From positions 35,222,437 to 35,286,436 of the forward strand of contig NC_092672.1 in NCBI RefSeq assembly GCF_964355755.1: a DNA stretch of 64,000 bases. Direction: 5' to 3'. Source of the stretch: Antedon mediterranea (lineage: Eukaryota; Animalia; Echinodermata). Positions within the stretch are counted from its first letter, which is position 1; each line of letters starts with the position of its first letter. A model generated the notes under the pieces. The model was given only the letters and a program-made list of their open reading frames with translations, was not told the DNA's origin and did not search any database. The translations under genes and the position numbers were made by a program. This document shows positions 1 to 64,000 of the stretch, one piece after another.

Positions 1-420
1 ATTTGAGAGGTTATGAACTATGGACCAATGCAACATTATGCTGGACATTTTATCTGAACAAAGAATAAGTGGCCAAAGTAGTATAATTGGTGTGACAGTG
101 GATTAAGATGCAATATTTGCATCTTAATGTTGATGAACAAAACGACTATTTTATTTTGGTTTATTATTTCATTTGTGCATTCCCTGCAAATTTTATTAGA
201 AAATAAACTATGAAAAACTTATTTTTTGTTGCATCTGTGTTTCTTTTGAATGTCTATTGTGAGTGTAGTGAAATAGTCAACACAAGCACCGACCTTTTTA
301 TGAGGCATTGATTGATCGTTTCTGAAATCGATAGTTTTTTTCATCATCAGTTGTTTCTTGAAAAGAAAAACCCACACCGCTGCAAGAGCAACGAATTCCT
401 TGTCAAAACTTCATTCTCTA

Positions 421-572
421 AAGCTCTGCTTACACTATCAAACTAGTTTGACAACAAAATGTAATGTGCCCAAATATGGTAGTGATATGCTTAAATGGTA
501 GTGATATCATATGACATCTTCATGTCCATATATAGGCATGTCACATAAAGTTTGATAGTGTAGACCTAGCTT
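421..572. mobile_element. MITE family 1 copy (PIF/Harbinger-like)
   Basis: TIR AGCTCTGTCTACACTATCAAAC...GTTTGATAGTGTAGACAGAGCT, internal CCAAATATGGTAGTGATATG repeats, TAA/TTA flanks. Confidence 0.8.
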
Positions 573-1335
573 AACACCTTATAATATAGTGTATTGCAAT
601 TTCTCGTAAATTTGTAATTATTTTATACAGTATTATAATTTATTTATTCAAATTTCTACCAATAACAAACCAAACAAATTTGTGAGGCAAGGAATGACCA
701 AACATGTGCTGGACACCCAAAACAGACAAATAAAAACAATTTAATTACGAATTCAATTGAAAGTCAACTGTTCACCAACAAATACATAGAGATTACCATA
801 ACATACAATGAGAGAAATACACACAAACAAACTTTCTTAATAGCCACGCCATTTAAAATTAATGAATACATGTATAACAAGCTCTTTCAATTGTTACTCT
901 ATGTTATACTACTACAGTACTATTTTATAACTATATTTTTTTAATCTTTCTAAAATATTCATTCTTATTAATATATTTATTATTATTTACGGTAGTTATA
1001 TTGCCTTATTATCAAATCTAAAAGTTAAAAAAAAATCTAAAATAAAACTTTAAAAAAACATTTTACAGTATTATATAATATAAAAACTATTTTGCCGCGC
1101 CTTCTTGGTCCCCGCCCATTTTTTCTTTACCACACACAACGCCCCCTTTTTATTAATCACTATTCAACGATAGAGGGCGTTAAACCGATGCGCTGTTTCA
1201 TTCTTTTTTTTGCGTATCAAATTCTTTCTTTACACGCTTTGGCCGTTGTACAGTACCAGCACAATTTGGGAGGTCGTAAAATTCCGAAATTGTAACAAAA
1301 TTCGGTTGAATTTAAGAATTTAAATTACACTAAAT

Positions 1336-3197
1336 ATGTCTCGAGTTGTTCGTGGACCAGCAGGTAATAATGAATGTAGAATTTATGTAGGAAATTTGCC
1401 TCCAGATATCCGTGAAAAAGAAATCGAAGAAATTTTTTACAAATATGGAGACATTGCTGATATTGATCTGAAGGGAAAGGACAAACGAGGACCACCGTTT
1501 GCATTTGTAGAATTTCTAGATAAAAGGTAAGATGATAGCCATATGCGTATTAAGCGTTATAATTCATGGAATTCATAATTTAAAATATACATAAACTGGA
1601 TTCTGTATTAAAATTCAGGTGAGATTTTCAATGAATAAAATAGCCAGGCCCATCCATGATAATCCATCAGGTCATTAACACTGCACACAATGCCTGGCGG
1701 CGGTTACGTTTATGGGACTTTTTATGCTGTAACTTACTCCCACTCCCTACCCCAGTTCAGTTAGTTGTGCTACACTACTAAAGACCTAAGTACTACTACT
1801 TCCTATGCCTGTAGTATTAATTTATTAATATTAGGCTGTTATTAAAGTATTTATTTGCATATATTATTTAAAAATAGAATTTTACAGTACATGTACTAAG
1901 TAGTACTGGTACTTTTATACCAGTCGCTATTTAGTGAGTGTTCCGTTTTTCCAGAGATGCAGAAGATGCAGTAAATGGTAGAGATCGATACGACTATGAG
2001 GGTTATAGGCTCCGTGTAGAGTATCCCAGAGCAAGCCGTGGCGGAAGGGATGGTGGACACGGTGGTGGACGTGGAGGAGGTTACGGAGGAGGACGAGGAG
2101 GTGGTGGTTATGGTGGACGTAGAGATGACCGCGATGGTGGAAGAGGGAGAGGTCCACCAGCAAGACGATCAAAATTCAGAGTTTTAGTGTCTGGTATGCA
2201 TAAGAAAATCAAAGAGTAAAAGTATTTAAAAGATTTCAGTGTAGTGCCCTCAAGTTAAATTGACTCAATAGCATTTTTCTTTATTTAAGGTATACTATTT
2301 AAAGAAACTAAGGTGAATTGTCATTATAGCTAAGATATACATACTGTACACTGTAACAGCATAAATTTAATAATTTCAGGTCTCCCTTCAAGTGGCAGTT
2401 GGCAGGATTTAAAAGACCACATGCGCGAAGCTGGCGACGTTTGTTTTGCCGATGTTTTCCGAGACGGCACTGGTGTTGTTGAATTTGTCAGGGAAGAAGA
2501 CATGGATTACGCTGCCAGAGAATTACATGACACAAAATTTAGATCACATGAGGTAGTCTTTTTTTCAGTATTTTATTAAAAAATATTTTGGACATATCGA
2601 ATTGACATATAAATTAGTAGACTTTTATTGTATTTTAAATATCTCTGTGCTTTACATTATGCTTCTCCCTCGGTAGGTTTTTGAGATACATAAATGTACT
2701 GGGGTGGATTGCTATAAAACAGTCTTAACTGATGGTCTTAACTCCCCGATTAAAGCCGGCTTTATCAGATAGACTGTCTTATTAAAGCCACTCCTGATAG
2801 ACCATTGCTATAAAACAGTCTTAAATTAGACCACGTAAAGTAACAAATTGAGGGCGTATTTTAAAGACCGTTTACAGGTTATAGCAATGGTCTATAATAT
2901 AAGACTACTTGCTACGTCACGAATTATAGCCGGCTAAGCGCTAAGACCGGTTATAGACCGCTTATAGCAATCCGCCCCTGTTTGTTTGTAAGGAGATACT
3001 AAAAATAACATGTTTCCTTACAGGGCGAAACTTCATATGTAAAAGTGAAAGCTGACCCACTTGGGAAAGAAGGAGGACACAGCAGGAGTAGGTCACGAAG
3101 CGCGTCTCCGCCTCCTAGAAGACAGCGTTCATCGCCGCAGTATGCTCAGCACAGATCACGATCCAGCTCACGTTCTTCGTCAAGTTCCCGACGTTAA
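1336..3197 (+). CDS. SRSF1: Serine/arginine-rich splicing factor SRSF1/SRSF9-like, tandem copy A (4 coding exons)
   Basis: Exons 1336-1526, 1955-2193, 2380-2552, 3024-3197 (TAA), all GT-AG and phase-compatible. RRM1 (RIYVGNLP...PPFAFVEF), Gly/RGG linker, pseudo-RRM2 with the diagnostic [10 protein letters not shown], and a short RS tail. Confidence 0.95.
2702..2977. mobile_element. Non-autonomous Harbinger-like element in SRSF copy A intron 3
   Basis: TIR GGGTGGATTGCTATAA / TTATAGCAATCCGCCC with a 3-bp CTG duplication on both sides. Confidence 0.8.
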
Positions 3198-4528
3198 AAC
3201 ACGAAGCTTCACTTAGCCTTGCTGATGCTATGTGCTTTGGTAGATGTCACATGTGAATCTGTTAATTGTTACGTACGTGACTTTTTTTATAGCATCTTGT
3301 TAATAAAGTATTATTGATATATTATCCAAGACGTAGAATCAACTGCCAGTTGGTTAGATACGATATTTTTACAAACTTTGTGTTAAATAATCTGAAAAAA
3401 ATGTTTAGTATATTAAGTATGATGTAAAGGCCCTTTATAAGAAAACTTGAATATATCCGAGTTCTGTTTTAGAAATTCAAATTTTGGACATTCAGATCTA
3501 AAGAAAACTTAAATTTTTTACATCAGTCCATTCGATCATATTTGAGTTTTTGATGTTTTCTAAACACCCTTTCTTACTTCTATTATCTTAAGGTAACTTG
3601 TATAATGAATTGAAAAAAAAAATAAATAGTTCTGTAGGTTTGTGAATGGACACAAATTTCTACTAAAAATGTTTTGCTTATGTATAGTGATTCTGTAGAG
3701 TATGGGTACATTATAAGCCGATATGGGTTCTTCAGCTGGTCTTATTGTACAATATTATCCTCATGGTGTATGTCCTGTGGACATGTGCTTGATTAAGACA
3801 TGAATGGTGTTTATTTTAACAAATGTTTTCTAACTTTGTACAGTGTATTAAAAATGTGTCCTTTTAAAATTTCTTTTTTGTTTTTCAAATAATTAATTGA
3901 GAGTGGATAAATAAAAAATCAAGATGTTTATTCTTTAGAAAATGTGATATCGTTTGGTTGATCATTGTGTTCCTATAAATTAACAGTGTTTCTGTTTTCA
4001 TTGTTTAGGATCAATGGTAAGGATCAAAAGGACCTTCAAAGGATTTCATTTGATATTAAAAAAGGGATTAACAGAGGGATTAAGGAATCATTTTAGGAAT
4101 CATTTGGAAAGGAAGTGGCAAACCCCATATTTAAGGATCCTAGTGTCGATGGGAAGGAGGAGTCCCGTTCAGATCGGCAGTAAACAAATTTATCCATTAG
4201 GAATGCAATTCTGGAACCAGGAAATCAATTCATTCTGGATCTAAGGATCAACTAGGATTTGGATTAAAACAACTACTAACCCTCCAGTTGGCACCCTTGG
4301 GTCATGCTCATACATTCATAGGTTATTGGATTATAATTTACATTTCTGGGAAAATGGCAACTGCTGGTGATTACTTGATTGTAGGACAATATTTTTCAAA
4401 CCCAAATTAAATGCGATTAAAAATAATCCAAAAAACTAAATTTAGAATTTTTTTTTGAAAGTTTATTTTGAAAATCATTTCCTTTACTCATTAAATAAAA
4501 CAATTTTATCATGAACTGGAGAATATAC

Positions 4529-4659
4529 GTCTACACTATCAAACTAGTTTGACAAAAAAGTGTGATGTGCCCAAATATGGTAGTGATATTACATCATGCC
4601 CATATATGGGCACATCACATTTTTTTGTCGCATAAATTTTGGTAGTTTAGACAGAACTT
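4529..4659. mobile_element. MITE family 1 copy
   Basis: Same TIR and internal sequence as 421-572. Confidence 0.75.
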
Positions 4660-6258
4660 TAGATTCTTTGAGATTTGCTTGGATAATGAGGATAGCAGTC
4701 TGAAATTTTGTAATTGAAATAATTTAAGATAAAAAGCGACAAATTGTTATTAAAGTGCTCCTTTCTTTGCAGCTCTTCTACAGCACAGGAAACCTTGTTA
4801 TAGACCTACTTTTTTTCAGGGGATGGTCCCCTAAAAATGGGTATAGCAGAAACTGCATATTCTATCCTGTGGTGATATTGGAATTCATTTACTAGGAGAA
4901 AGGATTGAGGATTTGTAATGAATGATATTATTTTTTTGCGACTAAACTCCCCACTGAAGATTGTTATTGTTCAATATGTACTGTAATGTATACAAATTTT
5001 ACGCGAGTGCAATATTAGAAAACGGAGTTACGGAACCTACAGTTGTAATCATCTCGAGAATAGGAATTGAGGAATTTCCATGGTTATGTCACGGATGAAC
5101 ACAAGCTGAGAATTGTTTCAGAGGCCTAACAATTATTTGTCTTTGTTGCATCCACTGTTAAAAATCTATAATTGCTACTAATGTTAGGATGATTGATTAT
5201 GTCATCATTTTGAATTTAGCAAAATTAAATTTGACATCCTTCATATGTGTACAGATTAACATTGGTTTTTGTAATTGATTATTGTGTTGATGGCGTTCTT
5301 CACATGTGTACAAATTAACATTGGTTTTTGTAATTGATTGCGTTGATCAGCAAAATATTTTGTTTTGTCAAATTATTGAAACACTTACTTTAAAATCCTT
5401 TTTGTTCTTATTCTTTTTCTAGTTCATTTTTATTCAAATAACCAAATAAATATAATTATATTTTCTTCCATAGCACAGATTTATGAATGAGTGGCGGATC
5501 TAAAACATCCTCCCATCCCCATCCTTTCCCCCAGAGGGATTTAAAAGGAGCGCATACCTGCCCTAAGCTATCCTCTCACCCCCAGAGGTTGATTTAGAAA
5601 GATGTGCAAACCGGTACCGCCCCCCCCCCACCCCCCACACGGTATCGCTCAAACTGCTGCTGGATACACCTCTGATCCCCACACAGCATTTTTCTAGCTT
5701 GTCATCATAGGCCTAATAAAATTAATCAACTTGCCTGTGTTCAATGTTTTCATAGTCTACATTATTTTTTATATTCTGTAGTTATGTTATTATAGCTATA
5801 TATTTTACGTACATTTTTGCCACTGACAACAATAAATGTAATCATTTTTTGAAATAAATTAAGTGGAATAATGTGTACTATATATTCAAAAGTTACTGTA
5901 TAGTTAAATAATACTCGAGAAAGAAGTCATGTGTATTCATTTAACTGGTTTTAGTAACGTAATACTGTACTGAAAAATGGGCAATCCCTTATTTAAAATT
6001 TAGCTTCTACTTATACAGATATAAATCGTGAACCTGCTGTACTAACTGTATAGCTATAGGTAAATTATTCTTTTTAATCTGTAAAACGAAAGAGGGCGCC
6101 TGTCAAACAAGCAGATCCTTCCAACAAGCGGCTGGTCGCTGGTGTTACGTTTGTGTATAATTTTGTTGGATCGGTCGCAAAAGGATTATTGTTTGGGTCA
6201 CAAGATTGATATTTTTACTCAATTTGCTGGCATTAATTAATTGTTCAATACGTGAAAT

Positions 6259-8760
6259 ATGTCTCGAGTTGTTCGTGGACCAGCAGGGAATAATGAATGT
6301 AGAATTTATGTAGGCAATTTGCCTCCAGATATCCGTGAAAAAGACATCGAAGATATTTTTTACAAATATGGAGACATTGCCGATATTGATCTGAAGAACA
6401 AAAGAGGACCACCGTTCGCATTTGTTGAATTTCAAGATAAACGGTAAGATAATTAATAAAAAATACATGAATTGCATATTATATAGGGCCTACTTGTATA
6501 TAATTAGGTTCAATTTAATCTTCTATCTAGCTATTTATTGACTAGAATAAAGCTAGACTAGCTAGGCCTACATAACTTGCTTGTTGAATCTCCGATAAGC
6601 AAGTTTCAGCTGCCAGGTATGAAATGCCCAAATTCATGGCGCGCCACAAATGACAAATATCCAGTTTTGCAATGTTGCTTTAATTTTAAACCCCGTTTTA
6701 AACCAATTCATGTGGTCTTTCAAATCCTGCCAACTGCCACTTGAAGGGAGCCCTGAAATTATTAATTAGTAGTATTAATTAGTACTGAAATGTCCATATC
6801 TTTAATTCTTGTTTTCTATTCCAGAGATGCAGAAGATGCAGTCAATGCCAGAAACCGTTACGATTACGATGGTTACAGACTACGTGTGGAGTATCCGAGA
6901 GCAAGCCGAGGTGGTGGTGGTGGAGGCGGCGGAGGAGGGGGTTATGGAGGAGGACGAGGAGATGGTCCAGGAATGAGAGGTAATGATAGAGAGGGAGGAA
7001 GAGGGAGAGGTCCACCAGCAAGACGATCAAAATTCAGAGTTCTGGTGTCTGGTACGTAGAGTTACTGTATTTTGAATTTCCATAATTATTGCTATTTAAT
7101 ATGTACTGTATTATTACTTATTATCGTATAATAATTATGATTAATATAACAAAATTAATAATTTCAGGGCTCCCTTCAAGTGGCAGTTGGCAGGATTTGA
7201 AAGACCACATGCGTGAAGCTGGCGACGTTTGTTTTGCTGATGTTTTCCGAGACGGCACTGGTGTTGTTGAATTTGTCAGAGAAGAAGACATGAATTACGC
7301 CGCAAGAGAATTACATGACACAAAATTTAGATCACATGAGGTACTGTATGATAAAAGATTTAGTTTCCATCTTTTTTACAATAAAACGTCTACCTACCGT
7401 ATATTTCGGTGTATAAGTCGCACCTGTGTATAAGACGCACCCCCAACTGAGAGTAAAATATCGGTATTTTTTATATCGTCGATGTATAAGACGCACCTTA
7501 TATTTCATCAAAACAATGTTTTTTTAAATTGTAATCAATATTATTGTGATAATATATTTTGTTATATCTACAACGGCGTCCTTTATTTAGGTTTTTTCTT
7601 ACCTAGGCTCGGCCGCGCCCAGCCTCAACAAGTTCTTTCTAACTTGTTATTCATGAGTTTCGCCGCAACATCGAGTGCATGACCGTGTGTGAAACACGCA
7701 CGTGTGTGGGCTAGCCTCGCTCGATCATTTCGAGAGGGCGCACGTTTTCACGGACAATCGTATTCGATTAGTATCTATGTATCCGAGAAGTGTGTACGCT
7801 AGGTCCATGCTATAATCACCTGGAGAATATACTAGTCGAATACCGTACACCATGTGGCCACCAAAAGAAGGGCTTGCGCTTGGGGTACGGCGATCGTGCG
7901 TATAACTACTGTATAAATAAATACTATTCCAATCGTACGACGTAAACGTTTACAAATGAAATTTTATCGGAGCGCCATAATGAACAAATCTTTTCATCAT
8001 ATTTAGTATAACATCATGCTAAAATGACTTGAAAACTAGGCCTAGGCTAGGCAGAAGCAGGTTGCCGTTACGTTAGTTAGTTACTGTAGCTAGGCCTAGC
8101 CTACTCAGGCCTAGCAAACGAGGTGACGATAGCCTAGGCCTAGGCCTATGTACAATCTGTGTGGTGAGGCATTTATGTTCGGTGTATAAGATGCACCCTT
8201 AATTTGGAGGTCAAATTTGCGTGTCAAAAGTGCGACTTATACACCGAAATATACGGTATATGGCTGCGTGGTTAAGGAAGAGGCGCCGTATACCGTACCT
8301 AAAAAGCCAGTTCAGTATCGGCATGGGTTCACTCCTATTTCTGGTGGTGGAACCAGTCTTCTCGGATAAGGGATATAAACCGTAGGTCCAGTGTACAATG
8401 TTATTTGAGATGAGTAGGGAGTTACCCTGGTGAACTGGTTCACAAAATCACCTCTGCATCAGTGGGGATTAGCACCTATCTGATTGGACAGTCATTCATT
8501 TACTATTTACTAAAAAAATAAATAATAAAAATACTTGACATGCGAAAATTGTTATTTTTACACAGGGTGAAAATTCGTACATTAAAGTAAAAGCAGACCC
8601 AGTAGATATGAAAGGTGGTGGAGGGCGCCACAGCAGAAGTAGATCACGCAGCTTCTCTCCCCCGATTAGAAGTAGAAGACCACGTTCATCGTCGTATCAT
8701 CAAGGCCAGCAGCACAGATCAAGATCCAGTTCAAATTCTTCGTCAAGTTCCAGACGTTGA
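6259..8760 (+). CDS. SRSF1: SRSF1/SRSF9-like splicing factor, tandem copy B (4 coding exons)
   Basis: Exons 6259-6443, 6825-7051, 7168-7340, 8566-8760 (TGA). Same intron positions and phases as copy A, open frame throughout, [10 protein letters not shown] motif present. Confidence 0.95.
7397..8256. mobile_element. Non-autonomous Tc1/mariner-superfamily (pogo/Tc2-like) element in SRSF copy B intron 3
   Basis: Perfect 27-bp TIR CCGTATATTTCGGTGTATAAGTCGCAC, TA flanks, subterminal TGTATAAGACGCACC repeats, no transposase ORF. Confidence 0.85.
8261..8500 (+). mobile_element. tRNA-derived SINE, possibly Deu/Nin-domain type
   Basis: A-box-like TGGCTGCGTGGTTAAG and B-box-like GGTTCACTCC. Central CTCGGATAAG...AAACCGTAGGTCC and GAGTAGGGAGTTACCCTGGTG, the latter shared with 57730-57930. 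The domain assignment is from memory. Confidence 0.6.
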
Positions 8761-9011
8761 ACAAATTGCTGCTTTAAATGGCAATGATAATGATCTTTGT
8801 TTCGGTAGATGTCACATGTGAATCTGTTAATCGTTACGTACGTGACTTCTTTTTTTAGCATCTTGTTAATAAAATATTTTATTCAAGTTAGTAGCAAGCA
8901 TAGAATTAATCAAGTTTAGCTTAGTTTGGTCAGATATTGTATATTTTGTTGAACAAGTCATAATCCAGAAAACAGTATCTGAAAATGATTATTATTTATT
9001 ATGCTATTGTT

Positions 9012-9174
9012 AAGCTGTCTACACTGTCAAACTGTATGTGACAAAAAAAATGTGGTGTGCCCATATATGGACATGATGATGTCATATCGCTACCATATTT
9101 GGGCATATCACTACCATATTTGAGCCCATCACACTTTTTTTATCATAACTAGTTTGATAGTGTCGACAGAGCTT
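9012..9174. mobile_element. MITE family 1 copy
   Basis: Family TIR and internal repeats. Confidence 0.8.
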
Positions 9175-11222
9175 TAGATTAGATAGTTCCCTTGATTGAA
9201 AATTGTAAAGTATAATTGGCTAAAATGTCTACCGATTGGTGATGGTTTACTAATGAATTGTATCATTAATTACTTAGCTTATTGTGGCATGCCCATTTAC
9301 ACATTTTTTTTATCTGTTGAACGTTGTTTGTACTCATAAAGTGTACGTGTTTTAACCATAAAATGACCTTCGGGAAAAATGTTTTAAACTTTCTGCTAGG
9401 TAAATATGGAATACGGAGTCTAGTAATTGGTAAGAATAGGACCGAATTTATATGTTGATATTACATTATATAAAAAAATGTTTTGTAAACTTTGTATTGT
9501 ATTCAAATTATTTATTTAGATTAGATAAATTAAGATATTACTTTCATCTTTGGAAACCAGTCAGTCGTTTGGTTGATAATTGTGTTCCTATAAATTAACA
9601 GTGTTTCTGTTTTCATTGTCTAGATCAATGGTAAGGATCAAAAGGACCCACAAAGGATTTCATTTGATATTTAAAAAGGGATTAACAGTGCTAAAATATT
9701 TGTTAATATTCAAATTATAAAAATTCAAAAATTTTTAATCAAGAGGTGGATTCGCTTTTGGAATACAACTATTCATAGGATTACTTTAGGAAAACGGAAC
9801 CCTTTATGTAGTTCGTGGAAAGCAATTGGAGGATTACAATTTCATCCTAGAGATTCCTTCAGGAAACCACAGGGAAGTCACTGGAATTCATAAGAGAATC
9901 AACCGTGTAGGATTCACACTCCTGATAAATCTCCTAAACCTCTAAAAAGAGGAATTTTCGGATAGTTAATTCAATTTTTTGTCTTTGATAATTTAAAAAA
10001 TATGTATATTTGGATAACATTTAAAATAGGATGAAAACGGTATTTACTCTGGATATGGAATTCTGCTAGTACTTTCCTCAGGATCCAAGTGGCCTTGCAT
10101 TTATTTCAAAAGGATCATTTTATTTTGGATTCAATAAATCAGAATCCTATAGGAATTCACATTAGGATTAATGGAAGCCTCAAATAATTCAAAGGAAAAA
10201 ACAGGAATTGAATGTCCTTATATTTCAAAAGGATCAGTGTTCGATTAACAAAATTAAGGAATAGGAATTCACATTTAGGATCAAAGGAAAAATGGTGGGA
10301 AAGCAATCGCATCAGGAAAAAATCAGTACAGTACCTCAAAATTTGATTTATACCTTCAGGATCAAATTTTCATAGAAAACGATTGGATAAGGAATCTGAA
10401 AAGGGGTCAGTATGCTCTATAGCTTATTGATGGTGACATAACTGTAAAACAATTTTATTTCAATTTTAAATGATTTTATTCTTGTAAAATAGTTTTCATA
10501 TTGTGTCCATTTAACAATTTTCTTGCAGATTTTAGATTGTGGACTTCACTCCTGCAGATATGTATAGCAATCTTGTTGAATAAATTTTTGATTTTCAATT
10601 TAAACCGTTTTGTTTTGTATTAATGTCTTTCCTATGAAACATGTGGCACAAGCAAAGAGGTGATATTAAGGCGAATGCTAGAGGGCGGACTGTGTGTGCA
10701 GTGAAGGTGAATCTTATGGATAAGTTCTCTACAAGATGGATGGCAATTTTTAAACAGATTAATAATACAGTACTGTAATTGATTCTATTTTGTGAAGAAA
10801 CATATGAAAAAAGACAAGGCAAATATTTAGTTTAAATGTGTATATATTTTTTAGATTAACTATATCGAGAATGACATAGAAATATTACTTTATAGAAACA
10901 AATTCTTACAATTTGTACATAAGGATCATTTTAGAATTCATGCACCATGATTACGCTCTCTTTGCTCTTAGCTCCCTGGCGCCCCAAAACATTAATATGC
11001 AGCTTAGTGATATCGGTGTGTCCGATTGGTTGATTTGCTGCCAGCCATATTTGAGAGCCCATCACAGAAGGATGTGTTTTGCGATTCGAATGCATTGGAG
11101 TTGACAATCTAGCTTTCGGCTATAAAATCTTCATCCTTCCACCAAGTATGCCAGCATGCTAAGATAAGCAATGTAGCATTTCTGTAACTGTACAACATAC
11201 AAACAACATAACTCATTCAAAT

Positions 11223-12319
11223 TCAATCTGGACTGTTACTTCTACCTATAAAAAAAAAAAAATATATATATATTTTCTATTGGGTCAGCAGAGCATTAGC
11301 CGTAAATACTACAATCAATCAATGATACTTGACCTGCTGATGGGACCACAAAGTACTCTTCACAGGTTTTAGCAGCATTTCTCATTATTTCTTCAACATT
11401 GCCTCCTTCAGTTTCTACATCATCTCTCAACGGACAAGTTCTAAAAAATAAAAGAATTATCAATTCGTTGTACTGTTATTTATAAATTCGATTTTGAACA
11501 TAATTGGATATGTTCCAATGTGGATGTAGCTACCAGATTCCGGTGTACCTCTCTTATTACCTGTCTTCTAATACTGAATGCATTGGTTCAATCCCTGTTG
11601 TGTCAATTAAAGTAATTTGATCTGCGATTCTAATTACTTTGTTCAGCTTTTCAATACCCTCCTGATTAGCGAATTTAACCAGCGCTAGTTTTTCCAATTT
11701 TTCTACCGTTTCAAAGTCTATTTTTGTTTCCTAGAAAAAAATTAAGTACCGAAAGTTTAATAGAATACCATTAATAAAAGTTTGAACATTAATATAGTCC
11801 GACGAAAAATAAAAATTGCTTCAAAAACAAATACAGACCTCTGGTAATGTGGATTTGTCAAATTCCTTCCACACAGACTTTCTTGGAATCTAAAATTTAA
11901 AATAACTCATTGAATGAATTAAAGAACTATATATTAAGATTAGAATTAAAATTTAAAAAAATAAATGTATGTATGTGTTAAACTATTAATTATTATTTAT
12001 GTAAAATCTAAATAAAATGGTAATTATTTATTTATTATTAAAAGGGAGCAGCAGGAGAAACTCCCTGGAAAGCGGATGCCTATCGCCGCGAGGCTGTGCG
12101 TGGCTGTGTGATCTGCTGCTTGCCTGGGCCTAGCGACTAGGCCTGCATAAAATGATTGGTTTGGTGGTCTATACTTACTGCAGGATGAAAATGGTTTTGT
12201 GATGACGAACAAATAAAACGATTCAAATGAAATATATTTTGTTTTTTAATAATTATACAACATTTAGTGTATTTTAAACATTTTGAAAACAAAATGTTTT
12301 GCAACAAGGGCGCTGCCAT
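11223..12319 (-). CDS. GATC: Glutamyl-tRNA(Gln) amidotransferase subunit C, mitochondrial
   Basis: Minus-strand exons 12319-12179, 11889-11839, 11730-11561, 11440-11334, 11245-11223. Translation includes VEKLEKLALVKF...IADQITLIDTTGIEPMHSVLEDR-TCPLRDDVETEG...EEYFVVPS, matching vertebrate GATC (HLERLALVDF...DTDGVEPMESVLEDR...EEYFVAPP). Basic N-terminal presequence. The last exon is less certain: reading through exon 4 stops at 11296. Confidence 0.9.
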
Positions 12320-13262
<943 letters not shown>

Positions 13263-14472
13263 TGAAAACATGACAATGATGCAATTAACATTGAACTGTT
13301 TAATAATATATCATTTTATAATATTGAAATTTAATATGAGCAGCTGAATGAAATAACTGGCCTAGGAGTAAAATATCATGATGAATACAATTATACTTCC
13401 TGGTGTAGATATATATAGTCTGGATTATGCTGGTACCTACAACTAAAATGTAGAGATACTTACAGGATTTAATGCAATTTTGTATTCGTCGTAAAACATA
13501 TAATTTAATTAATTATACTGGAAAATAATTCCATGAGAAAGTGATTTCCTAGTGAGATAAACTATTGGTAGTATATAAGTTGGAATTGATACATTGTTGT
13601 AAAGCAGGTAGGCTAAATGGTCATTAAAAAATGATACATTTTATGTATTATTTACACAGTAGTATAATAACTTTATCCATAAATAAAATTATTTATATAT
13701 ACAAATATGCATATCGGTATTGATCAGCTCCACAATGCTCCAACCAGGGAGGTATACCTATGATTAAATAAATATGTATATCGTAGTAGTTATAATTGTG
13801 CTTTGTATGTAGGATTTATAAAAAAAGAAACCAAACCATGTTATAATTTGCTTTAAAAATAAGATTTATTTAATATTTTCTCGATTGGACAGTTGCTTGA
13901 ATGTTTTTTATATTTAAAATAATTGATTATTGTTGCATCATCAAAACAAATAAAAATAATAAAATGTTTGTTGTTAGCCTTATATTATGCTGTATTTTGA
14001 TTGGTTAATTATTCATGTGATGGACGTACACGTCACATATCATCACAACCTCCCGCGGTCCCCTTTTTCGCGAGGTGCCTCCATAATAAACGAGTTGTCA
14101 ATTTGGTTTGGAATATGCGGTAAGTTTTGGGAGTTTTTTGACAAAGTTTCTGTAGGCTAGGCCTTACATATATTTGTAATGTTTCGGTTAGCAAATTATA
14201 CCCACATATTACATTAACCAAAGACCTGGTTTTAATGGTGCTTAGGCTACAAAAGTATTGTCTATTATTGAGTCGATGTTTGTTTTGTTTGGCTTCCGCC
14301 TTCTTGACAAGCCTAGGCCTAGTATTGAGTATAGTGGGTAGGTTGGATAGGTTTTGGCCATCATGCATGCTCGCTCACGATGGATGATTATTTGATGACC
14401 TGCCTAGCCTAGGTAGGCCTAAGACCGTTCTTAATGGAGGTAGCAGTTGTACAAAGTATTGGGCCAATTGTC

Positions 14473-15236
14473 GGCGCTACTGCAGTTTTGGACCACACTG
14501 TTTATATCTTCGATTTCTCGCTTAATTTTTTTCTCACACCCACATCATACAATTTTGGGCCATTATGTAACATGTTCCCATGATTTAGCCACCGTTATAT
14601 TATTATTATTACCTTTTTTATCATAATAAAAAATGTCTTTCAAAACAGCTCCTTTTTTCGCGAATACTTCGATCGAACTGTGGCCATTTTATTTTTAGAA
14701 TCAGAAAATTGCCAGAAATCAATGTATGTTTTATTTTCTGTTTTTATTTTTAAACTGCAAAGAGTGGTTTTTATAAAGAACCAGCTGTACATATCAAAAC
14801 GGCGACGATATGAGTCGTAAAACATTGATAGGAACCATTAATATGAATAATAATACGAATAATGAAATTTTAATTTAACCTTTATTTCGCCAGCTGAAAA
14901 CATTTCTTGCTTTTCAAAACTAAATAGGCCTATGTGTAATCGGATTTTATAACACTGCCCTCTATAGTTTCTACAATTTTTGGTGTAAAATAAAGCATAA
15001 ATTCTGGCAATAAGTGATAAATATAAGATGGCGAACATTTCGCAGTGTGTTGACAGCGAGTTCAGTATTGTTTAAAATGTTTTGAAAAGTATTGTTATTT
15101 TTAAAAAATTACTTGGTACCGTAAGTGGTCGAATTGTATAAACATGTTACATAATATTATGTTGCGAGTGTAAAAAACAAAAGTTTAGGTGAGAAATCGA
15201 AGATATAACGGTGTGGTGCGAAACTGCAGTAGCGCC
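14473..15236. mobile_element. Long-TIR non-autonomous DNA element
   Basis: GGCGCTACTGCAGTTT...TATATCTTCGATTTCTC at the left end and its reverse complement at the right end. Inverted similarity continues ~100 bp inward (ATTATGTAACATG / CATGTTACATAAT). Confidence 0.75.
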
Positions 15237-17252
15237 CAATTCTCCTACTATTTAGCCCACTAGCCCACGATATATGCTGAATAAGACATCTAATTAATCA
15301 ATATGATTCATGAAAATAAATAAACTAGAAAAGTTGCTTAAATAAAGTATTTTAATATTTAAATAATACTAACACTGAAGAGTAAGTTTTTGGAGTGCTT
15401 ATAACTTGTGTAAATAGTTTTGTAGTAAGTAACGGCATTGTGAAAAACACCAATATGGTGATTCAAGTGTTGCATCTGTTTTTAAATAAAGTTGTTATAG
15501 TATACTGGTTGCATTGACATTGACAAAATATATTAAAATTGAACGTAATTTTCACCAATAAATTTAATTATTAATTAGTATTAAATACACGCAGATTATA
15601 TTGAGTTTTTAGCCCTCTATTATGATTGAAACAACAACATTGAACATGGCGTATGCGAAATTGACGAACCGATGTGCGAGAAACACGTCTGTAAATTCAT
15701 CAATTTAAAGCATTTATTTGTCACTTTTTGTGCAATTTCCTTCGTAAAAAAGTATTTTTGAGGCCTAATTCTAAGGTGTGGTACTCACGATAAAGTTTCT
15801 TAACACATTTTGAGTCGAAATAAATGACAGGTGCGAAACTAGCGCCGTATACTGTATAAATTAATATTATGGTATTATTAATTATATGCTGTACTGAAGA
15901 ACAACCAAAATTTGATTGAAACAGGTGACATTTTAGAAATGAATTGAATTTTTTTAGAGATTGACATTGGAATGATTTAAAATTGATTTGCGGAAAACTG
16001 TTTTTCTTCCACAATTTATACATATGCGCAATTTGAACAAATAAATAACATTAAAACTGTACAGGGAATCCTTGTCTTCATTTTCCAACCACTTTTTTTA
16101 ATGAAACTGTTAATTATCTATTTTACACACTACGCAATTTGAAATGTTTTTTCGTGTGCAAATTGTAAATACCGTATCAGTGGCACCAGATTGTTTTGCA
16201 TGCTCTAACCCTATTATCAAACCAATCAATCAGTAATCTTTCGTCATTGCAATTTGTATACAGCTGTTGCAGTATTAGTCAAGACGGTATGAAAATTACA
16301 AAACTATAAAAACTCTTCTTGATATAACCATGGAGGTATAAAAATATTTTTATACCTCCATGGTATAACCAACCATGTGCGCAGTTTTCTTTATATTAAT
16401 GCCAAGAATAATATTTCTATGTTTAATTAACATTTATTTTTGACATATTAAAGTTAATTTTCAGTTTTCAATTTTATTTATATATCATTACAACAATAAA
16501 TACAAACATTTTAGTAAATGATAATTTCCCCTGTAAAATTAATAAACTGGGTTGTTATCTCTACATTGTAAGAAGAATATGACTTGAGTGTTTATAACTT
16601 AACAACTACTGTATAAGGTTCATTGACAGAGTGCTAAATACAGCAATAATACTTGGTCTTATCTGATTGGTTAATGTTAACATACATTTTCCAATCACAA
16701 CAGCGTTATATGTTTTCTGTTTATAAGATTAGAATATGTTGTCATACAGTAGGCCTACCATTTGAAACTAAAGTAAAATTGTTGATTGTTTTTAAATTAA
16801 TATTCTGCTATTTTCTTTAGCTTTCTAGATTGGAATAACAGTATATCATCTTTTTAATAAGTTGATACTTTAAGTGGTAAGATTAGTTTCATTTTTATTA
16901 CAGTAAGTTCTCACAAAATGTAATTGTTCAATCAAGGATTGCTTTCCGAAAAGTATGCTTTTTACTGAAATGTTTAATTTGTAATGTACTAACATTTGCT
17001 TTCATAGCAGGATGACTGCAATTGTCGTAAAACCTATGTTAACAATTTCTATTGAAAACATAATAGTACAGTACTTTTGTAACAAATATTATTGCAGTAA
17101 TTTATGCAGTATGCATACTGCAGTATGCATGATTGGTTTTACATTAAAAATAAGGTGCAGTTTTGTCTATGAAAAAGCAAACTCTTGTATAGAAAACAGC
17201 TAGTGTACTAGAAAACAGCTAAATCTCAAAACCTAATAGTCGAATATGTCTA

Positions 17253-17432
17253 AAGCTCTGTCTACACTATCAAACTTTATGTGACAAAAAAAAATGTGGT
17301 GTCCCCATATATGGACATGATGATGTCATATCACTACCCTATTTGGGCATATCAACTACCCTGTTTGGGCACATCACTACCATATTTGGGCACACTTTTT
17401 TGTCAAACTACTTTGACAGTGTAGACAGAGTT
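17253..17432. mobile_element. MITE family 1 copy
   Basis: Family TIR and internal repeats. Confidence 0.8.
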
Positions 17433-17479
17433 TAATGATTCAGATGCTATCAACCATGTTGTCTATTTACAGATTCTAA

Positions 17480-21475
<3,996 letters not shown>

Positions 21476-21637
21476 GTCGTTTCTTTCAAGTTATTCTGTA
21501 CCAAAGTAATCCAGTCTAAATATGATGACTTCATACACCACAGCTTTTTTTTATGCTATTTTACATGGTTTCATGGAGACATTATGTAAAACAATTCATG
21601 TTACTTTAACAGTCAATTCTCTAACAATGAAACACAA

Positions 21638-22190
21638 TTGGGCTGGCCCAGTTCACTGTTGGATTGGCCCTTTCACTGTTTGTTGGGCTTGGCCCAGTTC
21701 ACCGTTGGGCTGGCCCAGTTCACTGTTGGGCTGACCCAGTTCACTGTTGGGCTGACCCAGTTCACCGTTGGGCTGACCCAGTTCACCATTGGGCTGACCC
21801 AGTTCACTGTTGAGCTTGCCCCGCACCATTGGACTGGCCAGTTCACTGTTGGGCTGGCCTGCACCATTGAGCTGGCCAGTTCACTGTTGGGCTGGCCTGC
21901 ACCATTGAGCTGGCTCAGTTCACTGTTGAGCTGGCCTGCACCATTGAGCTGGCTCAGTTTACTGTTGAGCTGGCCTGCACCATTGAGCTGGCTCAGTTTA
22001 CTGTTGAGCTGGCCTGCACCATTGAGCTGGCTCAGTTCACTGTTGAGCTGGCCTGCACCATTGAGCTGGCTCAGTTTACTGTTGAGCTAGCCTGCACCAT
22101 TGAGCTAGCCTGCACCATTGAGTTTGTTGGTGCACCATTTGACTAGCCTAACTATTGAGCTGGTCTACACCATTCAGCTGGCCTGCACTG
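21638..22190. repeat. Compound minisatellite (21-, 39- and 18-bp units) just downstream of the SMIM14 stop
   Basis: (TTGGGCTGRCCCAGTTCACYG)n grades into (TTGAGCTGGCCTGCACCA-TTGAGCTGGCTCAGTTYACTG)n. Confidence 0.9.
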
Positions 22191-22620
22191 TCTGGTTATC
22201 AGAGTTGACTGTACCACATTTAATAATTATTTTTCCACACCTAATAATTTTTTTTAAAGGAATTTTTTGGTACAGAATGACTTTATTAACATTTACCAGC
22301 TCCATTGAATATAAAATGGTTACGAAAAATGACAAAAGGATCCAAATCTAGATTAAAACATAACAAGCACAATGTGTCTTATTTAATAACAATACCTAAT
22401 GTGTTTGTAGGTACTGTACTTTTTAGTCAGAAATGCTACTACTATTAACATTTATTTTTCTGTACATATTTATATATTATATTAATGCCAGATGACTGAG
22501 GGTGGAGAGATGATGGACAGGTTAGAAGACAGAAAAGTTTAAAAAAAAAGATTTGTTGAACAACGCAGAGCTTATCAAATACCAATAGAATGCTACAATC
22601 GTCTCTACAAACCATTGTTA

Positions 22621-22873
22621 AAGCTCTACACTATAATAATAATAATAATAATAATTCAACATTCATTTATTAGTTTCTATCAATGGTAAAACAATACAAT
22701 AGAAAAGAATGATAATTTATAATGAGAAAATATAAAAATACCATTAATAGAGGATCTTTGACAACAAAGTGTGATATGATATTAAAATTGGTAGTGATAT
22801 GACATCATCATGTCCATATACGGGCACATCACAGTTTTTTGTCACATAAAGATTGATAGTGTAGACAGAGCTT
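22621..22873. mobile_element. MITE family 1 copy interrupted by an AT-rich insertion
   Basis: Left TIR remnant at 22621. The family sequence resumes at ~22757 and ends in GATAGTGTAGACAGAGCTT. Confidence 0.65.
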
Positions 22874-23345
22874 AAAGCTATTACGATTCTACTGTTTTGG
22901 TAAATTATTCAAAAAAATGGCAATATATCCGACTGCGTTCGGTTCATTTGTCGTCATTGATAATTTCATATTGTTGGTGATGGGAGAATCTAATATTTAA
23001 ATTTCTGAATACCTAATAAAATCACTGTCCTAAGTAAACAAAACGTTCTATTTATAACATAACAAAATTATTATTTGGTGAAGGAATGTATATAGTTGCA
23101 AGGTTGTTGACTGCAGAACCTAGATGTGTATATTTTTTTTCTCAATTATCTCTGAATAGAAAGTGTAACTTGAATTTTCATTTCATTATTTATAGTTATT
23201 GTAAAATGAGTAAAGAATATATTTTTCATTAAAAAATGAAATGATCTGTTAAGAAATTTGGGGTGGGGGAGGGGTTAGTAGGGTTGTGTGATGTATATTG
23301 TGAAAGTAATAGTATTCAACTATTTATTTAGTTATTATAAAAAAC

Positions 23346-23490
23346 AGCTCTGTCTACACTATCAAACTAGTTTTTAAAAATAGTGTGGTGTGCACAAATA
23401 GTGATATTCCCAAATATGGTAGTGATGTGACATCATCATGTCACATCACATTTTTTTGTCACATAAAGTTTGATAGTGTGGACAGGGCTT
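23346..23490. mobile_element. MITE family 1 copy
   Basis: Family TIR and internal repeats. Confidence 0.8.
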
Positions 23491-24463
23491 AAGATGATAA
23501 TACTGTATGTATATTATTATCAACATTTTCACATCACTTTGTAATGCTTAGATCTAATCATACCATATTATTGTAAACTTGTTGTATTACATGACTAGTC
23601 TGTGAGATCAAAGTATAACAATATAATGATGATCTTTGTAATTTTCTCATAAAATTATGATCAGTAATTAACAAAAGAAAAGATTCCTCTTTATATTATA
23701 TCATTTGATGGAACACTGATTTCAAGTGCAGATAATTTCTATTGTTGAACTTTAAGATGTCCTGTCATAATGTCAGTATACTATAATACAAATAATGAAT
23801 GTTTATTAGTGGATGGTACAAATAATGAACGATGAAAGGTTATATTCTGACCCACAATCGTCCAATAAAATGACAGGAATTTATTTAGGTGTTATTTAAA
23901 ATCTAATAGTGCAAATAAGTAACTATGTCAATTGCATATTAGAAGACTATCTCTAGTAAAGTGTTCTTTATTCACTTGAGTTTATTATAGGAATTCATTT
24001 TCCATTTTTTATTATTAATATTAAATGCATTAATGATTTCCAATTCTACTGTTTTTTTTTTAAAAAGCAAACATTATGGTAATATTTTAAAACCTTTCTG
24101 ACTGCATGAATTCACATGTTACATCAATAAATAAAAGATTCTTTATAAGAAACCAAACGGTTGTTATATCACTTTACTAATTCGTCAAGATGTACCGGTA
24201 ACAATGATGCAATATAATAATTAATATTGACCTGCGGATCCAGAGGTGGTGTCTAGAAATTTCAGATCTAAGATTTATCTGAGTTTTAGAACAACGTATT
24301 AATACATGATTGGGTTCATGTTCCACTCTGAACATGTTTTCATCAGGAGCTGTGCAGGCCGCCAATTTCGTATATTACAAAAAGCATTGAAAACAACGTG
24401 CGGCGCGCCGGCTGGGTAGAGGTTTGTTAAATTGAATTCATGTTTCGATTTATTAAGATAAAA

Positions 24464-26886
24464 ATGAGGCTTGACGATTTTGTATCACCTATGACTTTGA
24501 ACCTGTTCGTGAGTATGGGATGTGGAGTCATGCTAGGATGGTTTATGAAAGAAAAATACAACAAACAAATTAGTTTACAGAATGAAAATGCTAGGCCTTC
24601 AGAAACAGGAGCTGTCGGTAGAACCAATGCCTTGGTAAGTTGTCTTTTACGGCTTCGTGGATATAGTTATAGGCAGGCAGGCCTAGAGGGCTATTGTTAT
24701 TTGTAGTTTATTGTTTACATGATTTCTGTAGGTTGATACTGCAGGCGAGGGAGGTGGTGAACATAAGATGGTGCTTGTTGTCAGGACAGATTTGAAAATG
24801 GGAAAGGGAAAAGTTGCTGCACAGGTACGTAACATACACAATCAAAACATATAAAAAATATACTAAATAAACAGTTACCCATCTAGGCATATCTATAGTA
24901 TAATATAGTGCCTACAGATAGTTGATCATAGGCCTACTATTAAAATAATAGTATATGGTATCAACTTCAGACTCGGTGTGATTTTTTATTTATTATTGCA
25001 GAGAAATAAACATTCCCATGTTCCACTTTAAATGTGGTTTTGTTTTTAAAAAAGTATTTTCAATTCACTTTTTTGTATTTTACATTACAAATTGTGCAAC
25101 TTATTTTATACTGTATAAATATATTTAGTGCAGCCACGCAGCTGTAAACTGTTATCGTCACACACAACGAAATAATCCAGGTATGCTAAGAAAATGGGAA
25201 TCAAATGGCCAACCTAAGGTGGTTGTCAAGACAACAGATGAAGCGACATTGTGAGTGACATGGACGAAAAATTTAGTTGCCATGGTGATGTGTTGCTAAT
25301 CCTCGTTAAACTGTTGTTCTCATTTTTTACTAAAAAAAATAAGTTTTTATCTGAAATTAAAATTAGTCAAAAGATTCCAATTCTGCTCTACTTATATGCT
25401 ATTGGGTTCAAATTAGAACAATTTTGGGATTTCCCAAAATGTGATTAGTAATTCATGAAAACAGCAGTTTCAAGTTTAAGCTCTGTCTACACTATCAACC
25501 TTTATGTGACAAAAGTGTGATGTGCCCAAATATGGACGTGATGATGTCATATCACTACTGTATTTCAGCATATCACTACCATATTTGGGCACATCACACT
25601 TTTTTGTCACATAAAGTTTGATAGTGTAGACAGTGCTTAAGATTAACTGAGTAGGTTCAAGTTATTTTATTTTGATATATTTTACATTAGTGTTGTCACG
25701 CAGCTGTAGGATGCTATTCAGAACTTTTAGAGAGAGACGATGAAGATGACACGTTGGAATTGTGGGAAGAAAATGGCCAACCTAAAATAGTAGTAAAAGC
25801 CCCTGATGAAGAGACACTGTGAGTCCAAATTGACAGTGTCCCACATAAATTTTCCAAAATTATACTTTTTAAAACAAAAATGTTTTAAAATATTCATGAT
25901 TATTTTTCTTACCTGTTTTAGGGTGTTAGGTGAACTGTATGTGCCATTATTTAAAAGCTGTCCATCTGACAGTTAAGCTCTGTCTACACTATCAAAATTT
26001 ATGTGAAAAAAAAATTGTGATGTCATATCACTACCATATTTAAGCATATCACTACCATAAACTAGTTTGATAGTGTAGACAGAGCTCTAGAAACTATGAA
26101 CAGATTTAATGCTTATTTTGTTTTAAATTACAGAATCGCATTAGCGCAACATGCACAGTCAGTAGGCCTGACTTCATGTCTTATACAAGACGCAGGAAGA
26201 ACACAAATAGCGCCAGGCTCAAAAACAGTACTAGGTGTTGGTCCAGGTATAAAATAACTTTAATTTGAAATTCTCATAGTAGTTAGGCCCGATTTTTTCA
26301 ATCATACACACATTTATTCAGTTATTTGACAACAACTGGGGCCCACACTAGAAGCAGAAGCTTGTCTCATAAGAGCCCCTACAATACAAATATGACGAAA
26401 TACATAAAAAGAAAAACTGTATAAAACAGTAAACAATAAAATAAGTCAAAAACAAAATTTTTTGGTATATGGAAGCAAACCAGATTTAATTTAATTTAAT
26501 TAATTTTATTCATCCAAGAGAAATAATCATTAAAAGAATAAAATAAGATCTGCTTACAAAAGCAAAAACCCACACAAGCACGTGAAAAATGATATTAATT
26601 CTAGTTGATTTTTTTTCAGTTTAATAATAATAATAAATTTATTTGAAAATGAAAAACTTGATCACTTAATATAGTGTTTTTACCAAGGCCATTTTACTAT
26701 ACAAAACTACAGTATTTACAAAAACAAACAGTACTCCTATGTTAATGTTTGTTTAGATTTTAAATAAATTAATAATAATATTTTTATTTGCCAAAAAACA
26801 TGCATTAATATAATACTTTTTTTACTTCTTCTCCAGGTCCTGCTGAATTAATAAACAAAGTGACTGGTCACCTGAAATTATTTTGA
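24464..26886 (+). CDS. PTRH2: Peptidyl-tRNA hydrolase 2, mitochondrial (Pth2/Bit1), with alternative exon 3A/3B
   Basis: Exons 24464 (or in-frame ATG 24440)-24634, 24732-24824, [25129-25250 or 25691-25818], 26134-26246, 26837-26886. N-terminal TM anchor, then [44 protein letters not shown] and VTGHLKLF*. Confidence 0.95.
25129..25250 (+). CDS. PTRH2: PTRH2 alternative exon 3A (basic variant)
   Basis: TTTAG|...|GTGAGT, 122 nt, phase 0 to 2. [41 protein letters not shown]. Confidence 0.9.
25478..25638. mobile_element. MITE family 1 copy between PTRH2 exons 3A and 3B
   Basis: Family TIR. Ends ~52 nt before the 3B acceptor. Confidence 0.85.
25691..25818 (+). CDS. PTRH2: PTRH2 alternative exon 3B (acidic variant)
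   Basis: ATTAG|...|GTGAGT, 128 nt, phase 0 to 2. [43 protein letters not shown]. Confidence 0.85.
25975..26086. mobile_element. MITE family 1 copy (internally deleted) between PTRH2 exon 3B and exon 4
   Basis: Both family TIRs intact. Ends ~47 nt before the exon-4 acceptor. Confidence 0.85.
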
Positions 26887-27547
26887 AGAATGAAATTCAG
26901 AAAGCAAGAAGAACATCCGAAGACCACAGTCATCTTTTATTAGAATATTACTCTCTTTTTTATGGAATATTTTGTGAACTTTCCTAAACCATTAGGACTG
27001 GCCCAAAATATCTGACTTTCTTGAAAGTTTGGTTCACAGAATACATTTTAAATACCGGGAATTTTTTTTTTTTTATTTTTGCGAGAGACCTTTTTTCTTT
27101 GGTTTGGGAGAGTTGACTGTGTCGATGGGAAATGTTTAAAGAGTTTTGTAAATGGGATATTTATGATATTTTAGATGTTGATAATGAATAGGTTATAAAT
27201 CCAGCTAGTTGCTTTATGGTAGTCTTGTAGTAGTGATATAGCTATTACAGGTAAAATAATACAATTAACAAACAGTAAAACGGTCATAGTTGGTATCTAC
27301 CACATATACCAACTTTTAAGAATATTCCTATCCAAATGGTGAACTATTATTGTTTACATCACAAACAATTTCAATATTTAAGGCTGCTTTAACAAAACAC
27401 TATATGTCATGTTATGTATAGTTTATTTGTATTTTTCTTGGATATGGTTTTATCTTAACTGTTTGTATTGTATGGAGTGAGTGCAGAATCTGTTTGGGCT
27501 TTAGCCTATTCTCATTCCTGGTTATTTTTTACATTGATGACCGAATA

Positions 27548-27579
<32 letters not shown>

Positions 27580-27989
27580 CATATTTTGAATTAATAATTC
27601 TTAATGCAGCATTAGTATTTAAGAATGTGTTAATTAAATTAAATCTATTTAAAATGAATAAGAGGAAATTCATTTTATTGTAAGCCTGTTTACATTTTAC
27701 AAATGGTAATTATTCTAAATAAATAAAACTAATGAATATAAACATCTTATCTTTTTTTTTCAAAATAAAATATTGCTTTTAGTTTTAAATTTACAAAACA
27801 CTGCCTGCCTGTTTATAGTATAAAAGTGTTCTTCCTAAAATACTTCGTGAAATAGATTTATGTGTGCTGTAAGGAAAGGTAAATTGCCTTTGATATATTG
27901 TATGGCTTAATGAATTTCTAATGTGTGTGTGGGGGCGATAAATACAAATGATTGCACATTCTGGCAACTATTTAAATCACCGACTGCCT

Positions 27990-28144
27990 TATGTGCAAGC
28001 TGTCGTGGTGTCCGGTGGCCGTACGTACAACATAAACACAGCATTCATGCCGTGTGTTGTGTGCGAGAGAGGAGATGGGAGAGATTCCCCATCAGAATTC
28101 TTGTTTGCATAGCATTGTAACGTACAAATATTCATTTTTTATCA
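27990..28144 (+). other. Candidate non-coding first exon of the TPST gene
   Basis: CpG-richer patch ending in a consensus donor A|GTAAGT (28145), followed by a TAGGCCTA-rich zone. A strong acceptor (pyrimidine tract + AG) ends at 38691, 154 nt before the TPST ATG. The link between them is inferred and the start is approximate. Confidence 0.4.
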
Positions 28145-28508
28145 GTAAGTATAATTTATAGTATTTTAAACAACATATTCAACATCTAAATCTGTTCGTG
28201 ATTTGAACGTTAAGCGCTAAAACAAGATAGTAAAATAGGCTAAGGCTAGCCCTAGCTATCTTACTTAGAAAGCAAGAAGGCCAAGGAAGTTTGTGCACAG
28301 GAAATATAGTCCTAATCCCCTACTTAATAGTTGATATTTCCTAGTCCAGGCCTAGGTTATTTGGATTAGGCCAATGTGTACAATTTCGGCCACAGACAAT
28401 AATATGCCTATAATCTATATAACAGATTTTACTTATTTAATACTGTTAGGCCTAGCCTAGTTGCTGTATATTGTCAATATTTATTTTATTTTCAATTTAT
28501 ATATATGA

Positions 28509-29317
28509 ATGTGTTATGCGCGATTTGAACGATTTGCGCAATTTGAAATTGCGCAAAAAAAATCCTTGCGCAATTTGAATTGAAACATGTGTTTCAAATT
28601 GCGCAAGCAACGTATTAAATTGCGCAAGTAATCTGCAAATTGCGCAAGGTTTTTCGACAGATTGTGAAATCATGCACACCCATATTTTTATAGTAATTTC
28701 TAAGAATGATTCAAAATTAAAGATAAATATCGCATTTCCTTATTTTAGTAGTGCAAATATTGTTATAAGTTAGCATACCGTCGAAGAACCGACGAAGGAA
28801 AACGAAGCGGTGGTGTTCCACCAGGCGGGCGCAGCGCGGGCGGCCGGCTATACTACTCTAGCCTAGCTAGGGTTTGGACTACTGATACTGACTAGGTTAC
28901 ATGGCCTAGCTTAAACTAATATTAAAAACTTAAAAAGTGAGTATTAACATTATCTTCATTGAAATGGTCTTATTTACCCTATATAATAAAATACTAAATT
29001 TTAAACTCCTCTGCCTAGGCCTAGCCTAGCCATGTATGGGAAAATTTACAGTTCGTTTTCAAATTGCGCAAAGGTGTCATATTGCGCAAGAACTATCTTG
29101 CGCAATTTACAAATTGTGCAGCGCAATTTAAAATTGCGCAAAGATTTTCTTGCGCAATTTGAAATTGCGCAAGTTGATTGCGCAATTTCAAATTGCGCAA
29201 AAAAATCTTTGCGCAATTTTAAATTGCGCAAGAATTCTTTGCGCAATTTCAAATTGCGCAAGGATTTTTTTGCGCAATTTCAAATTGCGCAAATCGTTCA
29301 AATCGCGCATAACATAT
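28509..29317. mobile_element. Foldback-like element with arrays of TTGCGCAA subrepeats
   Basis: ~70-bp inverted termini (TGTTATGCGCGATTTGAACGATTTGCGCAATTTGAAATTGCGCAA...) and repeated AAATTGCGCAA units in both arms. Confidence 0.8.
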
Positions 29318-30366
29318 GTAATTAATTATTAAATAATAAATGAGCTTTTTTATTTTAAATGGAATTTTATATTTTTATATTTTGAATGAAAATTTGATGC
29401 AATTCAGATTTTTCTGCAATGCCACTCAAAAGTTGAGAGTTGAGGCAAAGCTAGACCTACAACAATTAAAATTTAACTGTAAAAAAGCCTCTCTTGAATA
29501 TAAATGAAATCTCCTCGCATGGTGAAAACTTTAGTGAGTGTTTGGCCCATGCAATGTTTAGTTGGCTATCATTATTAAAGTAAAGATATTTATTCAAGTT
29601 ATACCGATAAATCAATTGTATGACTACCGGATTATATCATTTAAAAAAATACTGGTACTGAAATTCAAAAAATTTTTTAAAATGTATGTTATTGCGCAAT
29701 AAAATATAAGTCTTCTTGGTCATTCACCCTATAAATGATGATACAGGGGCAAATCAACTGTATAATATTATTAGCAATCTTAATATTAAATATTAATAGA
29801 CAAAATATTTAAATGAAATTTGTATTAATTTTTATAAAATTCATCGATAACTTTTTTATTTTATTCAATCGAAACCAACAGTGATAATTACTGCCACTAA
29901 ATAACAGGTTTGATGCACAAAATTAATGCAAAATCCATCTTAAAAGATGGCAAACCACAGTACATCCCATGTATCCCTAATTATTCCATTCCAAAAAAAT
30001 ATGTCCATATTATTTGAATGATGAAGAATACAAAACATATTTTAAAAATTGTTTGTAAATACAGTAATTTTACAGCGTGTATTTATAAAAAAAAAACAAT
30101 GTTTTTATTTATATTAGTTTTCATAAGAATCACCTTTATATTGGTGGCAAACATCAATTTATTGTGCATCCATTTTATTTTTATTTATTTTATTTGTTTA
30201 TTATTGACAGTAAATGTAACAAATTTGTGTAATGTAAAAACTGTACATTCAATGATAATAATTCTGTGTATATTTTTTAAAATTTTCCTTAAAATCAATT
30301 ACAAGAAAGCTGTTAAATTACCATGATTTAATCCCAATAACTGTACATAGGAAAAGGTGTGTAAAC

Positions 30367-30583
30367 CAAGGCAAATTAAAAACAGGATCCTTAGCTCCGG
30401 AGATCAAAAGGATTAACTGTGGCTGCGACACAATAAGTTCCATGCCCCTTAGACAGACACTGCGCGCCGCCGAGAATATCATATGTCATATATACTGTGG
30501 GTATTTGTCGCAGCTAGACATAAGATCAAAGGAATGTTACGAGTTCCTATCTGGGCAAGGTGAGCTCAGTGTCCTGTTGTTAG
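30367..30583. mobile_element. TIR element family 2 copy
   Basis: Shares internal blocks with 17646-17900. Confidence 0.65.
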
Positions 30584-31599
30584 AGTCTTAGTGAGCACAA
30601 AAGGGTTACAATCCAATATGCTAATTGTGCTACAGTATTACAGAGCTTCTTAGAAGCATATAAAAACATGATGTTGTATAGTAGTTTCATCAAATTTTGC
30701 AATGATCAACATTTGTTATGTAATAATAATAAAAAAACTAAAAGTTTGAAACCATTCTGCATAAATTATTCTGAAAAAACCATCACTGCTAAAAACTGTA
30801 TACAGTGTGATTGTATAATGCTTGAGTGAGCAGCACAAATTTATATTAATTTTACATTACAATAAAGTGTGATATATCTACATACATGATACTCGATAAT
30901 ATAATAAAATAACGAGTTTAGCAGCTTGCATAAAATATTCTATAAGAACACGACTCGAGTATACAGACCTTTAGGAAGTCATTAGTTCTCTCTCTCTGAT
31001 GTCATCACTTCTATTTCCACCATTAATGATCAGATAAGGTACTCAAATTTGACAGATTTATTAAAGGAATATTTCATTTGGCTTTTTTAAGCATTTTTTT
31101 TTCTAGCGTGCCTTATAATTAAAATTATGAATATAAATACAAGGTTTACTAAATATAAATTATTATTATTATTATGAATATAATATAAAGTTTACTAAAC
31201 AAATTATTATTATGAATCTAGTATCTGCCTTAGACGTATTGGCTTATGCCTTTCCTCTGGTGAAGATGGGCACTAGACGAGAGAAGCCCCTGATCAGCCC
31301 TGGCTTTGTTTGAATCAAAGCTATTAATGGCGGTAATTAATCGCTGTTGGTTTTAATTGAATAAAATAAAATACAAGGTTTACTATTATCAATTATTAAT
31401 ATTATTATTATAAATATAAATACAAAGTTTACTAAATCAATCATTATTATGAATTATAATATTTGCTTCAATAAATAACAAAAGCATTCAGTCTAAAATA
31501 TTTTAATATTATTTGTTAGTAAATCATGTATCAGATAAATGATATCTCTCTGCACCCAGTGTGTAAACATAAAAGATAACCCAATCCTAAAGAATGAAG

Positions 31600-31860
31600 T
31601 AATAATAATACAGTTTTCTAGAGCGCACTTCGCCACCAAAGGGGATCAAGGTGCTTTTGAATGCTTTGACTGTAGTATACAATCACCTCATGATTAAATA
31701 AACAATAACATTGCGAATTTAAAATGGAAAAAATTAGCCCTTAAATGTATAAGCATGGGCAAAAAGATGAATTTTTAATAATTTTTTTAAATGAATCCAA
31801 GTTAGTACATTGGCGAATTGAGATGGGCAGTGTGTTCTAGAGTGATGTGGTAAAAGCTCT
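31600..31860 (-). mobile_element. LINE (L2/CR1-like) 3'-end fragment
   Basis: On the minus strand it ends in GCGCTCTAGAAAACTG(TAT)n. A second homologous copy lies at ~56185-56385. The clade assignment is tentative. Confidence 0.45.
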
Positions 31861-31870
31861 GTCACCATAA

Positions 31871-32018
31871 TGCTCTTTCTACACTATCAAACTTTATGTG
31901 ACAACAAAATGTGATGATGTCATATCACTACCATGTATTTGGGTATACAGTATCACTGCCATGTTTGGGCACCTCACACTTTTTTTGTCAAACTAGTTTG
32001 ATAGTGTAGACAAGGCTT
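31871..32018. mobile_element. MITE family 1 copy
   Basis: Family TIR and internal repeats. Confidence 0.75.
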
Positions 32019-32709
32019 TAAGAGTTGTTTGATATGCTGATGTATAGGTATAGGTATACTTACAACCACATAATATATTAATTACCATACCATTACCATT
32101 ATAATAAATGATTTATGATTCTTAATTTTGTCAGCTATAAATATATTAAAATAACCACAAAGAATTGAATAATATGTTAATTATCATAATAATGAAGTAA
32201 AAATTAATGTTCGCACTTTATAATGTTAAAATTCAGTATTTATACATTTTTAACACTACAAAAATAGAAAATTCAGTTCAAATTTGAATAAATGGTAAGT
32301 TAGTAGATGAACCAGTACAGTAAGTATTTCCACTCAGTACCTGGACACTAAATATGATTGGACACTCTGATCAGAAGCAGGTAAGGATGTGATGTCACTT
32401 CCTGTAGAGAAAGTATTTCCCATACATACTGGTTAAAAACAAGTATGGCAATACTGTACTGTACATACTACAAGGGGAACAACATTGATCTTAGCTACTG
32501 TATAACCAATAGATGGCTTTAGTAACAGATACCCAAAATTGAATCTAGTGTACCAGTAAGTGGTTGTCCAAAAACTTATGTACCGGTACTGCGATAGTCA
32601 CAATTTTTCCTTCTTAATTTCTATCGCGGTAGATATTCAAGTTGATATGTAAGAAGCGTTAATAAGTTCTGAAAAGGTAAAATAAGGCATGGTGACTATG
32701 TGGTATTAA

Positions 32710-33307
32710 AGCTCAGGTACAGGCATGAATTTTAAATATAATATTTGGTTAATTGTACATAAATCAAATATTTGTAACAGAAATCGAGTCGAAAAAACAT
32801 GAATTTCACTTAATATAGTCAAAAAAATACAACATTTGGCAAAGTTCTTCCATAAAAACCAGGAAGACTTTTTTTCAGTAGTTATGTAGTTAACCTAATG
32901 TAATAACATGTCTGGTGACTCCCTAGACGGTGAAAAAAGATGGTGGATATACGGGGGATAATTTTTGCTATAGCATGAAAATAAAAATCTGAAGTTGAAT
33001 AAAAATATCAGAAATGTAATATTCAAGTTATATTACCTATATTTAGTCATCTGATGACATTTTTTACCATACCGTTTATTTTTCATAGCTTTTTAAAATG
33101 CCTCTCTATTTACAAAATTTGTGTACAAAAGAATAGAGATTTTACTGTGTAATTTGAACTATCCCCCCACTGATAAGAAAGTGCTTATTTTCAACAAGCT
33201 CATGTAACACAAATAAAATCCCAAAAATTATGAAACATAGGGGAAACTATAGATCGATAATTATTGGAATGTATGATCAATATAAATTTTTTGCCAGCAC
33301 CTGGCCT
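32710..33307. mobile_element. Old TTAA-flanked (Kolobok-like) element
   Basis: TTAA on both sides and an imperfect TIR AGCTCAGGTACAGGCA / TGCCAGCACCTGGCCT. Confidence 0.5.
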
Positions 33308-33382
33308 TTAACATCTAGTTTTTATTATCATCGTTTTATTATTTTGCCTTGTTGTTTGAATAATAATTGTATTTTAATTATT

Positions 33383-33483
33383 TTTAGTCGCGTGAAACAC
33401 GACTCTACAGCTCACTATGTCAGTCGGTTGGTTAGTAAACACTAACTTGAGCACGCGACTGTAGCCATGTAATGGCCTTGTTT
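33383..33483 (+). mobile_element. Short Helentron/HINE-like element
   Basis: Subterminal inverted pair AGTCGCGTG / CACGCGACT, a GTCGGTTGGTT microsatellite and a 3' GCCAT...ATGGCCTTGTT hairpin. The 3' half is repeated at ~57522-57597. Confidence 0.55.
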
Positions 33484-35044
33484 ACCATAAACATACTGTA
33501 TAAGACTTGCTTCATATTATAATTATCAATAAAATACTGTCAGCATTACAGCATCACATGATGTATTAGTAAGTAGCTTCGTTACCAGGTTTACGAGCAG
33601 TCCAAGTGGGTTGTTAATTAGGTTACCAGCCATTAGGTTCAATAAACAGACCATGTCCAATCAAACAATATTTAATTACAGTTGTCATTTGAAGCTTGTT
33701 TTGCCAGAAAGATTTACCGGAATATATTGGATTCCCAATCGGACTTTAAAAATGTTGTATAAAGATAAATCATATAAACACATGTCTTGCTTAGGCTTAG
33801 CAATTTACATGTAAGAGTAAGCAGATAGTATACTTTGTCAATTAGATTACTGTATAATCCCACTCCTAGAATAAGAAATTGGGCTGATTTTGGGGGTGGG
33901 ACTATAGGCCTACCCGGGGAAAGCCTGGTTCACACAACAAATGATTGGTATGGTATTTGGTAAGCATTTCTTGTAAAAACTCATCTTAACTGGATAGAGA
34001 GAGGCCTACATCCAGACCAAAAGTCAATACTGGGACTATACCCAGAGATACAGTATGCCTATTTGTGAAATCAGACATGAAGTAGAGGTGGGGTTAAACC
34101 CAAAATGGGATTATACCCGACGATATACGGTATTGTTTGGTATTAATACAATTGTACTTGTTTTTAGATAAAAAAATATCTCTACCTGTAGGTTATCCTT
34201 ATCTGTTTTAGCAGAAAGAGAAAATATCGGTGATTCATGCTTAGACCATCATGTGATTTTCAATCGACAGTGGCATACTGTACTGTAATATTAAACATTC
34301 AGTTTTTTAAATCGTTTTACTGTATGGCATCTACGGTATATAACATTTCAGAAGCTACTTCTTTATTCGTTATTCTTTATCCCGACAACCAACAGTACAA
34401 AGTACCAATGACAGGTTGATATTAAGATATACATTTACACTTGTGTCTCCTTAAAAAAAAATCCTACTGTACAATACATCTCACTCTTTGAGGAGAAAGG
34501 GCTATTGTCGGTTTATCCAGGTAAACTAGGCACGAAATAGACATATCATTTTATATAATAAAATAATGGATTGTATTGTATGTAGGATTTTAAACCTTGT
34601 AAATTTATTCTGATTTCTAATAAATTATTAGAAGTCATAAATTATGTTCAAGGAATACAATATTATCACTTTGTAGCCTTGGATACCTGCGTCTATAAAT
34701 AAAAATTAACTGGAAATACAAATTTCCTGTAATGGCTTTATTTCGAATAAAAGGAAGTTATTGCTGCTGTAAATACATTATCATTTAATGATTAAAAATA
34801 CTTGCATAATCTACAGTACAGTACTGTAGTATCATACATGATGTATCATCTACAGTAAAGTAGGTGAAAGGTGGAAGATTTAAACAAATAATTCTTAGCT
34901 TTTCAAATTATCAGTATTAGCATGGAGCAGTACAGTATATTTATTATGGTAATATTTTTTAGCGTATACAGTAGTAATACATGGTGGGTTCATTGTGCAC
35001 AATGCTTTAATTAAGCTGAAAAAAACCGTCTCCTTAGATCTTAA

Positions 35045-35251
35045 AGCTTGGTTACCACTAGCGACGCAACACAACACAATCTACACAACGTAAGCAAATG
35101 CCCTTCTAATAATTGTGTTTGTCCCCTCCTGCGTGAAATCAGACCTGCGATTTTTGCAGCACTATTGCGTCGTCGGTTCCCACTTGTAATTACACAATAC
35201 AGCACTTTGCGTCGATACGTCGCTGCGTTGCGTCCTAGTGGGAACCACGCT
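35045..35251. mobile_element. MITE family 3 (AGCTTGGTTCCCACTAG...CTAGTGGGAACCACGCT), Harbinger-like
   Basis: Inverted termini with TAA/TTA flanks. Other copies or remnants at ~36230-36302, 36985-37015, 55130-55250, 56595-56752 and 56779-56917. Confidence 0.75.
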
Positions 35252-35336
35252 TTAGAATGCCAAATTGTGCATCCCACAATGGTGGTGCGCTGTCAATGAT
35301 TTATGTTCCTGTATTAAATTGATAAAATAAAACTAA

Positions 35337-35774
35337 AGGCCCATTTACACTAGAACGATAACGATCGACGATAAATAGGTAATCATGCATTTTTCTTAAA
35401 TAATACAAAAGAAATTGGAAAGGTTTTAGGATAATTATTTATGCTGGCTTTGATAAAAATAACATTTTTTTAAACCTAATCAAATGACGTGATGATGAAT
35501 AAAAACAATAAAATCGTTGTATTGTCACGATATTATTGCTCTTATTAATCATTGTCATGATGTTGTTATTAGTCATTTGATGGGATGTGAAAATATCATT
35601 TTCATCAAAGAGAGCATAGATGGTTGTGCTATAGTTATAGGATGAAAACTTGTTAGATTTCTTTTGTTTTATCATAGAGATATTATAGTACAGTATATCT
35701 GTGGTTTTATGTATGAAAATTGAATGTTTACAGTATTTATCGTCGATTGTTATCATCCTAGTGTAAATGGGCCT
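35337..35774. mobile_element. PIF/Harbinger-type MITE
   Basis: TIR AGGCCCATTTACACTAG / CTAGTGTAAATGGGCCT with a TAA duplication on both sides. Confidence 0.85.
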
Positions 35775-36984
35775 TAATACTATAATTAGGCTGTATTGTA
35801 GGAGCTGTATTTAGAAGTATGTATGTAGTATTATCTTTAATAGAGCATTGCACACAAACAGGATCTACAGTATATTTTGACGCGATTCACTATTTCATCG
35901 GAAAACTTTTAAAAGCAAACAACTTTCTCTGAAAAGCAAACAGATTCACTTTAATCCTGTTAAATGCCAAGTTTAGATTATATCCCATTAATGGATAATA
36001 ATAAAAAATCATTGAGTGAGTGATGATGTAATAATATTTGAATGTGTGTTAATGTTTGCTTTCATTATTGGTTTATTTATTGATTTAAAAATCAATTTTG
36101 TTGTTTGTTTTATTTATTGAGTTTAATATAGACAATAACATTTTAAAGATTTATATTGTTGGGATTTATAGAAATGACGTCATAATCGCACAGCAAGTAA
36201 TTTAATAACCATGACGCGATGGATCATGCAAACCGTCAGTTGTCATTGGTCAACTCACTTGCGCTTACGTCGCTGCATTGCGTCCAAGTACGAAACAAGC
36301 TTTAGATCGATTTCAAAGGCTGTTAGTGTGTTCACACTTTATACTGACAGCATTTCATATTTGTTGGATGTCTCCATTACTTAATATTGATTTAGTTTTT
36401 TGTTCCAGTTCATTAGATCTTCAGTGATGGGTCAATAAAACACTTGATACTTCACATGTGATGTACCCAAAAATGGCAGTGATATGACATCATCATGTCC
36501 ATTTATGGGCACTTCACATTTTTTTGTCACATACAGTTTTATAGTGTGGACAGAGCTTTACTAATCTAAAAGTTCTATTGGGTGTTCTAGGTTTTGAGTT
36601 TGTGATATTTTTTCGCTTTCAATAATTTTATGAAAACACTAGAAATACTACAGTACAGAGGAATCTCATATTATATTCTTTCATCTTGCTCAGTGATGTA
36701 ATTGCTACAGTATGAGCATTCACTGGCTAAACCCAGGGGGCTCAGACCTTAAGGGACATGAGAGCATGAGCAGCCTATACAACTGTATAGCATTCGAGTT
36801 CCCCCTTTATGAGTGCTAAATCAGGGGTCTTCTAAATAAGATACTGTAGTACTACAAGCATGCTTAAAAAATATCCCCACTCATCTGTAAATTTCGTTCA
36901 TGCCAAGTAATTTGACCTATCACAAGTTTTTGCTCAATCCAAGCCATCGTTTGTCACCATTATCCGTCAAATTGGCATCGGCAT

Positions 36985-37410
36985 CCTTGCGTTGCATCCT
37001 AGTGGGAACCACGCTGTAATAGTTTTTACTAATGATACATCTTTAGGCGTAGTGAGTACATAATGATATCATTGTACTATAGGTCTGTCACTAGTTTGTA
37101 CCTTGCGTCCTAGTGGGAACCATGCTTTAGTAGTGTTTACTATGATACAGTACATCCTTACGCATAGTGAGTACAGAATAATATAAGTTTACTGTATGTG
37201 TGCATGCAGTCACGCGTTTGTACCTTGTGTCCTAGTGGGAACCATGCTTTAGTAGTTTTTGTACTAAAGATACATCCTTGTGCATAGTGAGTACTTTGTG
37301 ATTGTTGTAATATTCATTTACTGTTATTAGTTTGTACCTTGTGTCTTAATGAAAACCGTGCTTAAGTAGTTTTTTGTACTGTACTACAATACATCCTTGC
37401 ACATTGTGAG
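36985..37410. repeat. Degenerate ~115-bp tandem repeat built on a MITE family 3 terminus
   Basis: CTAGTGGGAACC recurs at ~36999, 37110, 37232 and (degenerate) 37346, each followed by TAGTAGT...TACATCCTT...TAGTGAGTAC. Confidence 0.7.
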
Positions 37411-38845
37411 TGAGGCATAATGCTATTGTACTGTACTGTGTGTGTGTGTGCATTTATTGTTAAATGCTTTGAACTCGTTGGTTGCAATGTAAATAATTAT
37501 TAAATTTATTGATACCCTATTCAAATGTTTAGTTGACATATTTGCTCATGACATTGTAATTGAAAATTGATATAATTAAAACCAACACAATCTATCGAAA
37601 CTGCCATTAATAAATCATAATATGTATCATGTTACATTGATTGATAGTAAGTGCCAACTCAGCATTTTATTAGTACCGTAGTGCTGACGACATTGTTGTC
37701 TTTGTAATTTGATACACTGTAATTACATTTAGTTTGAAAGTGTGATGTGCCCAAATATGGTAGTGATATGCCCAAATATAGTAGTGATATGACATCATGT
37801 CCATGGCACATCACATTTTGTTGTCGCATAGAGTTTGATAGTTTAGACAGAGTTTAAGATAAACAGTACCTGAATCAAGTGTTATGAATTGAATCAATAT
37901 TAGTAATTTTTATTTCAATACCCTGTTAAGGAAAAAATAATAATGTATTACTATCTTAGCTTAAAAGCAACAAAAAAAAAATGCCATGTAAGGTTGTAAT
38001 TTCATTAATTTTTTTTTTATTGTTTTTTTGTTTTATTTTATTTTTAAAACCAGAAACAACAGCAGAAACAAATCCGCCATACAGCTTGGTTTAACAGATA
38101 CAATACAATTACAACAACTCAGAAACACTTAAATTACGACGAAACAGATAAAGATTGGAATTAAAAATGTCAATATGGGGATGGGCCTGGACTAAACTAT
38201 TATAATATAAACTTAATCTACTGATGTAACCATTTTTTAGAACATTGACTCTACAAAAGGGAACACAAAGGATATTGTTGTTTCTTAAGTTACGGGCGGG
38301 AACACGAATACCGAAATTGGAGATAAAGTTGCAGTCAAAAATAGAATGAAGACATTTAAAAAGAAAAATAATTTGCTAATAAGTACAGTCATTCCTCAAT
38401 AGATTGAATAGCATTGAATGTTAATCATTGTGATTGCCATCCTACAGTATAAATTATCATTACAGTAGTATACAGGTATACAGGATTTCACAATTGTAAA
38501 TAGTTTTATATCTGTTTTCTTTCTTTTTGTTTTTCTTTTATATTTTATTTTTGTTGTAACTATGTTTACTGAACCACTTTGGAAATCAGTACATTTGTAT
38601 TGAAAGTGTATTTCAGTTTAAAGAAAGAACAAATAAATTAAAAAAAAAATAATACAGTATTAATATTTTTTTTTCTTTTTATTATTTTTAGGTTACAAAT
38701 AAAGTGAACTCATTTCGGAGCAATGCAGCCTGGCATAAACAGAAAGATTTTAATGATGAAGTACTTTGATGTTAAACTGAATTATTTTGTGTATTTAATA
38801 GAAAGATGAACAAGTAACATTTCTACATTTGAGAATATAAAAACA

Positions 38846-40611
38846 ATGCGAATGGCGCGTCACAGTAAAATGAGGACGTTGTTGACAGTGGCGCTGACTG
38901 CGGTAGTGACTATTATGATAACGCAGAATATGTGCGACGTTCCCGACGGTAAAGGGAAGATGGTTCCTAAGGAATCGGTGAAAACTATAGAGGATAGCGA
39001 TAATAAAGTTTATGAATATCACAAGGACATGCCGCTGATTTTTATCGGTGGAATGCCACGTAGTGGAACCACGTTAATGCGTGCAATGTTGGATGCTCAT
39101 CCTGATATACGTTGCGGAGAGGAGACGCGTCTTGTTCCTAGGTTACTCGGCATGCGTGTTCAATGGAAGAAATCAAAGAAAGAACAAACAAGACTTTTAG
39201 AAGCCGGTTTAACCGATACCGTCATTGATGATGCGTTGAGGGCGTTTATTTTAGAAATTATTGCAAAACATGGCGATCCTGCTCCGAGACTTTGCAATAA
39301 AGATCCTTTTACGCTTAAATCTATGGTATATCTTAGAACGCTGTTTCCAAACGCTCAGTACGTTTTTATGATACGCGATGGCCGAGCTACTGTTAATTCC
39401 ATAATATCACGCAAAGTGACGATATCCGGTTTTGATATAACGAGTTGGCGTGATTGCCTTAAGAAGTGGAACTCGGCCGTCGAAGCCATGCACAACCAGT
39501 GTATGAGTGTAGGCTCACGTTATTGTTTACCTGTCTACTATGAACAGTTAGTATTACATCCAGAAGAATGGATGAAAAAGATTTTAAAGTTTTTGAATAC
39601 TGATTTTGATGAATCGGTTTTGCACCATGAAAAACAAGTTGGGAAACCTGGTGGAATTAGCTTGTCAAAGTGAGTAATTATTATTAATCTTTCGATTTAT
39701 GACGACCGACGGCCAAACTATTTCACGTTGTTTCATTCTGCGCATGCACGTTGATACAGGTTTGATGGTTTCTAAGTTTAGACAACAAACGATGACACAT
39801 CGATTGACTTGACCTAGGTTGGTTGTCGCAAATGGGAAGCTCCCTAATGACACAGTATACATTAACTATGTTCACTTGGCTAATCAGCTAATTAGATTCG
39901 ACCCCTTCCTGCTATCCCTCTAGCCCAATTGTAACCATACAAGAGCAGTTATTCTGCATCCATCTTTCAAACTTCAGGCTCCCTTTTCATTACCCACTTT
40001 ACCATTTTAATCTAAAACATTTAAATAAACATTTTTAATATTACTGTGAAAACTTTACACTTTTTGTCATTTTTTAGTTCATTTATGTACATGTATCTTT
40101 TTAATCAAATTTGCTGACAACCGAAATTTCTTGGTTTTTAACGAAGAAAAACAAATATTATATTTTATACATTTTTCTTATTTTTTTTTCTTCTGAATTT
40201 AGAAAAGAACGATCAACAGATCAAGTTATAAAACCTGTAAATCTCGATGCACTAACGTCATGGGTTGGAAAAGTTCCGCATGACGTGCTTAAGGACATGG
40301 CTAGTATAGCACCCATGTTGTACACCCTAGGATACGACCCACATGCCAACCCACCAAATTACGGTAACCCCGATCAATTTGTACTAGAAAACACAAAAGA
40401 AATACATAGAAACGCACAAAAATACAAAGAAAAGTTAAAGGAAGTGATTGGGGATGAACCGCAAGAACCGGATGACGCCCCAAAAAAACGGAAAGACAAA
40501 CCACTACCACAGCGAATGCCAAATAGACCGCAAATGAGAGGGCGTCCTGATATAAGACGGCCCCCACCTCGTAGAGGAAACCTTCCCATTGCAAGAAATA
40601 AATTTGAATAA
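38846..40611 (+). CDS. TPST: Protein-tyrosine sulfotransferase (TPST1/2 family)
   Basis: Exons 38846-39669 and 40203-40611. Type II TM anchor, PAPS-binding motif [36 protein letters not shown], and [17 protein letters not shown] across the junction. Confidence 0.96.
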
Positions 40612-41734
40612 CAATAGTGGTTGAAATAATGTACGTACTGTAAACACAAACAAGAAATAGAAACGTTCAGTCCTCTGGGAAATTCCCATCCTAATGGGAA
40701 ATACCCATCCTCGTGGGAAAACCCCATCATCCAATCAATGGCTATATTGTATGATACATAAAGTATAGTAGATTTTAATTGTATCAGGATGACTACTGTG
40801 GCTTATGGACATGTTTTCATTTATTATCTAATATTTGGATGCTGCTTAAAAGTAAACATTTTCAACATTCAAAAGGAACGCTTAATTTATATTCAAAATG
40901 GAAGTATCTAACAATCCTTTTAGAAAAACAAAGTGTGTTATTGTAAATTTATCTGTGGAATTAAATGTTGCGTGAATTTGTTAATCAGATTGCCAGTTGT
41001 GTAAGTACTGAATTCCGTAAATGTCATCAAATTACTTTGAAGGTCTGTCTATGATGCGTATGGAAAGTTATATTGTACCGCCGTCAACCATATGTCCCAA
41101 GTCTCCTGATAATCGCACCAACAGATTGAGAACACACACACAATTAGCTGTATTTGTATTTGAGCTAAATATTTTGATAGTATAGTATCACCATATAAGA
41201 GCATTTTTAGGCTGAAACCTGCTAAATTATGCAAATATCTGAGCCTAAAAAAATGTACTGGTACTTACAGAATAAGGATAACAATAGAATGGTTTGTTGG
41301 ACAGAAGCAATGATACTAAAATAAAAATCAATATCACTGGTAACATAGAAAAATATCTATGAAAAAGGTCATAATAGTTACTATATATTTAGAGAATAAA
41401 ATGTAGAAGAATATATAACAGCAAACGGTAGGGTATACTAATTAGTTTGATTGTGATAATATATGTGAGGCAAGCCATTGTGATTTAACATTCAAATGTG
41501 TATAATATCCCATGATCTACAGTTGTATAATCCCATTCTCAGGTATAATCCCACCTCCTCATTTAGGCTAAATTCGGACTTAAGACTTTAGTAAATATGC
41601 AATCCTGGTATAATCTCACTCTCTAATATTTCCATAATTTCATAAACAGAAACAGGATTGGAACTATACTTAGTTATAACAAAGGATTGTGGGTCACACG
41701 ATAATCAATAAATACTTCATTGAACCCATGTGAT

Positions 41735-41900
41735 ATGTGCAGTTTCGTTATGTGCGAGTGCAAATTTGTACTATGTGCATATTTGTTATTTGCGAGTGCA
41801 AATTTGTACTATGTGCATTTTGGTTATATGCGAGTGCAAATTTTTAATGCATTTTTGTTATAATGAGTGCAAATTTGTACACACTATGTGCATTCATTGT
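41735..41900. repeat. Short tandem repeat (TGCGAGTGCAAATTTGTACTATGTGCAT-like)
   Basis: About four degenerate copies. Confidence 0.7.
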
Positions 41901-42666
41901 TATAGGATTCAATTACAACCTTCAAATGACACATTTTTTGGATGTTATATAAAACAAATAATGAATGTTTTTATATTGTGCAATGGAACATATTAGTTTT
42001 GTGAAAAGTGAAATGTTCTATTTTACCTCATGAAAATATTTTTACCATTGCACTCATAAACATTCATTATTTGTATAATATGCAGTGTTAGATTTTTACT
42101 GTATATTGTCATTTTGTTTTAAAAATGTTTAATGCTAACCGTCTGTCAGATTGCATTTCATACATTTATCCTTTTTATTGTTTGGTTAAAAACATTAATG
42201 TACTTTGTCCAAAATCTACTTAGGTTTACCAATATATTGTATTAGTTTTGTCAAATTTTTAAAAATGTATTATTTATTCTGTGTAGAATGACGTTATTTT
42301 TGTATTGTATTTGTAATGGTATAAAGTTATATATATACATATTTTATCAGTATATGAAAAATTTAATGTATTACCACAAAGAAATATTATTTTATTAGCA
42401 TAATAATAAATATTGATAATTTTAATTTGTATATATTAAAAATATTTGTTTCCATAATTCATAAAACAATACCGGATAAAGGGCAACAGAGTGACCAAAA
42501 CGTTATTAATTTAGTTAGTATTTAATTTCACACTTATTACATATGAAAGATGATAAAAAAGTATGTAAAAGAATAGGCAGAGAGAGTTCCCAAATGCTTA
42601 TAAAATTAAAAATTAGTAAAATATTGAAATATATTGGAACAGTGATCCTGTAATGTATGGTATGTA

Positions 42667-42810
42667 AAGCTCTGTTTACACTATCATACTAGTGTGCCCA
42701 AATATGGTAATGCTATACCCAAATATGGTAACGATTTGATATCATCTTGTCCATATATGAGCACCACACATTTTGTTTGTCACATAAAGTTTGATATTGT
42801 AGACAGAGCA
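42667..42810. mobile_element. MITE family 1 copy
   Basis: Family TIR and internal repeats. Confidence 0.75.
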
Positions 42811-43363
42811 TTAGATTAATTTTTAACCACTTTAAGGAATTCATTTCGTAGCGTATCTATAATATTTATCAACTGTTGCCTAAGGAGTATAACATTGATT
42901 TTAACAAGTAGCTGCTTATTAATTATTAACTTAGCAAAGAATTATAACCTGTTGTGTTCCATGCATAATTTAACCTTTTATTGTAAATCATTATTAATTA
43001 AAACAAATATTTTTTGAATTTTACAATAAAATTTAATTGTAATAAAATTAGAGTACCAACATTTCAGAACTTATTGTTATTAGAAATTATGTAATTTTAT
43101 AATAAACATTAAATAATTTTTAAAATTGTCTTTATTAATAATTTTCTTAGTCATAAAATTTATATTATTAATGTAGCTATGGTATGTGTGTGTCTGTATC
43201 TGTAAATGTAGAAGTATAGAGATATATTATCTTTTTCACGTTGCAGTAAAGTTTATGTCCACACCACAAAAAAACGCTGGTGTTTGCCGCTCCATTTCGG
43301 AGTTTTTGAAGGGATATTATAATTCACTTTACTATATCTTTAAATTGTAATGTTGTGGTATTG

Positions 43364-43562
43364 ACCAGTTGTGAGGTTCCTGTTGGGTCAAGTTGTGAGG
43401 TTCTTGTTGGGCCCCATTGTGAGGTCCTTTTTTGGTCCAGTTGTGAAGTTCTTGTTGGGTCCAGTTGTGAGGTCCTTTTTGGGTCCAGTTGTGAAGTTCT
43501 TGTTGGGTCCAGTTGTGAGGTCCTTTTTGGGTCCAGTTGTGAAGTTCTTGTTGGCCAAGTTG
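43364..43562. repeat. 24-bp minisatellite with alternating variants (48-bp higher order)
   Basis: CCAGTTGTGAGGTCCTTTTTGGGT alternates with CCAGTTGTGAAGTTCTTGTTGGGT, about 8 units. Confidence 0.9.
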
Positions 43563-44536
43563 TCGGTTCTGGTGTTTGCCCATGATGAGGTCCTGTGGTA
43601 TCCAGTAGTCAAGATTGTGTATGTACATTTGTGTGTATTGAAATAATATTTTTAGAGGGGAATCCCCTTCTGCTTTGACCTTTGTACATCAAGGACAATT
43701 TAAATGTAATATAAAACACAATATTTATGTGTAATTTACATATATATGTTGCATGTGTGTGTGTGTTCATATTAACTTCTTAGCTGTGTATTTATTGTAC
43801 ATATTCATTTAAATCAGTCTATCAGGGTTTAGTACGTATGTTTATTTTAAAATGTGAGAATAAATTGTAATAGTAGTTTTGTTATAAATTTGTAATTGTT
43901 TTATTTATTGCATTTATATATTGTATCTTGCTGAGGATGTTATTGGCTTTATCCTAATAATTGAATTATACAACAGCTACATGGGGCCAAGGATGGCTAA
44001 TGAGTCCTCTGGGTCTTGAGTAACTTTTTGATTTGTGACCATCCTACTTCAGGATAGAATCCACCTCAAATTTATACCAATATATAACATTTAATAATTT
44101 CGTGCTGCAAAATATGACCATATTATTTAGGCAGGACCATTTCGTATTTTTATTTATAATTTACATGCAGAAATATATTATATAATATTATAATAATATG
44201 CACAATCATTTTTATAGTAAATCTATGGACTTTTCTGATAATTTAAATTACTTGTACAGCGCCCTCTCTTCTGATCGAACGATCGGTCGCCGATTGATTT
44301 TATTTTGTGAATGGAAAACCGATTCATCCGTGACCACTGAGCAGTTGTGTAAGTGTAAATTAAAGTTGTTTTTCATTTTATAAGCCTACTAAATCTTGAC
44401 ATTTGTATATATACTTCGATTTCAATTGTTAATAGTTGACTTACTGTACAGAATCGCTGTCATCTGCAAATCAGGCTAGGCTTGTCATTTGCCATAAATC
44501 TCTAGCTAGCCTAGCTAGGCCTAGTAGGCAGGCATC

Positions 44537-47500
44537 ATGGCAACAAACGGCGGCACACACCAACCACCGAGCAAGCATGTTGTCATGTGGGAACCGTCCT
44601 CTGTGGACAAGACCAAGATGGGACAATTCCGCCTCCGTATTAATCAAAGATACGGACTTAATCTTGGTAAGTTGCATAGTCTTCTACTGTTTTTACTTGT
44701 TTCATGTCGATGATGCAAAAGCAACTGCAGTTTCATCTTTCTCAGACTCGGTCTGGGTGGGAGGAAGGAAGAAGGGAGTAGGGACCCCTATTTCTGTGTG
44801 TGGGGGAAGTGCTGGTGGTAATTCCCTGTGTTTTTTTCAACGGAGGACATTTTTAGGTTTAATTAAGTTTAAGTAAAAATAAAGTTAGCTGTGTTTGATT
44901 TCTCCTGTCATACGTGTATTTTTTTTAGTGAATTCATTTTAAATTAATAACTGGTTTTTAATAATAATATACAAATAATAGTATTTATCATTTTGTTTAT
45001 CAATTAATTTTTTTTTTAATTTGCTTGTTAATGTTAGTTATCAATTCAGATACAGGAGGACCTCTTCAGGACCTAAAAAGTATCCCCTTAATATAGGTTG
45101 TCCATTGTGTAAAAACATAACCCCTTATTTCACATCAATTCAAATCAAAGTGTCCCCTTAGTAGAAAAATGTCCCCTTAGTAGAAAAATGTTCCCTGAAT
45201 AGTTCCAAAGGATAGGCTCCATTGATGGCAACCTACATACCTTAACAGGTATATACCCTCAGATTTCACAAATAATTATTTATGATACCAGCAACTATTA
45301 ACCAGCTACTGTTTACTCAATCCTAAACAACAAGACTTTCACATAAAATACAAATATACAAATATGAATTGCTATTTTTAAACGTTAATTTGTTCAATTC
45401 ACAATAACATATGTATTCCATTAACAGATTATTCAATTTCTATTTAACCCACGTTGTAATAGGAATAAATGAGCTATAGATAAAGTTTGAAGTTTTAAAA
45501 TATAAAGTTTTTTTTATGATTAAAAACCACATCATACTATTGACAATCTAATATATTAAATATAGTTTATATAAATTCAATTTTGTAGGCATTTAATTTG
45601 ATTATGACAATTGAATCCATTTCTCCAGAAACACTATTAAGTATTTACCTAAACATTTTTTTGGTGTTTTAATTATTTAACGTTTATCATTTGTACAATT
45701 AATGCTATTGATGATGTGGCAATGCTTATCAACCATATAGAATATTACAAATGAATGGAAAAATTCTATAGTGGCATTAGCCAATCAGAGTGCTCCTTTT
45801 GAGACACACCTTTGACAAGCCTCCTGTCATGGTTCACTGATTTCAAAACACTTGTTGCTAGATCTGTGTCATCATTTTTGTGCATGCTGGTATAAACGGA
45901 ATGAATAAGAGGATTTAGATACCAACAAAGTAATTGTTGAATAATTTAAATTATACAGTACACAAATAATTGAATAATATTCATAGCTTTCAAAAGGTCA
46001 CACAAATATATTTTCTACTTTTGAACAATAGTTTTTATATGAATGGAGCAACAATTGTTGGAAATATTTTTTGTTATTTGGTATAATGATGATTAAAATG
46101 ATGATTATAAATTACATTTTCTTGTGTAGCATGTTATGATGACTTGTACAAATGGTCGGTCAAGAATTATTCTGCATTTTGGAAAGAATGCTGGGAATTT
46201 GTTGGTATCAAATGTTCTAAAACCTATGACCAAGTAAGTTTTAAAATTCACATTTGGTAGAAGTTCTTGTCTTCTGTCTAATCTCATAATAATAGGGTAC
46301 TATAATATATCATGTATATTTGTGAATAAACGTTCATTATTATTTAATAAAGGAAAAACTATGTGTTTATCAGTATACATATCTAAATGCATAATATAAT
46401 GCGTATTAAATGAAGTGTTTAAATTTGATTTCTTAAGGTTGTTGACGTGACCAAAGGTATCGCTGAAGTGCCGACATGGTTTGAGGGATCGCTATTGAAC
46501 TTTGCCGAGAACCTCTTGCGATATGATGATGACCGTGTTGCTATCTATGCCACAGGTAGTTTTGTGTTTTATTGAATCTTAGAGAAAACATGTATTTAAA
46601 AAAGCCTTTAAAATTCACTTATTAATGTATGTGTATGTTTGTCTTGAAGTGAACATTTTTAGGCCTAAGAAAGGAAAATGTTTTTTGTATTGTCATTTTA
46701 AAATAAAGAAGTAAATAAGATAATTTTGATGTATTTACAAAAAAACTAAGTTTGTAATCTTTTAAGGTGAGGGTCAAGATTCTGTGGAGAAAACAACTTT
46801 CAAAGAGCTACGAGCAAACGTAACAAAGTATGCTGCAGCAATGCGAAAGATGGGTGTAAAGAAGGGCGATAGAGTAGTTGGTAAGAGACAGGTTATTGAT
46901 TAAGAGACAGGTTATTGATTATTGAATAAGAGACAGGTTATTGATTATTGATTAAGGAACAGGTTATTGATTAAGAGACAGATTATTGATTAAGAGAAAA
47001 GTTATTGATTATTGATTAAGACGCAGGTTATTGATTATTGAATAAGAGACAAATTATTAAGAGACATGTTATTGATTAAGAGACAGGTTATTGAATAAGA
47101 GACAGGTTATTGATTATTGATTAAGAGACAGGTTATTGATTATTGAATAAGAGACAGGTTATTGATTAAGAGACAGGTTATTGATTAAGACTAGAGACAG
47201 ATTTCTGATTTTTAATGCTAAAAATCTATACTACCAATGTCATAGGTGAGGGAATTCTTTATGTTCAGTAGTTTATATTGCTTCAAAGGTTGGAAAAACA
47301 TCTTCAAATTTGCCAGCCATAGCTCAAATGGAATATCATTTTCTGCATTATTATAGAAATATGCAACAAATGTGTATATCCAAGAAGTAATGTTAAAACA
47401 CAACTATTTGCATATCAGCAATACACATATGGTAACAGTATGTGCTATTTTATTGATTTTTTCTTAGGTTACATATCTAACTGTCCTGCAGCTGTGGAAG

Positions 47501-50500
47501 CTATGCTAGCTGCGGCCAGTATAGGAGCTGTGTGGAGCTCAACATCGCCTGATTTTGGGGTTTCTGTGAGTATCAACAAAATTACTACTAATACCTCACA
47601 TTATATAACCAGATGGTTTTAGTTCATGCTTTTCACCATTCATGATTTTACCAACATATAACATACATACATAAATGTCTGTGTGAAATTATCTTTATTT
47701 ACACTGAAAAAAATAATTTTTCAGAATTTCATGTCATTTTAATGTCACACAATAGTTGTTCAATTTGACCAAAAATTGGATCAAAACAAAAAATATTTAC
47801 CTGAAAAAATAATTTTTCAGAATTTCATGTTATTTTAATGTCACACAATAATTGTTCAATTTGACCAAAAATTGGATCAAAACAAAAAATATTTACCTGA
47901 AAAAACTGTAATTTAAAGCAAAAAATAGTCAAGTTGTCTGTCAGACAATTGGTTTTTGGTTGAATTTAACTGTTTATTTTTTCTTTTTATAATGAAAACA
48001 TTTTTATTCTACGGAAGTGATTACCTTTCTTAAAACTACAAACGGCCTATTCAAAGTTTGATTTTTTTAATCTTAATTTTTTCATGTTGTTTGGGGACAA
48101 TACATCTTTAAATTATATTGTTTTTAAGCACACATTTTCAGCATACATTAATAAATCTGTTATCTCTAATTAGACACTTTATTGTATTTATATACTCATA
48201 ACGATATTAAATCAAGCAATTTTATTCTGTTAGGGTGTTTTAAGTAGATTTAGTCAAATTCAACCAAAGTTAATCTTCTCCGTCAATGCTGTGGTGTACA
48301 ACGGTAAAACACACAATCATTTTGACAAGTTGAAGAATGTTGTACAAGAACTAAACAACATTGAAAAGGTCGTAATCATACCGTTTGTGGGTAAAGAAGA
48401 GGACATTCAAATGCCCAATATTAAAAACAGGTTTGTTGAGCTTTAGATATTGTTATTTTGTTTTTAACGCCTGTCTATGTACACTATCAAACTAGTTTCA
48501 CAAAAAAAGTATAATGTGCCCAAATATGGTAGTGATATACCCAAATATGGTAGGGGCTGAAGGTGTGGTGTTGTGGCTTTGTGGTTATGATGCTTGGCTA
48601 CCAATCCAAGAGTCCTGGGTTCAAGTCCTAATTCAAGATTTTTTCTAATGATAAATTACAACTCAACTACCAAAAACTTGTAATAAGACTTTGTTTATGT
48701 AGAGCATCTTGTATATATGTTTGTCTTGTGAACAGGATTGCCACCTTTAAGAAGGATAGTGAAGGAATTCACTTATGGTTATTTTTGGCAATTTGCCTAA
48801 TATAAGAAAAGCAACATTTAGAAAATTATTTTTTTTTTTTAAAAACATTGTATTTAAATTTCAATCATTACCAATTATGTCTATTTTATTGCAGTGTTCT
48901 TCTCTCTGAGTTCCTGAAATCTGGGTGTCGGACTGACGGTACCTACCCACCTCTCACCTTTGAGCAGCTTCCATTTAATCACCCACTTTACATTATGTAT
49001 TCTTCTGGTACCACTGGTGAACCCAAGTGTATGGTACATTCTGCTGGTGTAAGTATATAAAATAGATTTTACCTAATACAGTAGTATTGTGTTGTGAAAA
49101 CTCCTTACTACTTTAAGCTCTATCTACACTATCAAACTTAATGTGATGTGCCCATATATGTATATGATGATGTCATATCACTACCATATTTGAGCATATC
49201 ACTACCATATTTGGGCACATTTTTTGTCAAATTAGTTTCATAGTGTAGACAGAGCTTTAGGACATGATGACCAAATTGTAGATTGACTCCCTAGCAAAGT
49301 GTTGATATTTTGTAAATGCAGTGTATCTTATATAACTATTCCTTTCAGGGTACATTACTCCAGCATCTTAAGGAGCATGTTCTACATGGCAATATGACAA
49401 GAGATGATAACATTATGTATTTTACAACAGTAAGTTAACCACGTTAATTTAATTCTTTTAAAAACTGGTCATATCAAGTGTACACTGTATAATAATGATA
49501 ACAATGTTAGTCTTGTATATAGTCTAATGCAATGTTTCTAAGCACTTTAATGACCCATAAAATATCAAAAGATAGCCAAAAAAAACCCCAAAAAAACAGA
49601 GAAACGATTTACAGCATTCAGTTCTCCAGAACTTTGAAGCTCCCCTATGAGAGTTCACCGGAACAGTATTCACAGGAGCTTGAGTGAAAAAGGTGTCTGT
49701 CTATCCTATCCTACCAAAAAAGTAAAGAAAAGCAGAGGAACCATTTATACCACTCTGTTCTCCAGCACTTTGAAGCTTCCATTTAAGAGCTCACCTGAAC
49801 AGTATTTATAGAGGAGCTTGAGTAAAAACAATTACGTAGTCTGTCCTCTTCTTAAGTTTGGTTTTCTTTGTACTCTTTTTTTTAGACTGGTTGGATGATG
49901 TGGAATTGGCTTGTTAGCAGCCTCGCTGTCGGAGCTAGTATCGCCCTATATGATGGCTCACCTCTCATACCAAATGCTAATGTTCTCTGGGATTTTATTG
50001 ATGACATTGGGTAGGTAATAATATGTCTTTAACCCCTGTCTGTACAGTGATAGTTGTATGTTTGTAAGATGGTGAACTGACATGGTTGGTAGCCTTGTTA
50101 TTGGGTCAAGCATTGACCTTTCTCTCCTAAAGCTGTGTTTACATTATCAATGTGGAAAAAAAAATGTAATGAGCCCATATATGGACGTGATGATGTCATA
50201 TCACTACCATTTTTTAGCATATTACTACCATATTTGGGCATATCACACTTTTTTGTTATAGAAACTGCATCTGCTTCATGGTTTCTGTTGATATATATTT
50301 CAGTATGGGAAAAGTAAAATAAATCTTTTTATGGTGTCCTCTCCAAAATATTATATTTGTTTTTTTTCCTTTCTGTATTATTACACCATTTTTTGGTTGT
50401 TTTTTTTTTCAGAGTCTCAATTTTTGGAACAGGAGCTAAATGGTTGTCAGTTTTACGCGACAAAGAAGTTTATCCGGCCGAAACGCACAGTTTGAAAACT

Positions 50501-53500
50501 TTGCACACAATCCTGTCCACAGGTTCACCTCTGAACCCAGTTTGTTATGACTATGTTTATGAGCACGTCAAAAAGAACCTCCTGCTGGGCTCTATAACAG
50601 GTATGTTCACTCAATCAAGGCAATTATACAACAGGAGATCAAAGGGTTTATCTGTGGCTGCGACATGATCAGCTCTATGCCCATTACTGTACATGTACTG
50701 TATGTTGTGTTAGTGTTACGAGTTCTTATCTTGGCAAGGCGAGCTCAGTGTCCTGTTGTTAGATTGCCTTGATTCAATAATGTATTCCCTGGGATGAATT
50801 TCAAGTAAGATCTTACCTTTTTCTTAAGCCCTGTCTACACTATCAAACTTTATTTGTCAAAAAAATGTGATGTGCCCCATATATGGACATGATGATGTCA
50901 TATCACTACCATATGTGGGTATATCACTACCATATTTGGACACATCACACTTTTTTTGTCAAACTAGTGTAGACAGAGCTTTAGACTTTTACCATGCCTA
51001 AAGTTAATATGAATGAACTTCCTAATGTGGCATATTTATTATAACCTCACAGATGAAATCCATTGTTAGTACCTTGTAAAATTATTGTGACTGTTTTTGG
51101 TTGAGTATTATTATACAACTAGTTCTTTAAGATGCTATTATTTTTGTATACAGGTGGTACTGATATAATCTCTTGTTTTGCTGGTCAGAACTGGACAGTA
51201 CCGGTGGTACGAGGTGAGGTCCAGTGCAGGAACCTTGGCATGGCCATTGAAAGCTGGAATGAACATGGTACCAAATTTATCATTTTGTGTCTCACTTTTA
51301 TTCTTCCTTATTATATTATAAATGTTGTGTTACAAAATGCTAATATCTTTTATTATTTGTTGAACAGTGTTATGTAGTATAAAGCTCTGTCTAAAATATC
51401 AAACTATTTTGACAAAAAAAGTGATAGTGTAGACAGAGCTTAAGAAAGTTTGTGTTTTACAGGTCAGCCTATATTTGATGAAAGTGGTGAATTGGTATGT
51501 ACCAAGCCGTTCCCCTCGCAGCCTACATGCTTCTGGAACGACGAAGACTGTATCAAATATCAGAAAGCTTACTTTACTAAATTTCCAGGTAACCGAGTTT
51601 TGACCATTTGGAACAAATATTCAAAAATGTTAATATTCTAATTTAAACCACCCAGAATGGCAGTGATAAATAATAAAAATATATAATAATAATTTGTTAA
51701 TGTTTTATTCAGGTGTTTGGGCACATGGAGATTTCTGTACTATCAATTCACAAACTGGTGGAATCATAATGCAAGGGAGAAGGTAATATGAGATGACTAT
51801 CGCCTTCCTTCCCACAATGCACCTTTCATTTTCTTCCTTCTTTTTTTCTATTTCTCCTCTTCTGCTTGCTTGTCCATTTTTCACAATTTATGGCCAACTA
51901 TCCATCATAAATTTCTGTATAAATTCATTCATTTAATTTTGTATTGTTATTTTTTTCTGGTAGTGATAGAATACTAAATCCAAATGGTGTAAGATTTGGT
52001 AAAATGAGATAACTACGCCCCTTCCTTCCCACAATGCACCCTTTTTGCATCCTTCCTTTTATCTATTTCTTCTTTTCTTTTTACTTGCCTATTTCTTTTA
52101 TAGTTTATGCCTAACTATTCATCATAATAGATGTTCTCTGTATAAATTATTTTTATTCTGTTTTTTTTTGGTAGTGATGGAACACTAAATCCAAATGGTG
52201 TGAGATTTGGTAGTTCAGATATTTACTCTATTAGTAAGTGTAAAACAGTTTATCCTAAAAGTAATTTATGCAAATCTTATTCCCACAAGTAGTTGATGCT
52301 TGAGGTACTGATAAATATTTAAATAGCGCCCGCAATATTCGTAACTATTTTGTACTGCATCCTATGTGTTTGTCACTCTATTGGCAATAGGCCCACCATA
52401 AATAAGACGGAAAAGTCTCAAATACAAAGTTTTACCCTCATTATTTGTAGAGTTTTTACATGTCTCAGAAATTATATCTCAAGTTAAGTCTTTGATATTT
52501 AATCATGAGTTAATCATATGCTACTGGCTAACTTTTGAGAGGCCTAAACAAATTTACTTTTCAGTTGAGCCGATGATAGAGATAGAGGACAGTCTTTGTG
52601 TTCCGCAGTACAACAGTCAACGAGAAGAAAGAGTTGTCTTGTTTCTAAAGATGTCAAAGGATTGTCCGTTTGATGACCATATTGTTAAAGCTGTTAAGAC
52701 TAAAATCAGACAAGGGTTGTCTGCTCGCCATATTCCCACCAAAATACTGCCCACTCAGGATATTCCTGTAAGTTTTTCATAAAAAATTGAATTGAAAAAT
52801 TGTTGATTTTAAAGCAATTTTTTACCTTCCTACAGCGTACATTTTTTAGTGTCTTTGAAATGCATTTAAGAGTCTTCAATTCTCCCATTTTACACTAATA
52901 AGGTTCTGTGCTGTATGATGCGTTCAGACACAAAATGATAGGGTTAGGGTAACACCATCAGTGTGAACAGGGTGTTAGTGATGCGCAGCAAATTTTACCT
53001 TCATTTAAGAGTCAGCATTTATAATGCATTTATACACAAAATGTTAGCGCCGACGTACACTAAAATGCTGTAACACTATCATAGTGAACAGGGTGTTAGT
53101 GATGCGCAGCAATGCTGTAACACCATCAGTGTGAACAGAGTGTTAGTGATGCGCAGCAATGCTGTAACACCATCAGAGTGAACAGGGTGTTAGTGATGCG
53201 CAGCAATGCTGTAACACTATCAGAGTGAACAGGGTGTTAGTGATGCGCAGCAATGCTGTAACACCATCAGAGTGAACAGAGTGTTAGTGATGCGCAGCAA
53301 TGCTGTAACACCATCAGTGTGAACAGAGTGTTAGTGATGCGCAGCAATGCTGTAACACCATCAGTGTGAACAGGGTGTTAGTGATGCGCAGCAATGCTGT
53401 AACACCATCAGTGTGAACAGGGTGTTAGTGATGCGCAGCAATGCTGTAACACCATCAGTGTGAACAGGGTGTTAGTGATGCGCAGCAATGCTGTAACACC

Positions 53501-54643
53501 ATCAGTGTGAACAGGGTGTTAGTGATGCGCAGCAATGCTGTAACACCATCAGTGTGAACAGGGTGTTAGTGATGCGCAGCAATGCTGTAACACCATCAGT
53601 GTGAACAGGGTGTTAGTGATGCGCAGCAATGCTGTAACACCATCAGTGTGAACAGGGTGTTAGTGATGCGCAGCAATGCTGTAACACCATCAGTGTGAAC
53701 AGGGTGTTAGTGATGCGCAGCAATGCTGTAACACCATCAGTGTGAACAGGGTGTTAGTGATGCGCAGCAATGCTGTAACACCATCAGTGTGAACAGGGTG
53801 TTAGTGATGCGCAGCAATGCTGTAACACCATCAGTGTGAACAGGGTGTTAGTGATGCGCAGCAATGCTGTAACACCATCAGTGTGAACAGGGTGTTAGTG
53901 ATGCGCAGCAATGCTGTAACACCATCAGTGTGAACAGGGTGTTAGTGATGCGCAGCAATGCTGTAACACCATCAGTGTGAACAGGGTGTTAGTGATGCGC
54001 AGCAATGCTGTAACACCATCAGTGTGAACAGGGTGTTAGTGATGCGCAGCAATGCTGTAACACCATCAGTGTGAACAGGGTGTTAGTGATGCGCAGCAAT
54101 GCTGTAACACCATCAGTGTGAACAGGGTGTTAGTGATGCGCAGCAATGCTGTAACACCATCAGTGTGAACAGGGTGTTAGTGATGCGCAGCAATGCTGTA
54201 ACACCATCAGTGTGAACAGGGTGTTAGTGATGCGCAGCAATGCTGTAACACCATCAGTGTGAACAGGGTGTTAGTGATGCGCAGCAATGCTGTAACACCA
54301 TCAGAGTGAACAGGGTGTTAGTGATGCGCAGCAATGCTGTAACACCATCAGTGTGAACAGGGTGTTAGTGATGCGCAGCAATGCTGTAACACCATCAGTG
54401 TGAACAGGGTGTTAGTGATGCGCAGCAATGCTGTAACACCATCAGTGTGAACAGGGTGTTAGTGATGCGCAGCAAACTAAATGAATGACTCTGTCTTTGT
54501 TTCAGTATACATTAAGTGGAAAGAAGGTTGAAGTTGCCGTAAAGAAGATTATAGCTGGCGAGTCGATTGAAAGTCGGGGAGCTTTCAAAAATCCAGAATC
54601 GCTCGATTTGTTTGAAAACATTTTAGAACTCCAGGACTTCTGA
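44537..54643 (+). CDS. AACS: Acetoacetyl-CoA synthetase (16 coding exons)
   Basis: Exons 44537-44666, 46130-46233, 46438-46555, 46767-46880, 47468-47565, 48234-48430, 48895-49048, 49349-49429, 49886-50010, 50413-50600, 51154-51267, 51463-51588, 51713-51782, 52175-52233, 52565-52767, 54506-54643. Motifs [82 protein letters not shown]. Confidence 0.96.
46882..47202. repeat. 19/26-bp minisatellite starting at the AACS intron-4 donor
   Basis: (TAAGAGACAGGTTATTGAT[TATTGAW])n. Confidence 0.9.
48553..48800 (+). mobile_element. tRNA-derived SINE next to a truncated MITE family 1 copy (48469-48552)
   Basis: TGTGGCTTTGTGGTTA (A-box-like) and GGGTTCAAGTCC (B-box). No complete cloverleaf. Confidence 0.55.
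49115..49257. mobile_element. MITE family 1 copy
   Basis: Family TIR and internal repeats. Confidence 0.8.
50613..50774. mobile_element. TIR element family 2 copy
   Basis: AATCAAGGCAAT...ATTGCCTTGATT termini and shared internal blocks. Confidence 0.7.
50826..50980. mobile_element. MITE family 1 copy
   Basis: Family TIR and internal repeats. Further partial copies at ~36440-36559, 37730-37854, 50129-50260, plus a 60-bp TIR-only copy at 51382-51441. Confidence 0.8.
51964..51998 (+). other. Partial duplicate (pseudo-exon) of AACS exon 14
   Basis: TGGTAG|TGATAGAATACTAAATCCAAATGGTGTAAGATTTG|GTAAAA versus the real exon GGTAG|TGATGGAACACTAAATCCAAATGGTGTGAGATTTGG. Part of a ~212-bp tandem duplication of intron 13. 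Confidence 0.8.
53063..54475. repeat. Homogeneous 47-bp tandem array (~30 copies) in the last AACS intron
   Basis: (AATGCTGTAACACCATCAGTGTGAACAGGGTGTTAGTGATGCGCAGC)n. An isolated unit lies at ~52949-52991. Confidence 0.97.
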
Positions 54644-56594
54644 TAAGTATAGAATAATTTGGAATTATTCAACAATAAAATAAAAACAAAAAAACTTTTA
54701 AGCAGAAATTTTAACTTTAAAAAATTCAATTTGATCTTTGATATGAAATTATGATAAACATTTAATTACAAATTTGACCTTTGACGTAGAATAATAAAAT
54801 TATAAATTTAAACAAGAATCATTCAATTAGAAATTTGACCTTCGACCTTGGCAAGACAATATAAATAATTAAGGGAATTTCCCTTTTAAATTATGTCTTT
54901 CATTTAATATTGGACATGAATATTGATAATGCTGAATTTTAGCTTATAATAATTTGTTTCAACATAAATACATTTTTTATCCTAGTGTGACGAAGTGCCT
55001 TTAATTGTTTCAATTTTTAATTAATAACTTTCATTTAATTAACGGAGGTGTCTCAGGCACTGCCTTTGCAGCTGTATTTTACACCCATTCTGTGGATCGG
55101 TTGATGTATACTTCTTGTACACATTTGGTTGCCACTAGGACAAAACACAAGAACGTTAGTGTAACGCAAGGAGTTTGACCAATCACAACCAATTATGGAT
55201 TATTTTAACTGCTGTCTGTCCTCGCATTGTGTCCCTATTGGGAACGAAGCATAAAATATGTTACATTTAAAATAACATTAATTTTCGATAGCAAGTGTAA
55301 CTATTTCAGTTTTTCAAATACAGTAACTGCTGTACTAATGATGCCTACAACTCAATCCAAGATGTTTTGATTTTGTTGTTTATTTACATGTTACATCATA
55401 TTGATGACATTTTATTAAAAGCCTTTAACTCAGCTATGCTTTTTGTGTAAGCAATAAGTTTTACTATTAATTGTAGGAAATAATTTGTTTTAAGTAATAT
55501 TTGTTTTATGTGTTTATAGTCATTTAATATATTTAGAGAAAATGAAGAAAGAAAATCCACGTCTTAACCACCTAGAAACACTAGCGAGCTTTCTTTTACG
55601 TGACACGCACAGCCGGTTACAAAGCTATCGAGTCAGTCAATCTGTGTATGTTCATATGTTTTTAACATGCTCAGAATGACTGTTCGACTCAACAGCTGTG
55701 TAATCTAATAATAATGAAATATGTGTAATGATAAAGATGGGAAAATCTTGAAAGGAAGATAAATTGCTTAAATTGATATGCAAATTTCTTTTAAACATAT
55801 TTAATAGTGGCATAGTTTATTATATTTTTATTTTGTGATATTTTTATTATTATTTGTTTTTATTTATTGAATTCTTGAATATAGATTGTTTCTACATTTG
55901 GGTTTTCAATTAAATAAGTTTTAACATTTTAAAATTTATCAAATGTTATTAAATGTTTTCAAAAACATTATTATTTAATCATAGTAGCATTATTATATAA
56001 CAGTACTGTGTGGTTATTTTGTGGGAAAATTAATTTAATTAATGTTATATTTTAGGATAGTTATGGTTATTTTTTTAGACAAAACCTCTATAATTAAACT
56101 AAAAATACAAATATTTAATAAATCTTAACAATGGTTTCATTGTTTTATGTATGTATTAAATTTTTTTATTGAATTATCCTTTAATAATAATACAGAATTC
56201 TAGAGCGCCCTTCACCATCAAAGTTGCTCAAGGCACTTTTGAATGTTTGGACGGTATGCAGTCACCATAGAGATTAAATGTACAATCAAATTTATTTTAA
56301 AATTTAAAATGGAAAGAATTATGTATAAGCCTGGGCAAAATGATGAGTTTTTAGACATATTTTAAACGAATGGCGAATTGAGATATTATTTGATAATAGT
56401 ATTTGATACTACAACTACTACTACTACTACTGTATATCTGTCCAATTTAGGTAGGCTTATTCAATGCAAGGACCTGATCACACCGAAAACAATTCGACCA
56501 ATCATGGCACAGTAATCTGTACTGTCGCTTGTTATTGGTCAACTCATTTGCGTTGTTCCTGCGTCGCTACGCTGGAATCAACATGCCATTCTAA

Positions 56595-56917
56595 AGCTTG
56601 GACGTAAACGCAACGCAAGCGTTTTAACCAATGACAAGCGAAGTTATAGACAGTTAGCAATCACAACAAGCGAATAAGACATCGCTTGTGATTGGTCAAT
56701 TCACTTGCGTTGCGTTACGTCCTTGTGTTGCGTCGCTAGTGGGAACCACGCTTTACCCAAGTATATACGGCACTGTTAAGCTTGGTTCCCACTAGGACGC
56801 ACGCAAGGACGTAGACGTAACGCAAGCAAGTTGACCAATGACAAGCGACAGTTCGAATAATCCATCGCTCGTGATTGGACAAATCCGTTGCGTTGCGTCT
56901 CTAGTGGGAACCACGCA
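56595..56917. mobile_element. Two adjacent MITE family 3 copies
   Basis: 56595-56752 and 56779-56917, with internal CCAATGACAAGCGA...TCGCTYGTGATTGG palindromic arms. Confidence 0.75.
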
Positions 56918-57729
56918 TTAATAACTGAAGTTTTTAAAAATTTGTTTACTAAAATTCTGGTATGGGTGTGGTAATTAAATGTCATATCAATACGGCCAAA
57001 AAAATCATATTTAATTAAAAGTTATTCCCAATAGAAGTGAATCCTTGAATATAAGGATGATAAACAGATAGCATCATACTGGATGATATTAATGACAGTT
57101 GCATCCTGTAAATTAACCGACTGGAGAGAGTGAGGGGTAGGGTGGTAGACGCGCCCATTGCCATCTAAGTCGAGCGGTAACGGCAATACAAATATAGAAT
57201 CTATGTTATTCTTTATGACCATACACAGTTTTACACACAACGCGGAGCAGATGGGCGTTTTCCACTCAGGATAGATACAGATTCTACGTGGGACAAGATA
57301 CGCGGTTTTCTTCTCAGGATACAGATTCTACGTGGGACAAGATAAGCGGTTACCGCTCGTCTTTGTAAATTGGCATTATGTCAGAATGAGAAATTCTCGT
57401 TATATTTCTTTTCCATTAACATCACCTCAACAATGGCTTTTAAAATTTAGAAAAACTAATTTCATGTGTTTAAATTGCTTAAGTCTGAACCTAAATATTT
57501 TGCTACGTTTTTATTCGATATGTCGGTCGGTCTGTCTGTCTGTCGGTAAACACTAACTCAAATTTGCGCACGCGACTGCAGCCATGTGGCCTTGTTATTT
57601 GAAAAGTCGGACAAGATATCTACCATGAAGAGCGTAGAAGAAAACTGGTTAAAAACACTTTTTTTACGGAATACGATAGTTTTTATTAGCTTTTAAAAAT
57701 ACTGTATTCACAAAAGTCGCAACACAGTG

Positions 57730-57930
57730 AGTGAGTGGCCGAGCGGTTAAGACAGTGGAACCGTCATTACGTAGCCATAACTCGTGTGCACTTTAAAGAA
57801 CCTAGTACTCGAGACGAGTAGGGGGTTACCCCGGTGTATTGGTACATCACGGCCACTGATCACCAACTGGGCCCTCTGGGAGATCAGTCTTTGACTGAAG
57901 AGGTTACCCAATATAAATATATATGTCAAT
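57730..57930 (+). mobile_element. tRNA-derived SINE (related to 8261-8500)
   Basis: GAGTGGCCGAGCGGTTAAGAC tRNA-like head, TTAAAGAACC and GAGTAGGGGGTTACCCCGGTG central block. Confidence 0.6.
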
Positions 57931-58595
57931 TCATTATCTAGTTTACTCTTCGTTATTTTATGACATGTATTTTACAAAGCGTATTCATGTGTGCTTCCTT
58001 TTTGTCACCGTCCTCGACCGATTTGTTCATTAGCGTGGGTGTAAACCAAGCACAAGTAGGCCTACTACATTTATATTAAATTTAACCGCATTTTAGCAAA
58101 TTACGATTGTTAGAAATCATAATAATTGGTTTCTTGTGCAAATAAACGTTCAATAATAATTCATAATACAGTAGTTGTTATTTAAATTACGTTAAAACAT
58201 AGATGATGAATTACCGTATAATGCCCTTAAATTATTTTTCTGGAAACAAATGAACAAGTACTGTGATAAGTAGGCCTAGGCCCATAGAGATCTCTAAGTT
58301 GACCTAACGTAATAAAAACGTAACAAAGTAATACAGTGTAGGCCCGTAATAACCAAGAAATAACTGGATGAATCAAATAAAGAAAGACTTACAAGGACAA
58401 GTAGACACTAACACATTAATAACAAACCATCCTGCCATAACTTGGACAAAAATGGAAACAAATTGTGGAAAGCGATGTCGGAAGACGGAAAACGTTAAGA
58501 AGAAAGAAGAGTAGGCCCGTAGGCCTACTTCTCACAATTTCGGAACAAAATGTAATGTATATATATTACAGTATATACACAGCCTTTTATTTTAA

Positions 58596-59149
58596 AGATG
58601 TATTGTCCCTTGAAACACAAAAAAATGAAGGTCAAAATATTCTAAATTTAAAGTGGCCATATCAAAGTAATATTAAAGTTATTCACTTTAAGTCGAAAAT
58701 TCGAGCCAAAAACAACAAGTTTACGTAATTAACAGGTAAATTAGTTTGATTACATTTCATCTGGAAAATCGTCACGAGCAAAAGTAAACAAAGATTTCAA
58801 ACCATTAGTACGCATTATGCATATGCTAAATTAGGATTGTATACAACTCGTCACGGTTAAGAAGGTATTTTCACACAGATCATGAGGAAGTTTTATGATT
58901 AGGCCTATGCATACAGAGTAGCCAAACAAGCTCGTTTCATTATGGGATATGTTTTGATTGAAAACTTTGACTGGAAGTCAAAGTAATTTTTTTAACAAAA
59001 AAACGTCTGTATTTCAGTTAAATAATTTTTTTTTTCGAAAAATTTTTGGTGATAGTTAATAACTATTATGATACTTCAAAATGACCCACGTTTTTTCGAA
59101 ATCTTTTATTTTTTATTTTTTTGGAATTAGTCAAAGGGACAATACATCT
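58596..59149. mobile_element. TTAA-type (Kolobok-like) non-autonomous element
   Basis: TTAA-AGATGTATTGTCCCT...AGGGACAATACATCT-TTAA. Confidence 0.8.
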
Positions 59150-59994
59150 TTAAATTTTCATAATTATAATGACGACGGGCCACAGACCAATAGAATATCG
59201 AAATATTCTCAAACAACAAGAAACATTTATAATGGAAAATGAAACAGATTTCCGTGAAATAATTAGCAACAAAACCATTCCAACAAAATGATTAGATCTT
59301 TCGATTGAATATAATTGCTTTAACTGTATGAAAAGACTAACTTAAGACCCATAAAAGCAGGCGGCATTGGTCCCTTTTCAAAGGGCTGATCCTATTAACG
59401 TGGATACTTTATTATTCATTGCTTCTATAGAGCCGCCGCAGTCAGTTATTGTTACCAATATATAAGCAGTGTTAACTAATTACCAGCGGAGTAATATTGT
59501 GTATCTAAAACTGGCTAATATTGTGTTTTATTGCTCATAAATCCATATTTAGAGACGTAGCGCTCTTGAAATCTTCGATTCATTTGTTTTATTAGAAGCG
59601 AAGTTGGTTTATTGCAAACAGTAGTGTAATAATACTATTTTAAAGAACTATTTTGTTATATGAATACGCCGCATAACGCACTTAGTAGTTCAGTCCGTGC
59701 TTAGCACTCTCTGGATTCGCACGATCAATCACTACCGAGTTTACGTTGGACGGGCAGACGTGAAAGGTGCATTGCTGATTGCTGCTGGACGTTATAGCCC
59801 CGTGTTTTTGTATGTTTTACTGCAAAGAAATTTGATAACTTTCGTGTGTATGGTTCTAACATTTTAACTAGGATATTCGTCTGATTGTTCTTCAAATTTG
59901 GTTGCTAGATATGTTCTTTTAAAACAAGGATTTACTGATTATACCGATAGTTTGTGCAGACTGTTGCAGCCTAGCCACACGCACAGAAGACAAC

Positions 59995-60052
59995 ATGTCC
60001 CATAACACAGTCGTGTGTGACTTGGTTTTGTTGTTGATTTCGGGTTTAGTAG
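59995..60052 (+). CDS. Probable first coding (signal-peptide) exon of an unidentified secreted or membrane protein
   Basis: CAACATG context, MSHNTVVCDLVLLLISGLV plus 1 nt, then a consensus G|GTAAGT phase-1 donor. Preceded by a CpG-richer leader (~59660-59990). No downstream exon identified in the window. Confidence 0.55.
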
Positions 60053-61446
60053 GTAAGTTGCTACGGGCCTAGATTTTCCATTTCATTTATTTTTCTCATT
60101 CAAACATCGATAAGATTATTTACGAATGCATTTATTGAGACAATAATAAACAAAAACATTTCTTTTACATCTGTACAGAACAGTATTTAAAATACCTGGG
60201 TTTTTATAAAGTAGAATTTGTGTTCGGAAGAAGGATAATACTTTACAACAATTTTTTAATTTTAAGCTTTAAAAGTAATCTCAAGTATTTTGAGAAAAGG
60301 ATTTTTTAAAGTTTGATTTTGAATTGGTCTGAGCATTAAATTGATTAATATTAACGATTGTAGGCCGGTGGAACCAATCGATATGTGATTGATACTTTTA
60401 ATGTAAAATGATTTATAAGCTGTTAACATTCAGTACCTATTAAGGATTATTTCATGTCATTTTTTTATCTTTCAATTTGTGTATTCTATAATTCGTTGTT
60501 GATACCATGAAGTAACACAAAATGCACAGTCGTGAGAAAAGTAGAGACACCAACGAATTGTTTGACTAGCATAATTTTACCAAAAATAAACTTTACCGTA
60601 TGCAGTGTGAAACAAACCATGCCAACTGATCAAATGTAGGCCTACTGTACAAACCAATTCAGTAAATTTTGTTGAAATCGTCGCGTTAAATTGTTAGCAT
60701 ATTCATTTTGGCAGCATTCAATTAATGTTTTTAAATCTACAGTACCAATATTAGTCCAACTGTATCTTGGAACATTACTGTACTTTTTGAAACATTAGTT
60801 GTAACTGGGATGCAGCTCTGCACCTATTAATTGCCTTGAAATTGAGAAATAGCTTCCACCACAACAGTAGTATGCTTGAATCTTAGCGTTTAAACAGATA
60901 ACTTAAGCACTGAATTAAGCCTCTGTTTGTTCAACAAAGACTGCCTTTTATATCGGTATTGCTATACCAGACTGTTGAATGCAACATTGACTTTAGTGGT
61001 AATACTATATTACGGCTTTTGATAACTTTTAAACCTGTGGGAAAATATGGAAGACAATACAATGTAAATTGTAAATAGAGTTTGATACAGAAGTCAGATA
61101 GGGATACTGCCAAAGGGCATTGAATAACAATAAACAACTTTAAATTGATAAAAATAGATTTATATATTGTATTTGCTTCATTTTGTATTTAAAAAGTGTA
61201 CAGAGTAAAAACCAATGTACAATTTGATAATAATTTTTATAAAAATGTTTGAAGTGATAAGAAACAAAATTATATTTAATATTTGTAAATATTGTATTTT
61301 ATTAATCACGGGCACAAAATCATATACAGTACTGTATGCCTACACTAAATAGAGAATTGTCTGTTTAAAAGACCAACACATAGAAAATAGCATTGTCTGT
61401 CTGTAATAGCAGTTAAATGTACTGTACACTCTCAAACTTACAACAC

Positions 61447-61690
61447 TAATGTAGCCAGTTAACCATTCAGTTAATGTAGCCAGTTAACCATTCAGTTAAT
61501 GTAGCCAGTTAACCATTCAGTTAATGTAGCCAGTTAACCATTCAGTTAATGTAGCCAGTTAACCATTCAGTTAGTGTAGCCAGTTAACCATTCAGTTAAT
61601 GTAGCCAGTTAACCATTCAGTTAATGTAGCCAGTTAACCATTCAGTCAGAGATGTTGCCAGTTAACCATTCAGTCAGAGATGTTGCCAAT
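61447..61690. repeat. 25-bp minisatellite
   Basis: (TAATGTAGCCAGTTAACCATTCAGT)n, about 9 units with variant terminal units. Confidence 0.92.
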
Positions 61691-62890
61691 GTTGAAAATC
61701 ACAGCAAGGAAGCTTAAAAAGACAAGAACCCTTCCGAAGCAATTTTACTCTCGCGTCTCATCTTACGCTTCCCCGATGAGAGTTCACGTAGTTCGGTCGG
61801 ATAGATTGCCGTTGATTCTGATTGTGAAGCACAGATAGAAACTAGCTTCTGGCTGACCTGGCAGGTGGAGAAGTGCTACAGTTAATTTTATTCTCCCTTG
61901 GGGTAGTAGAAGTTGAATATCAAGGCTCAAATTCTGGCCTAAGAAATTATGATGATTTGGTTAATGGTAAGAATGTTGTGTACTGTAGTAGTCGATGGTT
62001 AAGCACCCTGAGGGTATTGAGGTGTTGGTTACAAAATACTTGACTTGCTGTAAAGTCATAAGGGTTATACTTTATACTGAAGTTAACATCCTGAGGAAAG
62101 AAAACATTTTATTATTTTGAGGAAGTAAATTTATAGAAATCAAATTATGTAGAAACTTTTCAAAATGAAAAAAAATGCATACATTTACATAGATTTAAGA
62201 TAAGATAATTTTTTATTCTAAAGTATAGACTTAAAAAATAATATGAAAAAAACATACTTTTAATTTATTGAATATTCATATAAACCATAATAACGGCATC
62301 AAAGTTTCTACATCTCTGCCTTTAACAAAAACTCAGTCTACATTCCAAGACCTAATAATAAATAGTCTTACAACAAAAATTGTACAATTCCGTCTTTCTC
62401 GCATTTATGAAGCAAATTACCCGTCACTAAATTCAATTTAGACTCATAAATCTCAAGCAATTCTAAGGGTACATAAAATGCATGCTAACACAACACGTTA
62501 GTGATAAAAAAAAAATGCTGTTTTTTTAAATACAAAAGTGAAGGCAGTAAAAGATGAGTGTACAATGCGATGGTACTGTACGCTAATGTGTTTGAATTAG
62601 CTGTAGTAATTTGTTTTATTTTGAGAGTAATGCTAGTTTTATCGTGTAATTTGCATTTGAATATTGTCAATTTTTTTATCTAACACAGTGACTCATAACT
62701 CATACTGCCGACACAACTACAAGCAATGGAAGTAATTTATTATTCAGAATAAACACAACGCACAAAGAAATCTTGTAAAAAATAGCATATGTACAATCCT
62801 TATACAGTTGTGTAATAAAACTGTTAATCAGTCGGCTACACACAAAAGAATATGAAAAAAATATCTGGAAAAACAAAACCATTATTGTTT

Positions 62891-63052
62891 AAGCTCTGTC
62901 TACATTATCAAACATTATGTGACAAAAAAAATTGATGTGCCTTATATATGGACATGATGATCCTATATATGGACATGATGATGTCATATTGCTACCATAT
63001 TTGGGTACATCACACTTTTTTTGATAGTTTGATACTAGTGTAGAGAGAGCTT
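62891..63052. mobile_element. MITE family 1 copy
   Basis: Family TIR and internal repeats. Confidence 0.78.
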
Positions 63053-63615
63053 TATAAATAGCTAGTAAAGTCTGCTTGTTCAGTTCTTGTCAAGTAGACA
63101 GTTATCACAGTACAAAATACAATTAATAATATTCAAATTAAATAATCAAGAAATATAAATATTTTGACTAATAAAAATTTAGCTATATAAAAAGAGTGTA
63201 TATTATTTTTATTTGAGAGGGGTATTAAAATGAAAAGCATTAAAGATAAAAACACGCATTTAAATTAATCCAATCAATGATGTTATAAATCCTTGTTGTG
63301 TTTTGTTAAAATATTGGAAGTCAATACAGAGTTTAAAGGGCATTTACAAGTGTGTTAAAATAAGTTAGACCCAATTAACACCAGTGTAGTTGATACAGAA
63401 CAGTAGATAATTACCGTAATAGTGACTGACTAGTAACCTTTGACATTAACCTTTGACATTTAAGATTAAATTGACTTAGTATGTGTATCACCAAAAGTTA
63501 TAAAATGGGGAGGGGAGCTACTGTAGTTTGAAAGGTGGCTAAAAAGAGAGTGATGTGACATTATAATTGTTTTGTTAGTTTTTCATTTATCTGTTTTTGT
63601 ACGGTATATCTCATT

Positions 63616-63845
63616 GGCCCTGTTTCTGCTGCCAACTAAATACCGTATATTATACGGTATTTTTTGAATACCGTATATATACGGTATATTTTTGGCAGCA
63701 GAAACTGCGCTCATAAAAAATATACCGTATTTTGTATACCTTATTTTCCCCACAAAATTTGTGGATAAAATACGGTATTTACAAATTTATACCGTATTTT
63801 TTGTACCCGTTTCTGCTGCCAATAAAAAATACCGTATTTTTTTTT
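63616..63845. repeat. Palindrome-rich repeat (TTTCTGCTGCCAA / ATACCGTAT units), probably a DNA-element end
   Basis: GTTTCTGCTGCCAA...TTGGCAGCAGAAAC inverted pair enclosing ATACCGTATAT..ATACGGTAT palindromes. Confidence 0.6.
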
Positions 63846-64000
63846 TACATGACAAAAGGTCAACATTCGTGTTTTTATTTTCTGTCGCTGTCAGCTCTTT
63901 TACACACGTGTATATATATATTCGGCGAAAATGTGGAGCGAAGACGTCACAGTTTTACTAAATAAATTTGTGTGGGGAAGCTAAAATGTCTGGCCAACTA

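What the first reader, a model, noticed from the sequence alone, without database searches (positions are those of the whole stretch)
6709..7211. Perfect 59-nt antisense copy of the exon-3 splice acceptor inside intron 1 of SRSF copy B
Seen: 6709-6767 is the exact reverse complement of 7153-7211, i.e. the last 15 nt of intron 2 including the AG plus the first 44 nt of exon 3 ([14 protein letters not shown]). It carries copy-B-specific bases (CAGGGCTCCC, GATTTGAAAG), and copy A has no such insert. In the pre-mRNA this forms a 59-bp stem with exon 2 in a 385-nt loop, burying the acceptor unless intron 1 is removed first. Skipping exon 3 gives an immediate stop (GGG TGA), and skipping exons 2+3 frameshifts. 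Inference: a cis-acting structural or kinetic attenuator that lowers the output of the extra copy of a dosage-sensitive splicing factor, and/or a source of dsRNA (ADAR substrate, endo-siRNA) or an antisense intron able to pair with exon 3 of both paralogues. A recent neutral template-switch insertion is the main alternative.
Basis: partly seen in the sequence, partly recalled or inferred. Interest (0 to 1): 0.8.

Follow-up and report, generated by a model that had tools for sequence, protein, structure and literature searches.

The report
Inverted repair copy in SRSF1 intron
A backwards 59-base copy of an exon's start sits in an upstream intron of a duplicated splicing-factor gene; a related species lacks it, so it is likely a DNA-repair scar of a known kind, and although it is predicted to fold over the splice site, nothing here shows that it changes splicing.

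Summary
The repeat is real: 6709-6767 is the exact reverse complement of 7153-7211 (intron-2 acceptor plus 44 nt of exon 3) in copy B of a tandem SRSF1-like pair, and it matches B, not A, at 3 of 3 diagnostic sites. A run of the likely source sample carries its downstream junction; the upstream junction was not seen. Two samples of a related species (about 3.6% divergent) hold the orthologous intron without it, and also hold both gene copies. None of 7 other intron-1-complete SRSF1-like loci has such an arm. Size, distance and junction repeats fit a repair-mediated proximal duplication (Pace 2009). Perfect identity needs no selection (P 0.14-0.21 even if as old as the species split). A 59-bp stem over the acceptor is predicted (-110.7 kcal/mol), and longer inverted duplications accompany exon skipping in human disease, so an effect is plausible but untested: no RNA data resolve exon 3 of copy B. 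Verdict: new member of a known mutation class, probably unselected; a selected attenuator is about 12% likely. The scan noted similar inverted exon-edge copies in other genomes.

The parts
6709..6767 (-). Inverted 59-nt copy of the intron-2/exon-3 junction inside intron 1 of SRSF1-like copy B
   Evidence: downstream junction in run X2
7153..7211 (+). Donor arm: last 15 nt of intron 2 with the acceptor AG, plus the first 44 nt of exon 3
6667..6813 (.). 147-nt stretch of intron 1, containing the insert, that is replaced by 44 other letters in organism B (net +103 nt here)
   Evidence: tables 5 and 8, runs X6 and X8
6684..6708 (+). Upstream junction zone: 9-nt direct repeat (6684-6692, 6696-6704) and a 4-nt word (6705-6708) repeated at the far end of the insert (6764-6767)
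6760..6791 (+). Downstream junction zone: 12-nt direct repeat (6760-6771, 6773-6784) that shares 8 nt with the end of the insert, and a 7-nt word (6785-6791) also inside the insert (6753-6759); candidate microhomologies (inferred)
6259..6443 (+). Copy B coding exon 1 (RRM1)
   Evidence: joined to exon 2 in a contig of run X5
6825..7051 (+). Copy B exon 2 (227 nt), inside the predicted loop
7168..7340 (+). Copy B exon 3 (173 nt, SRSF1-type RRM2)
8566..8760 (+). Copy B coding exon 4 (RS domain) to the stop codon; protein 259 aa
1336..3197 (+). Tandem paralogue, copy A (coding exons 1336-1526, 1955-2193, 2380-2552, 3024-3197; 258 aa); its 2365-2423 matches the arm at 56 of 59

Best explanation
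The 59-nt arm is an exact inverted copy of the nearby exon-3 junction, absent from a related species, and likely arose as an unselected DNA-repair or template-switch insertion that would pair with the acceptor in only some transcripts. Origin (inferred): a broken or stalled DNA end in intron 1 annealed about 400 nt downstream through a few AT-rich bases, copied 59 nt or slightly fewer in inverted orientation, and rejoined, leaving short repeats and filler at both junctions. Consequence (predicted): as the donor arm emerges it can zip onto the intronic arm, starting at the acceptor, and cause some intron-2 retention (139 aa) or exon-3 skipping (138 aa). This competes with intron-1 removal and spliceosome binding. 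The loss is likely tolerated because copy A encodes a near-identical RRM2 and SRSF1 levels are buffered by autoregulation (shown in human cells, assumed here).
For: Shown: organism B contigs bridge the site without the arm in 2 of 2 runs laid (X6: 409 and 219 letters on the two sides; X8: 409 and 98; two samples, one study). The donor is 385 nt away, the insert is over 50 nt, spans an intron-exon boundary and has no poly(A) tract, as in proximal repair-mediated duplications (PMC2671141). Short direct repeats lie at both junctions. 0 of 7 other genomic SRSF1-like loci with intron 1 complete carry an arm (longest match 10 nt). At 3.6-4.5% divergence a neutral arm as old as the split has P 0.14-0.21 of still being perfect. 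Organism B has both gene copies without the arm. Human SRSF1 autoregulation buffers transcription (PMC9262138, abstract). Co-transcriptional folding was suggested to be mostly local, about 60 nt (PMC2724269 citing Eperon 1988, passage), against a 385-nt loop here.
Against: Polarity rests on one comparison species, with no outgroup: a loss in organism B is not formally excluded. The 44 ancestral letters were not seen, so microhomology is inferred, and 44 of the 103 extra bases are not part of the arm. The X2 junction contig is unbroken and at a depth like its neighbours (243 against 244-287), which suggests both haplotypes carry the arm; that fits drift but also selection. The stem exceeds the 50-nt threshold for an in vivo effect (PMC2275289 citing Solnick and Lee 1987), and the same review that cites local folding shows long-range stems that do act (PMC2724269), so the effect may not be small.
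Confidence: 0.56

Rival explanations
1. Same accidental origin, but the stem forms efficiently and largely cripples copy B. B is then a hypomorph sheltered by copy A and drifting towards a pseudogene, as in human disease alleles with intragenic inverted duplications.
For: Predicted duplex -110.7 kcal/mol, pair probabilities 0.93 or more for 57 of 59 pairs. The stem is already favoured when 13 nt of exon 3 have emerged. Exon skipping accompanies inverted duplications in CHM (PMC8756506) and MANBA (PMC6549551). 59 nt is above the 50-nt in vivo threshold.
Against: Copy B's frame and all three introns are intact. Of 11 listed coding differences to organism B, 6 are synonymous and the 5 others lie in the Gly linker or RS tail (the list was cut, 112 rows not shown). 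The human cases have stems of kilobases, and their hairpin mechanism was proposed, not tested. A B exon 1-exon 2 spliced contig exists in another sample, though it is unknown whether that sample has the arm.
Confidence: 0.22
2. One reading: a selected cis-acting attenuator. The stem masks the acceptor in a kinetic race with intron-1 splicing and tunes down the second copy of a dosage-sensitive splicing factor.
For: The arm covers the acceptor and pairs first with the part that emerges first. Both haplotypes of the sequenced sample seem to carry it (inferred). SR proteins use unproductive splicing to limit their level (abstract).
Against: Organism B keeps two copies without it. No recurrence in 7 of 7 comparable loci. 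No covariation is available, and identity is explained by age. It has no input from SRSF1 level, so it would be a fixed leak, not feedback (inference). A search for a precedent (5 of 6 terms) found 0 papers.
Confidence: 0.12
3. The arm acts through double-stranded RNA: ADAR editing, endo-siRNA, exon-2 circularisation, or pairing of the excised intron with exon 3 of both paralogues.
For: The arm would pair with copy A at 56 of 59 (-95.9 kcal/mol). The stem flanks exon 2.
Against: No Rfam match in 1-12000. Excised introns are usually short-lived (recalled). No data show editing or small RNAs; contigs cannot show them.
Confidence: 0.06
4. Assembly or library chimera (fold-back).
For: The upstream junction is not covered by any listed X2 contig. 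The downstream contig has 30 letters on the arm side, one short of the tool's bridging rule. X2 is probably the source sample. A scrambled contig (L010) shows that fold-back chimeras can make this shape on SRSF1 sequence.
Against: The junction contig is at the depth of its neighbours, unlike a rare chimera. The contig 7012-7182 breaks 30 letters into the repeat. The depth of the contig over the donor arm (427.5) fits a doubled core on a single-copy depth of about 320, against about 309 next door (rough, as the tool warns that depth is not copy number).
Confidence: 0.04

Closest known systems
Repair-mediated duplications by capture of proximal DNA (Pace et al. 2009, PMC2671141; read: abstract, introduction, section 7, passages)
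   Same: Lineage-specific insertion of 50 bp or more, donor within 5 kb, no poly(A), acceptor in an intron. The paper reports donors that are partial exon/intron (4 of 824) and one exon copied in inverted orientation into an intron of its own gene (ACSBG2).
   Different: Described in vertebrates and found inside transposons. Here the host is an AT-rich animal with short introns, the empty-site letters were not seen, and the copy covers a splice acceptor of the same pre-mRNA 385 nt away.
Germline MMBIR-type templated insertions (PMC8421209; passages) and snap-back SD-MMEJ (PMC5728401; passages)
   Same: Inverted copy of a nearby template with short junction homologies; such events occur as germline variants.
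   Different: Those studies looked within 100 bp and 30 bp of the junction; this donor is 385 nt away.
Pathogenic intragenic inverted duplications in CHM (PMC8756506; passages) and MANBA (PMC6549551; first fifth of the text and passages)
   Same: An inverted copy of an exon and its splice signals in a neighbouring intron, proposed to form a pre-mRNA hairpin that causes exon skipping.
   Different: Stems of 1.7-13 kb covering whole exons, with skipping seen in patient cDNA. Here 59 bp cover the acceptor and a quarter of the exon, and no skipping has been shown.
Conserved long-range stems that mask splice sites in Drosophila (PMC2724269; passages) and inverted Alu loop-out skipping (PMC13019027; abstract)
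   Same: Long-range intramolecular pairing near splice sites as a way to alter splicing.
   Different: Those stems are conserved across species or built from repeats and lie in introns. This arm is unique sequence, is missing in a close relative, and pairs with the exon itself.
SRSF1 negative autoregulation by unproductive splicing (PMC9262138; abstract)
   Same: Unproductive splicing that lowers SRSF1 output.
   Different: That is feedback by the protein on its own transcript. A fixed hairpin has no such input, and no unproductive isoform was observed here.

Membership tests
Repair-mediated proximal duplication (Pace 2009) | Inserted copy of 50 bp or more of genomic DNA | tested here: met
   59 nt, includes intron sequence
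Repair-mediated proximal duplication (Pace 2009) | Donor within 5 kb on the same chromosome | tested here: met
   385 nt; B-specific at 3 of 3 sites, so not from copy A 4.3 kb away
Repair-mediated proximal duplication (Pace 2009) | Empty orthologous site in a relative | tested here: met
   2 of 2 organism-B runs bridge the site without the arm; one study, no outgroup
Repair-mediated proximal duplication (Pace 2009) | No poly(A)/poly(T) tail of retrotransposition | tested here: met
   Flanks read directly
Repair-mediated proximal duplication (Pace 2009) | Microhomology, deletion or filler at the breakpoints, judged against the empty site | tested here: inconclusive
   4-, 9- and 12-nt repeats at the junctions and 147 letters in place of 44, but the 44 letters were not displayed
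Snap-back SD-MMEJ / short-range MMB-TI | Template within 30-100 bp of the junction | tested here: not met
   385 nt against the limits used in PMC5728401 and PMC8421209
Functional splice-site-masking RNA stem | Stable predicted pairing over the splice site | tested here: met
   Acceptor mean unpaired probability 0.03 with the arm, 0.40 with it held open; but copy A's acceptor also scores 0.10 without any arm, so this measure discriminates poorly
Functional splice-site-masking RNA stem | Conservation or compensatory change across species | tested here: not met
   Absent in organism B and in 7 of 7 intron-1-complete loci
Functional splice-site-masking RNA stem | Altered splicing that is lost on disrupting the stem and restored by compensation | not testable with these tools
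   Only assembled contigs were listed; needs raw RNA reads and minigenes
SRSF1/SRSF9-type SR protein (host gene) | RRM1, Gly linker, SRSF1-type RRM2 and RS tail | tested here: met
   (13 RS/SR dipeptides in the last 60 aa); no tree was built, so SRSF1 against SRSF9 is by best hit only

The most novel reading that the evidence does not exclude
A single recent repair accident gave one paralogue of an essential splicing factor a built-in antisense clamp on its own exon-3 acceptor. The clamp lowers copy-B output through a race between intron-1 splicing and stem formation, and was fixed because it rebalances dosage: a regulatory RNA structure born fully formed by inverted duplication, with a sister species as the before-state.
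Probability: 0.12. Interest if true: 0.68.

Novelty: new member of a known kind. Interest (0 to 1): 0.3.

Why it matters
As it stands it is one more locally templated inverted duplication, a known mutation class. Its value is as a natural experiment: a 59-bp perfect stem with a 385-nt loop sits just above the reported in vivo threshold for structure-induced alternative splicing, in a small four-exon gene, with a paralogue and a sister-species orthologue as controls. If it shifts splicing it would show how one repair event can create a splicing regulator. If it does not, it marks how much perfect pairing over an acceptor a cell ignores.

Tried and rejected
No whole genome is held, so the genome-wide rate of such copies was not measured. 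Within the window it is the only one of 22 local inverted alignments recognised as copying coding sequence (the other 21 were judged by repeat counts and not annotated one by one). One search listed 17 runs, none on record as RNA: no RNA holder listed, no evidence either way. 4 of the 17 were laid (X2, X5, X6, X8); the other 13, including organisms C and D (shares 0.05-0.10), were not, so outgroup status and the upstream junction stay open. Run X5 (same organism, other sample, RNA only by guess) has no contig on intron 1 and no listed copy-B path through exon 3; the only exon-3 contig listed is A-like. This is not used as evidence, because contigs drop minor paths and a filter leaves records out. 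Likewise its contig depths (about 36 and 35 for B pieces, 386 for the A piece) cannot rank the genes. No exon 2-4 joint for B was listed (31 joints not shown). A poison pseudo-exon on the sense strand was considered (cryptic AG 6745 with GT 6782) and rejected: it would leave a 43-nt intron. L010, the only 1 of 80 loci with an inverted hit, is a scrambled, intronless contig with several fold-backs and was not counted as a parallel. Rfam: 0 matches. Scan look-ups by place and by sequence were empty. Paper searches; none of the listings showed an inverted-arm attenuator in an SR gene duplicate. Solnick and Lee 1987 and Eperon 1988 were seen only as cited by other papers. No supplements were read.

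Full report
Observation. The window holds two tandem SRSF1-like genes, A (1336-3197) and B (6259-8760), each with four coding exons and GT-AG introns. Exon 3 encodes an RRM whose best solved relatives are human SRSF1 RRM2 (Pfam RRM_1). In B, 6709-6767 is the exact reverse complement of 7153-7211, 385 nt away. It is the longest of 217 perfect inverted matches in the window, and 20 shuffles gave at most 19 nt. It matches B rather than A at 3 of 3 diagnostic sites.

Is it in the DNA? Seventeen public runs hold part of the gene, all as contigs; four were laid. In X2, probably the source sample, a contig 6738-6908 joins the last 30 letters of the arm to intron 1 and exon 2, at depth 243 against 244-287 for neighbouring contigs. 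The contig 7012-7182 stops 30 letters into the donor arm. Both are what a 31-mer graph does at a real repeat, though 30 letters is one short of the tool's bridging rule. The contig over the donor arm has a depth that fits a doubled core (rough). The upstream junction is not covered by any listed contig: the intron contig ends at 6692. A small heterozygous difference there would explain this, but that is a guess. The junction contig is unbroken and differs from the window at 6805, which suggests that two haplotypes both carry the arm (inference). An artefact is unlikely (about 4%) but not excluded.

Is it conserved? No. In organism B (runs X6 and X8, two samples, one study) one contig runs from 6258 to 6666, holds 44 other letters, and resumes at 6814: the orthologous intron has no arm and is 103 nt shorter here. 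These runs also hold A-type contigs, so the gene duplication is older than the split and organism B lives with two copies and no arm. Divergence over four aligned pieces is 42 of 1177 letters, 3.6%. A neutral arm born at the split would have gathered 1.6-2.0 mismatches on average and stay perfect with P 0.14-0.21; a younger one more often. Of 80 SRSF1-like loci from metagenomes (the best 80 of 261), 61 have AG at the acceptor position (a loose filter that also passes spliced contigs) and 7 hold intron 1 whole; in those 7 the longest inverted match to the acceptor region is 10 nt. The one hit among all 80, L010, is a fold-back chimera. These loci are distant (74-87% protein identity) and many are short, so this only shows that the arm is not a general SRSF1 feature.

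Origin. An insert of over 50 nt, copied from genomic DNA across an intron-exon boundary, with its donor 385 nt away, no poly(A) tail and an empty site in a relative, meets four tested features of repair-mediated proximal duplications (PMC2671141). That paper includes partial exon/intron donors and an inverted exon copy in its own gene. Short direct repeats of 4, 9 and 12 nt sit at the junctions and 44 of the extra bases are not part of the arm, as expected of filler, but the empty-site letters were not displayed, so this test is inconclusive. The distance is beyond the 30 bp and 100 bp ranges used for snap-back SD-MMEJ and MMB-TI, so the pathway is left open between SDSA-like capture and a fork template switch. 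The direction of the event (gain in A) is inferred from the perfect match and lacks an outgroup.

Predicted effect on RNA. The duplex is -110.7 kcal/mol in cis and -95.9 with copy A. In folds of the growing transcript the arm is about half open until the donor arm appears, and the stem is favoured by position 7180, 13 nt into exon 3. Intron 1's acceptor is made 329-387 nt before the donor arm, so intron-1 removal and spliceosome binding race the stem. Once paired, excising intron 1 would not release the acceptor (inference). The caveat is that copy A's acceptor is also predicted mostly paired (0.10 unpaired) with no arm. The literature cuts both ways. Inverted repeats changed splicing in vivo only above about 50 nt (cited in PMC2275289); folding was suggested to be local, yet long-range stems act in Drosophila (PMC2724269); kilobase inverted duplications accompany exon skipping in CHM and MANBA. 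In run X5 (another sample, RNA by guess) a contig joins B exon 1 to exon 2 with no mismatch and another covers B exon 4, so B appears to be transcribed and intron 1 spliced; whether that individual has the arm is unknown, and nothing resolves B exon 3.

Weighing. Best: an unselected repair scar with a small or buffered effect (0.56). Same origin with strong damage to B, sheltered by A (0.22). Selected attenuator (0.12): against it stand organism B, the lack of recurrence, the lack of any feedback input, and existing SRSF1 autoregulation (PMC9262138 abstract; human cells). Double-stranded RNA roles (0.06). Artefact (0.04). An earlier scan note on another genome pointed me to Pace 2009 and to the 'repair scar' wording; I read the paper but did not check those loci, and they are not counted as support.

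Verdict. Real, lineage-specific, a new member of a known mutation class; function untested. Interest 0.3, mainly as a compact natural test of whether a 59-bp long-range stem over an acceptor changes splicing.

Noticed in passing
window 1336-3197 and 6259-8760: The paralogues look homogenised in the RRM exons: codons differ silently at 7 of 57 (exon 1) and 7 of 54 (exon 3) identical residues, against 39 of 108 in exons 2 and 4 (Fisher p 0.001 and 0.002, chosen after seeing the data). The last 13 nt of intron 2 are identical although the introns do not align. This suggests gene conversion; selection on exonic signals is the alternative.
   Followed up: partly
window 7280-7304: The exon-3 contig of run X5 has the copy-A base at 7293 but the copy-B bases at 7280, 7301 and 7304; organism B's A-type contig shows another mixture. 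These mosaics fit ongoing conversion between the copies.
   Followed up: partly
window 7395-8258: An 864-nt element with perfect 29-nt terminal inverted repeats that begin and end in TA fills most of intron 3 of copy B; summed contig depth is about 2000 times the flanks in X2. It looks like a non-autonomous Tc1/mariner-type element (label recalled, not tested).
   Followed up: no
window 8310-8480: A second very high-copy repeat in intron 3 of copy B, present in all four runs laid; no Rfam match.
   Followed up: no
window 417-580, 4529-4660, 9006-9180 and about ten more places: A family of 130-180-nt elements with inverted ends is spread through the window in both orientations.
   Followed up: no
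window 28509-29317: A foldback-like region with 50-nt perfect (71-nt, 97%) inverted arms and internal palindromic units.
   Followed up: no
window 52923-54585: A tandem array of about 30 or more 47-nt units, 96-97% alike in its core.
   Followed up: no
window 16327-16364: A perfect 38-nt palindrome with no loop, unique in the window.
   Followed up: no
L010 1-1051: A scrambled intronless SRSF1 contig with three fold-back inversions and a 55-nt direct repeat, probably a library chimera.
   Followed up: yes

Follow-up and report, generated by a model that had tools for sequence, protein, structure and literature searches.

Tandem, probably mutually exclusive third exons of the feather-star PTRH2 gene encode a family-typical and a strongly acidic version of one segment of peptidyl-tRNA hydrolase 2

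Alternative splicing by way of tandem duplicated, mutually exclusive exons is well described; the protein core is kept, and the changes are mostly conservative (PMC9741552). Reversal of surface charge by such exons has been described for Drosophila CRMP-PA/PB, along with a K/E change in PKM (bioRxiv 10.1101/292813).

Among the Pth2 (PTRH2, Bit1) peptidyl-tRNA hydrolases, the human enzyme has a putative active site comprising K81, Q85, K115, D145 and T157, together with a network of Y94, W108 and Q113 (PMC10217894); according to a 2026 paper, this active site is still unconfirmed (PMC13088554). The human catalytic domain binds FKBP8 (PMC13088554), and the helix spanning residues 80-99 is considered to bind proteins (PMC7661711, PMC10217894). 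Yeast Pth2 works with Vms1 in a hydrolase-dependent role and at TOM in an anchor-dependent one, the latter being retained with the D174A substitution (PMC9892010), and clears D/E-rich peptidyl-tRNAs (PMC9718836). How Pth2 grips tRNA, and how the hydrolase role stands to the adaptor roles (Dsk2/TOM quality control, Bit1 signalling, mitofusin and FKBP8 binding), are unsettled matters. Here we describe a pair of alternative third exons in PTRH2 of the feather star Antedon mediterranea; the pair is real, under selection and unusual for the family.

The PTRH2 locus and the use of its third exons

The window analysed in this work, a 64-kb stretch of A. mediterranea DNA, encodes one PTRH2 gene, all introns of which are of the GT-AG type (Table 1). 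Joining exons 1, 2, 3A, 4 and 5 reproduces exactly the RefSeq protein XP_071944505.1 (isoform X2, 190 aa; P0004 in our protein set), and the same join with 3B in place of 3A reproduces exactly XP_071944504.1 (isoform X1, 192 aa; P0001). The translation of exon 3B is 100% identical to the Antedon entry, 'peptidyl-tRNA hydrolase 2, mitochondrial-like isoform X1', and 86% identical to isoform X1 of Anneissia japonica, and for exon 3A the corresponding identities, with isoform X2, are 100% (Antedon) and 80% (Anneissia; the entries of this species are XP_033119337.1 and XP_033119338.1). Given these matches to X1 and X2 in both species, the exon pair already exists as automatic RefSeq models. According to a preliminary description of this DNA, the human PTRH2 coding sequence lies in one exon; the word 'exon' does not occur in the available text of PMC7661711 and PMC11675358.

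Exons 3A and 3B are homologous and adjoining, 122 and 128 nt long, and share a TAG acceptor, a GTGAGT donor and phase 0 to 2. As the preliminary description had claimed, inclusion of both exons gives a stop and skipping of both a frameshift; in the joined translations, the stop falls five codons into 3B and 222 nt upstream of the last junction, and the frameshift ahead of the DAGRTQ motif. The exon coordinates, translations, splice sites and phase given in that description all held when the sequence was rechecked, and the mutually exclusive architecture that it proposed is supported by the frame, the splice sites and the RefSeq isoforms X1 and X2. Elsewhere in the window, three of the 12 frames scanned have Pfam matches, namely an RRM domain (7086-7430), UPF0203, which we take to be the Mdm35/TRIAP1 family (12759-13109), and a sulfotransferase (38810-39670).

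Table 1. Coding exons of Antedon mediterranea PTRH2 and repeats next to exon 3B (positions in the 64-kb window)
Feature	Position	Strand	Description
Coding exon 1	24440..24634	+	N-terminal hydrophobic helix (predicted outer-membrane anchor) and linker; GT donor; helix 17-44 in model; joins exon 2 in run X1
Exon 2, constitutive	24732..24824	+	Strand 1, KMGKGK loop, first third of helix 1; K92 and Q96 correspond to human K81 and Q85
Exon 3A (isoform X2)	25129..25250	+	Family-typical rest of helix 1, helix 2, strand 2, start of helix 3; net charge +3
MITE-like palindromic repeat, 3A-3B intron	25476..25640	.	44-nt arms, 91% complementary; very high depth
Exon 3B (isoform X1)	25691..25818	+	Framework as in 3A, longer by two codons; acidic cluster E107-E123; net charge -10
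Second MITE-like copy, internally shorter, 3B-4 intron	25973..26086	.	One of 18 loci of the element in the window
Exon 4, constitutive	26134..26246	+	Helix 3, strand 3, DAGRTQ; D158 and T170 (X1 numbering) correspond to human D145 and T157
Last coding exon, to stop	26837..26886	+	Followed by 3' UTR; joined to exon 4 in run X1

Five public sequencing runs from two studies were listed, none of them recorded as RNA; one, run X1 (not to be confused with isoform X1), was guessed to be RNA ('RNA?', share 0.20) and was used as RNA evidence after spliced contigs had appeared among the four runs mapped. Contigs of run X1 are spliced between exons 1 and 2 and between exons 4 and 5, and a 185-nt contig on 3B has loose ends whose letters match the last part of exon 2 on one side and the first part of exon 4 on the other. 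The junction letters in this single run show 2-3B-4 splicing and thus the use of exon 3B in spliced RNA. The contig on 3A is 179 nt long, that is, exon length plus 57 nt, the same geometry as that of the 3B contig, and from this geometry, together with RefSeq isoform X2, we infer 2-3A-4 splicing. The depths of the two contigs (40.9 for 3A and 31.6 for 3B in run X1) give no isoform ratio. The RNA support thus consists of the contigs of one RNA-like run of unrecorded tissue, and contigs can miss rare forms with double inclusion or skipping; furthermore, run X1 may have fed the RefSeq models, so that the RNA and RefSeq lines of evidence need not be independent. Two variants of run X1 are listed in 3B, both synonymous, and a third difference is counted and not listed.

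The DNA-like runs X2 and X5 pass through the introns around 3B without loose ends, and both exons are covered in their intron context by DNA runs; no DNA contig spans the distance from 3A to 3B because the intervening repeat breaks the contigs. In the intron after 3B, runs X2 and X5 hold a contig that skips 31 nt (25869-25899), probably a deletion allele.

Mutually exclusive exons can be kept apart by steric exclusion, where the intron between the copies is very short, or by U2/U12 exclusion, where splice-site classes are mixed. With a 3A-3B intron of 440 nt and GTGAGT donors on both exons, neither mechanism applies here, and we infer that the reading frame together with nonsense-mediated decay is the simplest filter against double or no inclusion. 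Either 3A or 3B would be kept alone, each copy holding the frame only by itself, and transcripts that include both would be removed by nonsense-mediated decay, given the position of their stop upstream of the last junction.

The MITE-like palindrome that flanks 3B on both sides, up to ~180 nt long, is present at 16 more loci in the 64 kb (18 in total), and its summed depth reaches up to 10^6, compared to about 40. A further exclusion mechanism, of the docking/selector type, relies on conserved intronic pairings that compete with each other. Pairing of the two copies next to 3B across the exon is feasible (-59 and -55 kcal/mol) but weaker than the hairpin that the first copy forms by itself (-100). 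Looping-out of 3B driven by these elements is not claimed, the local hairpin being stronger and the element common in the window, and the copy in the 3A-3B intron is probably a bystander.

Selection, charge and origin of the exon pair

Between 3A and 3B, the 27 framework codons outside the variable middle show a pN of 0.16 and a pS of 0.58, and those of the middle, 13 in number, approach saturation (pN 0.71, pS 0.98). When neutral drift was simulated 3000 times up to the observed 50 differences in 120 nt, 602 of the resulting sequences were stop-free, a single one also kept the H, W, K and K residues, and none of the 3000 kept at least 21 identical residues. These sequence comparisons show that the framework likeness of 3A and 3B is more than chance and support purifying selection on both copies.

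Both isoforms are present in two crinoid families, Antedonidae (Antedon) and Comatulidae (Anneissia). Between the two species, 37 of 43 residues are identical in 3B, 33 of 41 in 3A and 50 of 53 in exons 4-5. Three of the six changes in 3B are D/E swaps, in an acidic run the alignment of which could slip, and Anneissia 3A has lost two basic residues relative to Antedon 3A. The preliminary description had held that its proposal would fall with an exon 3B that is never spliced in, or is lost or neutrally evolving in relatives; 3B is spliced, kept in Anneissia and under selection.

The charge counts of the preliminary description were confirmed by a recount: Antedon 3A has 6 K/R and 3 D/E (net +3), and 3B has 3 K/R and 13 D/E (net -10). 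In Anneissia, the net charges are 0 for 3A and -11 for 3B, with 13 D/E in 3B of both species. For the family background, 286 proteins were collected, 281 of them usable (P0211, P0213, P0229, P0236 and P0249 failed the anchor/length filter). The 277 non-crinoid proteins consist of 145 representatives (clusters at 50% identity) and 132 closer matches, mostly vertebrate; the family sets, ranked by how closely they resemble the 3B isoform, sample 5626 matches and do not amount to the whole family.

The net charge of the exon-3-equivalent segment in these 277 proteins ranges from -6 to +9, with a median of +1, and falls between -5 and +7 in 79 of 80 metagenome loci. Exon 3B lies 4.5 SD below the mean of the 145 representatives, among which the segment is at +3 or more in 38 and at 0 or below in 50. 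Three positions that are K/R in 62%, 56% and 60% of the representatives are occupied by S/A, E and E in 3B and by R, R and R/N in 3A. For the whole domain, a charge as low as that of 3B (-6, -7) is found in two of the 145 representatives. The nearest background cases to 3B, P0145 (Calicophoron daubneyi, -7) and P0228 (-6), are single Pth2 proteins with an acidic whole domain. The pair had been presented as a charge flip; the strong acidity of 3B stands in both species, but the flip is not symmetric, given that 3A is family-typical in charge. With 3A ordinary for the family and only 3B outlying, the flip is therefore better described as one ordinary exon and one outlier.

Each exon groups across both species in two trees, which places the duplication before the Antedon-Anneissia split; no divergence date was found in the literature. 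At 22-23 of 41 residues, the identity between exons 3A and 3B does not exceed that of either one with starfish (22-26). Exons 3A and 3B do not group together in either tree, and a single clade is not rejected (p-AU 0.17, with 41 columns and 16 rows). In both trees, 3B has a long stem followed by short tips (1.15 versus 0 and 0.16 in the first, 0.29 versus 0.04 and 0.08 in the second), rough values derived from 41 columns.

No isoform label is attached to the RefSeq entries retrieved for Acanthaster, Patiria, Apostichopus and Ptychodera, each of which has one ordinary segment; proteins of sea urchins, brittle stars and stalked crinoids are absent among the best 120 of 3107 matches. A motif scan of the 286 proteins found no exon-3 pair (six were flagged, two of them whole-stretch repeats), and no duplicated exon 3 was found in the 80 metagenome loci, mostly intron-free matches, where the sole double match is a pair of whole genes. 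This pair (L077, 196-573 and 563-1000) comes from a marine metagenome scaffold, on which two divergent Pth2 genes follow one another. A paper on Metacrinus mentions nothing relevant in its main text or in one supplement. The exon pair, a member of a well-known splicing class that is present as automatic RefSeq models, is so far confined to two feather stars.

Several of the collected proteins have features of their own. The Branchiostoma lanceolatum gene model CAH1233646.1 (P0169) lacks an equivalent of exon 2 and resumes at the Cys that starts exon 3, which suggests that the exon 2/3 boundary is old, with the same intron position in amphioxus. P0007 ends where exon 3 ends, and P0009 near the end of exon 4. 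The name of the Apostichopus protein PIK53396.1 (P0013) carries the words 'isoform X2', probably transferred from its best match, and another echinoderm may have annotated PTRH2 isoforms.

Predicted structure of the two isoforms

Both isoforms match Pfam family PF01981 with 161.6-165.6 bits (cut-off 23), and TIGR00283 and NF003314 are above cut-off in all four proteins. The equivalents of human K81, Q85, K115, D145 and T157 are all present in both isoforms, only that of K115 being located within exon 3; the residues of the Y94/W108/Q113 network are likewise identical, and all nine structurally or catalytically highlighted human residues are kept. In the model of the 3B isoform, helix 1 (90-111) is followed by a non-helical loop (112-116) and helix 2 (117-124), and the model matches human 1Q7S (E 2e-15, target TM 0.90-0.93), with the Pth2 alpha/beta fold of four helices around a sheet. 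The 3A model has the same order of elements, with a one-residue turn in place of the 112-116 loop. The N-terminal hydrophobic helix, a putative outer mitochondrial membrane anchor, is predicted in both isoforms.

Archaeal Pth2 forms a homodimer through helix 1. For the 3B isoform, a homodimer was predicted with a score of 0.80 (best of three controls, 0.00), with runs agreeing in at least 97% of contacts and a partner pLDDT of at least 86. The mark taken to indicate a dimer was reached by 21 of 30 microbial and 17 of 29 eukaryotic pairs (7 of 16 among animals), compared to none of 23 and none of 30 single chains, respectively. Only one of the seven pairs that have no older solved relative reached this mark, so the pass of the 3B dimer may reflect memory of solved Pth2 dimers; the score of the predicted dimer shows likeness to these solved dimers, not binding.

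The predicted 3B interface includes 24 residues, 13 of them from exon 3; four differ between the isoforms (C98/S, S106/R, L109/Q, I129/V), and none of the 13 acidic residues of 3B is in the listed interface. Like-with-like contacts at positions 93, 94, 97, 98, 101, 102 and 105 imply that, in the predicted dimer, the two copies of helix 1 run parallel, so that the two acidic tips would share one pole. In the models, the acidic cluster occupies the distal tip of helix 1, ~27 A from K92 as estimated from helix rise rather than as a measured distance, and the acidic pole of the dimer is predicted to sit opposite the putative catalytic lysines. The three mostly K/R positions noted above, which are S/A, E and E in 3B, are predicted to belong to this pole. 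The fold, the putative active site and the dimer core are all predicted to be intact in 3B. Residue 98 of isoform X1 (25694-25696), which is Cys in 3B and Ser in 3A of both species, meets its mate on the predicted two-fold axis; an inter-subunit disulfide is conceivable at this position, where Cys is common (34% of representatives).

Possible functions of the acidic isoform and comparison with known systems

On balance, it appears probable that the gene makes either an ordinary Pth2 (3A) or an acidic form that keeps the putative active site (3B), and that inclusion of 3B weakens the binding of tRNA or ribosomes or changes the partners of the protein. Judging from the models, 3B likely alters what the enzyme binds and not its chemistry. 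Under this scheme, 3B would render acidic a usually basic surface pole that lies within the span of the tRNA body, and the acidic pole would lower the affinity for tRNA or ribosomes or favour other protein partners. The 3B isoform would then be a catalytically intact, lower-affinity hydrolase, biased towards the adaptor and quality-control side of Pth2 function, and it could tune 3A within mixed dimers. Since no listed PDB match is titled as a Pth2-tRNA complex, contact between the basic pole and tRNA is itself conjectural. Counting against the basic-pole reading, the pole is only loosely kept, as indicated by the two basic residues missing from Anneissia 3A and by the 50 of 145 representatives with a net charge of zero or below in this segment; two of the 145 also match 3B in how low their whole-domain charge is. 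The D/E-rich peptidyl-tRNAs cleared by the yeast enzyme are substrates that an acidic pole would not favour. Different partners or a non-catalytic role for 3B, both raised in the preliminary description, are plausible.

More tentatively, crinoids might have split the two jobs of Pth2 by splicing, with 3A as the tRNA-recycling hydrolase and 3B as a tRNA-repelling but intact subunit that acts as a mitochondrial adaptor or as a damper of 3A in mixed dimers. If so, 3B would amount to a naturally occurring separation-of-function allele, one that maps the surface by which Pth2 proteins bind tRNA.

The isoforms could instead be equivalent, the hairpin of helices 1 and 2 being a tolerant surface on which 3B drifted to acidity early, and both exons persisting because some tissue, or the total dosage, requires each of them. 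This explanation fits the observations that the exon middle is the most variable part of the family, near saturation between 3A and 3B (pN 0.71), that the acidic residues avoid the predicted interface and lie at a distance from the putative active site, that the segment charge in the family spans -6 to +9, and that substitutions in human tandem exons are mostly conservative fine tuning (PMC9741552). Tolerance alone does not readily account for the distance of 3B from the family mean (4.5 SD) or for its D/E count, which stays at 13 in both species with D and E replacing each other, whereas the charge of 3A moves from +3 to 0, and we consider equivalence rather doubtful. It is improbable that the acidic loop is a regulatory tag (a protease or caspase site, a degron or a phosphorylation-like docking site) by which part of the enzyme pool, the 3B form, would become short-lived or switchable: the 3B model has a non-helical loop where 3A has a one-residue turn, and both species have the word DEDD in this loop, but 82% and 50% of shuffled versions of the acidic runs contain a DxxD word, and the residue following DEDD differs between the species. 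A caspase-type DxxD site was accordingly rejected as being at chance level.

A change in peptide specificity would have 3B acting on basic nascent chains, for example polylysine peptidyl-tRNA, and 3A on acidic ones; the preliminary description had named basic nascent peptides as an example of a different substrate preference. The argument is one of charge logic: given that yeast Pth2 clears D/E-rich peptidyl-tRNAs (PMC9718836), a basic and an acidic isoform could divide the substrate pool. The preference of 3B for basic peptides found no support, considering that the residues around the putative active site are unchanged and that the models place the acidic cluster and K92 at opposite ends of the helix, as well as the reported activity of the yeast enzyme, and we rate it as quite unlikely. 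Translational drop-off on the protein's own D/E run was also considered and rejected because N-terminal runs are the ones for which this effect has been reported (within 40 residues for ~80% of peptides; PMC9718836), and the run of 3B begins near residue 110. As for 3B being a degenerating copy with accidental splicing, or else an artefact of assembly or annotation, the reliance on a single RNA-like run and the lack of a DNA contig bridging 3A and 3B would allow it, but the junction letters, the contig depth near that of 3A (31.6 versus 40.9), the DNA runs over both exons in intron context, the retention in Anneissia and the selection tests make it hardly credible, and this reading is already largely refuted.

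The swapped segment corresponds to human residues 86-126, an interval that includes disease variants such as Y94N (PMC10217894). A naturally selected pair of proteins that differ only in this segment, with the putative catalytic residues fixed, offers a ready-made test in yeast pth2 mutants, in which both roles are separable. We found no description of alternative exons in a Pth2 in a search that covered mostly titles and the beginnings of abstracts, with thin coverage of subscription literature; lists in the supplements of bioRxiv 10.1101/292813 may bear on novelty. The available portions of PMC4929431, PMC6514570, PMC11202043, PMC11675358 and PMC11861897 contain nothing that alters the reading.

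The feather-star proteins resemble the rest of the Pth2/PTRH2/Bit1 family (PF01981, TIGR00283, NF003314; 1Q7S) in the equivalents of K81, Q85, H88, W108, K115, D145 and T157, the predicted fold and the N-terminal hydrophobic helix. They differ in that a single gene yields two versions of residues 97-139, one of which, 3B, is more acidic than the segment in any of the 277 other Pth2 examined and carries a two-residue insertion; in contrast, the starfish, sea cucumber and hemichordate entries retrieved have one basic or neutral version each.

As in the tandem duplicated, mutually exclusive exons of PKM1/PKM2, KHK, ACOX1 and TCF3, the PTRH2 exons are homologous and adjacent, the core residues are kept, and the variable residues are at the surface and near an oligomer interface (PMC9741552; bioRxiv 10.1101/292813). 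Unlike most human cases, which are conservative (PMC9741552), the PTRH2 pair shifts the net charge by 13 units in Antedon and 11 in Anneissia. That Pth2 can have a hydrolase-independent job next to its hydrolase-dependent one has a tested precedent in yeast (PMC9892010); there, one protein does both, whereas splicing in feather stars could, by analogy, bias the two jobs between isoforms.
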